DNA of 64,000 nucleotides. It comes from an uncultured Victivallis sp. (GTDB lineage: Bacteria > Verrucomicrobiota > Lentisphaeria > Victivallales > GWF2-50-93). The stretch lies in contig CAZRKP010000004.1 in the NCBI GenBank assembly GCA_964600895.1, forward strand, positions 125,321-189,320, given 5' to 3'. Shown piece by piece: positions 1-64,000 of the stretch. The first letter of the stretch is position 1, and each line of letters starts with the position of its first letter. A program made the position numbers and the translations under genes. Below the pieces are notes generated by a model, which saw only the letters and a list, made by a program, of their open reading frames with translations, ran no database searches and was not told where the DNA came from.

Positions 1-1513
1 CAGTATGATCCGCTATGTCCCAAGGCGGATTTCCGGGAGCATAGACGGAAAACTCATAACTCGCCACAATCTCCTTCCTCCAGAGTCCGTGGACATGATA
101 TTCTCCAGGTGCAACAAGTTGGAAAGGTATTTTATAAACACCATTATCAGCCGCTTTGACATCGCGGCCAAGGTCGTCGGAACCGTCCCACCAGACAGTT
201 TGTTCACCGGCCTCAAAAGGAGTTTCTGAAATCAGATTCCTAATACGCATGCCTTTTGCATCATCGATGACCAAGGTTGCAAATCCTTTTTCAGGCATAG
301 TAAAACGAATGGGGATCGCGCCTTCCTCTTTTTGACTATCCTTTTTGATTGCTGAGGCTAGCACTGCTTTTTCAAGCGGATTATTTCCAAGGGATGAAAA
401 GGCAAACCACTCTCCCAGCCATACACGCTTGCCTTCTGCAGCTCCCTGCTTGGCCCTGGAATCTGTCGTCACGGCTGTAATGCGCAAACGAAGGGCACGG
501 GTCGTGATATCCTTTCCGAAATCCACCCAGTCAAAGATGAATGGGCTGCCCCAGTTGATTTTTCCGACACCTTTTATGGATGTGATTTCTTTCCAATCAT
601 TTTCGGAAGCATCCTTTGGAGGAACTCCTTCCGGACCGGCATAGGTCTGAATATCTGCAGCGCTGAAACCAGGCCACCAGAACGCCACTCCTTTCAACGT
701 GACCGGTTCAGTCCAGGCAAGCATGAGCCACTCGGGTTCTTCTGCAATGGTACGGGCCCTGCTGTCATTCTTCGGATCAAAATTCTCCCATGCGGACCAG
801 CCATCGTAACGGCCTTCATTGTTTATTTTCGTTATCGACTTGGAAACGCGTCCGACCACCATCGCCTGCGGTGCGAGATTCGCAAATCTCCCGGACAGCA
901 TCCTCACACCCTGCAGAACACCGGAATAGTCATTCTCCAAGTTTTGCGCGGTATGGGTGAATCGCAATGCCCTGGTCTTGGTTTCGGGTGGCAAAAGCCA
1001 TGCAGCACATTGATACTCGACGGTCTGGTTGGAAGTTATCATGCCTTTCTCGATCCTTTGCGCAGGAATCCATTGTGCATCATCTCCCATATTGCCGGGA
1101 TATTGTGCGTCAGGCTTTAAAACACTTACCGAAATGTCACCAACCGCCAGGATCGTACCTGCTTCCACAGGTTCCGTGAATCCAATGCGCAGATGCCTCG
1201 GACCGAGTGTCTTTGATTTTCCAAATTTCTGGGAACTGGTTTTCCATGTCGTCTTGGTTGCGATGACATCCTGCGGAAGCGGTACCTTGTCGCCAGTACC
1301 AGTTAAAGCGGCCTCTTTTCCATCCACGAACTGTGCATAGGCGGCCGGATCCAGTTGTGAAACAGCCAAAGAAGGCTGAAAAGGTCCATCTTCAGAAATA
1401 GCATCCAGACAGATCAGCGACATAAGTAAAATAAGACTGCTGCCAAATAAGTGTTTTGAGGTGGAAAGATAATTCCAGAAGGTTCCATATCTCTTTTTCC
1501 CTGACATTATCAT
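1..1513 (-). CDS. hypothetical exported protein, partial (3' end runs off the window)
   Basis: Absent from the supplied ORF track because it has no stop in the window. My reverse-strand translation from ATG at 1511-1513 (AAGGA about 8 nt upstream) stays open down to position 2: MIMSGKKRYGTFWNYLSTSKHLFGSSLILLMSLICLDAISEDG... RALRLRITAVTTDS ... VWWDGSDDLGRDVKAADNGVYKIPF. The N-terminus is hydrophobic. I do not recognise the family with confidence. Confidence 0.7.
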   Translation of the reverse strand, partial: MIMSGKKRYGTFWNYLSTSKHLFGSSLILLMSLICLDAISEDGPFQPSLAVSQLDPAAYAQFVDGKEAALTGTGDKVPLPQDVIATKTTWKTSSQKFGKSKTLGPRHLRIGFTEPVEAGTILAVGDISVSVLKPDAQYPGNMGDDAQWIPAQRIEKGMITSNQTVEYQCAAWLLPPETKTRALRFTHTAQNLENDYSGVLQGVRMLSGRFANLAPQAMVVGRVSKSITKINNEGRYDGWSAWENFDPKNDSRARTIAEEPEWLMLAWTEPVTLKGVAFWWPGFSAADIQTYAGPEGVPPKDASENDWKEITSIKGVGKINWGSPFIFDWVDFGKDITTRALRLRITAVTTDSRAKQGAAEGKRVWLGEWFAFSSLGNNPLEKAVLASAIKKDSQKEEGAIPIRFTMPEKGFATLVIDDAKGMRIRNLISETPFEAGEQTVWWDGSDDLGRDVKAADNGVYKIPFQLVAPGEYHVHGLWRKEIVASYEFSVYAPGNPPWDIADHT

Positions 1514-1561
1514 AATCGTATTCCTTACTTTATTCCGAATTTTCATTTTATATGAATATAC

Positions 1562-2770
1562 CTATTTCTTTTTTTCGGGCTGAGCTGCAGACAATTTAGG
1601 AGGCGTTGTCATGTTGATCGGTGCCAGTTTCGCCATCTGTGCAGCTGCCATCAGGAAGGCACCGGTACCATATGTGCGACTACCGTCAGCATAAACCGGA
1701 GCCGGACCATGGGCCACCCCTTGCACATAACCCAGCAAGCCATCTTCCCTACGGGCGGCCAAAAGGGCCACCCAGGCTTTTTCCACTACTGGCCTATAGG
1801 TTTTCTCATCGAGAACTCCATTGTTGATGCCCCATGCCATGGCAAAACAGTTCAATGCAGTTCCACTGCTGTCGGAATGAGGAAACTCTTCGAAATCAAG
1901 AAGGCTGGGACTCCAGGTTCCGTCCGGTCTTTGCAGGCTGGCGAGTCTTGCGGACATTTCCTGCAACTGCTTCTCATAGCGCTGGCGCTGCGGATCGTCC
2001 TTCGGGACGTATTCAAGCAAACGGGCAAGCCCTCCCATCACCCAGCCATTTCCCCTCGCCCAGAAGACCTTTTTCCCGCTCAGAGTCTTTTTTTTGGGAA
2101 AAATTTTGCCATCATCGCGAAAATAGAGATGTTCGCTTTCATCATACATCACTGCCGAGGCGCGCCACCACTCGGTGTGCATCGCCTGCAGGTATTTTGG
2201 ATCCCCGGTGATGGCGGTCAGATGAGGATGAATGGCGGGAGCCATGAACAGGGCGTCACACCAGCTCCACACACGCATGTCCCCCTTAAGCTGGTCATCT
2301 TTCTTCAGGTTCGCTTTATCCTCCATGATGAAATCCGAGGCTTTTTCAATGCGCTGCCGCACAGGATCGAGTATTTTCTGATCCTTGGTCTTGTCGTAGG
2401 CGATTAGCCAGGCCTGTCCGATGCAGAGGTCGTCGGCATTGTGCGCGTAACGGGTCAGCCTCTTCGCAACCTCTTCATAGGAAATGATAGGAGTCCACTT
2501 GTCCGACTCACCGCTCTTGATCAGAGCTTCGAAATGTCCTGGTTTTGTGGAGACCTTGGAAAAGTCAGCGACGCCAGCCCAGAAGACCCCCATTTCCCAA
2601 TCAGGCTTCGGATAGCCTTTTGTAAACTTGGCAAGCTGCGCGTCCGCCATCTTCTCTCCTTCCGCGATAACCTGCTCTTTAGTCATTACGGCCTCCTGGG
2701 AATATCCTGAGCCGACCATAAGCAGATGCGCGAAAACAAAGGAACTGAAAATTATGAATGTCTTATTCAT
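1562..2770 (-). CDS. glycoside hydrolase family 88/105 (unsaturated uronyl hydrolase type)
   Basis: ORF 1562..2932. I prefer the internal start MNKTFIIFSSFVFAHLLMVGSGYSQ (signal peptide) at 2770, which overlaps the upstream stop by 8 nt. The Glyco_hydro_88-like core includes FWARGNGWVMGGLARLLEYVP, RPDGTWSPSLLD and SGTALNCFAMAWGINNG. The gene ends in TAG at 1562-1564. Confidence 0.85.
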   Translation of the reverse strand: MNKTFIIFSSFVFAHLLMVGSGYSQEAVMTKEQVIAEGEKMADAQLAKFTKGYPKPDWEMGVFWAGVADFSKVSTKPGHFEALIKSGESDKWTPIISYEEVAKRLTRYAHNADDLCIGQAWLIAYDKTKDQKILDPVRQRIEKASDFIMEDKANLKKDDQLKGDMRVWSWCDALFMAPAIHPHLTAITGDPKYLQAMHTEWWRASAVMYDESEHLYFRDDGKIFPKKKTLSGKKVFWARGNGWVMGGLARLLEYVPKDDPQRQRYEKQLQEMSARLASLQRPDGTWSPSLLDFEEFPHSDSSGTALNCFAMAWGINNGVLDEKTYRPVVEKAWVALLAARREDGLLGYVQGVAHGPAPVYADGSRTYGTGAFLMAAAQMAKLAPINMTTPPKLSAAQPEKKK

Positions 2771-3686
2771 CTTGCTTCTCTTTTTTAAAAGTTTCTTCGG
2801 CCACGCCTTTAAGATATTCACCCCATTGCTCAGGGGTTGAGATATCCCCGAATTTACCCCACGCAAACCCCGCATAGTGGACCGTGCGTCCTTCTTTATC
2901 CGTACGCGTAGTAAGGACCGCATGGCTCTCATCGCCGGCTTTAGATTTGATCTCCTGTATCCCAGTAATACGCAGAGGATCTATTACCACTCCCGTGCCG
3001 AATCCTGATTTCTCAAATGTCTCCCAGACCGACATCCATCCTTCATCCTTTTTCAGCGTCACCGCCCCGCGCTGATTGTGTGTAGTTATTCCCACCGCAA
3101 TCTCCAGATCGGCAGGTTTGCCGTTCTCTGTGAAAACAGATTCCGACTTGAACAGTCTTTTCCCCAGTTCGATGGTAATTGTCTTGACTTCCCGGATCTT
3201 ACGGCCCTCCAGAGGATACTCGTATGTCAGCTCAAATACGGATTTTTTCTGTGTGGACTCTATTATTTTCCATTCCTTGTAGACATTGGACAAAACCATT
3301 TTTCCGTTGTGCCAAATGGCAGTCCCACCGCATCCACGGGATTTGCCGACATGATAGAAATCACATCCTTCACCATTGTCCTTGTGGTAACTTATCTTCT
3401 GCTCACGGTCCAGACGGTACCACTTGTCAATTATTGGATATGAGACCCGTTTGGCCCAGCAGTCAATGCCGCTGTTCTCGGCGCCCTTGCTCAGTGCCGG
3501 GCCATATGCGCGGAACGCAACCAGATCATTTTCCCAGGCAAAATCGTCTGACCGCTCAGGCACGTATCGGCAGAACGTGGTCGGTTCTGGGCTTTCCGAA
3601 GAAGTCCGTGGTGCTTCAACGTCAGCTGCTGCTACCACATGCATGCCCATAGCAACAATCAAAAGTAGAATTGATTTATTTTTCAT
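2763..3686 (-). CDS. DUF4861-like exported protein (commonly next to GH88/GH105 genes)
   Basis: ORF 2763..3707. Start MKNKSILLLIVAMGMHVVAA at 3686 has AAAGAGGA upstream. Recognised motifs: FAWENDLVAFRAYGPAL, GIDCWAKRV, YHKDNGEGCDFYHVGKSRGCGG. Confidence 0.75.
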   Translation of the reverse strand: MKNKSILLLIVAMGMHVVAAADVEAPRTSSESPEPTTFCRYVPERSDDFAWENDLVAFRAYGPALSKGAENSGIDCWAKRVSYPIIDKWYRLDREQKISYHKDNGEGCDFYHVGKSRGCGGTAIWHNGKMVLSNVYKEWKIIESTQKKSVFELTYEYPLEGRKIREVKTITIELGKRLFKSESVFTENGKPADLEIAVGITTHNQRGAVTLKKDEGWMSVWETFEKSGFGTGVVIDPLRITGIQEIKSKAGDESHAVLTTRTDKEGRTVHYAGFAWGKFGDISTPEQWGEYLKGVAEETFKKEKQDE

Positions 3687-3730
3687 GTTATTGTATCCTC
3701 TTTCCATACTTCACCTTCTATATGGACAGA

Positions 3731-4588
3731 TCATGGAATTCCCACACGGGTTATCGAATGTATATATTCACCATGGAGATCCGCATAGAGGAAATTGCGG
3801 TCGAAGTGATAGTTTTCCAGCGCATATGCAGAATAGAAACCTGCATCGTATTGGTCCGCAGGACCGCACAATGACTGGAAACCATGCGGTTCAAGCATCA
3901 CATCTGCGGTCTTACTATATACGGAAGGACATCCCAGAAAGGCTATCTGCGATAATGTGAATTCAACAGGTGTATAGCCGGAGATCCTGACACCCCACTT
4001 TGCCTGGGTGGCCGCAGATCCGTTATGACGCCCCATCCTCCACATTCCCGTAAGGGCACCGTTGTTGCCGACACATGCTGCCCTGGCATGAGGTCCGTTA
4101 TATACATAAATTCCAAAAGTTGAGTTATAATATCCTCCATAGTAGGAAAATCCATTGGGGAGATTTCCCGTACAGACGCTGATCCCATCCGGAACCCATT
4201 TCTTATGAGTTACATATCCTCTTCCTGCAAGTCGGTGCCAGGCGCCTTTCTGATTTCCTGAAGAAGATGGATCTTCATCGGTCTGGTTGGGTACATACCC
4301 GTTCCAGGCGACAGTTGGAGGAGAGCCATACCATTTTCCGCAGGATTCATCGCCCCAGTTCTGGGCCCAGTCGTTCGTGTCGTTATCGTAGTTGGTAGGA
4401 TATTCGGTGAAGTCAAGGGCATATGCTGTAAGTGCTAGGCCAAGCTGCCGCTGGTTACTCATACAGTTAAGCACTCTGGCCTTCTCCTTGGCATTTTGCA
4501 ATGCCGGAAGCAAAAGCCCAATAAGAATTGCGATGATCGCAATTACCACGAGAAGTTCGATGAGGGTAAATCTTTTAGAAACATTCAT
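3731..4588 (-). CDS. prepilin-type N-terminal domain protein, H-X9-DG/DUF1559-like (P1)
   Basis: N-terminus MNVSKR|[33 protein letters not shown]-terminal motif [20 protein letters not shown] lies 6 nt upstream of the ATG. Confidence 0.9.
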
Positions 4589-4670
4589 TTTCTTCTCCCC
4601 TTCAACTTATCAGAAGTTTTTTCCAAGTATTGGCTACCTATCCATCTGCTACTGTCATCTGCAAGACATC

Positions 4671-4703
4671 ATGTTATCGTATTATTATATTATATGATAA
4701 CAT
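4671..4703. promoter_or_regulatory. inverted repeat ATGTTATC-N17-GATAACAT, candidate operator/promoter upstream of P1
   Basis: Perfect 8-bp arms at 4671-4678 and 4696-4703 flank an AT-rich spacer containing TATAAT-like hexamers. It lies in the 212-bp gap between the regulator stop (4801) and the P1 start (4588). Confidence 0.3.
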
Positions 4704-4800
4704 CTGCTTTGGATTAGTCAAGCCCAAGATCAAATTATTGTCGATTTTTTTAAAGGAGAGGACCTGCGGATGCCTGCTGGAATCGGAGGAGAACGCCACG

Positions 4801-5982
4801 TCAGCCTGCTTTCAGCTCATTTTCGAAAATCGTACCGATGATGGCTTTATGGTAAGCAGGCCCGGTGCTTCTCCAGGAACGAAGCATGCTTAGTGCGGTT
4901 TCAAGAATCTTGCTGGCATCAAATCCTAGACGGACAACTGGAACTGAAGAACTCGGAGGACATGGAAAATTGCAATGGGCCACTACCTCAAGATCTGAGG
5001 GAACCTTGACACCTGACTTCGCAATTCCCATTGTTACGGATTCCACAAGATTATCATCCGTTATTATCAAACCGTCGGGAATTTCATTTCCGGCTCCATA
5101 GAACATTATCCTTGCAAGATTCTCCCCTGGAGAAGTCTCATAGATGCTCATACCCTGAAGCCACTGTGGACCAGATGTCATCCCATATTCCCTTATTTTC
5201 TCAATCCATTTTCTGCTCGGATGGAATATCCATGGATGACCGATGACTGCAATCTTTTTTTTCCCTTTTCCCTTCAGATATTCAAGCGACCTGTCCTGGA
5301 AACTCATCCCATCAATACTGAACTTCGATATCTCCGGATAAAGGTCGGGGCGGTCCATCAAGGCACACCGCGGAATGCCAGTCTCCTTCAGTATTGGAGT
5401 CCTGTCAACCAGAAAGGGAGGTGAAGTGAAAAAGATCCCCATGATCTTCTTCCTTTTTACATTGTCGACCAGAGACACCTGTTCCGGACTGTCCGTCCAG
5501 CCATTGATTTTTATATTGCTGAACTGGAATATTTTCAGGCCGTCATCACGTTTCTTCTCTGCGGCTACCGACAACGCCTTCCACAATAGACTGCTCTCCT
5601 TGCTCTGAGGAAAGACCATTGCGACATTGACCGTATTAGGAGGATTTTTAACCACATACGTCCCTGCCGGCCTTTCCGTACGAAGAAAACCATCGGCCTC
5701 GAACTGGTCAATTATATTCTGGATGGTGATCGGACTTGCACCATATTCCTGGCACAGCTGGCGCCGAGTAGGTATGCGCTCCCCGGGTTTCCACTTGCCA
5801 TCATATATGAAGTTTTTCAGAAGTGATGCTATCTCCTGGAACCTCTCATCCGTAGGCCCTCTCCTGCAGGGCTTGTGCGGTTTTGAATCAAAAGCATTGA
5901 TTTCTGTCCCGCACTGCGGACAGAACAAGGAGAAAGGGCTGACCTTGCGTCCCTTGATCTTGGATTTTCCCGGCATATGCAT
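4801..5982 (-). CDS. chimeric transcriptional regulator: GntR-type winged HTH plus LacI/GalR-type sugar-binding domain (AraR-like architecture)
   Basis: GntR-like segment: GERIPTRRQLCQEYGASPITIQNIIDQFEADGFLRTERPAGTYV. It is followed by about 270 aa with a periplasmic-binding-fold look (KKIAVIGHP..., LIITDDNLVESVTMGIAKSGVKVPSDLEVVAHCNF). GGAG lies 4 nt upstream of the ATG at 5982. Confidence 0.8.
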   Translation of the reverse strand: MHMPGKSKIKGRKVSPFSLFCPQCGTEINAFDSKPHKPCRRGPTDERFQEIASLLKNFIYDGKWKPGERIPTRRQLCQEYGASPITIQNIIDQFEADGFLRTERPAGTYVVKNPPNTVNVAMVFPQSKESSLLWKALSVAAEKKRDDGLKIFQFSNIKINGWTDSPEQVSLVDNVKRKKIMGIFFTSPPFLVDRTPILKETGIPRCALMDRPDLYPEISKFSIDGMSFQDRSLEYLKGKGKKKIAVIGHPWIFHPSRKWIEKIREYGMTSGPQWLQGMSIYETSPGENLARIMFYGAGNEIPDGLIITDDNLVESVTMGIAKSGVKVPSDLEVVAHCNFPCPPSSSVPVVRLGFDASKILETALSMLRSWRSTGPAYHKAIIGTIFENELKAG

Positions 5983-6202
5983 GTTTCTCCAATATCAGTT
6001 CCAATGATAACAAGACCTATGAATAGCACCGAATCTTATGTAAATCAACCAGCCGTTATCCTTCCAATCCCAGTTTCGAGTCCTTCAGAATGCATTTTCA
6101 GGCTGACAGGACTGGAATTCCCTGTCCCTCGGAAATCCATTTTGGAATTTCAAGTTCTTCGGATCAGGAATCCCGTCCCATGCGAGACCATCCTCGGGGA
6201 AT

Positions 6203-7165
6203 TCATTCGGAAGCCTTGGAGACGCACCCAGGCCTTGTATTATCAGTGACTACCCTATGGGCTATGTCCCTGAGGAATGTGGCGTCCTCATCGGACATCT
6301 TCTGCGGCTTGAACTTGATCTTGCGGACATCCTCCTTGAAGAAGAATTCAAACCAAACGCATCCTCCAAGGTACTCTCCTGCGGAATTCGCATGGTGGCT
6401 GTCAAAGTTCAACTTCTTATCCTTCCATGAATATCCGGCATTCAGGGAATGGACTTCCTTTGGAAGTTCCGGAGGTTTTGCGTTCTTGTAATCAAAGCTA
6501 TCGTCATGCTTGAACTGCCATTCAGGCGACTCGTAAGCCAGCTGGAACGCAGCTCCCACGGGAATGATCCGGCAACCGAGTTCCTTGGCAATCGTGGTAT
6601 ATGCATCGGTAAGCTGCTGGTACATCTTCACTGAAGTGAAACCATCCTTGAAAAGCTGCTTGTCATCAGCACGGTATGCCCATGTCTGGTGGATGATCAC
6701 CTCGGCGTCAGGCGCATATTTCTTGATATAGTCGTATAGGTTCTTCGCGTAAGGACGGTAGGTATCGATCTTGTAGCTGAACATGCTGAACTGCTGGATG
6801 GACACGTACTGCCATTTCCCACCCTGGAGAATTTCCTTGAGACTGGCCTTCTTTCCATTGAATGTATATGGCTTGCCTTCGGGATCATCCGGGTTCGCCT
6901 CATACTTCTGGGCCAGGTTCCAATGCTTTTCCATCGGGCAACCGCCAATCGATGCGTGGGCGAAGACAAGTTCACAGTTCCCTGAATCCTTGACAATGTC
7001 CTTGAGATATTTCGAGGCATTGCCCGAAAAGCTGTTGCCTATCGCAAGAAGCCTTATCTGCCTTACATCTCCCTTCTCAGCAGAAACGGTGTTCTCCTGT
7101 GCCGCCAGATCAATCACCAGGAAGGTTAACAGTCCATAGATGAGCGAACGGATCAGATTATTCAC
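6203..7165 (-). CDS. DUF4886 / SGNH-like esterase family protein, exported
   Basis: GTG start at 7163-7165 immediately follows an in-frame TAA, with AAAGGAGA upstream. N-terminus: MNNLIRSLIYGLLTFLVIDLAAQ; motif: IRLLAIGNSFSGNASKYL. Confidence 0.75.
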   Translation of the reverse strand: MNNLIRSLIYGLLTFLVIDLAAQENTVSAEKGDVRQIRLLAIGNSFSGNASKYLKDIVKDSGNCELVFAHASIGGCPMEKHWNLAQKYEANPDDPEGKPYTFNGKKASLKEILQGGKWQYVSIQQFSMFSYKIDTYRPYAKNLYDYIKKYAPDAEVIIHQTWAYRADDKQLFKDGFTSVKMYQQLTDAYTTIAKELGCRIIPVGAAFQLAYESPEWQFKHDDSFDYKNAKPPELPKEVHSLNAGYSWKDKKLNFDSHHANSAGEYLGGCVWFEFFFKEDVRKIKFKPQKMSDEDATFLRDIAHRVVTDNTRPGCVSKASE

Positions 7166-7361
7166 TTATGCAATCTCCTTTCACTGTTTAAGAAAATGAA
7201 TTTGATTATAGAACTACAAGTTTTTGAAGAGTCAAACCTATATTTCCACTATATTCACCCTATTCCCAAATCACTATCCTTGATATTTACCGGCCTAAGT
7301 TTATTTTCATCATCAGAATGAAAAGATGATAAATTGAATTCAAAATATCCGGACATGGCTG

Positions 7362-9563
7362 ATGCCGACAATAACCAGGATAGCTTCTTTCGAAAAATAT
7401 CTTATATCACCACTTAATGGAGTCTGGCGCTCATCGCTTCTCCTTTGCGTAATTCTTTTTCTTCTTGCGGCACGTGCGAACCTCGCTAATGCCCAGGACG
7501 ATGAAATCCTGCACATAAAAAAACAGATTTCCGAGTTACTGATTGCCACTCCTCCGGAAAAGGATCTGCGTTTCACAGGGAAGGAATCCGGCAAATCCGA
7601 TATTGAAGAATGGATGCGTTCCATCGCGGCTGACGGAAGCTGGCCAGACATATCATATGAAAGCAGGACCACGGGTGCCTGGCAGCCGTTGCTACACCTC
7701 GCAAGACTCAAGGAAATGTCATTAGCCTATGTGACTCCGTCCAACACTCTACATGGTGATCCGTCTCTAAGGAAAGCCATCCATTCGGCGCTGGGTAATT
7801 GGCTGGAAAAGGACTATCGGAGCTTCAACTGGTTCCATAATGATATCCGTGTGCCGCAGTATATGGCACACTACATGTTCATCCTTGACTCGGATGTCTC
7901 TCCGGAGGAGCGTGCCAAAGCTCTCAAGATCATCTCCAGATCCTCGATCACCATGACAGGACAGAACCGGGTCTGGCTGGCGGGAAATGTCCTCATGAGA
8001 GGTGTGTTGGAAGGGAATTCCTCTCTTGTAAAGAAGGGGCGTGATGCCATCAACGAGGAGATCGTTTATTCGGAAACCGATGGGCTCCAGATTGACAACA
8101 GCTTCCAACAGCACGGCCCTCAGCTGCAGCTCGGAAGCTATGGTCTTGCGTTTGCTCGCGATGTCTCAGCATGGATGGAATATCTCCGTGGAACAAGCAT
8201 GGCATTCGACAAGGACAAGATCGAAATGCTCCGCAACTACATTCTCTACGGCGAATACTGGACTTCTTGGAAGGGTTTCAAGGACATCAGCGCCTGCGGC
8301 AGACAGCTGTTTCCCAGTACGCAGTCCAGCAAGGGTGAAGAAGCCTCAAGATTGCTGCGTTCACTTGAAAAAATCGACGCCTCTTCCGCCTCCATCTGCC
8401 AGAAAGCCCTGCTTTCATTTGATGGAGTTGCAGGGGCAAAGGAGCAAATTACCGGCAACAGGATGTTCTGGCGCTCCGATTTCATGGTGGACCGCAGACC
8501 TGGATATTATGCATCTGTCAGGTTGAATTCCGAACGTACCCGAGGCAGCGAGAGCATCAACAAGGAAAATATTTTTGGCGGTTTTCTGGCGGACGGTTCG
8601 CTTTACATCTATCAGTCCGGACGGGAATATGAGGATATTTTTCCGGTCTGGAACTGGAGGAAGATCCCGGGGATCACATGCATTGACAAAGCTTCAATCG
8701 CACCTTCCGCCGTACAGAAAAGACGGAATGCAGGCACGTTCGTCGGTGGCGTCTCTGATGGCGTCGACGGAGCTGCGGTAATGGATTATCATATCGAAGA
8801 GATGTCTTCGGCACGTTCCCGTCGCAGCATGGACTTCAAGGCAAGGAAAAGCTGGTTCTTTTTTGATGGACGGATCGTCGCGCTCGGAGCCGGGATTTCA
8901 ACGGAATTCGACACTCAGAAGGATGGTGCCATCACGACCACAATCAACCAGTGCCTGCTCAAAGGACCGGTACTTGCAGCTTCCGCTGAAAATACCACGG
9001 CCATAAAGGGAAGGCAAAGCCTTACTGATCTTCAGTGGGCACTTCATGACAGCGTAGGATATCTTTTACTTCAGCCTGCCTGCGTGACACTGGGAGGAGA
9101 GGAGCAGAAAGGTTCCTGGAAAAATGTCTATGAAGCCGCATCTCCGGATCCAGTTGCAAAGGAGATCTTCTCCATCTGGATCGACCATGAGTCCCAGCCC
9201 AAGGATGCGACCTATGCCTACATGATCCTGCCATCCGTCTCGGAGGAGCAGATGAAGAAATATTCAAAGTCACCCGGAGTTGAAATCATACAGAACACAT
9301 CTGACATGCAGGCTGTCAGGTGCGGCAATACCGCTATTGCCGTTTTCTACAAGCCAGGACAGTTCAATTATGCCCCTGACAGGCAGATTTCTGTTGATCA
9401 GCCGTCCCTGCTTATGATCAAAAATATTGACAAGGAACCAAAGTTGACAGTGTCCGATCCGACACAGAAGCTCAAGGAGCTACTGGTCACCTGCAACGGG
9501 AAATCCTCAAAGGTCCAATTGCCCGTCGGACAAAAAGCCGGCAGCAGCATAGAGGCTCGATAA
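7362..9563 (+). CDS. polysaccharide lyase family 8 (chondroitin/hyaluronan/xanthan lyase type)
   Basis: 733 aa with a hydrophobic N-terminus. PL8-like motifs: NWFHNDIRVPQ, TGQNRVWLAGNVLMRG, DGLQIDNSFQQHGPQLQLGSYGLAF. Confidence 0.8.
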   Translation: MPTITRIASFEKYLISPLNGVWRSSLLLCVILFLLAARANLANAQDDEILHIKKQISELLIATPPEKDLRFTGKESGKSDIEEWMRSIAADGSWPDISYESRTTGAWQPLLHLARLKEMSLAYVTPSNTLHGDPSLRKAIHSALGNWLEKDYRSFNWFHNDIRVPQYMAHYMFILDSDVSPEERAKALKIISRSSITMTGQNRVWLAGNVLMRGVLEGNSSLVKKGRDAINEEIVYSETDGLQIDNSFQQHGPQLQLGSYGLAFARDVSAWMEYLRGTSMAFDKDKIEMLRNYILYGEYWTSWKGFKDISACGRQLFPSTQSSKGEEASRLLRSLEKIDASSASICQKALLSFDGVAGAKEQITGNRMFWRSDFMVDRRPGYYASVRLNSERTRGSESINKENIFGGFLADGSLYIYQSGREYEDIFPVWNWRKIPGITCIDKASIAPSAVQKRRNAGTFVGGVSDGVDGAAVMDYHIEEMSSARSRRSMDFKARKSWFFFDGRIVALGAGISTEFDTQKDGAITTTINQCLLKGPVLAASAENTTAIKGRQSLTDLQWALHDSVGYLLLQPACVTLGGEEQKGSWKNVYEAASPDPVAKEIFSIWIDHESQPKDATYAYMILPSVSEEQMKKYSKSPGVEIIQNTSDMQAVRCGNTAIAVFYKPGQFNYAPDRQISVDQPSLLMIKNIDKEPKLTVSDPTQKLKELLVTCNGKSSKVQLPVGQKAGSSIEAR

Positions 9564-9618
9564 TACTTGAGATTGTCACCCAACGGTTGTTGGCAATAAC
9601 TAAAGAATACCTAAATTT

Positions 9619-11064
9619 TTAATTTTTCGTCTTCCACATGCAGTTCCTGGAATCACCGATCCCGAATACCCAGTCAGCATCCTGGGAAGCTGTGACCTTC
9701 ATCAAGGCAATGAACTCATATGCTCCCGATGAGAGTTCCACGTCCATGAAATGGCCTTGGCCCGCCCTGTGGAACGATGGTATCATCTTCCCTTTGCCCT
9801 CGAAAAGGAATTTCCCGTCCATGTACACAGCTCCATCCATCATGCTGCTCAACATGATCCTTCCCTTGAATCCTTCCTTCACAGCAACGGAATATCGCAC
9901 TGCAACAGCTCTGCCTTTGTGGGCTTCCTTTGGAACATATGCATAATTGCCAGGGAATACGATAGGATTCATTGATTTTCCGATACCATTAATATCTTCC
10001 TTCGTGCATTTCTCAAAATTTGCTATTCTGCTTGGATCGACAAATGAAATTTCTGCAGATACCATTGAAGGTTCCGCAGATTCCTGAAAATGGTTTGAAG
10101 CCTTGAGCCTGTCAGCAAGACTCGACACCATATCGGTAAAGCCGTCAAGTGTCGGTGGATGCTTGATTCCTGTTATCTGCTTGTTCAGGACAAGATTCCT
10201 TCCTATCGGCTTCAGCCATTTATCATCTATCCTGTCAGGATAAAGTATTCCGAATATCGCTCCGGCAGTCGCACCGGTGCAATCGGTATCCTTTCCGCAG
10301 TTCACCGCATAGCATATTGTCTTTCCGAAATCTCCTTTGCCGGCAAGAAGCCCCAGCACCGTGAATCCGATGTTCTGGATGGTGTCAGTGAAATTCGGAT
10401 GACCGTATTTGGCCAGGATCATCTCCCTGACCTTCATCAGGTCTCCGTACAGTTTCCACCATTCCATTGTGTCGATGGCGACACCTCTTATTTTCGAATC
10501 AAGAGGTAGGTAGGAAGCGGATTTCAGGATTATCAGTTCCAGATCGCTTTCGCGGAAACAAAGGGATTCCATCACGGAGAAGAACATTTCTGCCCAGATG
10601 CCGTCGCCGGAATGATCAGTGCAGGCGTCCTCATAGGCGTATTGCGCTGCAAGCATTGGATTACCCGGAGCGAGACATGCCCAGAGTTCGCTCCTGATCG
10701 CCGCACCCATCCCGTTGTAGAACCAGTTGTCGCAGATCCCGGAAAATGGAGGACGGATCCCGTTCCTGAGGTTGCGGATGCAGACACCATATTCGTCCCA
10801 TGGGAATTCGACATGTTTCAGCCAGGCGTCCGCGATTATGTTCTTGTCCACTTTCGGCTCATTCATGCCGTCCATCACACAAGCCCATAGCACCTGCAGA
10901 TCGAGATCGTCGTTGGGGAGCATCGTCGTGGGAACCGGATCATAGTAACTATACGTAAGAGGTCCGTCCTTACCTTCACATGGGCCGCCTAGCGTTCCAC
11001 CTGCGGCCTTTCCCAGCCAGCATCCAAGGACTTTTTTCCTGTATTCAGATTTGCTCAACTTCAT
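9619..11064 (-). CDS. ADP-ribosylglycohydrolase-family protein with about 170-aa C-terminal extension
   Basis: Motifs: KVLGCWLGKAAGGTLGGPCEG, DDLDLQVLW, GKDTDCTGATAGAIFGILY. GGAGGA RBS. No signal peptide. Confidence 0.8.
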   Translation of the reverse strand: MKLSKSEYRKKVLGCWLGKAAGGTLGGPCEGKDGPLTYSYYDPVPTTMLPNDDLDLQVLWACVMDGMNEPKVDKNIIADAWLKHVEFPWDEYGVCIRNLRNGIRPPFSGICDNWFYNGMGAAIRSELWACLAPGNPMLAAQYAYEDACTDHSGDGIWAEMFFSVMESLCFRESDLELIILKSASYLPLDSKIRGVAIDTMEWWKLYGDLMKVREMILAKYGHPNFTDTIQNIGFTVLGLLAGKGDFGKTICYAVNCGKDTDCTGATAGAIFGILYPDRIDDKWLKPIGRNLVLNKQITGIKHPPTLDGFTDMVSSLADRLKASNHFQESAEPSMVSAEISFVDPSRIANFEKCTKEDINGIGKSMNPIVFPGNYAYVPKEAHKGRAVAVRYSVAVKEGFKGRIMLSSMMDGAVYMDGKFLFEGKGKMIPSFHRAGQGHFMDVELSSGAYEFIALMKVTASQDADWVFGIGDSRNCMWKTKN

Positions 11065-11197
11065 GGTATCTTCCTCCGAGTTTGTTTTCTTACTGGGCTT
11101 AAAATACTGCGGAGGAAAAAATCATGCCGTGACAAAAGTGACAATTGATAGCACGAAATTGCCAAAAGAGATAGATGGAGACAGGAAGGCTGATTTA

Positions 11198-12109
11198 TTA
11201 TCGGGCATCCTTGACAGAAACATAGCTCCTGAAGCGTTTCGGTGGAACGCCTGTGAATTTCCTGAATGCCCTGGAGAAATAGTTTGCATCTTCGAAGCCA
11301 CAGGCCAATGCGACTTCGGACAGAGGCATGTCGGTCCTTTCCCTTAGCAGACGGCTCGCCTTCGAGATCCTTATCCTTAATAGATATTGGATAGGCGTGC
11401 ATCCCGCGGTCCTGCTGAAATACCGGATGAAGGATCTTTTCGACATGCAGGCCACGGAACAGAGCTTCTCAAGGCTTATGTCCTCGTGGCAGTGCGTCTG
11501 CATGTATGGGAAGACCTTGCCAAGTCCGCTCCATCTGCTTTCAACCCTTGCATCCCTGCTTTCCGAATACCTGCATGCGGTTATCAGCAGCTGCAAAAGG
11601 AGCAGTGATGACATTTCATCGGAGGCGGCGTCCGGCTGGAACTGCTCCCTTTCGATCCTGTTGACCAGCAAAAGGCACTCATCAAGTCTTTCAATGGTAA
11701 GATTCGCAGGCTGGATGAAGCGACCAGTGAGCATATGGGAGAAAAGAGTCCTGTATCCATGGCAAAGCGAAAGCACGTTTTTCCTGTCAGTTATGAAGTC
11801 TTTCCGGATCAGGACGTTGATCAGCTTGAAGTCCCTGCAGTCCTGATATGCATGTTTCATGCTGCTGTCGACAAGGAAGAATGTACCTGGCTCGATCCTG
11901 ATCTTGGTCTTTCCGAACACATGAGTCGCGGATCCTCCGATTACGAACACAAGCTCGTTGAAATCGTGGGTGTGCTGGACGGTGTCGGCCTGGTTGACCC
12001 TCTGAACGATCACAGACGAGTTCTCCCCGCCGAGGCAGAGCTTGCTGAACAGATACCGTGTGTAACTTCCTGGACGGTTTTGCGGAATACTCTTGATTTT
12101 AAGCGCCAT
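11198..12109 (-). CDS. AraC family transcriptional regulator (cupin plus HTH)
   Basis: N-terminal cupin-like region HTHDFNELVFVIGGSATH. C-terminal AraC HTH: LSEVALACGFEDANYFSRAFRKFTGVPPKRFR. Confidence 0.9.
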   Translation of the reverse strand: MALKIKSIPQNRPGSYTRYLFSKLCLGGENSSVIVQRVNQADTVQHTHDFNELVFVIGGSATHVFGKTKIRIEPGTFFLVDSSMKHAYQDCRDFKLINVLIRKDFITDRKNVLSLCHGYRTLFSHMLTGRFIQPANLTIERLDECLLLVNRIEREQFQPDAASDEMSSLLLLQLLITACRYSESRDARVESRWSGLGKVFPYMQTHCHEDISLEKLCSVACMSKRSFIRYFSRTAGCTPIQYLLRIRISKASRLLRERTDMPLSEVALACGFEDANYFSRAFRKFTGVPPKRFRSYVSVKDAR

Positions 12110-12258
12110 CTTGCAGATATCCTCGTTTTTGCTAATGTAAATAGTTTGGCAAGAAAGTCCAGTAATTTGGCGATTTTATGCTTTGGCCCGGATATCGGCA
12201 CATATATAATAATGGCAAGAAAAAACTAAAGGGCACCTCTTAATATGAGGAGATTGAT

Positions 12259-13863
12259 ATGACATTCGCATCAGCATTCTTGTCGGCATCGTTCGGATTC
12301 CTTCTCCTGTCCGCAATTGACTCCCGGGCTCAGGCCCAGGCAGCCGCTGAACCGTCAGTCGGTAATGTGGTTTTGAAACTGGACTTCGACAAGCAGGAGG
12401 ACAGGGAGAAATTCACAAAGGCACCGTGGGCCAAATGGGTGAAGGACGGGGAAAACGGACCGACAGTCCTATTCGTAGATGTTCCGGCAACTGAGAAGCC
12501 CGGACACAACAAGATAAATATGCCGTTCGATGTCAGTGCATATCGCGGCACCTCCCTCTGCTTCCAGTGCATGGCAAAGGCGGAGAAGGTAACACAGCCC
12601 CCACAAACATACAATGGCGTGAAGTTCATGATGCATACTGTATCCACCTCCTCCGGGCAAAGCTGGAAGAACCAGGATAAGGTGTTTGGGACTTTTGATT
12701 GGAAAAAACTTTCCTTCACAGTACCGATCCCCGATGATTTTGTAAAAGGCGATATTGCTCTCGGGCTTGAGAACAGCACCGGCAAAGTATGGTTCAAGGA
12801 TATCAAGGTGTTCGTCGCCCGGACAAAGGCTCCACCGCGCCCTGCACCGATGGCCAATCCCCCTCCGATGTACAAGGGACACGACCTTCCGCGTCTGCGC
12901 GGGACAATGTCACCGAATCACTTCAGCGACGAGGACATGCGCGTCCTCGGGCAGGAGTGGAAGGCAAACTTGATACGCTGGCAGATGACCAGGTCCTGGG
13001 GTCAGGCGAATGTCGGACGCGACCTTGCCGACTACGACAAGTGGCTTGATGGAAAGCTCGAAGACCTCGACAAGGCTCTTGTGGCCTGCAAGAAATACGG
13101 GATCAAGGTTGTCATCGACCTTCACAGTCCCCCCGGAGGCCGTTACGAAGACAGCTCGATGGCGATGCTGCGCGAAAAGGAATTTCAGGATCATTTCGTG
13201 AAGGTATGGGAGAAGATTGCCACACGTTACAAGGGAAATCCTGCCGTGTGGGCATACGATCTTATCAACGAGCCTGTCAGCGGGGAACCCTCCACGGATG
13301 GACTTGCCGACTATCTCGGAATACAGGTACTTGCCGCGAAGGCGATCAGGAAGATCGATCCTGACACTCCTATCATCATAGAATCTGACAGTTGGGACAG
13401 CCCGGAGGCGTTTTCGTATCTGCAACCTGTGGACGTCAAGAATGTCATATATCAGGCGCACATGTATTATCCGGGCACATTCACTCACCAGGGAGTGAAC
13501 AACAATCCGGACAGCAACGTTTCATATCCTGGAATGATCAACGGAAAGATGTGCGACAAGGAGGCTCTGAGGAAATACCTCCAGCCGGTCCGCGACTTCC
13601 AGCTCGCATATAATGTCCATATCTATATAGGTGAGTTCAGCGCCATCCGCTGGGCGCCCGGCGACAGCGCCTACAATTATTTAAAAGACTGTATCGAGAT
13701 CTTCGAGGAATACGGCTGGGATTGGAGCTACCACGCGTTCCGCGAGTGGAACGGCTGGAGCGTAGAATATGGGCCGGACAAGAACGACAACCAGCCCGCG
13801 AAGGAAGAGACCAGCCGCAAGAAGCTTCTTCTTGAATGGTTCTCCAAGAACAAGAAACCGTGA
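12259..13863 (+). CDS. glycoside hydrolase family 5 with N-terminal CBM-like jelly-roll domain, exported
   Basis: GAGGAG RBS and a signal peptide. Motifs: VVIDLHSPPGG, WAYDLINEP (acid/base NEP), IYIGEFSAIRW (nucleophile E), FEEYGWDWSYHAF. Confidence 0.85.
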   Translation: MTFASAFLSASFGFLLLSAIDSRAQAQAAAEPSVGNVVLKLDFDKQEDREKFTKAPWAKWVKDGENGPTVLFVDVPATEKPGHNKINMPFDVSAYRGTSLCFQCMAKAEKVTQPPQTYNGVKFMMHTVSTSSGQSWKNQDKVFGTFDWKKLSFTVPIPDDFVKGDIALGLENSTGKVWFKDIKVFVARTKAPPRPAPMANPPPMYKGHDLPRLRGTMSPNHFSDEDMRVLGQEWKANLIRWQMTRSWGQANVGRDLADYDKWLDGKLEDLDKALVACKKYGIKVVIDLHSPPGGRYEDSSMAMLREKEFQDHFVKVWEKIATRYKGNPAVWAYDLINEPVSGEPSTDGLADYLGIQVLAAKAIRKIDPDTPIIIESDSWDSPEAFSYLQPVDVKNVIYQAHMYYPGTFTHQGVNNNPDSNVSYPGMINGKMCDKEALRKYLQPVRDFQLAYNVHIYIGEFSAIRWAPGDSAYNYLKDCIEIFEEYGWDWSYHAFREWNGWSVEYGPDKNDNQPAKEETSRKKLLLEWFSKNKKP

Positions 13864-13911
13864 AGAAGGGTCGTCGGTCGCCAGTTGTCAGTGCAAGAGG
13901 GAGGACAGCAA

Positions 13912-14721
13912 GTGAAATATTTTCGATGTAGATTTTCAATTTTCGATTTGAAGAGAAATGATCCTGGATCCAAGATCCAAGATGCCAGATATTTTAATCC
14001 GGTATCCAGCATCCAGTATCCAGCATCAGCATTCACTCTTATCGAGCTTCTCTTGGTGATTGCAATCATCGGGATACTTGCCGCCTTGATGCTGCCTGCT
14101 CTTAGGAACGCCAAGGAGATGAGCAAGCGTATTGCCTGTTTAAATATTGAACGACAAATAGGCCTGGCGGGAAGTTCCTATTCTGATGACCACAATGGAT
14201 ACTGGGTCCCCTGTGGCCCCTGTAACGGAACCAGCGCCTGGTATAAAAATGCCAGCCTTATGCAATCCCTGGGAGTACCAACACATCCAGCCGATTACGC
14301 ATACTGGACCGGGGATTTTGTCTGTCCCAATGCAACTCTGTCATTCAAAACTGTGCAAACAAATGGAGGGCGGAATTATTACCATATTGCATTTTCATTT
14401 GGAGCCCCATACTACTACGATATCCCAAACAGCACCTACGTCCCATTTCTCACTAGACAGGTCAAGAATCCGGCAAACAGAATGGCCTGGGCGGATGGAA
14501 CTGACTGGGATCTCAACATGTATCAGACATATTATCCTGACAACTACGGCAAGTATGGCGAACAGCATTCGGTCCCGCTGGGAATTGTGTGCATAACAGC
14601 CTACAGGCATCCGGGAATCTCGGCGAACCTCGTCTATTTCGACCTCCATGCAGAATCCTTGCCCTGGAGGGAAATTTACGCAAAAAGCAATTCATCAAAA
14701 TTGTATGATCCTGTCAACTGA
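13912..14721 (+). CDS. prepilin-type N-terminal domain protein, H-X9-DG-like, with long repeat-encoded leader (P2)
   Basis: The ORF-track start at 13885 is TTG. I prefer GTG at 13912, preceded by GAGGGAGGA with a 6-nt spacer. Leader: ...[20 protein letters not shown]|[30 protein letters not shown]-terminal motif [19 protein letters not shown]. Confidence 0.85.
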
Positions 14722-14735
14722 TTAGGAGAGGGATA

Positions 14736-16079
14736 ATGAAAAATAGAATTAATTCGATTGTTTTGTTTATTATGCTTGCAGGGACCGTTAGATCATTCGG
14801 CGGTGAAGTCGTCATAAAGGAGGATTTCAGCAAGGCTCCTTCCAAGATCAGCTCATGGGAATCACGGTGGGAGTTGAAGGATGAATCCATCAGGACCAAG
14901 GACGGGCTCAATGCGTATTCCTCCCTGCTGATGGGGAACCTTAATCTGGATTTGAACCAAATATCTGTGGGTTTCAAGATCAGACAGAACCAGCTTGATC
15001 CAAAAGGGGGCCTATTTGGAGTGAAGTTGAATGCAGGCAAGGGAAACCAGCTTCATTTCTTCTACCAGAACAGCCTGATGCGCTGTATCCAGACAGTAGG
15101 AGGGAAAAAATATGAAACTGAGAATTTCGGCAAGCTTGCTTCCCCACTGCCGGAGGGAAAGGATGTCCCGTGGACAGATGTTTCATTCTCTATCGCAAAT
15201 TCGACGATTAAGTCGACAGTAAATGGAAAGGAAGTCGGAAGCATTGCTCTTAAGACGGACTGGAATTTGAAACTCCCTGTGACAGATCTTGATTTTCACT
15301 CATACCACGCCGATGTCAGTTTTGATGATCTGTCTGTCGTTTCAGCAGAGATCACCGCAAAGGCCGAGATACAGCCCGGAGATAAGAACCTGTCCCAGAT
15401 GGATGTGGCAGATAAACAGGCCTCAGCAAAGGGGCTGAACGATTACCGGATACTTTTCATCGGAGACAGCATTACCAGGCATGGATTTTCCAAGAAAACT
15501 GTCAGCGAATTGGGATGGGATCATCTTGCCGGGATGGCGGCGACCAGGGAGGAGAACGACTACGCCCATCTCCTCTCAGCAAAGATCCAGGCGCTTATGC
15601 CGGAAAAGAAAGTTGATTTGCAGTTCCACAACAAAGGAGGGAGCGGTTCCGCGGCCCAGCGCCTGTCCGCAATAGCTGAGTTTGCGAATCTCGCAGCCGA
15701 CCTGGTAGTTGTCCAGCTCGGGGAACATGAGAAGGAAGCCGATGGCGCAGAGGCGCTGGAAAAGAATTACAGGAAGCTTCTGGAAGCGATACGGGCCTGG
15801 CCCTCCAAACCGGTTGTCATCTGCACTGGCGTCTGGAATCCATACAAGGCCGGGGAAAAGAAATCTTATGACGGATGGACTCGTAAAGCTGAGGACACGA
15901 TGCAGGGAGTCTGCAAGAGCATGTCAATACCTTTCGCATCCGTTGAAAAATATGCTCTTGATCCTGAATGCAGTGGAACGGGAACGTCCAGTGGTGTAAA
16001 GTGGCATCCGAACGACAAGGGCATGCAGGGATACGCCGATGCGATATTCGCAGCTTTCGAGGAGAGCAGGAAGAAATAG
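14736..16079 (+). CDS. exported LamG/ConA-like domain plus SGNH/GDSL esterase
   Basis: AGGAGAGG RBS and a signal peptide. C-terminal SGNH blocks: ILFIGDSITRHG, NKGGSGSAAQ, VVQLGEHE, WHPNDKGMQGYA. Confidence 0.8.
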   Translation: MKNRINSIVLFIMLAGTVRSFGGEVVIKEDFSKAPSKISSWESRWELKDESIRTKDGLNAYSSLLMGNLNLDLNQISVGFKIRQNQLDPKGGLFGVKLNAGKGNQLHFFYQNSLMRCIQTVGGKKYETENFGKLASPLPEGKDVPWTDVSFSIANSTIKSTVNGKEVGSIALKTDWNLKLPVTDLDFHSYHADVSFDDLSVVSAEITAKAEIQPGDKNLSQMDVADKQASAKGLNDYRILFIGDSITRHGFSKKTVSELGWDHLAGMAATREENDYAHLLSAKIQALMPEKKVDLQFHNKGGSGSAAQRLSAIAEFANLAADLVVVQLGEHEKEADGAEALEKNYRKLLEAIRAWPSKPVVICTGVWNPYKAGEKKSYDGWTRKAEDTMQGVCKSMSIPFASVEKYALDPECSGTGTSSGVKWHPNDKGMQGYADAIFAAFEESRKK

Positions 16080-16097
16080 TATTTGAAGGGGAATCTT

Positions 16098-16796
16098 ATG
16101 AGAAGACCTTTCACATTGATCGAACTGTTGGTGGTAATTGCGATCATCGCGATTCTCGCGTCCCTTCTGCTTCCTGCGCTCCAAAAGACCAGATCCACTG
16201 CAAGAAGCATCGTCTGCATCAACAATGAATGCCAGTTGGTCAAAGCAGCTGAACTCTACAACGGCGATTGGGATGGATTCAATGTTCCGAGCTTCTCTCC
16301 CACCGGTGAAAAGACAATGCCAGATCTGCGCAACTGGACAGCATTCCTCCGTGAATACCTGGGATGCAAGAGGACCACCAATTTCACCAAAGCTGATGAT
16401 CTCGCCATAGCTGCTTGCCCTGAGAAGCCGCTCCGATTCGGCTACGGTCATAATGGTGGAAACCTGGGCTGGATCAATGTGAACAATGTGAATCCAAATT
16501 TCTCATTCTGGACCAAGATAACATCTGCCAACAACCCTTCGAAGACGGTGATATTTGTCGACAGCGTGGCTCCGGGCGGAAGCAGCGATGACTGGGACTG
16601 CGGAAGATGGAAACCCCATGTCCGCGGCGGTGACAGCGCACTCACCGATTCTGTCGTGGAATTCAGGCATTCATCAAACACCGGCTGTAACGCAGGCTGG
16701 CTTGACGGACATGCAGAATCCAGGAAATACGGTGATGGACTTGTTGCGCCAGGAGTCATCGCTTCCGAAAAGGAATGGTGGGATCTGAAAAAATAA
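16098..16796 (+). CDS. prepilin-type N-terminal domain protein, H-X9-DG-like (P3)
   Basis: The ORF-track start at 16083 is TTG. ATG at 16098 has GGGGA upstream. N-terminus MRRP|[30 protein letters not shown]-terminal motif [17 protein letters not shown]. Confidence 0.9.
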
Positions 16797-16808
16797 AAAG
16801 GAAGAAAC

Positions 16809-17906
16809 ATGATAAGATGCATAGCGTTGTTTTCAGCTGCGATCTTCGCAGTTTCAGCCATTTCGGCGGAATCTCAGGAAAAAACAGGAGACATGAGGCT
16901 CAGGGGATTCACCGTCGACAAATTGCTCCCTGAGAACCTGGAGTCCATGAAGAAGGACTGGAACGCAAACTCGGTAAGGGTCATGCTCAGGCCGAACTTC
17001 GTATCCACCCAGAACAAGATGAAGACATATTCCGAAGGCTGGGACAAACTGGTGAAGGAAATGCCTGCATATCTGGACAAGGCGGCAGAACTCAGGATCG
17101 GAGTAATTCTAGATCTCCACGAGGTGCCGAATGATAACCAGAAGACATACGGTTCCGACAGGAAGAAACAGAAATCGGAATTCTGGCATGACAGAAGCAA
17201 TCTTGATGTCGCGGTGAAATGTTGGAAGCAGATCGCGGAGCTATGCAAGGGAAGGAAGCAGGTGATCTGGTATGACATCCTGAATGAGCCACTCGACTGG
17301 GAGGATTTCCCGAAATATGTGAAGGTCTGGCCGGAATGGGCGCAGACGATGATCGATGAGATAAGGAAGATTGATGCTGAGAAGGCTGTGGTCGTCGAGG
17401 TCGGGCCCGGCGGACTGTGCTGGGGATTCAAGGATTTTCCGGTCCTCAAGGGTGCAAACATAATCTATTCCACTCACCAGTACCAACCTCACCAGTATAC
17501 GCACCAGGGCATCTCCGGGCTCAATAACACCGATCTTGCCAAGGCATATCTCAAGATGCAGCAGAAATGGCCAGGAGAGTTTTCGGATACCGGCGGTGGC
17601 ATGTGGGACAAGGCTAGGCTGTACAAGGAGCTTGCCCCCATGATCAAGTTCCAGAAAAAGAACAATGTGAGGATATATATCAGCGAGTTCGGAGTGGTCA
17701 GATGGTCACCGAATTCTGCGGATTATGTCAAGGACAACCTGGAGATATTCGAGGAGTTTGGATGGGACTGGTCGTTCCATGCCTACAAGGAGAATCCGAT
17801 CTGGGATCCGGAATATGAACCTGTGTTCGGAGATAACGTCAAGGCAAAGGAGACCACTCCGGTCGGAACGATCCTTAAGAAGTTCTTTGAGAAAAACTGG
17901 AAGTAA
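16809..17906 (+). CDS. glycoside hydrolase family 5, exported (paralog of the catalytic domain of 12259..13863)
   Basis: Motifs: VILDLHEVP, WYDILNEP, IYISEFGVVRW, FEEFGWDWSFHAY. Signal peptide MIRCIALFSAAIFAVSAISA. Confidence 0.85.
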   Translation: MIRCIALFSAAIFAVSAISAESQEKTGDMRLRGFTVDKLLPENLESMKKDWNANSVRVMLRPNFVSTQNKMKTYSEGWDKLVKEMPAYLDKAAELRIGVILDLHEVPNDNQKTYGSDRKKQKSEFWHDRSNLDVAVKCWKQIAELCKGRKQVIWYDILNEPLDWEDFPKYVKVWPEWAQTMIDEIRKIDAEKAVVVEVGPGGLCWGFKDFPVLKGANIIYSTHQYQPHQYTHQGISGLNNTDLAKAYLKMQQKWPGEFSDTGGGMWDKARLYKELAPMIKFQKKNNVRIYISEFGVVRWSPNSADYVKDNLEIFEEFGWDWSFHAYKENPIWDPEYEPVFGDNVKAKETTPVGTILKKFFEKNWK

Positions 17907-17982
17907 ATTTTGCCACCCTCCTTCGCTGCTCTGGAGGAGGATTACGGAGGTAGGCAGGCAGATAAATTCATATTAAAATATT

Positions 17983-18216
17983 CTCACACTGAGACACAGA
18001 GACACAAAGTTAAGAATTTATTTGACAGGATAACAGGATTAACAGGATTATAAAATATTCCTGCATGGCAGGAAACTTTTCATATAAAGGATATGGGCTG
18101 GAAAGAAGGACTGCCCGGAAGCGACGTCGTTTCCGGACAGTCCCTTTCTTCAGCCCATATTTTATTTATCTAAACCCATGTATTCTTAACTTGGTGCCTC
18201 TGTGTCTCCGTGGTTA
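17983..18216. repeat. MITE-like nested-palindrome element
   Basis: Outer 35-nt inverted arms lie at 17983-18017 (ctcacactgagacacagagacacaaagttaagaat) and 18182-18216; I count about 28/35 complementary positions. Inside are tandem aacaggatt 9-mers (18031-18049), a 7-bp stem hairpin (18058-18074) and a 70-nt loop-less palindrome at 18091-18160 centred on gacgtc, with 29/35 positions complementary by my count. Confidence 0.5.
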
Positions 18217-18450
18217 ATGCTTTCCTGCGTCTCAGCGTCGCTGCGCGAGAATGCATTTACTATTAGTCAGTGAAAGTCTGTGGCAGAATGTTCTTGCTTT
18301 TCATGTTCAACGCAGTACCTTCTCCGCGGTCATGGCATTCTTCTTTCTTTTGTTTTGTAGCTAAAGTGAATTTAAGGGGAGTGCCATGGCTTTTTATACC
18401 TCTGTCGCCTGTCCTAAGCAACATCGAAGGGGCTGCCATCTGTCATCTGA

Positions 18451-19458
18451 TTATTTCCCCTGCTTGGCCTTTGGCTGAGCTGGATCAGCAGTAATAAGGT
18501 TGAAGTTCTTATCGCTGTGCGTCTCGGAAGAGACCGGCAGATCGGTTATGATGAGCATAGTGCCTGAAGCAATTGCAGCTCTCATCTTCTCGACAAATTC
18601 CGGAGGAAGCACAACCTGTTCGGACAGGACTTTCACGTCCGGAGATTCTCCCCCTCCAATATTTGTGATGATCAGCCAGTTGCGTTTACCGTCAGAGTCC
18701 TTGCTGTCAAGGGCTGTATAGACATGGCTTCCCGAAAGCTTGAACTTCTTTTTCATAAGAAATGCAGCTCTCCCTATCTGCACGCTGTTGCGGAAGACGT
18801 ATGCGACTGAGTCCGGTATGCTGAAGATTATTGACATAGCCCCCTCTGGAGATTTCTCCGGTTGCCATTCGAATCCAGTGGCCGGAAGTTTTCCAGTAGG
18901 CGCATCTCCGGTCTTTCCGCTCAGCAGAAGTCCGGGACTTGCAGTCTGTCCAGGCGCAAACTTCTGGTCCGTCACAATGACGGTCGAGCTGTTTTTTGTC
19001 ACTGAATACAGATTCTCCGCGAACTCCTCCGACAGCCGCACACAGCCGTGCGAGGCGGGATATCCTGGAAGCTTGCCCGCATGCAGGGCTATTCCGTCCC
19101 AGGTAAGCCGCTGCATATATGGCATCTTTGCGCCCTGGTAGATCGAAGACTCATGATCCTCCTTCTTCTGGAGGATTGTATATATGCCAGTCGGGGTAGC
19201 GTGCTCCTTGTCGCCAGTGCTGACGGTTGAACGTCCGATGCGGACTCCGTTGCGGTACACGTAGATCTCCTGTGACGGTATGCTGACAATGACGACGACC
19301 GGCCCCTTGGGAGATATTTCCGGAACCCAGACGTATTCGCCTGGCTTCAGCGGTTCCTCGGGCAACGGTTCGATCTCGCTGCCCTTGGTAAAACCGCTCT
19401 GGGCAAAAACTGAGAAGGCAATCACCAGAGAGAAAACTGCTGTAAATATAAATTTCAT
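18451..19458 (-). CDS. L,D-transpeptidase (YkuD) family protein, exported
   Basis: Signal peptide MKFIFTAVFSLVIAFSVFA. Catalytic block: TPTGIYTILQK...LHAGKLPGYPASHGCVRLSEEFA. The second half is a degenerate repeat without the HGC motif. Confidence 0.9.
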   Translation of the reverse strand: MKFIFTAVFSLVIAFSVFAQSGFTKGSEIEPLPEEPLKPGEYVWVPEISPKGPVVVIVSIPSQEIYVYRNGVRIGRSTVSTGDKEHATPTGIYTILQKKEDHESSIYQGAKMPYMQRLTWDGIALHAGKLPGYPASHGCVRLSEEFAENLYSVTKNSSTVIVTDQKFAPGQTASPGLLLSGKTGDAPTGKLPATGFEWQPEKSPEGAMSIIFSIPDSVAYVFRNSVQIGRAAFLMKKKFKLSGSHVYTALDSKDSDGKRNWLIITNIGGGESPDVKVLSEQVVLPPEFVEKMRAAIASGTMLIITDLPVSSETHSDKNFNLITADPAQPKAKQGK

Positions 19459-19533
19459 GGTTACTAAAGTAATATGGGGTCATAGGAAATCAAGAAGCTC
19501 GCGCAGCACCGCAAATACACTGGTAAATTATAA

Positions 19534-19589
19534 AACTTTGTGCCTCTGTGCTTCTGTGGTTAACTTTTCCTTCGTGAACTTCGTGGTGA
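19534..19589. repeat. solo copy of intergenic repeat modules (cctctgtg...gtggttaa module plus ttcgtgaacttc module)
   Basis: aactttgtgcctctgtgcttctgtggttaac (19534-19564) resembles the right arm of the 17983-18216 element. It is followed by ttcgtgaacttc at 19571-19582, which recurs at 23466-23477 and, reverse-complemented, at 22252-22263. Confidence 0.45.
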
Positions 19590-20666
19590 ATGTTCTTTGA
19601 AACATCTCCCTTTCCGGATTATCTTTCCCATATGAAAAATCACACAAAAGCACATGCGGTTATAGATAAGTCGTTAACCGCCCTGATAGATGAACTTGTC
19701 AGCAAGTCCGCCACTGAGGGAAGTCGTGAACTGTTCCGCGAAATCCTCACCACCGCGATAAAACTTGGCAGGGAAACAGGCGACAAGGCGGATCTGAAGC
19801 TTGTCAACACCACGCTGAAGGAACTAAGATACTCCTTCAAGATTTTCTCCCCCTACCGCAACGTCAAAAAGGCGATAATGTTCGGTTCGGCGAGGTCCAA
19901 GGAGACATCGGTCGAATATAAGATGGCTGAGGAATTTGCTGGCAAGATCACGCGCAAGGGGTTCATGGTGGTCACAGGAGGAGGTCCAGGTGTCATGGAG
20001 GCCGGCAACAAAGGCGCTGAACACGGCAAGGATTTCGCCTTGAACATCCGTCTGCCTTTCGAACAGGAGCCCAATCCGTACATCGATGAGAAACAACGAC
20101 TGATAAGTTTCAAATATTTCTTCACCAGGAAACTGATCTTCATCAAGGAGACGGACGCCACCACTCTTTTCCCGGGAGGATTCGGCACGAACGACGAGGG
20201 ATTCGAGGCGCTTACCCTGATCCAGACGGGAAAATCCATGCCACGTCCAATAATCCTTATGGAACCGCCGGGCTCAACCTACTGGACCGACTGGGACCAT
20301 TTCGTGAGGAAACAATTGGTGGGGGAAGGATATGTCAGCAAGGAAGACCTGAACCTTTACTGCATCATGCACGATGTCGACCAGGCGGTAAAATACATTG
20401 AGGACTTCTACAAGGTCTACCATTCGATAAGATATGTCCGTGGTCTGACGGTGATTCGTCTCAACCACGAGATCTCACCGAAGAAACTCCAGCATCTGAA
20501 CCGTGAGTTCAAGGATATCATTACCGAAGGCGAGATTAAGCCTTCGCCTCCTGTCGATGAGGAACTCAAGACCGGAGAACATCCCGCCCTGCCCCGACTT
20601 GTGATGAAGTTCAACATGCGCAATTTCGCCCGACTCTGCGAGATGATCCATGAAATCAACAGATGA
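19590..20666 (+). CDS. LOG-family (TIGR00730-type Rossmann fold) protein
   Basis: Motifs: IMFGSARS, VVTGGGPGVMEAGNKGA, PGGFGTNDEGFEALTLIQTGK. The start is uncertain: ATG at 19590 lies inside the repeat, and the alternative ATG is at 19632 (MKNHTKAH). Confidence 0.8.
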   Translation: MFFETSPFPDYLSHMKNHTKAHAVIDKSLTALIDELVSKSATEGSRELFREILTTAIKLGRETGDKADLKLVNTTLKELRYSFKIFSPYRNVKKAIMFGSARSKETSVEYKMAEEFAGKITRKGFMVVTGGGPGVMEAGNKGAEHGKDFALNIRLPFEQEPNPYIDEKQRLISFKYFFTRKLIFIKETDATTLFPGGFGTNDEGFEALTLIQTGKSMPRPIILMEPPGSTYWTDWDHFVRKQLVGEGYVSKEDLNLYCIMHDVDQAVKYIEDFYKVYHSIRYVRGLTVIRLNHEISPKKLQHLNREFKDIITEGEIKPSPPVDEELKTGEHPALPRLVMKFNMRNFARLCEMIHEINR

Positions 20667-20790
20667 AGAATGAACCAGATAATTAGAATGGCACCGTTTA
20701 TTTCTTGCTTCCTCATTTTTCTTAACTATTTTACATGCATCATGAGATCAAAATTCCTATCACCCATATTAAACCTGTGGAGAATCTGAT

Positions 20791-22230
20791 ATGAACGCAT
20801 TTCCGACTGCCGAACAGCTTGCCGCGGAACAGCGCAAGCAGGAGAAATATTTTGAATATCGCGGTGTTGACAAGGATTACGTGCACGCGAGCGAACAGGG
20901 CATTGAACGGTTTCTTGACCGGAAATTCGGTCTTCGCATACACTGGGGACCGTACTGCATGTTCAATTTCAAGGAATCATGGGGACTTACGCAGGCAGGT
21001 CATGAGCTCCAGGCCGAGTATGAGAAACGTGCGCTCGAGTGGAATCCGGTGAAATTCAACGCCGATGAATGGATGACGATGATCAAGAACGGAGGAGCGC
21101 AGTTTTTCTCGTTCACAACGAAGCATCTCGACGGTTTCTCGATGTTCGACACGAAGACGCGCGTAAAACGGCGCATGGGGCACACAGGACCGGACAGGGG
21201 ACGCATCGTGGAATGCGACCTTGCGTATTCCATAATGGAAACTCCGTTCAGACGGGATGTCGTCCGAGAGCTTGTCAATGCCGGACGCAGGCACGATCTC
21301 GGTATAGGTCTTTATTTTTCACATATCGACTGGTTCAACATGGACTACCGCTGCGATCGATGGAATCCTTACCTTGACACCTCTTACACTCCGCAGAGCG
21401 ATCCGGATGGCTACGCGCGCATGCTGGCACGTCACCGCGAACAGCTTCTTGAAATCTGCACGAACTACGGGCCGCTCGATGTCCTTTCGCTCGACATGAA
21501 CCTTCCAGATGAGAAGTTTGGTTTCACGAAGAACATCATCGATACAATTAAGATGATAAGACGGCTGCAGCCGGACGCTCTCTTCCGCAATCGCGGCATC
21601 GGCGCATATGGCGATCATCATACGCCGGAGCGTAAGCTCCCGAGTGAAACAGCGGCAGGAGCGGAGCATTATGACCAGCTCAATCTCTCCAAGATGGGGC
21701 GCCCATGGAAAGCGATATATCCGGGAAGTACCAACTTCTCTTATATGCACACCGACGAATACAAACCGGGCGAATGGATCATCGACAATCTCGTTGATGC
21801 CACCGCCAAGGGTGGAACATTCCAGGTGGGTTATGGTCCAGGCCCTGATGGCACGTTCCATGCGGAGATAAAGAACCGATTCGAATACACCGGCGCATGG
21901 CTCCGTGCATACGGCGAGGCGATCTATGCAACGCGTCCGTTTGATGTCTATCATGAAGGACGTCATGTCCGGTTCACCCGCAGCAAGGATGGTAGAACCG
22001 TCTACGCGATATTCCTGCGTTGGCCAAGCGGGCACTTCGCTGTCGAGTCATTCAAGCTTACGGCGCTAAAGGGGAAAAAGATCGCGTCGGCAACGCTTCT
22101 CGGCGCTAACGAAGCACTGCGATTCAAACAGGATGATAACGAAGTAACCATCGACATCCCCGCATGGTTCCGGGATGAGGAAAAACGGCCTTCAAGGAAG
22201 GGGGCGGTGGTAAAATTCGTGATTGAGTGA
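20791..22230 (+). CDS. alpha-L-fucosidase, GH29 (no obvious signal peptide)
   Basis: Motifs: FGLRIHWGPYCM, GAQFFSFTTKHLDGFSMFDTK. Confidence 0.85.
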   Translation: MNAFPTAEQLAAEQRKQEKYFEYRGVDKDYVHASEQGIERFLDRKFGLRIHWGPYCMFNFKESWGLTQAGHELQAEYEKRALEWNPVKFNADEWMTMIKNGGAQFFSFTTKHLDGFSMFDTKTRVKRRMGHTGPDRGRIVECDLAYSIMETPFRRDVVRELVNAGRRHDLGIGLYFSHIDWFNMDYRCDRWNPYLDTSYTPQSDPDGYARMLARHREQLLEICTNYGPLDVLSLDMNLPDEKFGFTKNIIDTIKMIRRLQPDALFRNRGIGAYGDHHTPERKLPSETAAGAEHYDQLNLSKMGRPWKAIYPGSTNFSYMHTDEYKPGEWIIDNLVDATAKGGTFQVGYGPGPDGTFHAEIKNRFEYTGAWLRAYGEAIYATRPFDVYHEGRHVRFTRSKDGRTVYAIFLRWPSGHFAVESFKLTALKGKKIASATLLGANEALRFKQDDNEVTIDIPAWFRDEEKRPSRKGAVVKFVIE

Positions 22231-22251
22231 GATATCCAACACGAAGAGAAT

Positions 22252-22263
22252 GAAGTTCACGAA
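22252..22263 (-). repeat. reverse-complement copy of the ttcgtgaacttc intergenic motif
   Basis: gaagttcacgaa at 22252-22263 lies 22 nt after the GH29 stop. Its flanks resemble the 23440-23490 copy. Confidence 0.35.
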
Positions 22264-22381
22264 TGCGAAATTCATTGTCTCCATGCATGGGCGCTTGACT
22301 CACAAGCCAGGCAGTTATAATTTTCCTTCGGAAAGAGTACATCTTTCCCTTTTGACGTGAAAACAATGAGGAGGACGGAAC

Positions 22382-23383
22382 ATGATAAAGGCGTTTGCTG
22401 CATTTGAGCCAGGTGGAGAACTTAGGCCTTTTGAATATGAGCCGGGCCCTCTCAAGCCTCATGAGGTCGAGATCGATGTCAGATACTGCGGCATCTGCCA
22501 CAGCGACCTCAGCGTGATCAACAACGACTGGAACAACTCCATATATCCAATGGTCCCGGGACACGAGGTCATAGGTACGATTGCCAATAAGGGCGAAAAT
22601 GTCAAAAGCCTTGAGATAGGACAGACCGTCGGACTCGGATGGCATGCCGGCTACTGTAACGAATGCGCGTGCTGTAAATCTGGAGACCAGAATTTATGCT
22701 CAAGCTCCACAGCCTCCATCATCGGCCATTACGGTGGTTTTGCGGAAAAGGTCCGTGCCGACGACAACAGCGTGGTCCCGATCCCCGGAGGAATGGACCT
22801 TGAGTCGACCGGTCCGCTCTTCTGCGGAGGGATAACCGTCTTCAATCCGCTTGTCCAGTTTGACGTAAAGCCCACCGACAATGTCGCTGTCATCGGCATC
22901 GGCGGACTCGGTCACATGGCCCTGATGTTCCTCAACGCCTGGGGTTGCGATGTAACAGCGTTCACATCCAGCGAATCAAAGAAGAAGGAAGCACTTGGGA
23001 TGGGTGCTCATCACACTCTCGACTCACGCAACTCCGAAGAGATAATTAAGGCATCCGGCCATTTCGACATGATAATTTCTACGGTGAACGTGAAACTCGA
23101 CTGGAACCTCTACATGAACACGCTCAAGCCAAAAGGCCGTCTGCATTTTGTTGGCGCCACATTGGATCCGCTGGACATCGGCGTGTTCTCCCTGATAGTC
23201 GGCCAGCATTCCATATCGGGTTCCCCAGTTGGAAGTCCTGCGAATATCGCAAAGATGCTGGATTTCGCGAAGCTTCACAACATCAGGCCGGTGATCGAGA
23301 AGTTCAAGATGGAGGACGTGAACAAGGCGATCGCAAGGCTTAAAAGCGGACAGGCCCATTACAGGATTGTGCTGTGCCGCTGA
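22382..23383 (+). CDS. zinc-dependent NAD(P) alcohol dehydrogenase (YahK/cinnamyl-ADH type)
   Basis: GAGGAGGA RBS. Motifs: HEVEIDVRYCGICHSDLS, VPGHEVIGT, VIGIGGLGHMA. Confidence 0.9.
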   Translation: MIKAFAAFEPGGELRPFEYEPGPLKPHEVEIDVRYCGICHSDLSVINNDWNNSIYPMVPGHEVIGTIANKGENVKSLEIGQTVGLGWHAGYCNECACCKSGDQNLCSSSTASIIGHYGGFAEKVRADDNSVVPIPGGMDLESTGPLFCGGITVFNPLVQFDVKPTDNVAVIGIGGLGHMALMFLNAWGCDVTAFTSSESKKKEALGMGAHHTLDSRNSEEIIKASGHFDMIISTVNVKLDWNLYMNTLKPKGRLHFVGATLDPLDIGVFSLIVGQHSISGSPVGSPANIAKMLDFAKLHNIRPVIEKFKMEDVNKAIARLKSGQAHYRIVLCR

Positions 23384-23465
23384 CACAGTAGTCTTACATA
23401 AGGCCAATTATTTCCTCTCACAAAGGCACTAGCCGGGCAAAGGTAGATATTTCTGCTTCGTATTC

Positions 23466-23477
23466 TTCGTGAACTTC
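23466..23477 (+). repeat. copy of the ttcgtgaacttc intergenic motif
   Basis: Exact 12-mer shared with 19571-19582. Context: ttctgcttcgtattcttcgtgaacttcgcggtgagagaatc. Confidence 0.35.
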
Positions 23478-23635
23478 GCGGTGAGAGAATCTCAAAACTT
23501 GCACAGTTGCGCATTCATTCAACTGCTTCCCGGACTAATCCAATATATTTTCAATTTATAATAAAAAGGATCCAAGACGGATTAAGTCTTTCGATACAAG
23601 ATCCTGAATACTTATTACTGGTAACTGTTTTTTTA

Positions 23636-24991
23636 CTATTTCAGGATGGCACCGTTCTTCTTAAGCGTGGAAACAAGTGCCCTGGTGTCCAGCGTGCAGG
23701 CTGTCTGTCCGGTCTTGATTGACTGCACGGCGGCTGTTCCCGCGGCCTGTCCCATCATTCCTGCAGCAGGCATCACCCTGATCGATCCGTGCACCTGTTC
23801 GTCGCTCGAATTGCAGCGCCCTGCGATCCAGAGGTTCTTCCATCCCTTCGGCACGATGATCCTGTATGGTATGCCGAAGCATTCACCTTCCTTCAATCTT
23901 CCGCTCTTTGCCCTTTCCTCATTGAATCTTGCAAGCTCCTCAGGTGAATCGTCCTTCACATGGATGTCCACGAACTTGTTGAATATTCCGATCTGGTCGG
24001 GGAACTGGCGCCTTGCACGATAATCATCTATGTTCAGTTCGTATTCACCGACGATCCGCCTCGATTCCCTGACACCCATCAGCGACGCCGTGGTTATATG
24101 TTCCATGTTCTCGAAGCCGGGGACATATTTCCTGAAGAAGGAGATGTATTCTTGGACAATCTTCCTTCCTCTAATCATTCCATCGCTTAGGCTCCTGTTG
24201 TTCAGAGCGTCCATTCCGAAGACATGTCCGGCATTAAGCATCGCCGAATGCACGCCGGTCCTGAACATTCCCGGCATCATCTTGTCCTTATGAGAAAAAT
24301 GACCTTCGTCCACGGCGATTCCGATCATCTTGTACTGATGATGCTCATGATCGGCATTATACTTATCCCAGTCGATAGAGGAACAGAGTGAACATAAGGT
24401 AGGAGGCATCGGCGGAGGAACACCGTTGTGACCTGCCTCCCTGCATTCCGCACCGCAGATCTTTGCGAGAACCGCATCACCGGTGGCGTCTACGAACGTC
24501 TTCGCGGGAATGAAGCTGTATCCTTCGATGTTGTGGATGATCACTCCCTTGACGCTCTTGTCCTTCGGATTTGAATCGGCGTCTATCACTTTCGTGTAGA
24601 ACCTGATCTCTACTCCGGCCTTTGCGGTCAATTCATCAAGAAGGAGCTTGAGACCTTCGGCGTTGTATGGGGTCCAGCAATGGTAATTCTTCCTCCAGAA
24701 ATCCGTGGTCACCTGCGGCCCTAGAAACTTTCGTTCATAAAGCGTCTCGACGATCTCGCTCATGATGCCGCCAACCAGCTGTCTATTTCCATCGGCCATC
24801 GGATCGAACGCGGTGACAAGTCCGGAAGTTCCCATTCCCCCCAGGCATCCTGTCGCTTCCAACAGAAGCACTTTTGCGCCAAGTCTTGCTGCACAGATCG
24901 CAGCGGCGCTTCCTCCGGGACCTCCACCGGCGACAACAAGGTCATATTCGTTCTCAGTTTTTATCTCGCGTTTCAAACTGTAGGTTTTCAT
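23636..24991 (-). CDS. FAD-dependent oxidoreductase (FAD_oxidored-type), tandem paralog A
   Basis: AGGAGG RBS. Dinucleotide-binding motif: YDLVVAGGGPGGSAAAICAARLGAKVLLLEATGCLGGMGTSGLV. Confidence 0.85.
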   Translation of the reverse strand: MKTYSLKREIKTENEYDLVVAGGGPGGSAAAICAARLGAKVLLLEATGCLGGMGTSGLVTAFDPMADGNRQLVGGIMSEIVETLYERKFLGPQVTTDFWRKNYHCWTPYNAEGLKLLLDELTAKAGVEIRFYTKVIDADSNPKDKSVKGVIIHNIEGYSFIPAKTFVDATGDAVLAKICGAECREAGHNGVPPPMPPTLCSLCSSIDWDKYNADHEHHQYKMIGIAVDEGHFSHKDKMMPGMFRTGVHSAMLNAGHVFGMDALNNRSLSDGMIRGRKIVQEYISFFRKYVPGFENMEHITTASLMGVRESRRIVGEYELNIDDYRARRQFPDQIGIFNKFVDIHVKDDSPEELARFNEERAKSGRLKEGECFGIPYRIIVPKGWKNLWIAGRCNSSDEQVHGSIRVMPAAGMMGQAAGTAAVQSIKTGQTACTLDTRALVSTLKKNGAILK

Positions 24992-25012
24992 GAAATTCCT
25001 CCTTATTGCATT

Positions 25013-26368
25013 CTATTCAAGAATTGCTCCGTTTTGCCTGAGAGTCGAAACTAGCGTTCCGGTGTTCAGGGAACAGGCAGTCTGTCCGGTCCTGATCGAC
25101 TGCACCGCCGCAGATCCCACAGCCTGTCCCATCATCGCAGCTGCAGGCATCACCCTGATAGAACCGTGCACCTTGACATCGCTCGAATTGCAGCGGCCCG
25201 CAACCCAGAGATTTTTCCAGCCCTTCGGGACAAGTATCCTGTATGGTATCCCGAAACACTCTCCAATTCCAAGCCTTCCGCTCTTGCTCATTTCCTCGCG
25301 GAACCTCTCATATTCCGCAGGTGAATCGTTCTTTACATGGATGTCCACGAACTTGTTGAATATCCCGATCTGATCGGGGAACTGACGCCTTGCAAGATAA
25401 TCGTCAATATTCAACTCATATTCTCCTACAATGCGTCGCGACTCCCTGACTCCCATCAGCGATGCCGTGGTTATATGCTCCATGTTCTCGAACCCCGGGA
25501 CGTATTTCCTGTAGAATGAAATGTATTCCTGGGCAAGCTGGCGTCCTTTTACCATTCCATCGCTAAGGCTCCTGTTGTTCAGCGCATCCATTCCAAAGAC
25601 ATGTCCTCCGTTCAGCATCGCCGAATGAACCCCTATCCTGTACATTCCAGGAAGATGCTTGTCCTTATGCGAGAAAAATCCCTCTGAAATGGCTTTCTCA
25701 AGCATCCTCTGCTGATTATTCTCCTTATCAGAATTATATTTGTCCCAGTCGACGCAGGAACAGAGCGAACAAAGGGTAGGAGGCATCGGAGAAGGAGCGC
25801 CGTTATGCCCCGCCTCCCTGCATTCGGCACCGCAGATCTTCGCGAGTACCGCATCACCGGTTGCATCCACGAATGTCTTCGCGGGAATGAAGCTGTATCC
25901 TTCGATATTATGGATGATCACGCCTTTGACAGATTTGCCGGAGGCATCCACTTCGGCGTCGATGACCTTGGTGTAGAATCTTACTTCAACGCCTGCCTTT
26001 GCGGCAAATTCATCAAGAACGATCTTGAGCCCTTCAGACTTGTATGGGGTCCAGCAATGGTTTTTCTTCCTCCAGAAATCTGTAGTGACCTGCGGTCCAA
26101 GAAATCCTCGCGTATACATTGTCTCCACCACTTCAGCCATGAAACCTCCGACGAGTTGCCTTTTTCCATCGGCCATCGGATCGAACGCGGTGACAAGTCC
26201 GGAAGTCCCCATTCCGCCCAGGCATCCTGTCGCCTCCAAAAGCAGCACCTTCGCACCGAGTCTTGCCGCGCATATGGCGGCAGATGATCCTCCTGGACCG
26301 CCGCCTGCTACAACCAGATCATATTCGTTCTCAGCTTTTATTTCACGTTTTAGAATGTATGCCTTCAT
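25013..26368 (-). CDS. FAD-dependent oxidoreductase, tandem paralog B
   Basis: ORF 25013..26443. The internal start MKAYILKREIKAENEYDLVVAGGGPGG at 26368 has AGGAGG upstream. It is colinear with paralog A and identical at roughly four-fifths of positions by eye. Ends in TAG. Confidence 0.85.
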   Translation of the reverse strand: MKAYILKREIKAENEYDLVVAGGGPGGSSAAICAARLGAKVLLLEATGCLGGMGTSGLVTAFDPMADGKRQLVGGFMAEVVETMYTRGFLGPQVTTDFWRKKNHCWTPYKSEGLKIVLDEFAAKAGVEVRFYTKVIDAEVDASGKSVKGVIIHNIEGYSFIPAKTFVDATGDAVLAKICGAECREAGHNGAPSPMPPTLCSLCSCVDWDKYNSDKENNQQRMLEKAISEGFFSHKDKHLPGMYRIGVHSAMLNGGHVFGMDALNNRSLSDGMVKGRQLAQEYISFYRKYVPGFENMEHITTASLMGVRESRRIVGEYELNIDDYLARRQFPDQIGIFNKFVDIHVKNDSPAEYERFREEMSKSGRLGIGECFGIPYRILVPKGWKNLWVAGRCNSSDVKVHGSIRVMPAAAMMGQAVGSAAVQSIRTGQTACSLNTGTLVSTLRQNGAILE

Positions 26369-26590
26369 GGTATTCCTCCTTTTAATGGATTTATCTCTTT
26401 CAATTCCCTGAAAATAGCATTTAGCAACTGCCCAAACTCGCATTAATTGGCTATAAATCTGGATAATTCCGCTATATTGACTGGATTCTTATCTTTGCTG
26501 CAGAGCAATGAATGACTGCCCTTGTAACCTGCAGATATGAAACACGGTATAACTGGATATCTCATTAATTATTATTCTTTATGAGGGAAT

Positions 26591-27571
26591 ATGAAGCAGA
26601 AAATCAGGGCGGTCATGTTGTTATTGGCCTCATTGCCCTTCTTAGCCGGGACAGGTTGTTCAACTTACTCCCAGGAGGAGAAGGAATCTTTCGGCAGGAC
26701 ACAGGTCCATACGCTGAAGTTCGGCGAAATTAACAGGTCCTATTATCTTCACGTACCGGCAAAGATGGACATTTCACGGTCAATCCCTCTTCTGCTCGCA
26801 TTCCATGGCGGAGGAGGAACTCCCGCATACATCGAACGCGAAAGCAAGTTCAGCCTGATCTCAGACCGTGAAGGGTTCCTCGTCGCATATCCTGAAGGGA
26901 TAAGAAAGAGCTGGAATGACGGTCGCAAGATCAATGCAATCCCTGCACAGAAGGAAAACGTGGATGACATCAATTTCATCGTGGCGATGATAGACGAAAT
27001 CTCCAAGTCATATAAGGTTGATGAAAAGCGCATTTTCGCAACCGGAATCAGCAATGGTGGAATGTTCTCCTATTCCATGGGGATCAGGCTTCCGGAAAAG
27101 TTTGCGGCAATAGCCCCTGTCGCCGGAGGTATTCCCGAACCATTGAAGGACAGCTTCAATCCAGAACATCCTGTTTCAGCCATAATCATCAATGGTACAG
27201 ACGATCCACTTGTTCCATATACCGGTGGAGAGATATCCATCTTCAGAAGCAAGAGGGGAAGAATCCTTGGAGCCGAGGAGTCAACAAGGAAATTTGCCGA
27301 GAACGACAGATGCACCCCCACTCCGGTTATCGTGGATATTGCAGACAAAGATCCCAATGATGGATGCAAAGTGAAGAAATACTCTTATGGGAAAGGCAAA
27401 GACGGCACGGAGGTCGTCCTTTATCGCATAGAAGGAGGTGGACACACATGGCCTGATGGACGCCAGTACCTCCCTGAAATGCTTATCGGCAAGCTCTGCC
27501 ATGACATCAACGCTTCAGAAATAATATGGGAGTTCTTCAAGAACCATCCCAAGAAAACTGAAGGACCATGA
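26591..27571 (+). CDS. esterase, PHB-depolymerase/feruloyl-esterase (CE1-like) family, probable lipoprotein
   Basis: Lipobox-like LPFLAGTGCS. Motifs: PLLLAFHGGGGT, and nucleophile elbow GISNGGMFSY. Confidence 0.8.
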   Translation: MKQKIRAVMLLLASLPFLAGTGCSTYSQEEKESFGRTQVHTLKFGEINRSYYLHVPAKMDISRSIPLLLAFHGGGGTPAYIERESKFSLISDREGFLVAYPEGIRKSWNDGRKINAIPAQKENVDDINFIVAMIDEISKSYKVDEKRIFATGISNGGMFSYSMGIRLPEKFAAIAPVAGGIPEPLKDSFNPEHPVSAIIINGTDDPLVPYTGGEISIFRSKRGRILGAEESTRKFAENDRCTPTPVIVDIADKDPNDGCKVKKYSYGKGKDGTEVVLYRIEGGGHTWPDGRQYLPEMLIGKLCHDINASEIIWEFFKNHPKKTEGP

Positions 27572-27610
27572 TCCACTCCCACTTTTCCTGACACGCCCAA
27601 ATATCATGAG

Positions 27611-28897
27611 CTATTGCTTGATCATGAACTCCGGCTTGAGTGCAGGATCCGTCATCAGATAAGTTGTGTTTGTCGGGAATGCAAACTTCAGTCCTTCCTT
27701 GTTGAATCTCCTCAGTATCTCAAGATTGTTCCTGTGGACCCATCCGAGAAATTCAAAATAGTCGTTGGAGAAATACCATGTGACCACATAAATGTTTAGC
27801 GACCAGTCGTTGAAGGAGTTGAAGAAAATCTTTGGAGGAAATTCACTGTTCATGTTCTCATGCTTATCAAAGACCTCCTTGAGTATCCTGATCGCCTTCT
27901 CCATGTCCTCTGCGGAAGTGTCATAGACCAGGGTAAGGTTCATCTCATGTTTTATCGAGGGGCGCTTGCTTATGTTTTCTATGGTCGCATTCGCCATGTT
28001 CTTGTTGGGGATCACAACCAGATGTCCCTTAAGGGTTCTGAGCTTGGTGCTTCTGAATCCGATAAGTTCAATGCGTCCTGTTATGTCATCGACCTTAATA
28101 AGTTCTCCGGCCTTGAACGGCTGGTCTATGATGACCATTATGGAACCGAATACATTGGCTATGGTGTCCTGGGCGGCAAATGCGATCGCAAGTCCGGCCA
28201 CCCCTGCGCCTGCAAGAAGAGTTGTGACGTCGAAATTGAAAATGTTCTTCCCTATGAACAGTATGGAAAATAGGATCACTATGAACTTGAGGGTCCTGCT
28301 GATGGCGGGAACGACCAGATGATCGAGATTATTGTCGCTCCTATTGGCAAAGTTGCCCACCAGGTAGTCAACCACCGAGACAAGCCTGAATGCCGCCCAT
28401 GCGACTGCAACAGCCGCTATCGCCGTGCAGGTTTTCCATGAAAACATGATAAGCTTTTCGGACATGAAGGGGAAGAGCAACGAACATGAGCAATACAATC
28501 CGATCGAGAAGATCACCAGCGAGATCGGCCTGCCTATCGCCTCAAAGACAAGATCATCCATCTTTGTCTCTGTCTTTGATGCAAGCCGGGATATGTACTT
28601 TTCGAGCACCCACCTGAACATTCTTGCAATAAAAAGGGTCAGTATGATCCCGGCGAGGAACAGATATATGTCAGTTGCAGACAGCTTATCATAATGGAAA
28701 TTCTTGCCTGTCCTGGAAAGTATGTCCTCAAACGCCCTTTCAATACTGCTGGCGGACTGAGCAACCATTCCGTTCTCCTCCACCTTCACAGGAGCATTGT
28801 TCTCCTGGGACCAAATGCGTCCTGCAGGAAATACCATGAAGGCTGCAAACGCCAGCATGGAAAGGAATCCAACATGCAAATTCCAATATCTCTTCAT
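27611..28897 (-). CDS. mechanosensitive ion channel (MscS) family protein
   Basis: GGAGGAGGAG RBS and multiple TM segments. MscS core: AFAAQDTIANVFGSIMVIIDQPFKAGELIKVDDITGRIELIGFRSTKLRT. Confidence 0.9.
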   Translation of the reverse strand: MKRYWNLHVGFLSMLAFAAFMVFPAGRIWSQENNAPVKVEENGMVAQSASSIERAFEDILSRTGKNFHYDKLSATDIYLFLAGIILTLFIARMFRWVLEKYISRLASKTETKMDDLVFEAIGRPISLVIFSIGLYCSCSLLFPFMSEKLIMFSWKTCTAIAAVAVAWAAFRLVSVVDYLVGNFANRSDNNLDHLVVPAISRTLKFIVILFSILFIGKNIFNFDVTTLLAGAGVAGLAIAFAAQDTIANVFGSIMVIIDQPFKAGELIKVDDITGRIELIGFRSTKLRTLKGHLVVIPNKNMANATIENISKRPSIKHEMNLTLVYDTSAEDMEKAIRILKEVFDKHENMNSEFPPKIFFNSFNDWSLNIYVVTWYFSNDYFEFLGWVHRNNLEILRRFNKEGLKFAFPTNTTYLMTDPALKPEFMIKQ

Positions 28898-29449
28898 TTC
28901 TCCTCCTCCATTCCAATAAATATTCCATTATGCATTTGAAGTAATGGTACCTCTAAAAATTCACAATTGGTGCGTTGCGGAAGATTTTTGAAAGCTTAAA
29001 AAGAATTTCTGACTGGAGGTGTACCCAAAGCGGTACGCCGAAGGAAGAATATTCTTCTTTAAGCCAAAAAGATACGCAACCAGTAGGGCAAAAGATATTT
29101 ATGTATTCTGGCTTTGTCAAGACATTGCTCAAATACCGCACTGGGTATTCTCGCAATATTTTTCCTCGCCATTTCTCCATAATTTACTTTTGCGCGCCAT
29201 TCGTCAATTTTTAGATATACCATTATACCAATAAAAACCGATTGAAGCGTTTGTCAAGCCAGACGTCTTCATACTGCAATCATTTTGTCCTGTGTCCACT
29301 GTTTCAATATCAGCATATCAGCAAGGAGTCTTTTCATGTATAAAATTTTTCGATGATCGGAAGGACCGGAAAAGATACTTGTGATGTGTGATGAAGCAAA
29401 TAGGCGGTATTGGAAGTGTCGAACTTATGGTGGAACCGCTAATCTTAAC

Positions 29450-30697
29450 TCAGTTCCGCTTAAATACCCGTATGTCGCGCATGCATGCCTTCCCATCTGA
29501 CTCAAGTATCTGTATCAGCACTTCCTTTGCGCGTATGAGCGGGAACTGGCATATCGCCTTGTGGCCGATGTTGTATCCTTCATAGACTGTGATGTGTTTT
29601 CCGGTCGTATATGGCATGATCGAAATCCGGAAGCGCCTGACCGTCTCACCCCGCCTTAAATCCTCCTGAAGGATGACAGTATCCATGAAAAATGATTTTC
29701 CGTTTCCTGCATCATAGCTCCAAGTATCGCCTTTGCATCTGAAATCCTTGAACGAGAGGACCGGTTCTGAAAAACTCCGTCTTATCTCTGTTCCAAACTT
29801 TATGAGGTTTTCCTTATCCTTCTTCGGAAAAAGTCCGCGCCGGTCAGGTCCTATGTTGAGCAGCATGTTGCAGCCACGTCCAACGGAATAACAATATATG
29901 CCTACAAGCTCATCGACGCTTTTCACGGTATGGCAATCCTCGTCGCTGTAGAACCACTTGAAATCCCTCATCATCAGATCGCATTCGGCAGGAAGCCAGA
30001 GTTTCTTCCCGAGTTTCTCCTTCTTTCCTGTTAGCACTGAAAAATCCACTGCATCGACCGTGTTCCAGATCGGCATCGGGGCTATACCGGCCTCGTTTCC
30101 TACCCAGCGGTAATCCGGATCCCCCATGTTGAAGATAAGGATGCCGGGCTGCATTTTGCGAATTTCGCGCATTATCCGCGGCCAATCATACTTGTGCCCT
30201 TCGGAATGGCAGCCATCGAACCATAGCAGGTCTATTCTACCGTGTCCTGTGAGTATTTCGCGGATCTGCTTGATGAAGTATTCGTCATACGCTTTAGGAT
30301 CGGAATATACCGGACAGCTGATGTCCGCAGGAGAATAATAGAGTCCTACCTTAAGCCCATGCCTGCGGCACGCATCGGCAAACTCCTTCACCACATCGCC
30401 ACGCCCTTTCTTCCATGGAGAAGACGCAACGCTGAAACCGGTATATTTCGACGGCCAGTTGGCGAAGCCATCATGGTGTTTGGCGGTCATGATCATGTAT
30501 TTCGCTCCGGCGTCCGACGCAGCTTTGGCCCAGTCATTGCAGTCAAGGTGCTTCGGGTTGAATTTCGCGGGATCCATCGGTTTCCCGTCCCAGTCGCGGT
30601 GCCCTTCGTAAAACGTCCTTATCCCGAAATGTATAAATATTCCGAACTCCCAGTCCTGAAACTCAAGCTGTCTCTTCGACGGAATGCTCTTTTTCAT
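29450..30697 (-). CDS. alpha-L-fucosidase, GH29
   Basis: Motifs: WEFGIFIHFGIRTF, GAKYMIMTAKHHDGFANWPSKYT. There is also a C-terminal beta-sandwich-like region. Confidence 0.85.
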   Translation of the reverse strand: MKKSIPSKRQLEFQDWEFGIFIHFGIRTFYEGHRDWDGKPMDPAKFNPKHLDCNDWAKAASDAGAKYMIMTAKHHDGFANWPSKYTGFSVASSPWKKGRGDVVKEFADACRRHGLKVGLYYSPADISCPVYSDPKAYDEYFIKQIREILTGHGRIDLLWFDGCHSEGHKYDWPRIMREIRKMQPGILIFNMGDPDYRWVGNEAGIAPMPIWNTVDAVDFSVLTGKKEKLGKKLWLPAECDLMMRDFKWFYSDEDCHTVKSVDELVGIYCYSVGRGCNMLLNIGPDRRGLFPKKDKENLIKFGTEIRRSFSEPVLSFKDFRCKGDTWSYDAGNGKSFFMDTVILQEDLRRGETVRRFRISIMPYTTGKHITVYEGYNIGHKAICQFPLIRAKEVLIQILESDGKACMRDIRVFKRN

Positions 30698-30740
30698 GTT
30701 TGATTATCCTATTCATTTATATGGAAATTGCATTATCAAC

Positions 30741-30807
30741 GGAGGGCGGACATTCTTCTTGTCCGCCATTTGAATTGCGATTTGGCGGGTTGGAAAACCC
30801 GCCCTCC
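30741..30807 (+). repeat. double-hairpin REP-like element, copy 1 (orientation A)
   Basis: Sequence: ggagggcggac-attcttctt-gtccgcc ... ggcgggtt-ggaa-aacccgccctcc. It lies between the clan GH-A gene stop (30815) and the GH29 start (30697). Confidence 0.7.
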
Positions 30808-30814
30808 TTTGAAA

Positions 30815-33358
30815 TTATTTTATGACTAAATAAACCGGCGTGCTGCCAACTGTTACTCCGCCATCTGCGGGCACCATCTCATTTCCCCAGATGTCCAGTG
30901 CAGTTGATCCCGCAGGCACCTGCAGCTTTTTGTCCTGTCCGTCCAAACTCCAGCAGACCGTGACCTGTTTTCCGCGGATCGGTTCGAAGGCATAGCATTC
31001 GACGCCATCGGACTCGGTTCGTTCCTTGAAATTCGCGCCATCGGTCAGCCATGCGAATATCGCACGTGCCGCAAGAAGTGGTTTTATTGCGCGCCCAACC
31101 TCGGTGGCACGGCAAGAGTTTTCTCCTTCCGCAGGATCCAGGTGGATCGCATAATAGAAGAACTTCTGCACCCCAGCAGCCCGAAGACAGGTGTCGAACC
31201 TGACAATGTATGCGGGTTGAAGATTATATTTCAGTCCTGGCGCGTCTGGCTTGAGGAATGAACCGAGTTCGAAGACTCCTCCCTCGGTGTTCCAGATCGG
31301 TTTCACCTTTCCGAATTTCTCCTGCCATTTTCGCAGCTGCTCAACCTGAAGATTGCAGCGGTTCTGCTTCTCCGCCCCTCCGGCGATTGCATCGCTGTAG
31401 TCGTGATAAGAGAATATATCAAAAACTTCGGTTCCACCCTGAAGCGCACCTTCGGTCCATTTTTCATGCCCGGCATATGTATCAACTCCCACAATCTTTG
31501 CTTTCGGATTGTTTGCCGCTGCGGAAGCCTTCGCCTGTCTCATGAATTCGACGTACATCTTGGGATCTCCACCGGCACTCAGGAACCAGTCACCCCACGG
31601 CTCGTTCCAGATCTCCCAGTCATCGATACGTCCCTTGTAATGGCTGATCGCGGTATCGCAGTAGTTCCTCCATTTCTCCTTCCAGTCGGCACGGGTGGGA
31701 ATGGTCCAGTAACTCCAGTATCCTCCGCGGTCCTTGCTCCCCATCCATGGCGGAGCACCATCAAGCATCCCAAGGATCATCAGTCCTTCCTTCTTTGCCA
31801 GATCGACGTTCTCGTCATAGAATTTGAATTCCCCTTCCTTCGGCTCAAGGGAATTCCACTTCCCTATCATTGACGAGTCATGCAACCGGACCCAGCGCTG
31901 TCCGGTCAACTTCGCGATACTGATATAGTCGCCGACCAGCGGGATATGAATTCCGAAATATGAGACTCCGGGATCGGGAAGTTCCACAGGACGTGGAAGC
32001 CGTGCCCATGTTATCTCCTGTTTCGCGGAGACCTGCTGTCCTTTTGCATCGACCAGCATGGCGGACATCTTGAATATCCCCCTCTTCAAAGCGTCAGCTG
32101 CAACATCAAGTGTTCCTGCATCATCAAGATTCATATCCGCCGCCCCGAGCTTCTTTCCATACAGATCCTGAACCTCAATCCGTATCTTCATGTCATTTTT
32201 TTGCGCAGGTGCGACGCCAATCTTGAACGCTGCCTTCTCTCCGTCGAAGAAGATGTGGCCGATCCGATCACACATGACCGTGAACTCATATGGAAAATTC
32301 TCGGAATACTCCTTCGAAGGCTCCGGTTTTGCCTCAATCATGACGCCATCCACGTAAACCGTATAATCCGAATCCATCTTTGGAATATTGATCTGGAGCC
32401 ATGTGAACTTCTTGAACTTCTCCATCTTTCCCTTGAAAGTAAATCTTTTCCATTCAGGGCCTACGGTAAATTTCGGTAACCACATGTTCGTATCAGCAAG
32501 TCCCGCATCGAGTTTGATCTCCCGTGTCGCCCTTGCCCAGAGGCTTATGCTGTAGACCTGGCCTTTCGTGGTCGATACTGCAGATGAACGGATTTGTCCG
32601 GAAGCCTCTTTTGGAATTTCTATCGAAAGTGATTTCGTTCCTACCGCCCCTTCATTGGAAAGCCGGGGTCGGGGATCGAGGAGCTTGATATTATCAGGTC
32701 CTTCAACATGGAAAGACCAGTTTTCAGGAATTCCAGCCTCGAAGGATGCGTTCGAAAGGATGTTGCCTTCCGGCGGAGGTGGAATCTGCGTTGGATCCAC
32801 GATCTCTATCGAGGCGTCATCCACCCAGAACGTGGCAGGCGAGTTCACCCAGATGATAAAGATGACCTTATCGTCCTTCGGTATTTCGGCCTGTATGCTG
32901 AATTCGCGCCATTCCGGAGAAAGTGTCGCGCTTTCGGTCCCGTATGTCTGGTACGGGCCTTCCAGCTGTCGGAGCCCGAATGTCAGCGTTGTACTTGGAC
33001 TTCCGCGCAGCCAAAGCTTGCCCTGGTATATCTTTCCCTTCTCAGCCTTGAACGAATGTACGAACTGGACGGCTCCTGAAGTGACGCGTTTCACCTCGAT
33101 CTTCTGGCAAGCCTTGCCGGAATGAGGATTGCCTTCATCCCTGGAATAAACCGCCCCTACGTCTGCCCATGACGAATTGTCACTCCACTCCGAAGCGGTC
33201 TCACCTGTGATCTCAGCGTTCGCGTTCCAGTTTTTCTCCTTCTGTGGAACCGGACGGAAATCCTTTTCGAAATCATCCTGGTATATCACCTGTCCGGACG
33301 CGCTTCCGAGTAATGTAAATCCGAGTAGGACGCTGAGAATTGCATAGCTATTAAACAT
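30815..33358 (-). CDS. exported multi-domain glycoside hydrolase: CBM-like jelly-roll domains plus clan GH-A TIM barrel
   Basis: ORF 30815..33502. The start MFNSYAILSVLLGFTLLGSASG at 33358 has AGGAGA 5 nt upstream. Motifs: NASFEAG (CBM4/9-like), DDWEIWNEPW (acid/base), IWNTEGG (nucleophile). GH family not assigned. Confidence 0.8.
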   Translation of the reverse strand: MFNSYAILSVLLGFTLLGSASGQVIYQDDFEKDFRPVPQKEKNWNANAEITGETASEWSDNSSWADVGAVYSRDEGNPHSGKACQKIEVKRVTSGAVQFVHSFKAEKGKIYQGKLWLRGSPSTTLTFGLRQLEGPYQTYGTESATLSPEWREFSIQAEIPKDDKVIFIIWVNSPATFWVDDASIEIVDPTQIPPPPEGNILSNASFEAGIPENWSFHVEGPDNIKLLDPRPRLSNEGAVGTKSLSIEIPKEASGQIRSSAVSTTKGQVYSISLWARATREIKLDAGLADTNMWLPKFTVGPEWKRFTFKGKMEKFKKFTWLQINIPKMDSDYTVYVDGVMIEAKPEPSKEYSENFPYEFTVMCDRIGHIFFDGEKAAFKIGVAPAQKNDMKIRIEVQDLYGKKLGAADMNLDDAGTLDVAADALKRGIFKMSAMLVDAKGQQVSAKQEITWARLPRPVELPDPGVSYFGIHIPLVGDYISIAKLTGQRWVRLHDSSMIGKWNSLEPKEGEFKFYDENVDLAKKEGLMILGMLDGAPPWMGSKDRGGYWSYWTIPTRADWKEKWRNYCDTAISHYKGRIDDWEIWNEPWGDWFLSAGGDPKMYVEFMRQAKASAAANNPKAKIVGVDTYAGHEKWTEGALQGGTEVFDIFSYHDYSDAIAGGAEKQNRCNLQVEQLRKWQEKFGKVKPIWNTEGGVFELGSFLKPDAPGLKYNLQPAYIVRFDTCLRAAGVQKFFYYAIHLDPAEGENSCRATEVGRAIKPLLAARAIFAWLTDGANFKERTESDGVECYAFEPIRGKQVTVCWSLDGQDKKLQVPAGSTALDIWGNEMVPADGGVTVGSTPVYLVIK

Positions 33359-33422
33359 ATAATCTCCTAATTGATTTTTTTCCATCCATCCAAACATCCA
33401 TTTACCCAACCATCCTTTTCCC

Positions 33423-34208
33423 TTACTGCCTGTATTCTGGCCTGACCCAGTTGCCGGTGACCATCCATGAGTCGCCCCCGGGCGGGGCGGTATATGTGTC
33501 ATCGACTTTCATCTTTGTGACGTGCCCGTCGCAGAAGAGCCAGTTCTGCATCTTCCCGTGGATAATTGTGCTTCCACTACTGACATATTGGTTGGGGCCG
33601 ACGCAGTTGGCATCTATCTGGAAGCCTGCGACGTTCGTCCCCTTGCTGCCGTTCCTGGGTTGGAATTCCACAAGCATTAGGGTGTCGGCGTCGCATTTTG
33701 TGATTTTTACGCCGGGAGTCTCGTTGTTCGTCTCGCTGGCCCATGCTCCCGCACCGCGCATGGTGTACGGTTCGCTGACCCCGCTCATGGGAGTCGGCAT
33801 TGCATAGCTGCGGATCCCTTCGCCGGGACCAGGCACAGCGCCAGCCCAACCGGGAACCTCGCGGTTGGCGAAATCCTCTGCGCAGGCCAGTACGTCAGCC
33901 TTCCTGTAGTATGTGAAGTTTACTCGGCCGTTGCGGAGGAGGCCGATGTTTTCTGATATGGCGGTATCCCAGGGGACCCACTGGTTTTCACCGCCGCCCG
34001 GATATCCCTTGAATCCGTACGGCAGATACTCTCCATTTTCGCCACAGTACATTAACATTCCGAGGCCGATCTGCTTCATGTTGTTCATGCATGCGATCGC
34101 GCGGGCAGTCGCCTTCGCCCTGCTGAGCGCCGGAAGCAGGAGCGCGGCGAGAATTGCGATGATCGCAATGACGACCAATAATTCAATCAAGGTGAATTTT
34201 CTTTTCAT
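33423..34208 (-). CDS. prepilin-type N-terminal domain protein, H-X9-DG-like (P4)
   Basis: N-terminus MKRK|[33 protein letters not shown]-terminal [13 protein letters not shown] is an exact H-X9-DG. AGGAGA RBS. The ATG lies 1 nt after the LacI stop. Confidence 0.9.
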
Positions 34209-34209
34209 G

Positions 34210-35262
34210 TTATCTTCTCCTTGTTTTAATTTCCGCTGTCACCTCAACACAGCTTTCCCCTTTCTCCCATACAGGTGTCGTCAGCCGGCTCGGAATCTTT
34301 TCAGCAGGCCTGGAGATTTTTTTCATTAGCATCTCCACCGCGATCCTTCCTATATCCACCTCGGGAAGCGTTATATAATCAAGCTGTATGCCCATTGAAC
34401 GGTCCTGATGGTCGCCAAACATCACAAATGAAACATCGTCCGGAACCCTGATCCCCTTCCTTGTCATCTGCATCATGAAGAATGGGGCATCCGCATGCTG
34501 ATATCCAATTACCGCCGTAGGAGTTCTTGTCCGGAAGGAATCCCACCACGCATTGAAGCTTTCCTTCTTTTTAACATGGTCGAAATCCATCAGTCCTGGC
34601 TTCATAGGTGACAATCCGCATTTCTTCATGCCTCGCAGATATCCGTCTTGTCGGTTCTTCACGCTGTGAGGTTCCTGTGAAGGAGAAGGGGAAGGAAACG
34701 CATGAAGGTATGCTATCCTCCTGTGCCCCATCGCGTACAGTCTCCGGACTGCCATTTCAGCGCCTTCGCCATCATCCGGGCACACGCAATCATACGGGAG
34801 ATCACGGTTGATCCATATTGCCGGTATCTTGTAGTTAGAAATAATTCTGTCCAGGGCTGGAGGGACCAGATGCGAGTAGTTTAGAATGAGTCCGTCGACG
34901 GATAGCTCCGAAAGGACTCGTGGCATAAGCTCCTCTGATGTAAGCTTGTCGTCGGAGAACCTTGAGAATATCACGAGCTTGTCGTTCTCCTGTGCCGCAT
35001 ATATGATGGCGTCCTGCATGCTCAACGGCAGGTAACTGCGGTGTCCTTCCGTGCTGAGGAGGACGGCGATCATTCCGGTGCTTCCGGACTTTATGGCACG
35101 GGAGCTGGCGTTCGGACGATATCCCATGCTGAGGGCTGTCCTGCGGATCCTTTCGCGGAGTTCTGGTCCGACCTTCGGACTGTCTGTGAATGCGCAGGAC
35201 ACCGTGGCCTGGTTTATTCCGAGCACCTGTGCTATTTCCGCCTGTGTCACCGGCTTCTTCAT
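34210..35262 (-). CDS. LacI family transcriptional regulator
   Basis: ORF 34210..35334. The start [25 protein letters not shown] at 35262 has GGAGGGAAGA upstream. A PBP1-type effector domain follows. Confidence 0.9.
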
Positions 35263-35477
35263 TCTTCCCTCCAAATCTCTTTTGCTTAGCAATACCATAC
35301 GTATGGTATTTTGCCATTTCAAGCCACGGAACAAATATTTATTGAAGTTTTTTCAGAAGACATTGGAGTGTAGGTCTTCCAGGTTCTTCCTGTGGCAATA
35401 AACTGACGGACCCAATGCAGGATTATCTTGAAATTTCCGTCTTTTACGTTTGACAATATGGATCAAGTGAAATATTA

Positions 35478-35497
35478 TAGGTTAACCGTATAACCTA
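35478..35497. promoter_or_regulatory. palindrome TAGGTTA-N6-TAACCTA, candidate operator just upstream of the LacI gene at 35509
   Basis: Perfect 7-bp arms at 35478-35484 and 35491-35497. It overlaps the RBS region in the divergent LacI/LacI intergenic region. Confidence 0.3.
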
Positions 35498-35508
35498 AGA
35501 GGACTTGA

Positions 35509-36501
35509 ATGGCGGTCATAAGAGACATAGCGGAAAAGGCAGGCGTGTCGACCGCCGCCGTGTCGATTGCGCTCCATGGCGGTTCAGGCAGGACAAGGGT
35601 CTCGGCTGATAAGACAAAGCTGATAAGAAAGATAGCCAATGAGCTCAACTACCGGTTGAACTCAGCTGCGAGGATGATGTCCTCGAGCAGGACCGGACAG
35701 ATCGGAGTGCTCCTCAGGAACTCGCCTGACGCCCCAATGTGCAATCCCGCCAACTTCGAAACGGTGCTTGGAATAGGTGAAGAGCTTTCAAACATGGGGT
35801 ATGTACAGATGCTGGTCCCCCTCGCCGGCATTAAGAAGGGAATAAAGGGATCTAACAGGATTTTCAGCGAGCAGCTTCTGGACGGCATAATAGTAATGGA
35901 TGCACATCAGAGCAGCCTATATTCCTTTGTCAAAAGGAATTTCCAGCACTTCATTTTCCTTGAGACGAACTCCTGGTACAGGACCTCATGCCTGCGCAGG
36001 GATGATCGGAAGACCGGTATGCTTGCCGCAAAAGCCATGATTGATTCCGGATACCGCAGGATCATCTATCTTGGTCCGGAAAGATCTTCATCAATGCATT
36101 TCAGCGTGCTCGAAAGGCATGAGGGTGTTTTAGAGACTGCCTCCGGCAGATCCGTTGACTTTGATTCCATGGAGATTTCCGATGACAAAGATATTGAACT
36201 CCTGAAGAAGGAGATTAAGGCGGATACGGGATTCATATGCTATGATACGTTGTTGGCTAGGAAATTGCACATGATGATGTCGGAGTCGGGATTGCTCCCA
36301 CCTCGCGACTATGGACTTGTGTGCTGCGACGATACACATGAAACAGGACTTGTTTTCCCATCGCTCAGCAGGATTGGCAATGACCGCTATGAAACGGGAA
36401 GACTGGCTGCCAGGATGCTCGTGGATTCGATCCAGGATGTCAAACCGATGACTTCCCGGTTGATTGATGTATCATTTATCAAAGGCAATACAATAAAATA
36501 A
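35509..36501 (+). CDS. LacI family transcriptional regulator
   Basis: HTH segment MAVIRDIAEKAGVSTAAVSIALHG, followed by a PBP1-like effector domain. Confidence 0.9.
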   Translation: MAVIRDIAEKAGVSTAAVSIALHGGSGRTRVSADKTKLIRKIANELNYRLNSAARMMSSSRTGQIGVLLRNSPDAPMCNPANFETVLGIGEELSNMGYVQMLVPLAGIKKGIKGSNRIFSEQLLDGIIVMDAHQSSLYSFVKRNFQHFIFLETNSWYRTSCLRRDDRKTGMLAAKAMIDSGYRRIIYLGPERSSSMHFSVLERHEGVLETASGRSVDFDSMEISDDKDIELLKKEIKADTGFICYDTLLARKLHMMMSESGLLPPRDYGLVCCDDTHETGLVFPSLSRIGNDRYETGRLAARMLVDSIQDVKPMTSRLIDVSFIKGNTIK

Positions 36502-36510
36502 GGAGGAAGC

Positions 36511-37065
36511 ATGAAGAAAATGCTGATGCTGGTAGTGCTGGCCGTGTCCCTGTGCGTGCTGGCGGAGGATCTGAAACCGGAAGGAAGGCTTGATGTAGAC
36601 GGAACAAAAGATGGTATCGCGCTGAAGGCTGAGGATCTGTCACAGGGGGGCTGGACTGGCAACGCCTCCTGGATGGACGCCACAAAGAACAAGCAGTACA
36701 TCATGGTTGTTTTCAAGGCTGAATCCGAATGGAAGAACGGTTCATTCTCCTTCACGCCCGACAAGGACGGCATCGTCACCATCGCCCTGAAGAGCCGCTG
36801 GGTGGAAAAGGGGAAGGAGGTCCCATGGACGCTTTTTGACGATGTAACGGTCGATGGAGCAGAGCTCAAGAACGGTGACTTTGAAAAGGATACTTCCGAC
36901 TGGACATTGTATGGAGAAGGTGAGAACAAGGCAACTATCGTCGGCAAAGGGCATTCGAGCACCTATGCCGTGCTGGTCTCCCATGATTCCTGGGCCGGGC
37001 AGACGATAAAGGTGAAAGCCGGCAAGAAGGTCAAGATCAGCTACTGGTACAAGTCGGCCGACTGA
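36511..37065 (+). CDS. small exported protein consisting of a CBM4/9/22-like jelly-roll domain
   Basis: AGGAGG RBS 10 nt after the LacI stop. Signal peptide MKKMLMLVVLAVSLCVLA. Motifs: NGDFEKDTSDWTLYGEG, GQTIKVKAGKKVKISYWYK. Confidence 0.7.
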   Translation: MKKMLMLVVLAVSLCVLAEDLKPEGRLDVDGTKDGIALKAEDLSQGGWTGNASWMDATKNKQYIMVVFKAESEWKNGSFSFTPDKDGIVTIALKSRWVEKGKEVPWTLFDDVTVDGAELKNGDFEKDTSDWTLYGEGENKATIVGKGHSSTYAVLVSHDSWAGQTIKVKAGKKVKISYWYKSAD

Positions 37066-37079
37066 TTTTTTCCAAAATA

Positions 37080-37116
37080 TGCCCATTTCCATGTCTCTAC
37101 TGGAAATGGGCTTTTT
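37080..37116 (+). terminator. rho-independent terminator
   Basis: 11-bp perfect stem gcccatttcca / tggaaatgggc with a 9-nt loop, followed by tttttt (37111-37116). It lies 15 nt after the stop of 36511..37065. Confidence 0.75.
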
Positions 37117-37194
37117 TGCTCTTTGCATTGAAACACTTGGGAAATGCCCTTAAATTATCCGGATATTCCTTATACATAATGAAAGAGGTTTCTC

Positions 37195-39009
37195 ATGTCC
37201 AGAAAAATACTTTCAACCGTGGTTTCAATTGCATTTCTCCTCATGGTCTCGTTTCAAATGACTGCAGAGGATGTGAAGGTTCCGGCTGACAAGGCCAACT
37301 TCCATATCTTCATCCTGATGGGGGCTTCGAACATGGCCGGTTCGGGAATGCCTGTCCTGCACGAATACATGAAACCAGATCCGAACATCCTCATTTTAGG
37401 CAATGACCTCAAATGGAACCTTGCGAAGGTTTCGATCGGAGGTGGAATGGGGCTCGGACAGGTCTTCGCAAAGCATTACGCAGAATTACATCCCGGAGTA
37501 ACCGTCGGGCTTGTACAGTGCGCAAAGACCAACATGAGTCTCAAGGAGATAGCAAAGGGTTCCGTTGACAGCGATGTGGCATCCAACTACGATGTTGCGA
37601 TGGCCAGGATGAAGGAGGCCATGAAGACAGGTACTCTCAAGGGCATCCTCTGGCATCAGGGAGAAGTCAACATTGGCGATCCGAAATATGTCGATACTCT
37701 GAAAGCTCTCGTCAAGGACCTTCGTAACGATCTGAAACAACCTGACCTTCCAATCATTGTTGGAGAACTCGGACGCTTCAGCTCCTTAGTCACTAAGTTC
37801 AACGAACAGATTGAAACTGCCAAGACCGCGATCCCCTATTGCGCCGTAGTAAGCTCCGAAGGGCTCATGGATCTCGGTGACAAAACGAATTTCTCAGGCT
37901 GTTCGGTCGAAGTGCTCGGTTCAAGATATCTCATGGAATATCTCAACTTGAAGAAGGATACCGAGCTTGCCAAAAAATTCAAACCCATGCTTGACGATAT
38001 AACCAAGAAGATGCTTGCAAAGGATGCGGAATGGGACACCATACCCAATGCCAACCTCAATGAAGGTGATGAAAGACCATATGGCTGGGACGGAAAATGG
38101 ATGTCCAGGGGAAGCATTGATGTCATAAGGGATACGGTAGTCTTTACATCTGCACCTTCCTCGCTAAAAATTGAATCAACCAGCGGTCCTGTTTCAGGCT
38201 CCATTTCGCAGAGCCTGCGCAATGTCGCCGGGAAGAAGATCAAGATTTCATTCAAGGTGACGAACTCCGGATTCACCAGCTTCGTCGTCTCACTGGTCGG
38301 TATGGACAATTCAATGAAGCAGGTGTTCCAGAAAAACGCCATAAGCGCTCGCAGGGCTGACGACTGGACCAATTATTCCGCGGAAGTGTTCGTCCCATCC
38401 GCTGCAACCAACACCAGGCTCCTGATAAACGTCAGCGGAGAAGGCAGGATCTGGTTCGATGATTTTGTAATTGAAAAAGAAGAGCCTCCGGCAGGTTCGG
38501 AACTTGTATCCAACAGCACGATGACAGAAGGATATGACAAGCCGATGGAATGGAGCGGGATCTGGACATCGGAAGGGACCCTGAAGGTTGCAAAGGATAC
38601 AAAGATTTTCAAATCGCCTCCGGCATCCCTCAGGATAGACTCGGACGGCGGACCGGTTAACGGCAGCGTCAGCCAGGAACTGAAGGAAGTCGCCGGTAAG
38701 AAGGTCCACGTGAAAGGCTGGATAAAGGTCAAGGGCCTTAGCAAATGCTCGGTCGGTGTAGGTTCCTTCGACTCGTCATGGAAGATGATTAAGTGGGGAA
38801 GCATATTCTACAAGGAGTTCCTGGAAGGGGAGGATGAGCTGGATTGGACAAGCTTCGACAAGGTGGTCGAGGTTTCGCCGAATGCTGAGAAGGTTAACCT
38901 TTCCCTGGGGATCACAGGAGAGGGAAGCGCCTGGTTCGACGACATCGAGGTTGGAGAGGTGAAACCGGAAGCCAAGACTCCGACTCCGGCAAAACGGTCC
39001 CAACCGTAA
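37195..39009 (+). CDS. exported carbohydrate esterase (SASA / sialate-O-acetylesterase-like domain) with two C-terminal CBM-like repeats
   Basis: Motifs: FHIFILMGASNMAGSG, LWHQGEVNIGD. There is an internal duplication: PYGWDGKWMSRGSIDVIRDTVVFTSAPSSLKIESTSGPVSGSISQSLRNVAGKKIKI versus PMEWSGIWTSEGTLKVAKDTKIFKSPPASLRIDSDGGPVNGSVSQELKEVAGKKVHV. Confidence 0.8.
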   Translation: MSRKILSTVVSIAFLLMVSFQMTAEDVKVPADKANFHIFILMGASNMAGSGMPVLHEYMKPDPNILILGNDLKWNLAKVSIGGGMGLGQVFAKHYAELHPGVTVGLVQCAKTNMSLKEIAKGSVDSDVASNYDVAMARMKEAMKTGTLKGILWHQGEVNIGDPKYVDTLKALVKDLRNDLKQPDLPIIVGELGRFSSLVTKFNEQIETAKTAIPYCAVVSSEGLMDLGDKTNFSGCSVEVLGSRYLMEYLNLKKDTELAKKFKPMLDDITKKMLAKDAEWDTIPNANLNEGDERPYGWDGKWMSRGSIDVIRDTVVFTSAPSSLKIESTSGPVSGSISQSLRNVAGKKIKISFKVTNSGFTSFVVSLVGMDNSMKQVFQKNAISARRADDWTNYSAEVFVPSAATNTRLLINVSGEGRIWFDDFVIEKEEPPAGSELVSNSTMTEGYDKPMEWSGIWTSEGTLKVAKDTKIFKSPPASLRIDSDGGPVNGSVSQELKEVAGKKVHVKGWIKVKGLSKCSVGVGSFDSSWKMIKWGSIFYKEFLEGEDELDWTSFDKVVEVSPNAEKVNLSLGITGEGSAWFDDIEVGEVKPEAKTPTPAKRSQP

Positions 39010-39110
39010 GTAATGCAGCGATTCCAGTTCATTTATCATAAGAATCACCTTAATTGTCCGTATTATAAGTTGATATATGTTAATTTGAAATGGAACTGAC
39101 AGGTGAAAAT

Positions 39111-39908
39111 ATGATCTGCGAAAAGTGCAAGACACAGATACCAGACGACTCGAAATATTGCAAGGAATGCGGAGTGAAGCTTCCTCCACCACAGAAAACG
39201 GGAATGACATCCTCTCAGAGCATTCCTCCTCCGACTCCGCCGCCGATAATTGTTCCACCATCACCCCAGGCTCCATTACCCAAGCCGGCTCCTTCCAAGC
39301 CTGCGACACTGAGGCCTCCATCGGTCCAGCCGCAGGTGAAAACTCCTTCACAGGATCCGGCACCACCGACTCCTCCTCAGACAACTAAATCCCCTGTTCC
39401 ACCTCCACCATCTTCTGCTCCTGCTCCTGTCCAGCCCCCTGCTCCTCCTGCAAATCCTGGAACAGCACCAGCCGGCGATGGAAAGACGAAGATGCAGGGA
39501 ACCGCAACTGAGCTTGGTTTCAATGAGCCGAAGTCACAACCGACACAACCGGCAATCCTTAAATTCAAGGTCGTATTCAAGGTTGTCAGCGGTCCCCTTG
39601 GAGGGAAGAAATACAGCATTGATGAGCCTGCCGTCATCAACATAGGCAGAGGCTCCGACTGCATGATCAGGATCACGAAGGAGATGGATCCAGTGGTTTC
39701 AAGACACCATTGCAAGCTGGAAATAGCTCCTCCCAAGGTGGAACTGTCTGATCTCGGAAGCAGCAACGGCACCCACATTAACAGCCAGCAGCTCGAAGCG
39801 AACAAGAAATATGCCTTGAATTCCGGTGACACCTTCAAGGTCGGCGACAGCGTCTTCTCCGTCGAAATCAAAACCTCAAAGACAGAGATCGGAGCCACGC
39901 AGGAATAA
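39111..39908 (+). CDS. zinc-ribbon / proline-rich linker / FHA-domain protein
   Basis: MICEKCKTQIPDDSKYCKECG (two CxxC pairs), about 100 aa of P-rich low-complexity sequence, then an FHA-like C-terminus (INIGRGSDCMIRI...VSRHHCKL...LGSSNGTHINSQQL). The ORF-track start at 39090 is an alternative. Confidence 0.8.
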   Translation: MICEKCKTQIPDDSKYCKECGVKLPPPQKTGMTSSQSIPPPTPPPIIVPPSPQAPLPKPAPSKPATLRPPSVQPQVKTPSQDPAPPTPPQTTKSPVPPPPSSAPAPVQPPAPPANPGTAPAGDGKTKMQGTATELGFNEPKSQPTQPAILKFKVVFKVVSGPLGGKKYSIDEPAVINIGRGSDCMIRITKEMDPVVSRHHCKLEIAPPKVELSDLGSSNGTHINSQQLEANKKYALNSGDTFKVGDSVFSVEIKTSKTEIGATQE

Positions 39909-39914
39909 AAACCA

Positions 39915-39941
39915 ATAATTTTTTCGAAGTGAAAAAATTAT
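39915..39941 (+). other. AT-rich hairpin between the FHA gene and the beta-helix gene
   Basis: ataattttttc / gaaaaaattat form an 11-bp perfect stem with a 5-nt loop. No trailing T-run; it abuts the AGGAGA RBS of the next gene. Confidence 0.3.
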
Positions 39942-39954
39942 ACAGGAGAATTCA

Positions 39955-42315
39955 ATGGGATCATTTTATGCCTTGCTTTCATCTTCAGTGATATTCAGCG
40001 CCTTGATTCCAACATCCATGGCAACCTCGATCGATTTTGAAAAAGGCAAGGATGACAGCTTCAAGATCCTGAATGAATCACAGGCGTCGATAACCACGGA
40101 AAATTCAATATCCGGGAAATCCTCCTTGAAGATAGACACCCGTGAAAGCTCATCGACATGGAACCCGTGTTTTGCGACCGCAGAAGGAATCCTAAAACCC
40201 AACACGGACTATGTTGCTTCATTCACTGTAAAACTGCTTGAGGCAAAGGATGACTCCTTTGTACATGTGATAATACGTCCGCTTGATGTTGCTGACGGCT
40301 CTGCCGATGTCGGACATCTCAACATACTTGACATCGGTGTTGCAAAGAAGTTCAAGATGAAATTCAGGACAAGGAACGACAAGACCTATTCCCTGCAGAT
40401 CCATCCCAAGAACAAGGTGCTGGCACTCGTCGATGATATAACTATTACAGAAGGGACAGGGGAATCATTTGTCGGAGTCGGACCTGATCCCAAACCTTTT
40501 ACAAAATCGCTAGAGATTCCCACCGGTTCGGAGGAGTTTACAGTAGATCTGCCTAAGCCTCCAGAAAAGACCGCATCCGTCGCGGACTTCGGGGCAAAAC
40601 CTGAGAATTCCGACAACACCAAGGAATTCAATGCCGCGATTGCCAGTTGCGCCGAAAATGGAATAGGGAAACTTATCGTTCCAAAAGGCGTCTATCGATT
40701 CACCAGCAATAATCCAATAAAATTCAGCAATCTCAAGGATTTCGAGTTCGACGGGCAGGGATCGGAGTTCATCTGGCTCAAGGAACGTGGTGGTCTAATA
40801 GAGATCAATGGTTGTGAACGGACACTTTTCAAGAACTTCTTCGTCGATTGGGACTGGGACAAAGATCCTGTCGGAAGTGTCGTGAAGATAACAGGAGTCT
40901 CAGAAGACGGCTCATATGTTGACGCTGTTTTCACCGATTACGATAAATTCCCGAAGCGGAACATGCGCATAGGAATCATCGAGGGGCTTGATCCAAAGAC
41001 AATGTCGGTGGGATATGAGGATGGTTTCAACATCGGCTTCGAGTTCTTCAAAGGTAGAGCCGACACTCCTCCTGCAAAATATGAATGGCTTTCCGACAAC
41101 TCCTTCCGCCTCTATGCAAATGATTCAGGCAAACAGTCCATTTTCGCGAAAAGGATGAAATCCGGAATGTTTTTCAGGATCCGCCACTATGTTTATGACA
41201 TGGTCGGCATAACGATGATCGACAACAAACATCTGACCCTTTCGGATGTCACCATCTATTCATGCCCTAGCCATGCTTTCCTTTCCGCCGGGGAACAGCA
41301 TCACTGGCAGCTGCTTAATACGAACATCAAGCTGCGTCCGGGAACAAAGCGTCCCCTCACTTGTTCCGCCGACCACCATCATATCGCCCGTTCGCAGGGA
41401 TACCTGAAGATGGATGGCTGTGACTTCGGATTTGGCGGTGACGACTGTCTGAACGTCCATGACACCACCGGTTTCGCCTTCAAGACCGGCGAAAAGACCC
41501 TCACAACCAGGAATATGGATGTAGGATATTTTCGTCCTGGAGATCTTGTGGAACTCCGAAATGACGACTATTCTCCAACCGGTTACACCTCCAAATTTGT
41601 GAACAAGACAGGAGTTGGAAAGACTCGTAGGGACGCGTTCGAACTGACCTTTGAAGATCCTCTTCCCGAGCAGAAGGGTACCGGCTTCATCCTCTTCAAC
41701 AAAAGGTTCGGCTCGAAGAACATCATCATTAGGAACTGCTATTTCCATGACAACAAGGCCCGTGGAATCCTTCTCCTGGCAAACGGGATCACTGTCGAAA
41801 ACAACAAGTTCTTCCACAACGAAATGGGAGCCATAAAGATCGAGACCGGCTATACATTCAACGTGTGGAGCGAAGGATATGGAGCTTCGAACATAGTCAT
41901 AAGGAAAAACATCTTCGACAATGTGAATCCCATCGGTGCATACCCCAACGAGAAGCAACCGGTGATCTACTTGAGCGTATATCTAAAAAGCGATCCTTCC
42001 ATTGAAAAGACAATGTATCCTATATTGAACAACATCCTTATCGAAAATAATTCCTTCCTTAACAATCCGGGCGCAATAGCCTACATTTGTTCCGCCGGCA
42101 ACGTAATCATCCGCGACAACCGGATAGAGAACAGCGTGTCACGAACCGAGAACCTTCCGTTCCGCGGGTCCGTCGGCGCAGCTTATGCATCCGACATCAA
42201 GATTGTAAACAATACCTGGATAAAATCGGACTTCATGCCAAATCCGGGAATCTTCGCCGACATCGAGACGACAAAAGACATCGTCTTCGAGGGGAATATC
42301 ATCAAGGACAAGTAA
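39955..42315 (+). CDS. exported right-handed parallel beta-helix (pectate-lyase-superfamily / GH28-like fold) protein with N-terminal CBM-like domain
   Basis: AGGAGA RBS. Motif ASVADFGAKPENSDNTKEFNAAIASCAENGIGKLIVPKGVYRF is typical of beta-helix glycanases. Repeated NN..F.N / I..N segments occur near the C-terminus. Confidence 0.7.
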   Translation: MGSFYALLSSSVIFSALIPTSMATSIDFEKGKDDSFKILNESQASITTENSISGKSSLKIDTRESSSTWNPCFATAEGILKPNTDYVASFTVKLLEAKDDSFVHVIIRPLDVADGSADVGHLNILDIGVAKKFKMKFRTRNDKTYSLQIHPKNKVLALVDDITITEGTGESFVGVGPDPKPFTKSLEIPTGSEEFTVDLPKPPEKTASVADFGAKPENSDNTKEFNAAIASCAENGIGKLIVPKGVYRFTSNNPIKFSNLKDFEFDGQGSEFIWLKERGGLIEINGCERTLFKNFFVDWDWDKDPVGSVVKITGVSEDGSYVDAVFTDYDKFPKRNMRIGIIEGLDPKTMSVGYEDGFNIGFEFFKGRADTPPAKYEWLSDNSFRLYANDSGKQSIFAKRMKSGMFFRIRHYVYDMVGITMIDNKHLTLSDVTIYSCPSHAFLSAGEQHHWQLLNTNIKLRPGTKRPLTCSADHHHIARSQGYLKMDGCDFGFGGDDCLNVHDTTGFAFKTGEKTLTTRNMDVGYFRPGDLVELRNDDYSPTGYTSKFVNKTGVGKTRRDAFELTFEDPLPEQKGTGFILFNKRFGSKNIIIRNCYFHDNKARGILLLANGITVENNKFFHNEMGAIKIETGYTFNVWSEGYGASNIVIRKNIFDNVNPIGAYPNEKQPVIYLSVYLKSDPSIEKTMYPILNNILIENNSFLNNPGAIAYICSAGNVIIRDNRIENSVSRTENLPFRGSVGAAYASDIKIVNNTWIKSDFMPNPGIFADIETTKDIVFEGNIIKDK

Positions 42316-42325
42316 TATCCTGGAT

Positions 42326-44122
42326 TTATTCGGCCTTTTTTGCAGTTGGAACTGTCGATCCGCTAATGGTGCTATCGAAATGGAAATTCTCCCAGAGCGG
42401 CGTGCGTGCCATTCCACCAAGTCCGATCTTGCCATTGTTCAGATTCAAAGGATCAGTGACACTCAGCTGCACGGTACCACGGTTTATGAATTTAATCGTC
42501 CCCGTAGAGGCTACTTCTATCTTCCAATTCTGGAGATTGCTTCCATTTCCAATGTCCACTCCCTTCCCAGTTTCACCGATCTGGGTTGTTGTGCCATTGA
42601 TACGTTTTTCAAACTTGCTTGATTTCCCATCCGCATTCAAGCGAAACCAGTTGTTCTGATCCTGATAGAAGAAATAGACGTAGAACGATCCTTCAGCGCC
42701 CATGGCTCCCACATCAACATTTATTGTCAGATCTTTTCCATGCATTGAATCATTGTTCAGCACGACGTGGTCAGGCCTGAAGTCACCACCACGGCACCAC
42801 CTGAGGTTGCAATGCTGGAAGTATGTGTATAACGGCAGATCCCCGGGCTTTGTTATATCGATCTCAGTCCAACCGCTGTATATCCACGCATAGGAATAAA
42901 TTGAGTCACCGGTATCATTGAAAGCCTTCAGTCTGTAGGAAACATTCGCCATTGACTGGAGATCCTTGTCTGAATAACTAGTGACGTTGGCACCAACAGT
43001 TGCTATTTCCTTGTAGACACCGTTGATCCTGCGTTCGATCTTGAATCCTTTTTCATTGTAGGCATTGTCCGTCCATTGCAGGTCTATCTTGTTGCCATCT
43101 ACCTTGGCCCTTATGTCGGTCGGTTCTCCCGGCTTGCTCGGAGTTCCATTGTTTGGAGGAAGCATGATCAAAGCATCAAGGCTCGCACGTACCGGAGTCC
43201 TGACTTTCTCCAAAAGATACCCCTGCTCCTGGTCGCCGGTCGGATCGCTGTCGGTGCTCCACCAATTGCTTCCCTTTTCATCGCAGTTGTTGTGGCCGAC
43301 AGTCACTGCATCCCATAAACCCCGGGATCCTCGGACAGCATAATAGATTGCAATCTGCCCCCAGGATGGATATGGATACTGCTTCTTGATGTCAACATAG
43401 ACACGGCGTATGGGATTGTCCTTCGGGGCATCCGGAAGGCGACCGCAAGTGCAGATTGCCTGTCCGACATCGAACCCGACATACATCACGGCTGTCGGCC
43501 AATGGTTCACAGTATAGAATGCACCTTCAGGCACAACCCTGAAATTGAATTCATCACCTTTAGGAAAACATCCCCCCGCACAGGACCAGAGCTTAACTTT
43601 TTTCTTAACCAGATCCATTCCATTCAGAGGACTGTACTTATCCGGACCAGACTGCAGAAGGGCCTTTAGGTTGTTGAGATAGCCGGTCGTGACGATGGTC
43701 ACACTCTTGTCAGGAGAAGAAGCCAGGAGCTGCCGATACAGATTTGCTGCCACAGGACAGTCCTTCGGATCTTTCAAGTCATGAGGGTATTCAGCGGCGA
43801 TCTGGCCTGCGTATTCACCAACTCCTCCGACATCAGGCGGGACACCGATTGGGATCTTGGGTTTTCCATAATATGTATTAATTGCATTCATGCACAACGC
43901 CGTCCCTCCGTTCTTGGAGGAAACCATCATACCTATGATCTCGCACTCGCCCATGCTTGCCAGACCATGGAGGATTGCGATGTCACCTACGTCATCGTGA
44001 TCACTCGACATGTCAGAATCAAAAATGATTTTTGGTATCGGTTCGGCTGCCTGAAGCGTGTGTATGCAAAACAATGCCGCAAAGGCAAAGATCATTGAAA
44101 TGATATTCTTGGATCTATACAT
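42326..44122 (-). CDS. exported nucleoside-hydrolase-like (IUNH fold) domain plus FN3 plus LamG/ConA-like domain
   Basis: ORF 42326..44173. The start MYRSKNIISMIFAFAALFCIHTLQA at 44122 has AAGGAG upstream. N-terminal IIFDSDMSSDHDDVGDIAILHGL resembles the DxDxxxDD motif of nucleoside hydrolases. FN3-like: IDLQWTDNAYNEKGFKIERR. The fold assignment is tentative. Confidence 0.65.
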   Translation of the reverse strand: MYRSKNIISMIFAFAALFCIHTLQAAEPIPKIIFDSDMSSDHDDVGDIAILHGLASMGECEIIGMMVSSKNGGTALCMNAINTYYGKPKIPIGVPPDVGGVGEYAGQIAAEYPHDLKDPKDCPVAANLYRQLLASSPDKSVTIVTTGYLNNLKALLQSGPDKYSPLNGMDLVKKKVKLWSCAGGCFPKGDEFNFRVVPEGAFYTVNHWPTAVMYVGFDVGQAICTCGRLPDAPKDNPIRRVYVDIKKQYPYPSWGQIAIYYAVRGSRGLWDAVTVGHNNCDEKGSNWWSTDSDPTGDQEQGYLLEKVRTPVRASLDALIMLPPNNGTPSKPGEPTDIRAKVDGNKIDLQWTDNAYNEKGFKIERRINGVYKEIATVGANVTSYSDKDLQSMANVSYRLKAFNDTGDSIYSYAWIYSGWTEIDITKPGDLPLYTYFQHCNLRWCRGGDFRPDHVVLNNDSMHGKDLTINVDVGAMGAEGSFYVYFFYQDQNNWFRLNADGKSSKFEKRINGTTTQIGETGKGVDIGNGSNLQNWKIEVASTGTIKFINRGTVQLSVTDPLNLNNGKIGLGGMARTPLWENFHFDSTISGSTVPTAKKAE

Positions 44123-44165
44123 AAGAACTCCTTTCTGGATTTTCGGGATTTCTATAATCCTAATC

Positions 44166-44924
44166 TCAGGCATCGCCTTTCATGCCGATAGTGCGGCCAC
44201 CATCGATGATGAGGTTCTGTCCGGTGATGAAATCAGCATCGGCTGATGCAAGGAAAACCGCTGCCCCGCCAATATCATCCGGCTTTCCGGAACGACCGAG
44301 CCAGCAGCCCTTCTCCCAGTTGATGTTTTCATAGCTGGCAATGGCACCAGGAGAAATGCAATTGACAGTTATGCCGTATGGCGCCAGTTCCATCGCCCAT
44401 ACCTTTGTCATCGCGATTACTCCGCCCTTGGCCGCACCATATGCCGTCCTGTTCTTCTTTCCTGACACTCCGACCACCGAGGCGGTATTTATTATGCGTC
44501 CATATTTGTTCTTCATCATGGAATCGACGACCGCACGAGTGCAGCGGAAAACGCTTTTCAGGCTCAGATTAATTGCAGAATCCCATTTTTCCTCGTCGTA
44601 CTCCCATATCGGACCGTTCCATCCTCCGCCAGCATTGTTGACCAGGATATCGATCTTTCCGTATTTCTTCAAAGCTCCAGATATGGATTCATTAATGGCG
44701 TTCTTGTCCGTTACATCAAGCACTTTTGCTTCAGCTTTACCACCATTTGAGAGAATGGAATTTACCGTCTCATCCATCTTGCCTTGATCACGGTCGGTGA
44801 CAACAACTGTAGCTCCTTCCGCTGCCATCTTTTCTGCAATGCTCCTGCCGATTCCATGCCCGGAAGCTGTAATAAATGCAATCCTGTCCTTGAGTCTCAT
44901 AATATTTTTATCCTTATTTTTCAT
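44166..44924 (-). CDS. SDR family oxidoreductase (FabG-like)
   Basis: Motifs: ITASGHGIGRSIA, NNAG, and YGAAKGGV (catalytic YxxxK). Alternative start at 44900. Confidence 0.9.
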   Translation of the reverse strand: MKNKDKNIMRLKDRIAFITASGHGIGRSIAEKMAAEGATVVVTDRDQGKMDETVNSILSNGGKAEAKVLDVTDKNAINESISGALKKYGKIDILVNNAGGGWNGPIWEYDEEKWDSAINLSLKSVFRCTRAVVDSMMKNKYGRIINTASVVGVSGKKNRTAYGAAKGGVIAMTKVWAMELAPYGITVNCISPGAIASYENINWEKGCWLGRSGKPDDIGGAAVFLASADADFITGQNLIIDGGRTIGMKGDA

Positions 44925-44955
44925 CTACTGATAATTTTTATATTGAATTGATAAC

Positions 44956-45004
44956 GGAGCGCGGGTTTTCCAACCCGCGAGGCGGACAAGAATGTCCGCC
45001 CTCC
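44956..45004 (-). repeat. double-hairpin REP-like element, copy 2 (orientation B)
   Basis: Sequence: ggagcgcgggtt-ttcc-aacccgcg-a-ggcggac-aagaat-gtccgccctcc. This is the reverse complement of the copy-1 layout with a shorter linker. Confidence 0.7.
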
Positions 45005-45017
45005 TTTATTTAAAACT

Positions 45018-45218
45018 CTATTCTGGAATAACTGTTAAAATCACTTTTCCAATATTTTCATTGCGTTCTAGAATCGCATGTGCAGTTGCGGCATCCGCCA
45101 TTGGGAGCGTTTTGTAAATCAAAGGCCTGACAGATCCAGATTCGATAACCGGCCACAGTTTTTCAACAAGATCTCGCAGTATCTTGCCCTTCTTCTCGTC
45201 TATCAGCATTGCAAACAT
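45018..45218 (-). pseudogene. remnant: C-terminal about 65 codons of an NADPH:quinone oxidoreductase / Zn-ADH-superfamily gene
   Basis: ...LVEKLWPVIESGSVRPLIYKTLPMADAATAHAILERNENIGKVILTV matches the conserved C-terminus of Qor-type proteins, which are normally about 325 aa. Only 18 nt separate it from the upstream gene, so no N-terminal part can exist. Confidence 0.6.
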
Positions 45219-45236
45219 GGTTTATCTATCCCAATT

Positions 45237-46256
45237 TCAAAGGTTATATCCTGATGCAAGCAGCAATGACTCCTGTATCAGGAATTCATGTCGGTAATCA
45301 AAAGGATTTGCCTTCTCCCCTCTGATAATCTGGGCAAATTCCTTCAACTGCGCGGCATAACGATCGCCCATGGCACCGCAGTTGACGCTATGTGTCCCTG
45401 CGGGATAACCGGGAACATCGTTCTTTAATGTGAGTCTTGCGAACAGCGGATCGGTGTAATAGCGGTCCGATGGCATTTCAAGCGGACATATCTCCACCGT
45501 CCCCTTTGTTCCGCATATGATCAGACGGCGGTGCTTCATACCGTTGACTTCCTCGACAGACACCCTGATTGTAGCAGTGGCATGTTCATATTCCATGACA
45601 GCCAGCCCGTTGTCAATAAGACCATCATTCCGAGTCTGCTTCATGAAAGGAGTTATTTTGTTCGGACGCCCCAATATTGTGATTACCACATCGATCAGGT
45701 ATCCGGCAAAAATATACATGGCTCCGCCCTTGAACTGGCTAAGCCATTTGCGATAGTCCTTGTTGTCGCCGTCATAACGACTCATTACGGCATGTATCTC
45801 AAATATGTCCCCCAGCCAGCCAGACTTGACTGCATTGATGGCGAAACGGATTGCGGGATTGTACCGGTATGCATAAGCGAGTTGGATGGTAAGTTTGCGA
45901 TCTTCGCAGATGTCCAGAAGCTTTTTGAATTCAGGCAGCGATTCACCGCCGGGTTTGTCAAGATGGATATGCAATCCACGTTCAGCGCATCTCAGCGCAC
46001 AAGGTATCAAATCAAATCCATCGGTCTCAACACCTATCGCCTCAAGTCCGGGAACCTTGAAAAGCTCCTCTTCGGTCATCCATTTGAGGCCCTCGTAACA
46101 TTTCAGGCCACTGCGTTTCCTCATCCATTCGGGATCTGTTTCCACAACCCCCACAATCTCATAAATATCTTCAAGCTTCTGCAGGGCTTCCATATTACCC
46201 TGAGCGTGGTTGTGTCCAATCCCGATCTGTCCGATCTTAATCCTTTTTCCGCCCAT
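45237..46256 (-). CDS. Gfo/Idh/MocA family oxidoreductase
   Basis: N-terminal Rossmann motif IKIGQIGIGHNHAQGNMEAL, followed by a C-terminal alpha/beta domain. Confidence 0.9.
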   Translation of the reverse strand: MGGKRIKIGQIGIGHNHAQGNMEALQKLEDIYEIVGVVETDPEWMRKRSGLKCYEGLKWMTEEELFKVPGLEAIGVETDGFDLIPCALRCAERGLHIHLDKPGGESLPEFKKLLDICEDRKLTIQLAYAYRYNPAIRFAINAVKSGWLGDIFEIHAVMSRYDGDNKDYRKWLSQFKGGAMYIFAGYLIDVVITILGRPNKITPFMKQTRNDGLIDNGLAVMEYEHATATIRVSVEEVNGMKHRRLIICGTKGTVEICPLEMPSDRYYTDPLFARLTLKNDVPGYPAGTHSVNCGAMGDRYAAQLKEFAQIIRGEKANPFDYRHEFLIQESLLLASGYNL

Positions 46257-46322
46257 TTAATCTGCCTTTGTCAGCATAATAACTTTGTGACTCAGGCAAG
46301 ATAATCAACGGCGGATAATAAA

Positions 46323-47558
46323 TCAAGACTTTTTGCCGATTTCCGCGCGCACAATCTCGACCCAGCGCTTGAATCTTTCCGGCTGATTGCTGATCGTGTG
46401 GGTGTCCTTCAGTATGAACATAAGATTGAGGCCTTTTGTGGAATCTAGGATGTGCCTGATTTCCTTTCGGATGGCGGTTTCATCGAAGTTCACGCATACG
46501 AGTCCGGGATTGGGCTTGCTGCACATCACATAATTTTTACCATAGACTGTGGCGCATTTCTCAGGGTTCGACCACGGGGATACTGATATGCACCTAAGGT
46601 TCTTGACAGTCTTTATGTATTGGAAACGGTCCTCCACCGGTTCACAGCATCCGTAGTAGGTCATGCCGAACCTTTCCATCAGCGGTTTCTGGTAGGGCCA
46701 GATGAACTCACCGAACATTTCAGGCGAAACCCCGACGGTCTCCTGTGATTCGCAAAATCCCCAGAGATCCTTGAAGCGGATCGGTTTCTTTCCGGGTTTC
46801 TTCTCTGACGGCAACTGGCTTGTCAGGCCCCAGTTGCCCGAACCTATTCCGTTGTTGCCGTTGTTGTATGCCAGCAGGTCCATCTGCTCGAGCTGGTCCA
46901 TGAAGTTCGCCATCTCGTCGGAAAGGAACTTCATCAACCTCTTGAGACCGTCAGGATTGTCGAACATGTAGAGCATCAGGTTTTCAAGCCCTATAAGATC
47001 AATCGCCGTCTGTGTCAGTCCCGTAGTCCAGAAATACTGCCCCCCTATGCCGACGTCAAGGATATCGCCGAATGCGTCCTTGCAGTTCTCGAAATGCTTC
47101 AGCGTTGATTCGCGGTTGACCGAGAATTTCCTGAATTTCAGCTTTTTCAGTCCTTCATCTATGTCTATTATCGGTGGGACATGTTTGAAAGCGCCGCGGT
47201 CGGCATCCGGGGTATTATGCTTGATCTCCACGCCAAAACCATCGTTCGAGAGATGCCATCCGATCCTGTATCTGATGTCGGTGACGGTATCATCGGCCAG
47301 CTGTTCGTGCTGATATATCCTTGACCGGAGAGAGCGTTCGACATGTCGGGCATCTTCGCCTTCGCATTCCATTAGGATCGTATTGTGTATCTCCACCCAT
47401 GCGCCCTCGGGACTCACAAGGACCATCGGCTTCTCGGAGTGGAGATCGTTCAGGCTGGTCCACTGCCTCTCCCTCTCCTTCATGATGGGAAGTTCGGAAT
47501 ATCCCTTGATCTTGGAGGCAAGCCTTCTTAAAATTTCCTTATCTTTTGAACTGAACAT
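46323..47558 (-). CDS. hypothetical protein (possibly URO-D-like TIM-barrel fold; not confidently recognised)
   Basis: 411-aa ORF with an AAGGAGG RBS and no signal peptide. The C-terminal MTYYGCCEPVEDRFQYIKTVKNLRCISVSPWSN is reminiscent of uroporphyrinogen-decarboxylase-like proteins. Confidence 0.75.
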   Translation of the reverse strand: MFSSKDKEILRRLASKIKGYSELPIMKERERQWTSLNDLHSEKPMVLVSPEGAWVEIHNTILMECEGEDARHVERSLRSRIYQHEQLADDTVTDIRYRIGWHLSNDGFGVEIKHNTPDADRGAFKHVPPIIDIDEGLKKLKFRKFSVNRESTLKHFENCKDAFGDILDVGIGGQYFWTTGLTQTAIDLIGLENLMLYMFDNPDGLKRLMKFLSDEMANFMDQLEQMDLLAYNNGNNGIGSGNWGLTSQLPSEKKPGKKPIRFKDLWGFCESQETVGVSPEMFGEFIWPYQKPLMERFGMTYYGCCEPVEDRFQYIKTVKNLRCISVSPWSNPEKCATVYGKNYVMCSKPNPGLVCVNFDETAIRKEIRHILDSTKGLNLMFILKDTHTISNQPERFKRWVEIVRAEIGKKS

Positions 47559-47662
47559 GAAAATCCTCCTTTTTTCAATTGTCCAAATTTACTTGATTTT
47601 ATATATTTTACTTCTTATTTTATGCAGTGGAGGATTTTATAAATTAAGAAACTGGTAATTTG

Positions 47663-48535
47663 ATGAATTCGTTCGTATACCATACTGGCGCTCCTGAACT
47701 AGAGATGTTCCCTCATATCAAGATGATGGGGCGCGGCATAGTCACGGACTCCTCCCGCCACGCCCTGCCAATCCACCGGAATCCGGGGATTGAGATCTGC
47801 CTGCTCCAGAAGGGAAGGTTCGAGTGGACGATAGAAGGCATCCGATATGTGATGTATCCCGGCGACTGTACCTTCACCATGCCATGGCAGGAGCACGGCG
47901 GGACACAGGGGATAATGGACATCGGTCAGCTCCTATGGATCATAATAAAGCCAATAAGCTTCAGCAAGAAAGGAGAGCTGGATTTAGGGAAATGGTCTTC
48001 GCTCCGCCCAGAACAGCAGAAATGGATCGGAAAGACACTGGTCAATGCACCCCGCCCATATTTCACGGCAAGCAGTTATCTCAAACTGCTCTATGAGGAA
48101 ATTGTTTCTGATATGCATGGCACATCAAAGTGGCGCAAGGATCGGGTAAATCGTCTGCTCGATGAACTTCTGTTCCTTGTGACGCTGGAATCTGAAAAGT
48201 CGAAACTGATTCGCAAGACCACTTTCGACATCGGCCTGATGAAAGGCAAAATATCCGCGGACATCACCCGCAGCTGGAGTCTTGATGACCTTGAGAAACT
48301 CAGCGGCTACGGGAAGAGCATGCTGAACCAGCTAATCAGGTCGCAGACCGGTTACTCAAGCATGGGACTCGTCACAAGCCTTAGGATTGAAAAGGCGAAA
48401 GATCTGCTTTCCAGGAGCTACAAGCCCATGGGAATGATCGCACTCGAATGCGGATTCACCAACAGCCAACAGTTCTCCGCCGTGTTCAGAAAACATGCCG
48501 GAAGAACTCCTTCCCAGTTCAGAAAAAAATCATAG
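47663..48535 (+). CDS. AraC family transcriptional regulator
   Basis: The ORF-track start at 47660 is TTG; ATG follows at 47663. C-terminal HTH: IALECGFTNSQQFSAVFRKHAGRTPSQFR. Confidence 0.9.
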   Translation: MNSFVYHTGAPELEMFPHIKMMGRGIVTDSSRHALPIHRNPGIEICLLQKGRFEWTIEGIRYVMYPGDCTFTMPWQEHGGTQGIMDIGQLLWIIIKPISFSKKGELDLGKWSSLRPEQQKWIGKTLVNAPRPYFTASSYLKLLYEEIVSDMHGTSKWRKDRVNRLLDELLFLVTLESEKSKLIRKTTFDIGLMKGKISADITRSWSLDDLEKLSGYGKSMLNQLIRSQTGYSSMGLVTSLRIEKAKDLLSRSYKPMGMIALECGFTNSQQFSAVFRKHAGRTPSQFRKKS

Positions 48536-48661
48536 ACCTTCCTTTGGGACTGCTTCTGCCTTTAATACCAATGGTTATATTTTATGATTTATTTTAATTG
48601 TAATACTTGACATAATATCCTTATATAGTAGCTTAATGGTTATATAATTGGTTATATATTT

Positions 48662-50041
48662 ATGAACTTTAAATACAACCATACTGCACAGAAGGCCTTG
48701 GAGATCGCCAGGACAGCCGAAGGCCGGCTCCCAAGCGAAAGGGAGCTCTGCGGAATATGCGGGGTCAGCAGGATCACTGCAAGAAAAGCACTTGAATATC
48801 TTCGTCGAAAGGGCATAGTCACAAGACATGTCGGCAAAGGCACATTCCTTGCGAAAGGTGCAAATCTCCCAAAGGTAACTTTCATGATGGTTTCCCCTTC
48901 CACACCTCCGGAGATCAAGGATCATCTCCATCGGGAAGCGGAAATATTCTTCGGGTCCAAGGATAAAACCCCGGTAGAATTCAAGGAAATAGACGAGAAT
49001 GTCGTTTCGGCGATCCAGGGAGGAGGAACGAAGATCGTCTTCTGGCCGTATATTGGACGCCTTTCAAACCTTGGAGCATTCGCATGTCTTGATGAACTTC
49101 CAGGTTTCTACGAGACCTGTTCAAGGATTGAAGCCTCCTACTGCGACTGGCACCGCGGCCTTGACGGCAGGATGAGATGCACTGCAGTACCTATGAACTT
49201 CAATGCAAGTGTTTTCAGCTTCAACCACAAGTTCGCAAAGAACATTGGACTGGATGCGAATGCCGGACCACAAAGCTGGGATGAAATCATCGAGTGGGGG
49301 GAGAAATGTTCAAAGGCCGGGAAAATATATCCGACATACGTGCCCAGCGAATTAAGGTTTGCCCTTCCTCTCGCATACTATTTCACCTCGTCGGGCGGCA
49401 GGGATTATCTGGAGGAAACCTCCTCAGGCCTCAGATTGGATTTCTCCGCGGGGGTTAAATGGCTCGAATTCTTCAGGCGTCTCCATTCGATTCCCGGCAA
49501 CTACAAGATGACATCGTTCGGTCCTGATCCTCTTACCAGGCGCAAAAGCCTTTTCAGCTGCGATGTCGGTACTTGGATATTATATCACCGTGGCTCAAAA
49601 CTCAGTTCTGAACTGTCAGTAACGCCGATCCCGCCAGTACGCAAGGGTGGCACTTCATTTACACAGGTAACTAAGAACTGCATGGGCATTGTTCCAGGCG
49701 GTGATCCAGCCGGAGTGGAGATCGCCTGGTCGTTTGTCAGGCATCTGATCTGCGACACCGATGCACAGGCGAGGCTTGCTGACGCCTTCCCGGTGCTCTC
49801 GGTAAACAGGGATGTCCTAAGAAGGCAGAGCGAGCAGACGGAATGGAAAATCTTCATCGATGCGTTCCGCTCCGGGAAATCCTTCTCCTCCCATCCGATC
49901 AGGTTCGGTCTTAACGCACTCATAAGGGAATGCTACGATGACTGCATGCGTGGCAACCTGACACCAGTGGAGGCCGCCGAAAAGATCCAGAACGTCGGTG
50001 AACTCCTGATAAAGATAGAAAGGGAGAGAACATGGTTCTGA
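48662..50041 (+). CDS. chimeric regulator: GntR-type winged HTH fused to a family-1 solute-binding-protein-like domain, no signal peptide
   Basis: N-terminal GntR-like segment: [40 protein letters not shown]. The remainder resembles ABC sugar SBPs ([35 protein letters not shown]). Confidence 0.8.
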
Positions 50042-50862
50042 GACAAAAAATTACGATCCTGGATACTAGATACAAGATACTAGATTCCAATTCCCGATAT
50101 CCAGTATCCAGCATCCAGCATCCGGTATCGGTTTTTACATTAATCGAACTGCTTGTCGTCATTGCGATCATCGCAATCCTTGCGGCATTGCTCCTGCCCG
50201 CATTGAGGGAGGCGAAGCTGACAGCGCACCAGGTGTCCTGTCTTTCAAAGCTCAGGCAGATGCAGATAGCCAGTTTCGCATACGCCTCCGACTACAATGA
50301 GTGGTTCATTCCGATATACACGCTATTTGACAAGGTCACTCCGGCAGCCAGGACCTGGGCCGAAGACGAGAATACTCGTCAATACCTGTCACTAAAACCA
50401 TTCAAACCGGTCTGGTATGCGGAAGTACCTGTCGACATGACCTGCGAGGATGCATCATATACCCGTTCAAATGTAAATCCGAATGGCAGCGTGAACATGC
50501 GCAGTTCCTATGGAATGAACTACAGCGAATACATGGACTGGACTTTCGGCGACCTGTTCCTTTATTCAGCAACAGCGCCTGTTCCGGCATTTGTCGTATA
50601 CAGCGTCGTGAGAGTGAAGAATCCGAGCACCAAGATGGCCTGGGCCGATTCTCTGTCACCCTCCATCCGCGTAGCCGGCTCCTCCGGATACACCGGGGAA
50701 AAATATCCTAACCCGAATGACCAGATTGCATACCGCCACCGGAATGGAGCAAACATCATCTATTACGACGCGCACGGGGAAAAACTAAAACGAACTCTTA
50801 TCGATAAGGCCTATATTTCACAGGCGGAAATAGACAAGCTTTGGTACGCGTACAAGGATTGA
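50032..50862 (+). CDS. prepilin-type N-terminal domain protein, H-X9-DG-like, with long repeat-encoded leader (P5)
   Basis: ATG at 50032 has a GGGAG RBS inside the 3' end of the regulator gene and overlaps it by 10 nt. Leader: [34 protein letters not shown]|[29 protein letters not shown]-terminal motif [18 protein letters not shown]. Confidence 0.85.
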
Positions 50863-50903
50863 GTGATTTTTATTAAGGAATCTTTCAAAATGTGGGTTTT
50901 ACA

Positions 50904-50968
50904 GGAGCGCGGGTTTTCCAACCCGCGAAAGTTTAACTCAAAATGGCGGACTGGAAAGTCCGCCCTCC
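50904..50968 (-). repeat. double-hairpin REP-like element, copy 3 (orientation B)
   Basis: Sequence: ggagcgcgggtt-ttcc-aacccgcg ... ggcggac-tggaaa-gtccgccctcc. Confidence 0.7.
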
Positions 50969-50976
50969 GTTTTTTT
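50945..50976 (+). terminator. possible intrinsic terminator formed by the distal hairpin of REP copy 3
   Basis: Stem ggcggac / gtccgcc with a 6-nt loop, then ctccg and ttttttt (50970-50976). It lies downstream of P5. Confidence 0.4.
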
Positions 50977-51026
50977 AAAATATCTTAATTGAAAAACTTA
51001 TAATATAGAAAGGATTTCCCATCAGC

Positions 51027-52364
51027 ATGAAATTTTCAACCTTTTCCCTTATCGGCTTCATCCTATTGAACTCCCTCTCTCTTTTTGCTGCCTCTTCCTG
51101 GGACGGCAAATCCCAGGTGGAATATGTGCTTTCCGTCAACACGGACCGGACGGACGCGATTTATAAAAAGAGTGAAAAAGTCACTTTCAATATCACACTG
51201 GAACAGAACAAGCAGCCTGCAAAGGAAGGAACGGTCGAATGGACCATATCCAAGGATGGAGTGCCTCCGATAGACAAGGGAAGCGTTGTTCTAAAGGACG
51301 GAAAGGCTTCTATCACCGGCAGTCTGAATGAACCTGGTTTCCTTCATTGCACAGTCGTCTTCAAGCGCGATAAGGACAAGTTCACTGCCATGGCAGGAGC
51401 GGCAATAGATCCGCTTGAGATCAAGGCAAGCCTTCCGGTACCGGACGATTTCGACGCATTCTGGGCCGCAAAGAAGAAGGAACTGGCGGCAATTCCTATC
51501 AATGCAAAGCTTACGCCTGTACCTCTGCCAGCAAACCGCAGCGGCGTGGAACTCTTCGAATACCAAGCCGATTGCATAGGAGCGCCGTCAGTCGGATATT
51601 TCGGCCGTCCAATAGGTGCAAAACCAAAAAGCCTGCCTGCAGTTTTGTTCGTACCCGGTGCGGGAGTCCGCAGTGCAAATCTTGATGCAACCGCAAGCTG
51701 GGCAAGCAACGGAATGCTCTTCATCGACCTCAACGCCCATGGGATCCCTGATGGAAAACCAAAGGAATTCTATTCTGCCCTCGACAGCGGAGAACTCAAG
51801 GACTACCGCACCCGTGGTCGCGAATCCAGGGACACATATTATTTCCTCGGTGTCTATCTCCGTGTCCTCCGTGCGATGGATTTCCTCACCTCCCAGCCAG
51901 AGTGGGATGGAAAGACACTCGTAATTGCCGGCGTCAGTCAGGGCGGAGGCCTCTCGATTGCCGGTGCGGCTCTCGAGCCACGCGTGACTTACATGATGGC
52001 ATTTGTCCCTGGACTGTCCGATCATTCAGGAATGGTGGCTGGTCGCATTGGCGGCTGGCCAAGGGTAATTCCAAATGGAGCTGACGGAAAACCGGATCCC
52101 AAGGTTCTGGAGACCATGCGTTATTTTGATTCCGCGAATTTCTGTACCCGTATCAAGGCTCCTGCGTATTTCGCAGTCGGATTCCTCGATGTCGTCTGTC
52201 CTGCCACCTGCGGTTATGCAGCCTACAACAACTTCACTGGGAAAAAGGAAATGATCAACTATCCTAATAATGGACACGACCTGGGCCCAGGAATCTGGGG
52301 AGACATGCGCAAGCAGATCCTTGCCCACATAGCGGAACAGGCAAAAACAAATTCTCCAAAATAA
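51027..52364 (+). CDS. acetyl xylan esterase / cephalosporin-C deacetylase family (CE7, AXE1) with N-terminal Ig-like domain and signal peptide
   Basis: Signal peptide MKFSTFSLIGFILLNSLSLFAAS. Motifs: the CE7 hallmark GVSQGGGLS, then YFDSANFCTRIKAPAYFAVGFLDVVCP and NNGHD. Confidence 0.8.
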   Translation: MKFSTFSLIGFILLNSLSLFAASSWDGKSQVEYVLSVNTDRTDAIYKKSEKVTFNITLEQNKQPAKEGTVEWTISKDGVPPIDKGSVVLKDGKASITGSLNEPGFLHCTVVFKRDKDKFTAMAGAAIDPLEIKASLPVPDDFDAFWAAKKKELAAIPINAKLTPVPLPANRSGVELFEYQADCIGAPSVGYFGRPIGAKPKSLPAVLFVPGAGVRSANLDATASWASNGMLFIDLNAHGIPDGKPKEFYSALDSGELKDYRTRGRESRDTYYFLGVYLRVLRAMDFLTSQPEWDGKTLVIAGVSQGGGLSIAGAALEPRVTYMMAFVPGLSDHSGMVAGRIGGWPRVIPNGADGKPDPKVLETMRYFDSANFCTRIKAPAYFAVGFLDVVCPATCGYAAYNNFTGKKEMINYPNNGHDLGPGIWGDMRKQILAHIAEQAKTNSPK

Positions 52365-52416
52365 CTAACAACGCTTATATCAATATGGTTACATAATTGA
52401 CTGGTCTTATAATAAC

Positions 52417-52466
52417 GGAGGGCGGACTTTCCAGTCCGCCGTGGCGGGTTGGAAAACCCGCCCTCC
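52417..52466 (+). repeat. double-hairpin REP-like element, copy 4 (orientation A)
   Basis: Sequence: ggagggcggac-tttcca-gtccgcc-gt-ggcgggtt-ggaa-aacccgccctcc. It creates a spurious upstream extension (MAGWKTRPP...) of the next ORF. Confidence 0.7.
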
Positions 52467-52515
52467 TTTGGAATGTCAATTCAATTTTAAAATTAACTAT
52501 AGGAAAGGATCATAT

Positions 52516-54612
52516 ATGAAAAGGGAACGCTTGCAGAAATCCACCTCTCAAGGCAGAAAACTTTTCGGTTTTCTGCTAGGAATTTTGGCCATGTGCGTCT
52601 TTTCCGAAGGCGCATTCGCCCAAGGAGGCGTTGGTCCGAAACTCCTGTTTGATCCTTCCGCTCCTGGCTGTGAAAAGCAGATAGAGATAAAGGGGGGCAG
52701 CGAGTCGCAGGTAACGACGTCCGTCGCCAAGAACGGAATCACAATGAACATAAAGTCCGGTCCGGAAAATTGGCCGAGTATCATTTTGAAACAGGCCGGT
52801 GGCGCACCATGGGATCTCTCCCTTTACGGACATGTCGAGGCAAAGATCACCAATATTGGTACCAAGAAAGCTGGAATCAGCATTCGTGTCGACAACGAGG
52901 GCGATCACAAGTCCCAGCCCTGGAACAGCGAGTCAAAGAAGATTGAGCCCGGCCAGACCAAGACCATCCGCGTCTATTTCGGCTACTCGTATGGATTCCA
53001 GAAAAGCTTCGCACTGAAACCTGAAAAAATTACCCAACTTCTCTTCTTCACCGACAAGACCGACACCGATCTGGCGTTCCGCATCGAGAATATCATGGGT
53101 GCAGGTTGGGTCGGTGAGAAGGTCGGCGTGGATCCCGACCGTGTCGGGAAAAAGCCGGCAAACGGTGTAATACTTGATGCCACAACACAAATCAAGCTTC
53201 CAGGCCAGGCAGTTGCAAACAACGGCGCAAAAGCCTCAGCCGGTCCTGACGGGAAATTCCTAAAGATTGATTTTGCCGGAGGAAAAGATGAATCCGTCAC
53301 ATTCATTCCAACAGAAGGACTCTGGAACCTCAATGAACAGCTCCAGGTAAAAGTGAAACTGAAGAACATCGGACAGGCTCCCGTCACTCCGTCAGTAAAA
53401 TTAGAAAGTGATTCTGGTCCTTCTGATTTGATAACTGCATCTTCCGCCATCGCCCCCGGAACAGAAGCAGAAATCATAGTTCCATTCGCGCCGCGTGTCC
53501 CATGGAAGGGACAACAGGATCCCGCGCAGGAGGATCCGAAGAAGAAAGGATCATGGGGTCCCCAGCCCGGAACTGGCACGGCATTCCGCAGCAACATCAC
53601 CTCAGGTGTTACAATTGCCTCAGATAAAACCGAAGGAGCAAAAACTCTCCTCGTAACTTCAATCGTCGCCGATCTACCTGAACTGAAGCTTCCCGAATGG
53701 CTCGGAAAGAGACCTCCGGTCGAAGGAGACTGGGTCCAGACATTGAACGAGGATTTTGATGGAGATTCCCTTGACCTAAAGCGCTGGAATATTTTTTCAC
53801 CAAACTGGTGGGACAAGAGAATGCATTTCTCAAAGGATCAGGCCATCGTCAAGGACGGCAAGCTGACAATACGCCTGGAAAAGAAGAAAGGATTTCAAAA
53901 TGACATCAAGGAAATGGACACCTACTTCAAGGGAGCCTACGCGGGGCTGGAAACAGATTACGCAACCGCCCAACTCGAAACTTCCGGCAAATGGACCCAG
54001 AGATATGGATATTTTGAAATCCGCGAGAAACAGCCTAAAGCGAAATCCTGCTGGCCTGGTTTTTGGATGATGCCGGACCGTGGCATAGCTGCAGCAACAA
54101 AAATCACTAACCCAAATCCCACATGGGCAGACATTCATAATGCGAACAGGGCCCGTGGCAATACAGGCAACGGAGGTATGGAGTTTGACATCACGGAATC
54201 ACAATCCTCATGGGGCATACACCGTTTTAATGTTGCCTTTCACTGGGATGGTTATGGTGAAGCACATAAAAGCATTGGTACCTCCAGTATTTATGTTCAG
54301 GCTGACAAGGATGGATTCATCACCGTAGGATTTCTCTGGTTGCCTGGAAAAGTCGCTGTTTATGGAAACGGCAAGGAAATCTTTCACTGGGAAAGCCCGC
54401 GCATTTCATCCATACCTGCCTTACTGATCCTCCAGAATGAGATCGGCGGATGGGACAATGAGCAGGTGGACGATGCTGAACTGCCTGCGGATTATGTGGT
54501 GGACTACATCCGTGTCTGGCAACGCAAGGACTTGGCAACACCTGAAGACGGCCCAAAACCAAATCGCGGTGTACTAATCAAGAGTCCTAAGGATCTCACA
54601 CCTCTTGATTGA
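52516..54612 (+). CDS. exported glycoside hydrolase family 16 with N-terminal CBM-like domains
   Basis: ORF 52441..54612. The start MKRERLQ... at 52516 has AGGAAAGGA upstream and a signal peptide (FGFLLGILAMCVFSEGAFA). The GH16 core has YGYFEIREKQPKAKSCWPGFWMMP and the catalytic block GGMEFDITES (ExDxxE). Confidence 0.85.
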   Translation: MKRERLQKSTSQGRKLFGFLLGILAMCVFSEGAFAQGGVGPKLLFDPSAPGCEKQIEIKGGSESQVTTSVAKNGITMNIKSGPENWPSIILKQAGGAPWDLSLYGHVEAKITNIGTKKAGISIRVDNEGDHKSQPWNSESKKIEPGQTKTIRVYFGYSYGFQKSFALKPEKITQLLFFTDKTDTDLAFRIENIMGAGWVGEKVGVDPDRVGKKPANGVILDATTQIKLPGQAVANNGAKASAGPDGKFLKIDFAGGKDESVTFIPTEGLWNLNEQLQVKVKLKNIGQAPVTPSVKLESDSGPSDLITASSAIAPGTEAEIIVPFAPRVPWKGQQDPAQEDPKKKGSWGPQPGTGTAFRSNITSGVTIASDKTEGAKTLLVTSIVADLPELKLPEWLGKRPPVEGDWVQTLNEDFDGDSLDLKRWNIFSPNWWDKRMHFSKDQAIVKDGKLTIRLEKKKGFQNDIKEMDTYFKGAYAGLETDYATAQLETSGKWTQRYGYFEIREKQPKAKSCWPGFWMMPDRGIAAATKITNPNPTWADIHNANRARGNTGNGGMEFDITESQSSWGIHRFNVAFHWDGYGEAHKSIGTSSIYVQADKDGFITVGFLWLPGKVAVYGNGKEIFHWESPRISSIPALLILQNEIGGWDNEQVDDAELPADYVVDYIRVWQRKDLATPEDGPKPNRGVLIKSPKDLTPLD

Positions 54613-54717
54613 GGATAAGAAAGACAATCATCAAAAGCACGCAAACTAAAGTTTGTACTCCAACGACAATTCTCCAATCATACCGTTATAGAGGAATTAA
54701 ATGTTGGAGTCCAAGCT

Positions 54718-55986
54718 TCAGCTTGTCTTAATTCGATCTATGGATAAGTTCTTCCTTTTGACGTTTTTTGAGCTCTGATATATTTCTGGGCGTCGCCGAT
54801 CCTTGCGGAGGCAAGTCAGCCTGACATTCCGCAAGTTCAGCCCATGGACATTTTTCGCATAAAATCCCCAGGCTGGAAGCGGACGCGAGTCAAACTGCGG
54901 TGGTGGCGGCTGTGCTTTTGGATCAGCTGTTTCAGCTCCAGTATATTGAATAGACACGTCACAAAACTCTACATCTTCTATAGGTGCATTCATCCAACTT
55001 TCCACCGATGCCGCAGCCCTGTAAACCCCGTAGGCAGAAAGTCTGCTGACAGTTATGTCCTTTACAGTGTTTCCGCGGTCCTTGAGCCAGATCGTAACCG
55101 GGGAAGCCACGTTTTTCATGGTGTTGTCCACAATGATTATGTCTTCAAGAGGACCTTCGAAAGGAGACTAGGCACCCGGCTGCAGGATTATCCCCGACAG
55201 CATATTGTGCCGGTCGGTCGTCCTGTGCGGTTGCCTGCCAGGTCCGAAGAAAAGACAATTTTGGATTATTCCATGTGAAACAGGCCCTATGATCCTGATT
55301 CCGTTGCATGAGGAGTTGATTATGCAGTTCCTGATCAGCAGATTTTCAGCATAGCAACCGGCTATCGAATCGTCTCCCGTATAGAAATGACAGTCAAGGA
55401 TCGACAGGTTACGGCATGGTTTCCCTTCTAAGCCACGGAAGTGCACTCCGTCCCATCCGCCGGTGATCTTTACATCCCTCACCTCGGTGTCATCGCATCC
55501 AAGGATCATAACTGCGTAATTCGCAGAATCCGTCACAGAGATGTCTCTGATACTGATATTTTTCGAACCGGCAAAGAGGACAGTGTGCGGTCCTCTCATC
55601 TTTTCCTCGCCGTTCGGATTGAAGACCTTCTGGCCGTCTATGATGCCATCACCCAGTATGCTCACGTTCTCCACACCGACACCGAGTATCAAGGCATTGT
55701 GCCATGGAGAATCCTTTGATTTTTTATTCAGCCCGACATGGTTTTTATATTTTACAAGATCAGATGTACCAAGCAACCTTGCTCCTGCTTCCAAAAATAA
55801 TGAGACACCGCTTTTCAATATTACCGTTCCGGAGAGATATTTTCCCGGCGGAAACACTACGAGTCCACCGCCCTTTGCAGAGCAAGCCTGGATAGCCTTA
55901 TTGACGGCATTCGTATCGAGTGACTTGCCGTCACCGATGGCGCCAAAATCCACGACATTGAATTTCGATGTTTTATATTTTTTCAT
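54718..55986 (-). pseudogene. GH28 (polygalacturonase-like beta-helix) gene interrupted by one in-frame TAG
   Basis: The upstream part (55168..55986) starts MKKYKTSKFNVVDFGAIGDGKSLDTNAVNKAIQACSAKGGG and includes GWDGVHF, GDDSIAG and SSCNGIRII. It stops at TAG (55168-55170). The same frame continues ...ILQPGA*SPFEGPLEDIIIVDNTMKNVASPVTIWLKD... to 54718. Confidence 0.7.
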
Positions 55987-56003
55987 CTGATTGCGGAAGC
56001 CGC

Positions 56004-57230
56004 TTATTTTTCCTGTACGAAGCTTGCAATGAACGTTATCAGCATGCATCCCCAGGCATAGGTCTTGAGTAAATTGAACTGCAGGAAGTATATCACGGCT
56101 ATGAGCAGAATAAGCATCAAGGCTGCATAGGCGACAGTAAAAGTCCTTGGAAGCCCGGGCCTGCTCGAACAGGCTGTCATCATTGGAAAAACAAGGAAGA
56201 ACGGAATCACGAAAAACCAGAAGTAGTATGATGCCCCCATCATGATGGGATAGAAGGCGGTGATCAGGGCGAATGCAAGTGTCAGGGCAAGCACCCATGC
56301 CGTGATCTTCTGTTTTTTGTCCAGTGCGTATCTGCCTTCGGGATGGAATAGGAGAAGCATGTCGAAAAACGGCGATGCCGTCCACGCCGACAATACGAAA
56401 AGAAAATAGAGCATCGACACCCCCTGGGCATAAGGGAGGAGATCAGGGCGTTTTGCAGACACTGCGTTGAGGAGGTTCACCACCACGATGATTCCGATGA
56501 AGAAGAACCACTGGTATCTCGCCTTCAGGGAGCCAATCCAGAGGAAATACCTCAGGAAGAGGGAATATATGAAATTTTTCGCCTTGAGCGCCTCGACAAG
56601 TCCTATCCTTGCATATTCGTTGTGCGGATTGAATCTCAATGCCTCCTTGAAATGTTCCAGCGCCTTTGCCGGATCATTCCTGTGGAGACAGGTCCACCCG
56701 GTGCTTGCATGGGTAAAGCTCCCTTCCGGATCGTTTTGCAGCGAACCTTCTGTCACTTCAGCCGCTTCATCCTTGCGCCCGAGATTGTTGAGGGCAATCG
56801 CCTTGAAGTTCCGGCAGCCTACGTTTTCCGGATTGATCGCAAGGGCCTTGTCACAGGCATCAACACAGTCATTCCAGTCCTTGCGCCCGAGATGTACATT
56901 CGCCTTGGACTGCCAGTTTGAATCATCCTCAGGATCTATCCTTATCGCTTCTTCGGCATGGGACAAGGCCTTCTTATAGTCATCCTTTTGTATATATACC
57001 CCGGAAATCACACGGTGCGCCAGATCGCTGTCGGGTTCAAGGGTGACAGCCTTTTTGGCATGCTCAAGCGCCTCATCGTATTTTTCCATCTCCGACAGGC
57101 ACAGGGCAATCATGATGTGGGTTGATGAACAATCGGGATCATCGGCAAGATCCAGCATGAACTCCTTGGCGGCAAGCTCATATTTGGACTGTTCGAACAG
57201 CACCTGTCCGCGCTGGAAATGGGTATTCAT
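56004..57230 (-). CDS. TPR-repeat protein with C-terminal polytopic membrane domain
   Basis: The N-terminal roughly 210 aa are TPR-like (ALEHAKKAVTLEPDSDLA..., ALEHFKEALRFNPHNEYA). About 6 hydrophobic segments follow. Confidence 0.8.
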   Translation of the reverse strand: MNTHFQRGQVLFEQSKYELAAKEFMLDLADDPDCSSTHIMIALCLSEMEKYDEALEHAKKAVTLEPDSDLAHRVISGVYIQKDDYKKALSHAEEAIRIDPEDDSNWQSKANVHLGRKDWNDCVDACDKALAINPENVGCRNFKAIALNNLGRKDEAAEVTEGSLQNDPEGSFTHASTGWTCLHRNDPAKALEHFKEALRFNPHNEYARIGLVEALKAKNFIYSLFLRYFLWIGSLKARYQWFFFIGIIVVVNLLNAVSAKRPDLLPYAQGVSMLYFLFVLSAWTASPFFDMLLLFHPEGRYALDKKQKITAWVLALTLAFALITAFYPIMMGASYYFWFFVIPFFLVFPMMTACSSRPGLPRTFTVAYAALMLILLIAVIYFLQFNLLKTYAWGCMLITFIASFVQEK

Positions 57231-58636
57231 CGTCTTATGCCCAGATATTGCAGTATCTCATCGTAAAGACCTGCCTCATTCGCGTATAGGGCGTAGTTCC
57301 TTGCGGTTGAGAACCACTCATCTGTCGAAGGTCTGACCGACTTGACGGCACCTGCAAGATCGTTCTGCGACAGCGGTTCCGGAATACCGGTCTTCATTGC
57401 GGCCTTCAGCTTCATCTCTATCGCCTGATCTATTACAGCCCTTAGGTCCGCACCTGAAAACTTGTTGAACCTGGAAGCAAGTTTTTTAGTGTCTATTCCG
57501 GACTTCGGCTTGTCCTTGAGCATAATATCCAAGATGACGGCACGAGCCTCCTCGTCCGGCGGGGGCACGAATATTATCCTGTCGAAACGGCCCGGCCTCC
57601 TGAATGCGCTGTCCAGATGCCATGGAGTGTTAGTCGCAGCGAGAATCAGGACTCCTTCGTTGTTGCTGCCTATTCCGTCGAGTTCCGACAGGAACTGGTT
57701 TATCAGGTGGCGTCCGGCGCTCTTCTTCATATCTGAACGGCTTGCTCCGAGGGCGTCAACTTCGTCGAAGAACAGGACCGCAGGTTTCATGCGCCTCGCC
57801 TGTTCGAAAATCTGGTGGAGCTTCTGTTCGCTCTGACCTATCCACATGTCCAACACATCATTGAGCCCGACGGAAATGAAAGAAGCTTTTATTTCACCGG
57901 CTGTCGCCTTGGCAAGATATGTTTTCCCGCAGCCGGGAGGACCGTAGAGGAGAATTCCACCTCCTGCCTTCTTTCCATATGCCTCGTATAGTGACTTGTT
58001 AGTGAAAGGAAGGATGATCTTCATCCGGATCTCCTCCTTGATCTTTTCCATCCCACCTACATGCGAGAAGTTTATGTCAGGTTTTTCCATGAGGCCAGAA
58101 ATCTCATCTTCCTCCTTGCCATGCTGTCCGGGTCCCTCCTGCCAGCTTCCATCGGATGTTTCCGCAATCATACCTTTGTCAAACGGCCTTCCCCCGGCCT
58201 TTGCTGCCGGTGCTGAAGAAGGTTTTTCACCGGCGTTGTCAAGCTTCAGCTGTTCGAAAAGATTATCGTCCTTGAGTTCCGGTGAATCCTTTACAGCTGC
58301 TTCATATATCTGAAGGGCTTCCCTGGTCTGTCCTGATTCCAGTAGCAATCTTGAATAGAATATCTTTAGTTCAGGGCTCAATTCGCCTACGCCCATAATG
58401 TCTTCCATCAGCACCAGTGCGACATTCGTCTTTCCGAGCGAATGACTTGCCCTGGCAAGACCTGCTTTCGCGTCACAGTCGGAAGGCTTGGTTGCAAGGA
58501 TCGACTTGAATTCCTTTTCAGCATCCTCAAAACGCATGGCCTTCAGCAGAAGCTCTGCGAGATATTTCCTAAGTGGAATATTGTCGGGTGATAGCTTGAG
58601 AGCTTCCTGCAACTGGGATATGTTCTTATCGTCCAT
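57227..58636 (-). CDS. TPR-domain plus classic-clade AAA+ ATPase
   Basis: Walker A GILLYGPPGCGKTYLA, Walker B VLFFDEVDALG, SRH ATNTPWHLDSAFRRPGRFDR. There are N-terminal TPR-like repeats. Its stop overlaps the next gene's start (ATGA at 57227-57230). Confidence 0.9.
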   Translation of the reverse strand: MDDKNISQLQEALKLSPDNIPLRKYLAELLLKAMRFEDAEKEFKSILATKPSDCDAKAGLARASHSLGKTNVALVLMEDIMGVGELSPELKIFYSRLLLESGQTREALQIYEAAVKDSPELKDDNLFEQLKLDNAGEKPSSAPAAKAGGRPFDKGMIAETSDGSWQEGPGQHGKEEDEISGLMEKPDINFSHVGGMEKIKEEIRMKIILPFTNKSLYEAYGKKAGGGILLYGPPGCGKTYLAKATAGEIKASFISVGLNDVLDMWIGQSEQKLHQIFEQARRMKPAVLFFDEVDALGASRSDMKKSAGRHLINQFLSELDGIGSNNEGVLILAATNTPWHLDSAFRRPGRFDRIIFVPPPDEEARAVILDIMLKDKPKSGIDTKKLASRFNKFSGADLRAVIDQAIEMKLKAAMKTGIPEPLSQNDLAGAVKSVRPSTDEWFSTARNYALYANEAGLYDEILQYLGIRR

Positions 58637-58710
58637 ATAAGGAAGTTTCCTTTGTAAATGGTCGTATCAAGGCATGTAACTATAAAACTCCCTGGCCGAT
58701 TTTCCACAGA

Positions 58711-60993
58711 TCAGGCGAACTTTTTCATGGTCTGCCGGTATAGGTTGAAATCCCAGGGCGCTTCGCCGTTTATGTAGTGGTTGTAGCGGTTAGCCCCGTT
58801 GTATTTCCACTGCATCAGGAGAAACTGCAATGACTTGCTGCGCGGAATCTTCCCAAGGAATGACTTTCCGTTCGGCTCCATCACATAATTGCCGGAAGCT
58901 AGGACCTTTGAGGTTGAGATATCGGTGAGGGACCAAGCCCCCCTCTCCTCCTTAAGAGTGTCGTTCACTGCGACGATCTCCAAAGATCCTGACTCCTCTG
59001 AAACCATCAGCGCAACCGGCAATTGAGTCCGTGCAAGATAGTTGTACGCCAGTTTCTTTTCATAGTAGTAGTCGACAATTGCATCGGAGAACTGGGGCCA
59101 GCAGTCGATCATGTTCCACCAGATGATCCCGGTACGATCTGGTTTTCCGGCACGGAACATCTCGACAAAATATTTCTTCGCTTCTGCCTGCGTTATCTGC
59201 GAGGCCAGTATGAAATCGTCTATATTGTCCATATCTACGGACGTGCCGAAAAGGTGCTTCACCTGGTTCGACATCAGGTAATTCCTTCCGCCCATAGGTC
59301 CGTCGGCCTTTCCTGTGAGCCCTGCGGCATGGACTATCCATTCGTCGTTGTTGTACGAGCCCCAGACCTTGTCCTTCGAAAGGAACTTCATCATGCTCTT
59401 CTTCGCAGGCATCCCGTGATAGCCGATCTCGCTTGCGAACTTCGCAGTGTTCTTCGCGTAGAAGTCGGCCTTGAAATAGCCGCGTGGACCCCAGAGATGC
59501 TGTTCCGGAGTGGCGCTCGATCCGGCAAGGAAGAATTCGTCGGGGATATACGGAGAGCTCGGAAGATAGGGGCGATATGGATCATGGTAGCTCACCACAT
59601 CCTTCAATACGACTCTGGATATCTTGTTCTGTGATGGAGTCATAGTGCGGGGACCGCGCCATTCGAAGGTGGCATCGATCTCATTGTCTCCGGCCCAGAC
59701 AGCGAGTGATGCATGGTTGCGAAGTTTCCTGACGATGATCTCTGCCTCGTGTTTCACCTGCGAAAGGAATTCGTCGTTCTGCGGATATCGCGAACATCCG
59801 AACATGAAATCCTGCCAGACAAGCAGTCCGTATTCATCGCAGATATCAAAGAATTTGTGATCCTCGTAGACTCCCCCACCCCAGACGCGGATGATGTTGC
59901 AGTTAGTCTCCTGCCACATCTTGAGGATCCTCGGAATGCGCTTCTCGTCGCATGAATGCAATGCGTCCACCGGCACCCAGTTGCTGCCGTGAACATGGAT
60001 CAGGACGTCGTTGACATAGAATGCAAAACGGTTGTTCTTGACGTTCTTGAGATCGGAATTGATGTCCAGCTTCACGGTGCGGATCCCGACGCGAGTCTTA
60101 TATGTGTCTACAGCCTTGCCCTTGTGCTGCAGGACGATAGCGATGTCATAAAGGTTCTGTTCGCCGTATCCGGCAGGCCACCAAAGCTTCGCATTCTCAA
60201 TGTCAAAGCACATCTTGCCATGTGTAAACCGGAGTTCCGCCTTGCGTTCGAACTTGCTGTTCTTGCAGGCGCCCTTGACGACAAGTGAATAGTCGTTCCA
60301 ATCCGTATCCGGATCAAACGAAACTCCCCAACTGATCTCCACCTTGGCGGATTTCTTCTCCGAGTCGATATCCATTACGGCAAAATAGAAGTCCTCTGGA
60401 ACTATTTCGGCGGCGGCGCGGATGCGCAAAGACGCCTGACGCCAGATCCCGCCGAAAAGGATGCGCGGGGCGATGTCCCATCCGAACATATGCTGGGCCT
60501 TTCTCGCATATATAACCTCGTAGACGGGCATGTGGCAGAACTCGAACGCGCTCATACCCCATTTCTTCACTCGGGCTGCAGAGTAATCCATGATGTTGTG
60601 GATCTCGATGGAGAGCTCATGATTCTTCCTGCCGTTCTTTACGGCATCGGTGATGTCGACGGTATGCGGGATGAACATGTTCTCGACAAACGCAATCTTT
60701 TTTCCGTCAAGCTTGATCGTGGCGACAGTGTCAATTCCCTCGAAGACAAGTTCGAGCTTCTCGTTCTTGCCTATCTCCGGCGCGGTAAATGAGGTGTGAT
60801 ATGTGAAATCTGTCCGTTCCCATTTGTAAGTCAGCAGGGAATTATTTCCAATGTACGGATCCGGAATTATCCCCTCCCGAACCAGATCCACTGCCACATT
60901 CCCCGGCACGGCGGCATCAAGCCAGTGTTGCTTGCCCGTTATAGGATCCTCAAAAGCAAATTTCCATTTTCCTTCCAATTTGACAGACCGCAT
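58711..60993 (-). CDS. glycoside hydrolase family 2, beta-mannosidase-like (no obvious signal peptide)
   Basis: AGGAGG RBS. Motifs: WLDAAVPGNVAVDLVREGIIPDPYIGNN, NCNIIRVWGGGVYEDHKFFDICDEYGLLVWQDFMF. Confidence 0.85.
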   Translation of the reverse strand: MRSVKLEGKWKFAFEDPITGKQHWLDAAVPGNVAVDLVREGIIPDPYIGNNSLLTYKWERTDFTYHTSFTAPEIGKNEKLELVFEGIDTVATIKLDGKKIAFVENMFIPHTVDITDAVKNGRKNHELSIEIHNIMDYSAARVKKWGMSAFEFCHMPVYEVIYARKAQHMFGWDIAPRILFGGIWRQASLRIRAAAEIVPEDFYFAVMDIDSEKKSAKVEISWGVSFDPDTDWNDYSLVVKGACKNSKFERKAELRFTHGKMCFDIENAKLWWPAGYGEQNLYDIAIVLQHKGKAVDTYKTRVGIRTVKLDINSDLKNVKNNRFAFYVNDVLIHVHGSNWVPVDALHSCDEKRIPRILKMWQETNCNIIRVWGGGVYEDHKFFDICDEYGLLVWQDFMFGCSRYPQNDEFLSQVKHEAEIIVRKLRNHASLAVWAGDNEIDATFEWRGPRTMTPSQNKISRVVLKDVVSYHDPYRPYLPSSPYIPDEFFLAGSSATPEQHLWGPRGYFKADFYAKNTAKFASEIGYHGMPAKKSMMKFLSKDKVWGSYNNDEWIVHAAGLTGKADGPMGGRNYLMSNQVKHLFGTSVDMDNIDDFILASQITQAEAKKYFVEMFRAGKPDRTGIIWWNMIDCWPQFSDAIVDYYYEKKLAYNYLARTQLPVALMVSEESGSLEIVAVNDTLKEERGAWSLTDISTSKVLASGNYVMEPNGKSFLGKIPRSKSLQFLLMQWKYNGANRYNHYINGEAPWDFNLYRQTMKKFA

Positions 60994-61119
60994 AATCCTC
61001 CTGATATATGGCTCGGGAATATAGCGGTTTATTCGTCATACTCAAGGTAATTTGTGGCGTCTGCTGTTCCTCATGTTTCAATTAAGCCCATGAAATACAG
61101 CCTGGTATTTCCGGAAGTA

Positions 61120-61836
61120 TCAAGGGAGCTGGGAGTAGATGATAACGCCACCGCCACCCGTGGTGCCTGAATCCTCAAGCGAGTTGAAAGGCGTCCAGCT
61201 GACATGACCATCGTAGAAGCCCAGATTTGCCCCGTGGCAGCATGGCAACGGACCGATATAACGTGTTGAGGATGGATTGTCGACTTTGCTGTCGAACAAC
61301 TGCGCAGGTGAGACACCATGGTTGAAGCTGCCTCCCATGAAGTTATCGACCCGGTCCTGCATTAAGACCTGCAAATCCGGTTTTTTGGCAGCCCTCAACA
61401 GGACTGGAGCCGGAGTGCCATAAAAGGAAGGCGGGTTGTTGGGAAAATAGAAGAATGTCGAGTAGCAAGCGTTACGGGTATTCCTTGAATCCATCATCGA
61501 TGCTGCCAAAGGAAGAGCTTCGCACTTCCATGCCTCTGCATTTCCGAGATAATCCCTCACATAGTTCCTTAGATCATACGGGGGTGTGGACAAGGCGTAA
61601 TAGAAAATTGCCGGATCATAAACTGTAGAATTCAATCCTGGAGGCAGATAGTCCTGGTTGTCGCCGGCATATGTCACACAGGCAATAACACACTGGCGGA
61701 TATTTGATGCACATGCGACCCGGCGAGCCATTGTCCTCGCCGAATTCAATGCCGGAAGGAGCAGGGATGCAAGGATCGCGATGATTGCGATCACCACAAG
61801 TAGTTCGATCAGAGTAAAATTCGAATGCTTCTTCAT
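61120..61836 (-). CDS. prepilin-type N-terminal domain protein, H-X9-DG-like (P6)
   Basis: N-terminus MKKHSN|[33 protein letters not shown]-terminal motif [15 protein letters not shown]. The start is uncertain: upstream in-frame ATGs exist at 61845, 61854 and 61890, the last being the ORF-track start. Confidence 0.85.
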
Positions 61837-61949
61837 TCTACACATGTCTGACATCGTCAGGCATGGTTCTAATACTCTCTGTGTTCTCATGTCTCCGCCC
61901 TTTCAAACCTGTTCCGCTTATATGTCTGATCCCTCTAGGAACTGACTGA

Positions 61950-63707
61950 TCATATAGCTTCGAAGCTGTAGATATGCATCTTACCTCCACCCCATGCAGA
62001 TTTCAAACGCAGACGGCATCCCGTCATAGGTTCCTGCGGTAAATCGAGCATTACCAGCCGGCGACGGTTATTCTTATTACTGCATACTGTCTTCCATTTA
62101 CCTTTACAGCATATATCTACATCAAAATCCCTTGCGAGCATCGCAGGCATCTTGACTGGAGGATATTTGTCAGGATAGTTGCAGCGCAAACGTTTGAATA
62201 AAGAGAAGTCGCTGTCAAACACGATCCTGACGCGTTTGGCCTTGACCTCATTTTGCCAGGTCAAGGTGATTGTATCATTCTCGCCGCCCCACCAGCCGTT
62301 GTCTTTACCCGCAAGGGGCCTTTCAATACCGTTAAGGAGATTATCAGGTGAACCGTTTGATACGGAAACAGACGCCTTCTTTGTCAGAGCTGGAATTTTC
62401 CTGGCATGTCCCGGCAGATAACAGTCCTGCTCAATCAGGAGATCCTGGAGTTCACCGATTTTCTTCTCGTATATTCCCCTCGGGGTCAGCGATGTTTTTA
62501 CGGCAATCGCTGCCGCAGTTCCGACAGCCTGTCCCATAAGGGCGCAGGTGGCCATGACACGTGTCGAACTCATCGCCATGTGCGTTGCGGAAATATTCCT
62601 TCCTGCGAACATCAGGTTGTCGATGTTTTTCGAATATAGGCATCTGTATGGGATGCCGTATGGGGAAGGCGATGGATTGAAAACTGTCGGCTGTCCAGGA
62701 TGCTTGATACCTTCAGGATGATGGTCGTCCATCGGCCAGCCTCCATAGGCTACAATATCCTCGAAACGGCCTCCGGCTTCAACATCGTTCTGAGTCAGGA
62801 TATGATCTCCGACATACCGGACGTTCTCCCTCTTGCCGGGAAGAGATCCGATCCAGTCCAGTTCCCAGTTATGTCCTCTTCCATCGGGATGGTTCTTTAT
62901 GAAGGCCCAGACACCATATGCTATCTTGAGGAGTTCATCTCGGATGGCGTCGGCATCCTTGATCGTGTCGTTAACACCTCCGATCTCCAGCCACCAGAAG
63001 TTTGTCCAAGAGAGCCCTTTGTTTGCCCGGTTCGGCAGATCCTTTTCCTCATAATGGTTCGCCCAGTCGGGAGCTATGAATGGAGTATGCGTGTCTGTAT
63101 GGCGCAATTGTATCAATATTGAATTTCCCATTGTCTTTCCATCTGCCTTTTCAGGGGCATGGGATTCGTTGAATTCCGAGCGGGCCTCGCGGCCAAGGCG
63201 ATACAGGGCTCCGGACAGCCGTAAGATGGAATCTCCAGAACAATCCGAAAAGATTTTGGCTTCCACCTCGTAGTTACACTGCTCTACCAGGTGCCAGGCC
63301 TTGACACTTTTGATGTTTTTCCCTGCTTTGTCAAGGCTCAGATCATAGACCGCACAGTTTAGGACGACCGTAAGGTTTTCCTGATCCATGCATTTTCCAT
63401 AGAGGACATGGTCCCATACCGTATAGATAAGGCGTGGATTCAGGTAATAGTTTTCTATCTGGAGTTCCTCCAGTATGCCGGCCTCACGGACATCCTCGGT
63501 ATTCGGTTTATCCTTGTCGGCACCGCATATCCACATGCGGATCTCGCTTGAAGCGTTTCCTCCGAGGACAGGCCTGTCTTGCAAAAGAACTGTCTTTATA
63601 CCGTTCCGGGCTGCGGCAAGTGCCGCACAGAGTCCCGCCATTCCTCCTCCGACCACGCAGAAATCTGTGGAAATTTTTTTATCGCTCGTTGATATCTTTT
63701 TACTCAT
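61950..63707 (-). CDS. FAD-dependent oxidoreductase (FAD_oxidored-type) with C-terminal beta-sandwich domain
   Basis: AGGAGA RBS. Motifs: DFCVVGGGMAGLCAALAAARNGIKTVLLQDRPVLGGNASSE, RVMATCALMGQAVGTAAA. Confidence 0.85.
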   Translation of the reverse strand: MSKKISTSDKKISTDFCVVGGGMAGLCAALAAARNGIKTVLLQDRPVLGGNASSEIRMWICGADKDKPNTEDVREAGILEELQIENYYLNPRLIYTVWDHVLYGKCMDQENLTVVLNCAVYDLSLDKAGKNIKSVKAWHLVEQCNYEVEAKIFSDCSGDSILRLSGALYRLGREARSEFNESHAPEKADGKTMGNSILIQLRHTDTHTPFIAPDWANHYEEKDLPNRANKGLSWTNFWWLEIGGVNDTIKDADAIRDELLKIAYGVWAFIKNHPDGRGHNWELDWIGSLPGKRENVRYVGDHILTQNDVEAGGRFEDIVAYGGWPMDDHHPEGIKHPGQPTVFNPSPSPYGIPYRCLYSKNIDNLMFAGRNISATHMAMSSTRVMATCALMGQAVGTAAAIAVKTSLTPRGIYEKKIGELQDLLIEQDCYLPGHARKIPALTKKASVSVSNGSPDNLLNGIERPLAGKDNGWWGGENDTITLTWQNEVKAKRVRIVFDSDFSLFKRLRCNYPDKYPPVKMPAMLARDFDVDICCKGKWKTVCSNKNNRRRLVMLDLPQEPMTGCRLRLKSAWGGGKMHIYSFEAI

Positions 63708-63768
63708 TGCATCTCCTATTTTAAATCAGGCTAATCCATATAGATCTTTAATTAATTAACGTTAAAAT

Positions 63769-63827
63769 ATGGCGTATTAAAACTAAATCAACGCATTTAT
63801 GACCATATACTATGCATAATACGCCAT
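63769..63827. promoter_or_regulatory. inverted repeat ATGGCGTATTA-N37-TAATACGCCAT in a divergent intergenic region
   Basis: Perfect 11-bp arms at 63769-63779 and 63817-63827. It lies between the FAD-oxidoreductase start (63707) and the next plus-strand start (63914). Confidence 0.25.
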
Positions 63828-63913
63828 CATGTATCCATGAAAGGAGACCTTTGAAAAAAAGTAACTTCGCACTACCCTTATCTTTAAATCATTTCACATG
63901 GCAAGGAGCCCTG

Positions 63914-64000
63914 ATGATATACAGGATCATGCTACTTCTACTATTTGCAGTTGCGGCTAATTCCGCCGACATGGATTTCAGCATCAATCCCGACCAGGTA
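63914..64000 (+). CDS. partial CDS (5' end only), exported protein
   Basis: AAGGAG lies 5 nt upstream of ATG at 63914. The translation MIYRIMLLLLFAVAANSADMDFSINPDQV looks like a signal peptide. The ORF is open to the window end. Confidence 0.4.
   Translation, partial: MIYRIMLLLLFAVAANSADMDFSINPDQV

What the first reader, a model, noticed from the sequence alone, without database searches (positions are those of the whole stretch)
13964..14034. Leader of pilin-like gene P2 is encoded by two blocks of tandem heptanucleotide repeats (possible slipped-strand switch or structured leader)
Seen in the sequence:
- Immediately 5' of the FTLIELL codons there are four heptamers of the form GAT[CG]C[CA]A (gatccaa gatccaa gatgcca gatattt, 13967-13994).
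- Five heptamers of the form [ACT]ATCC[AG]G follow (aatccgg tatccag catccag tatccag catcagc, 13996-14030).
- The region has no in-frame ATG/GTG/TTG after 13948, so it must be translated as a roughly 28-40 aa leader (...[20 protein letters not shown]|F).
- The same two-block layout occurs in P5 at 50062-50132.
- Between the two genes the pilin domain differs at many synonymous sites. The leader codons gta tcc agc atc cag are identical, and cca/ccg and tca/tcg changes there are silent. This fits a translated leader that also has nucleotide-level constraint.
- cctggat at the start of block 1 is the reverse complement of the block-2 unit, so the two blocks can pair in several registers.

Inference: 7-nt or 14-nt units are not multiples of 3, so gain or loss of a unit would frameshift the gene, as in a contingency-locus ON/OFF switch. 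Alternatively the blocks form a regulatory mRNA structure or a heptad protein-binding array.
Basis: partly seen in the sequence, partly recalled or inferred. Interest (0 to 1): 0.7.

Follow-up and report, generated by a model that had tools for sequence, protein, structure and literature searches.

The report
Translated heptad-repeat palindrome in pilin leaders
Two pilin-like genes carry, between their start codon and the first residue of the mature protein, a translated ~70-nt imperfect palindrome of 7-nt repeats; it is a conserved, swappable module found only in Lentisphaerae pilin-like genes, and nothing suggests it is an ON/OFF slippage switch.

Summary
Both genes, P2 (F+1 codon at 14032) and P5 (50134), carry two 7-nt arrays, and no in-frame start lies downstream of them.

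The two blocks are the arms of one imperfect palindrome: 32-nt arms, 72-75% complementary.
- 5' arm: five units with GAT every 7 nt.
- 3' arm: five N-ATC-C-R-G units, ending 4 nt before the Phe+1 codon.

The same ~70-150-nt module sits in frame in 17 pilin-like genes of at least six Lentisphaerae/Victivallales MAGs. It was not seen outside pilin leaders in ~226 kb of their DNA.

It is absent or replaced in close orthologues. The breakpoints fall at about codon 5 and exactly at Phe+1.

The slippage-switch idea is not supported:
- At most two identical adjacent units.
- All 12 copies found without regard to reading frame are in frame.
- No leader-length variants in 90%-identity clusters.

A co-varying RNA stem is not supported either:
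- Only the invariant cores pair.
- G.U 26 versus A.C 40.
- No strand asymmetry.

The best reading is a cis-acting heptad module of unknown factor and effect. A tolerated, non-adaptive repeat insertion is almost as likely.

(YATCCRG)n arrays are also widespread elsewhere, mostly just upstream of start codons.

The parts
13897..13905 (+). Shine-Dalgarno-like GAGGGAGGA, 6 nt upstream of the probable P2 start GTG 13912
   Evidence: Sequence. JGI gene calls use GTG 13912 (P0250) or TTG 13948 (P0132). NCBI/ENA truncate the gene to a start inside the TM segment (P0249).
13912..14721 (+). P2, a pilin-like gene (269 aa from GTG): 40-aa leader, then [24 protein letters not shown]...
   Evidence: ORF. 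PF07963 N_methyl scores 23.4 bits against a cut-off of 21.2. Homologues at ~50% identity have 5-10-aa leaders.
13932..13952 (+). Remnant of a second heptamer family (ATTTTCA ATTTTCG ATTTGAA), translated as FSIFDLK
   Evidence: Sequence. The same units and peptide occur in leaders at L021 minus-strand 6289, L143 1899-2010 and L146 (P0074).
13959..13990 (+). P2 5' arm: five units with GAT every 7 nt (TGATCCT GGATCCA AGATCCA AGATGCC AGAT)
   Evidence: Contains out-of-frame ATGs at 13958 and 13985.
13991..13996 (+). P2 6-nt spacer or loop (ATTTTA) between the arms
   Evidence: The arm-to-arm gap equals 6 modulo 7 in 11 of 17 leaders.
13997..14028 (+). P2 3' arm: five N-ATC-C-R-G units. The last ATC ends 4 nt before the Phe+1 codon.
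14032..14052 (+). FTLIELL codons: first residues of the presumed mature protein and right boundary of the module
48662..50041 (+). GntR + SBP_bac_8 regulator gene. Its stop codon (50039-50041) overlaps the P5 start.
50022..50028 (+). Shine-Dalgarno-like GGGAGAG upstream of the P5 start ATG 50032
   Evidence: Sequence.
50032..50862 (+). P5, a pilin-like gene (276 aa) with a 34-aa leader [34 protein letters not shown]
   Evidence: called with this start in 9 contigs. N_methyl scores 19.6 bits, just under the cut-off.
50054..50085 (+). P5 5' arm: five GAT-phase units (CGATCCT GGATACT AGATACA AGATACT AGAT)
50086..50098 (+). P5 13-nt spacer or loop
50099..50130 (+). P5 3' arm: five N-ATC-C-R-G units ending 4 nt before the Phe+1 codon at 50134
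50134..50862 (+). P5 body. Homology to the second tandem paralogue of a Victivallis MAG starts exactly at the Phe+1 codon.
   Evidence: blastn gives 84% identity to L020 6139-6867. The region upstream of F+1 instead follows the first paralogue, L020 3795-5984, at 70.7%.

Best explanation
What is shown:
- The two blocks are the arms of a discrete ~70-77-nt module built from oppositely oriented 7-nt repeats. The 5' arm has GAT every 7 nt. The 3' arm has N-ATC-C-R-G.
- The module lies in frame between an ordinary pilin start (SD, start codon, a few codons) and the Phe+1 codon of DUF1559-type pilin-like genes.
- The heptamer has no stop codon in any frame, so the module is read through. This gives a 34-40-aa leader instead of the usual 4-8 aa.
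- The module is a conserved, Lentisphaerae-specific nucleic-acid element. It is shared by non-orthologous pilin-like genes in several species and is gained, lost or replaced between close relatives.

What is inferred:
- It acts in cis at the head of the pilin-like gene. The functional units are the heptad cores (A2, T3, C4, G7), not a co-varying stem.
- The most likely mode is recognition of the inverted heptad array by a repeat-binding factor on duplex DNA, gating transcription into the pilin/CAZyme genes.
- Alternatively the loose fold-back it forms in the mRNA tunes translation or decay.
- Unit number drifts by slippage over evolutionary time, but selection holds the gene in frame. It is not a fast ON/OFF switch.
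For: Distribution:
- A genome-collection scan over 185,579 species returned only Lentisphaerae/Victivallales MAGs. All 10 true hits have the GAT arm, the ATC arm and an open frame to an upstream start.
- Five further leaders in four loci, reached through four protein hits found independently of the DNA pattern, have the same layout.
- In ~226 kb of Lentisphaerae DNA, arrays occur only in pilin leaders.

Position:
- The last ATC ends 4 nt (in two cases 5 nt) before TTY in 17 of 17 leaders. The arm-to-arm gap equals 6 modulo 7 in 11 of 17.

Conservation:
- Eight leaders from at least four genomes align to one consensus: GATnCAGGATCCAGGATCCAGGATGCCAGAT-nTTnAAAn-CCAGTATCCAGCATCnAGCATCCAGCATC.
- This holds although P2 and P5 are only 35% identical as proteins and differ at many synonymous sites in the TM-coding region.
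- Codon choice follows the heptamer rather than the peptide.

Core versus stem:
- Core positions pair in 76-88% of aligned cells. Variable positions pair in only 40-51%, against 27-43% expected if the arms were independent.
- This is what arrays of a recognised core predict.

Precedent and parallels:
- Contiguous direct and inverted 7-bp repeats are the binding sites of the ribbon-helix-helix omega/ParB protein of pSM19035 (PMC9499535).
- A second, unrelated leader module (FTLIELL repeats plus a GC stem-loop) occupies the same junction in close orthologues.
Against: - No binding factor, promoter or transcript end is known.
- The array lies inside an ORF, not in a promoter.
- Rapid turnover: P2 homologues at ~50% identity and several P5 homologues have short leaders. 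Syntenic loci L146 and L021 carry entirely different inserts. This fits relaxed constraint equally well.
- The two arms differ systematically at heptad position 6: R in the 3' arm, and T or A in the complemented 5' arm. The site is therefore not a true dyad.
- The same heptamer forms arrays in many unrelated bacteria with no pilin gene nearby (0 of 127). Heptamers are the commonest long simple repeats in prokaryotes (Mrazek 2007, as cited in PMC4679880). A purely mutational origin is plausible.
Confidence: 0.35

Rival explanations
1. Non-adaptive repeat or quasi-palindrome. A heptanucleotide simple-sequence repeat and its inverted copy arose by slippage or template switching, or were copied between paralogues by recombination at the conserved pilin 5' end. 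They persist only because the leader ahead of Phe+1 is dispensable and the unit has no stop codons.
For: - Leader content turns over between close relatives. P0001 versus P0122 and P0074 versus P0131 are at least 90% identical in the body but have unrelated leaders.
- Breakpoints lie at about codon 5 and exactly at F+1.
- Arm unit numbers vary independently, 2-9 versus 2-6.
- There is no covariation, no G.U excess (26 versus 40) and no strand preference (8 of 16).
- Heptamer arrays of this and other units are common in metagenomes.
- Heptamers are the most abundant long SSR class (PMC4679880).
Against: - Within the ~226 kb of Lentisphaerae DNA, arrays are confined to pilin leaders and never lie in intergenic DNA.
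- An inverted arm is present in every leader examined, against 24 of 98 generic arrays.
- The unit sequence, spacer and junction phase are conserved across species whose orthologous genes are only 70-85% identical.
Confidence: 0.3
2. Sense-strand mRNA stem-loop. The hairpin lies 12-50 nt after the start codon and directly before the TM-coding segment. It would tune translation or mRNA stability of the pilin-like gene.
For: - MFE is -24 kcal/mol with z of about -4 for both window copies. Across the 16 leaders, 13 have z of -3.2 or lower; the other three are between -2.6 and +0.1.
- The hairpin ends 0-5 nt before F+1 in 14 of 16.
- An unrelated stem-loop module, with an apical stem varying as CCCCGCG/GCGGGG, GCATGC/GCATGC and CTCCGCG/GCGGAG, occupies the same place in orthologues.
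- Generic YATCCRG arrays lie within 50 nt upstream of long ORFs, 19 times in sense orientation and 5 times in antisense.
Against: - The RNAalifold covariation term is -0.01, and nearly all pairs are invariant.
- About one third of aligned positions are unpaired. G.U 26 versus A.C 40.
- For the two window copies the antisense strand folds much better: -31.6 and -42.0 against about -22.
- No Rfam family matches.
- No intrinsic terminator on the + strand.
Confidence: 0.2
3. Contingency locus. Gain or loss of 7-nt units by slipped-strand mispairing switches the gene ON and OFF within populations.
For: - The unit is not a multiple of 3 and lies inside the ORF.
- A simulated change of one unit removes every in-frame start in P5. 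In P2 a gain of one unit brings ATG 13958 into frame.
- Unit numbers differ among loci.
- Heptamer tracts drive hmw phase variation in Haemophilus (PMC8262952, PMC12721329).
Against: - At most two identical adjacent units, so the tract is short and imperfect.
- 12 of 12 frame-blind copies are in frame.
- DNA is identical in seven assemblies, although these were selected by protein identity.
- No leader-length variants in ~12 clusters.
Confidence: 0.06
4. Antisense-strand element. The palindrome works on the minus strand, for example as a terminator or 3' hairpin of an antisense RNA covering the conserved pilin 5' coding region.
For: - The antisense fold is far more stable in both window copies, because A.C mismatches become G.U.
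- In P5 the antisense hairpin is followed by UAAUUUUUUG (from the sequence).
- A terminator-like site is flagged on the minus strand at 13983-13961.
Against: - Across 16 leaders there is no consistent strand preference (8 of 16; Wilcoxon p = 0.86).
- The U-rich antisense tail follows automatically from the Lys/Arg-rich (AAR/AGR) codons at the start of the leader.
- No antisense promoter was identified.
Confidence: 0.05

Closest known systems
Heptad-repeat binding sites of the RHH protein omega/ParB of plasmid pSM19035 (parS and operator arrays; PMC9499535)
   Same: Contiguous 7-bp units in mixed direct and inverted orientation. At least four units are needed there. An invariant core is recognised in each unit rather than pairing between units.
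   Different: Those arrays lie in promoter or centromere regions of a plasmid and the protein is known. Here the array is chromosomal, lies inside a translated leader, has a 6-13-nt spacer between the arms, and has no known partner.
TAACTGA-type heptamer direct repeats upstream of start codons (Beggiatoaceae, cyanobacteria, Bacteroidetes; PMC4679880) and cyanobacterial STRR heptamers (own knowledge)
   Same: Seven-nt units in sense orientation, abutting the start of the coding or mature sequence. Function is unknown and post-transcriptional control has been proposed. Generic YATCCRG arrays in metagenomes behave the same way.
   Different: Those repeats are intergenic, untranslated, mostly direct repeats, and precede genes of all kinds. 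Here they are translated, paired with an inverted arm, and restricted to one gene family.
Simple-sequence-repeat contingency loci, e.g. the heptamer tract of Haemophilus hmw1A/hmw2A (PMC8262952, PMC12721329)
   Same: Seven-nt tandem units associated with a surface or adhesin-type gene. In principle slippage alters expression.
   Different: The hmw tracts are long, perfect, promoter/5'-UTR arrays with documented copy-number polymorphism. Here there are 4-5 imperfect units inside the ORF and no observed polymorphism.
Rickettsia palindromic elements (RPE) inserted in frame in protein-coding genes (own knowledge: Ogata et al. 2000)
   Same: A palindromic repeat read through as extra peptide in a tolerant part of a protein. 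The copies are related at the DNA level and sit in non-orthologous genes.
   Different: RPEs are dispersed over many unrelated genes and have a ~100-150-bp consensus without heptad periodicity. This module sits at a single defined junction of one gene family.

Membership tests
SSR contingency (phase-variable) locus | Long, near-perfect tandem tract | tested here: not met
   4-5 units per arm, at most two identical adjacent units, TRF 83-88% matches.
SSR contingency (phase-variable) locus | Unit length not divisible by 3, placed so that slippage changes the frame or expression | tested here: met
   7-nt units lie between the start codon and F+1. A simulated change of one unit abolishes the in-frame start in P5.
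SSR contingency (phase-variable) locus | Copy-number polymorphism, including OFF alleles, among near-identical strains | tested here: inconclusive
   No variants in 7 contigs (biased by exact-protein look-up) or in ~12 clusters at 90% identity. 12 of 12 frame-blind copies are ON.
Conserved structured cis-regulatory RNA | Match to a described RNA family | tested here: not met
   Rfam 15: no hit at gathering threshold in the window or in 13 related loci; only a chance snoRNA hit (E = 2.3) at the E-value threshold.
Conserved structured cis-regulatory RNA | Base pairs maintained by compensatory or wobble changes | tested here: not met
   RNAalifold covariation term -0.01; 11 of 13 pairs show no compensatory change. 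G.U 26 versus A.C 40; sense strand more stable in 8 of 16. Variable heptad positions pair at 40-51%.
Conserved structured cis-regulatory RNA | Folding energy below the shuffled controls | tested here: met
   z = -4.6 and -3.9 for the window copies. z is -2.1 to -6.8 in 15 of 16 leaders.
Type IV prepilin-like (N_methyl) protein with a class III signal peptide | N-terminal methylation motif with FTLIEL, Glu+5 and a hydrophobic helix | tested here: met
   PF07963: P2 scores 23.4 bits (cut-off 21.2) and P5 19.6 bits, just below it. FTLIELL plus a hydrophobic stretch is seen.
Type IV prepilin-like (N_methyl) protein with a class III signal peptide | Short basic leader ending in Gly at position -1 | tested here: not met
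   Leaders are 34-40 aa and end in Ala or Val. The four other pilin-like genes of the window end in P, R, K and N. Whether cleavage occurs is unknown.
Heptad-array protein-binding site (omega/ParB pSM19035 type) | At least four 7-bp units with a conserved core, in direct and/or inverted orientation | tested here: met
   5 + 5 units in each window copy. Core A2, T3, C4 and G7 are conserved in both arms.
Heptad-array protein-binding site (omega/ParB pSM19035 type) | A cognate repeat-binding protein, and a location at a promoter or centromere | not tested
   No candidate protein was sought. The array lies inside an ORF. No sigma-70-like promoter was found nearby.
5'-UTR heptamer direct repeats (TAACTGA type) | Intergenic, untranslated, immediately upstream of the start codon | tested here: not met
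   The arrays lie downstream of the only usable start codons and upstream of F+1. Generic YATCCRG arrays in other bacteria do meet this feature.
In-frame palindromic insertion element (RPE-like) | Related palindromic copies translated inside non-orthologous genes | tested here: met
   Eight leaders from at least four genomes align. The host genes are as little as ~35% identical.
In-frame palindromic insertion element (RPE-like) | Dispersal over many unrelated gene families | tested here: not met
   All copies in ~226 kb precede FTLIELL.

The most novel reading that the evidence does not exclude
The leader/mature junction of Lentisphaerae pilin-like genes may be a dedicated, structure-marked site. 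Two interchangeable fold-back modules sit exactly there: the heptad palindrome and the FTLIELL-repeat stem-loop. They could be read by an unknown repeat-binding factor as a regulon-wide 'address'. Or they could act as a recombination or insertion hot spot that lets pilin bodies be re-coupled to different sugar-regulated leaders. The second idea resembles structure-initiated pilin variation at the Neisseria pilE G4, which I recall from my own knowledge. The breakpoints at F+1 are compatible with this but do not demonstrate it.
Probability: 0.12. Interest if true: 0.8.

Novelty: new variant of a known kind. Interest (0 to 1): 0.45.

Why it matters
Heptanucleotide repeats are the most abundant long simple repeats in prokaryotes, yet their function is essentially unknown (PMC4679880). 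This case is unusually tractable.
- The array is confined to one gene family.
- It sits at a fixed phase relative to a defined codon.
- It is translated, and it comes with natural 'with' and 'without' alleles in syntenic loci.

That makes it possible to test directly whether heptad arrays act as protein-binding sites, as RNA structures, or as neutral slippage products.

It also matters for annotation. Gene callers disagree on the start of such genes, and NCBI truncates P2 into its TM helix.

Finally, it bears on how the very large pilin-like (DUF1559) families next to sugar regulators and CAZymes in Lentisphaerae are controlled and diversified.

Tried and rejected
- **Known RNA family.** Rfam at gathering threshold on the window and on 13 related loci, and at E-value threshold on 13850-14150, gave nothing real.
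- **Attenuator or terminator on the sense strand.** No terminator-like site on the + strand. The U-run after the hairpin is inconsistent across loci.
- **Translation starting after the repeats.** No ATG, GTG or TTG lies between the arrays and F+1. The codon at -1 is GTG in only two leaders (L011, L020).
- **Operator of the adjacent regulator.** In the window, two short-leader pilin-like genes also follow GntR/LacI-type regulators, so that adjacency is not specific to the hairpin leaders. The same heptads also occur next to different regulators.
- **Sense-strand RNA selection.** Tested with a G.U versus A.C census, a sense versus antisense MFE comparison and RNAalifold. All were negative.
- **Peptide-level function.** Codon usage follows the heptamer. 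P2 and P0074 differ by more non-synonymous than synonymous changes in the 5' arm (reading).
- **Pilin specificity of the heptamer itself.** Rejected: 0 of 127 metagenome arrays precede FTLIE.
- **Failed look-ups.** The exact look-up of P2 failed with my start choices. P0162 could not be located.
- **Not built.** I did not build a covariance model, because pattern searches and the alignment already answered the copy-number question.
Full report
**1. The observation**

The window (49% G+C) encodes six pilin-like proteins with an FTLIELL N-terminus.
- Four have ordinary leaders: MRRP|F, MNVSKR|F, MKRK|F and ...MKKHSN|F.
- Two, P2 (F+1 codon at 14032) and P5 (50134), have long ones.

Tandem Repeats Finder reports period-7 arrays at 13967-83, 13997-14027, 50062-85 and 50098-129. 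The pattern YATCCRGYATCCRG with up to one mismatch gives 8 hits against 0.40 expected, and none of 100 shuffles reaches 8. Apart from one weak hit at 6432, all hits lie in these two leaders.

No in-frame ATG, GTG or TTG lies between 13948 and F+1 in P2. P5 has a single in-frame ATG, at 50032. Both genes have a good Shine-Dalgarno sequence upstream of the repeats:
- P2: GAGGGAGGA at 13897-13905, before GTG 13912.
- P5: GGGAGAG at 50022-50028, before ATG 50032. That ATG overlaps the stop of the upstream GntR-SBP regulator gene.

**2. The two blocks are one quasi-palindrome**

| Copy | 5' arm | 3' arm | Complementarity | Gap |
|---|---|---|---|---|
| P2 | 13959-13990 | 13997-14028 | 72% | 6 nt |
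| P5 | 50054-50085 | 50099-50130 | 75% | 13 nt |

Both copies also pair in shifted registers. As RNA each folds to -24 kcal/mol, with z = -4.6 and -3.9.

The 5' arm has GAT every 7 nt. The 3' arm has N-ATC-C-R-G. Seven and three are coprime and the unit has no stop codon in any frame, so the array always reads as a cyclic permutation of HPASSIQ. The 5' arm reads as xQDxG or ILDxxY.

**3. Distribution**

Homology searches with P5 and P2 return thousands of DUF1559/N_methyl proteins. About 10% of the top hits carry leaders of the same kind, for example MKKMIQDTGCKMQDEG...YPVSGIKHPASL|F. The closest relatives of P2, at ~50% identity, have 5-10-aa leaders.

I scanned one genome per species (185,579 species) for the DNA pattern I-x-[HYN]-P-[AV]-S-x-FTLIE. 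It returned 12 loci.
- Ten are real, and all ten come from Lentisphaerae/Victivallales MAGs.
- Each has a GAT-phase arm, an ATC-phase arm and an open frame back to an upstream start.

Five further leaders in four loci, reached through four protein hits rather than through the DNA pattern, show the same layout.

Geometry across 17 leaders:
- The last ATC ends 4 nt (twice 5 nt) before the TTY of Phe+1.
- There are 2-9 GAT units and 2-6 ATC units.
- The arm-to-arm gap equals 6 modulo 7 in 11 of the 17.

Eight leaders from at least four genomes align to a common ~85-nt consensus that includes the spacer. P2 and P5 are nevertheless only 35% identical as proteins and differ at many synonymous sites in the TM-coding region.

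Codon choice follows the heptamer, not the peptide. The Ala/Val codon is always GCA or GTA, Pro is CCR, and Ser is TCN.

**4. It is a module that is gained, lost and replaced**

P0122 is at least 90% identical to P5 in the body but has an unrelated leader, [36 protein letters not shown]0131 and P0074 differ in the same way.

blastn of the window against the Victivallis MAG locus L020 shows the following.
- The regulator plus P5 (48634-50862) aligns with the regulator plus the first tandem paralogue there, at 70.7%.
- From exactly the F+1 codon onward, the P5 body matches the second paralogue much better, at 84%.
- The downstream gene then continues in synteny at 80%.

The syntenic loci L146 and L021 are 75-85% identical up to codon 5 and again from the F+1 codon. 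Between those points one carries a 157-nt heptamer leader and the other carries three FTLIELL-repeat modules totalling 217 nt.

The module is thus an insert between a normal short leader and Phe+1, with precise boundaries.

**5. Tests of mechanism**

*Contingency switch.*
- The tracts are short and imperfect.
- All 12 copies found without regard to frame are in frame.
- Seven assemblies are identical, although they were selected by protein identity.
- No cluster shows leader-length variants.
- A simulated change of one unit would switch P5 off, and a gain of one unit would bring ATG 13958 into frame in P2.

The logic is sound, but there is no sign that it operates.

*Sense-strand RNA structure.*
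- No Rfam family matches, and there is no sense-strand terminator.
- An unbiased arm-to-arm alignment of 16 leaders gives 443 Watson-Crick positions, 26 G.U, 40 A.C and 148 transversion-type positions.
- The sense strand is the more stable one in 8 of 16 (Wilcoxon p = 0.86).
- For the two window copies the antisense fold is much stronger: -31.6 and -42.0 against about -22.
- RNAalifold finds only invariant GAU/AUC and G/C pairs, with a covariation term of -0.01.

*Per-position analysis.* Heptad positions 2, 3, 4 and 7 pair in 76-88% of cells. Positions 1, 5 and 6 pair in 40-51%, against 27-43% expected if the arms were independent. Position 6 is systematically non-complementary.

The arms therefore behave as oppositely oriented arrays sharing a core, not as a co-evolving stem.

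*Link to the neighbouring regulator.* Several hairpin-leader genes directly follow or face GntR/LacI-type sugar-sensing regulators, but so do two short-leader genes in the window. The adjacency is a general feature of these loci and not of the module.

**6. Wider context**

I scanned metagenomes for at least three YATCCRG units. The scan hit its 120-locus limit.
- None of 127 arrays precedes FTLIE.
- The arrays come from organisms of 36-68% G+C and often sit beside other heptamer arrays.
- They lie within 50 nt upstream of a long ORF 19 times in sense orientation and 5 times in antisense.
- The ORFs they precede look unrelated to one another, judging by eye from their N-termini.
- Of 98 arrays, 24 have a GAT-phase arm upstream and none has one downstream, against a 2.5% background.
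- Some spacers contain a box resembling CCCCTTGACA-N17-ACGGTT.

This matches what is described for TAACTGA repeats. It also matches the known excess of heptamers among long simple repeats (PMC4679880).

Contiguous direct and inverted heptads are proven protein-binding sites in pSM19035 (PMC9499535). Long heptamer tracts drive hmw phase variation (PMC8262952, PMC12721329).

Literature searches on DUF1559, Victivallis/prepilin and H-X9-DG found nothing describing this leader module.

**7. Verdict**

Shown:
- A conserved, Lentisphaerae-specific heptad quasi-palindrome is translated as part of the pilin-like leader.
- It sits at a fixed phase to Phe+1 and is swapped or lost among close relatives.

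Inferred:
- It is a cis-acting nucleic-acid module whose functional units are the heptad cores. They are most likely read by a repeat-binding factor. Less likely, they act through the loose mRNA fold-back. Confidence 0.35.
- A non-adaptive repeat insertion tolerated in a dispensable leader is nearly as likely (0.30).
- A fast slippage switch is unlikely (0.06).

The feature appears undescribed. It is a new variant of known kinds: heptanucleotide repeat arrays and translated palindromic inserts.

Noticed in passing
L020 710-791 and 6061-6139; L021 4016-4238 and minus-strand 6289-6370; L016 minus-strand 4615-4696; L010 1434-1515; L142 minus-strand 6584-6665; L143 1899-2088 (not in the window): A second leader type: one to three partial FTLIELL copies, each followed by a ~55-nt element GTGCC(C/A)GCC(A/G)TAGCT-[GC stem-loop]-GAGCGACGGCGAGAGC that ends at the next Phe codon. 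It is translated, e.g. as VAVPAIAGMRKHGATARATR. The apical stem varies as CCCCGCG/GCGGGG, GCATGC/GCATGC and CTCCGCG/GCGGAG. Many modules are 27 codons long, about the length of a pilin N-terminal helix. MFE reaches -42 kcal/mol and there is no Rfam match.
   Followed up: partly
window 48634-51846 versus L020 3795-7726: Relative to a Victivallis MAG with two tandem pilin paralogues, the window has one gene. Its leader and upstream region follow paralogue 1 (70.7%), and its body, starting exactly at Phe+1, follows paralogue 2 (84%). This looks like a deletion or fusion by recombination in the conserved N-terminal coding sequence.
   Followed up: yes
window 4804-5982(-), 34213-35334(-), 48662-50041(+), 11201-12109(-), 47660-48532(+): The window has a repeated, PUL-like layout: a sugar-sensing regulator (GntR or LacI HTH plus a periplasmic-binding or SBP domain, often with an AraC-type gene nearby), then a pilin-like DUF1559 gene, then CAZymes or esterases (GH5, GDSL, AXE1). 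Three of the six pilin-like genes directly follow such a regulator.
   Followed up: partly
metagenome loci L022-L141, e.g. L058, L064, L068, L089, L113: (YATCCRG)n arrays are widespread outside Lentisphaerae, usually just upstream of start codons and often without a visible SD. When an inverted arm exists it is always upstream (24 against 0). In one high-GC group the spacer holds a conserved promoter-like box CCCCTTGACA-N17-ACGGTT, so the array would start at about +1 of the transcript.
   Followed up: partly
window 13912-14721 (P2): Public gene calls disagree on the start. JGI uses GTG 13912 or TTG 13948. NCBI/ENA start at a GTG inside the TM helix (MIAIIGIL...), which removes the FTLIELL motif. 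Such leaders cause systematic mis-annotation.
   Followed up: yes
window F+1 codons at 4570(-), 16110(+), 34196(-), 61818(-), 14032(+), 50134(+): None of the six pilin-like proteins has Gly at position -1. The residues there are R, P, K, N, A and V. Whether a canonical prepilin peptidase processes them is an open question.
   Followed up: no
L009 + ~379 (leader ...AATCGGCAATCGGCAATCGGCAATAAA|F); L021 minus-strand 6289; L143 1899-2010; P0022: Other heptamer families occupy the same leader position: AATCGGC, AATCGTC paired with TTTTCGA, and GTTTCAA read as NLKLET.../...SSFKFQVS. The common denominator is 7-nt periodicity, mostly with an ATC core, rather than one unit sequence.
   Followed up: partly
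window 6432-6445: An isolated TATCCGGCATTCAG, two units with one mismatch, not next to a pilin gene. Probably chance.
   Followed up: no
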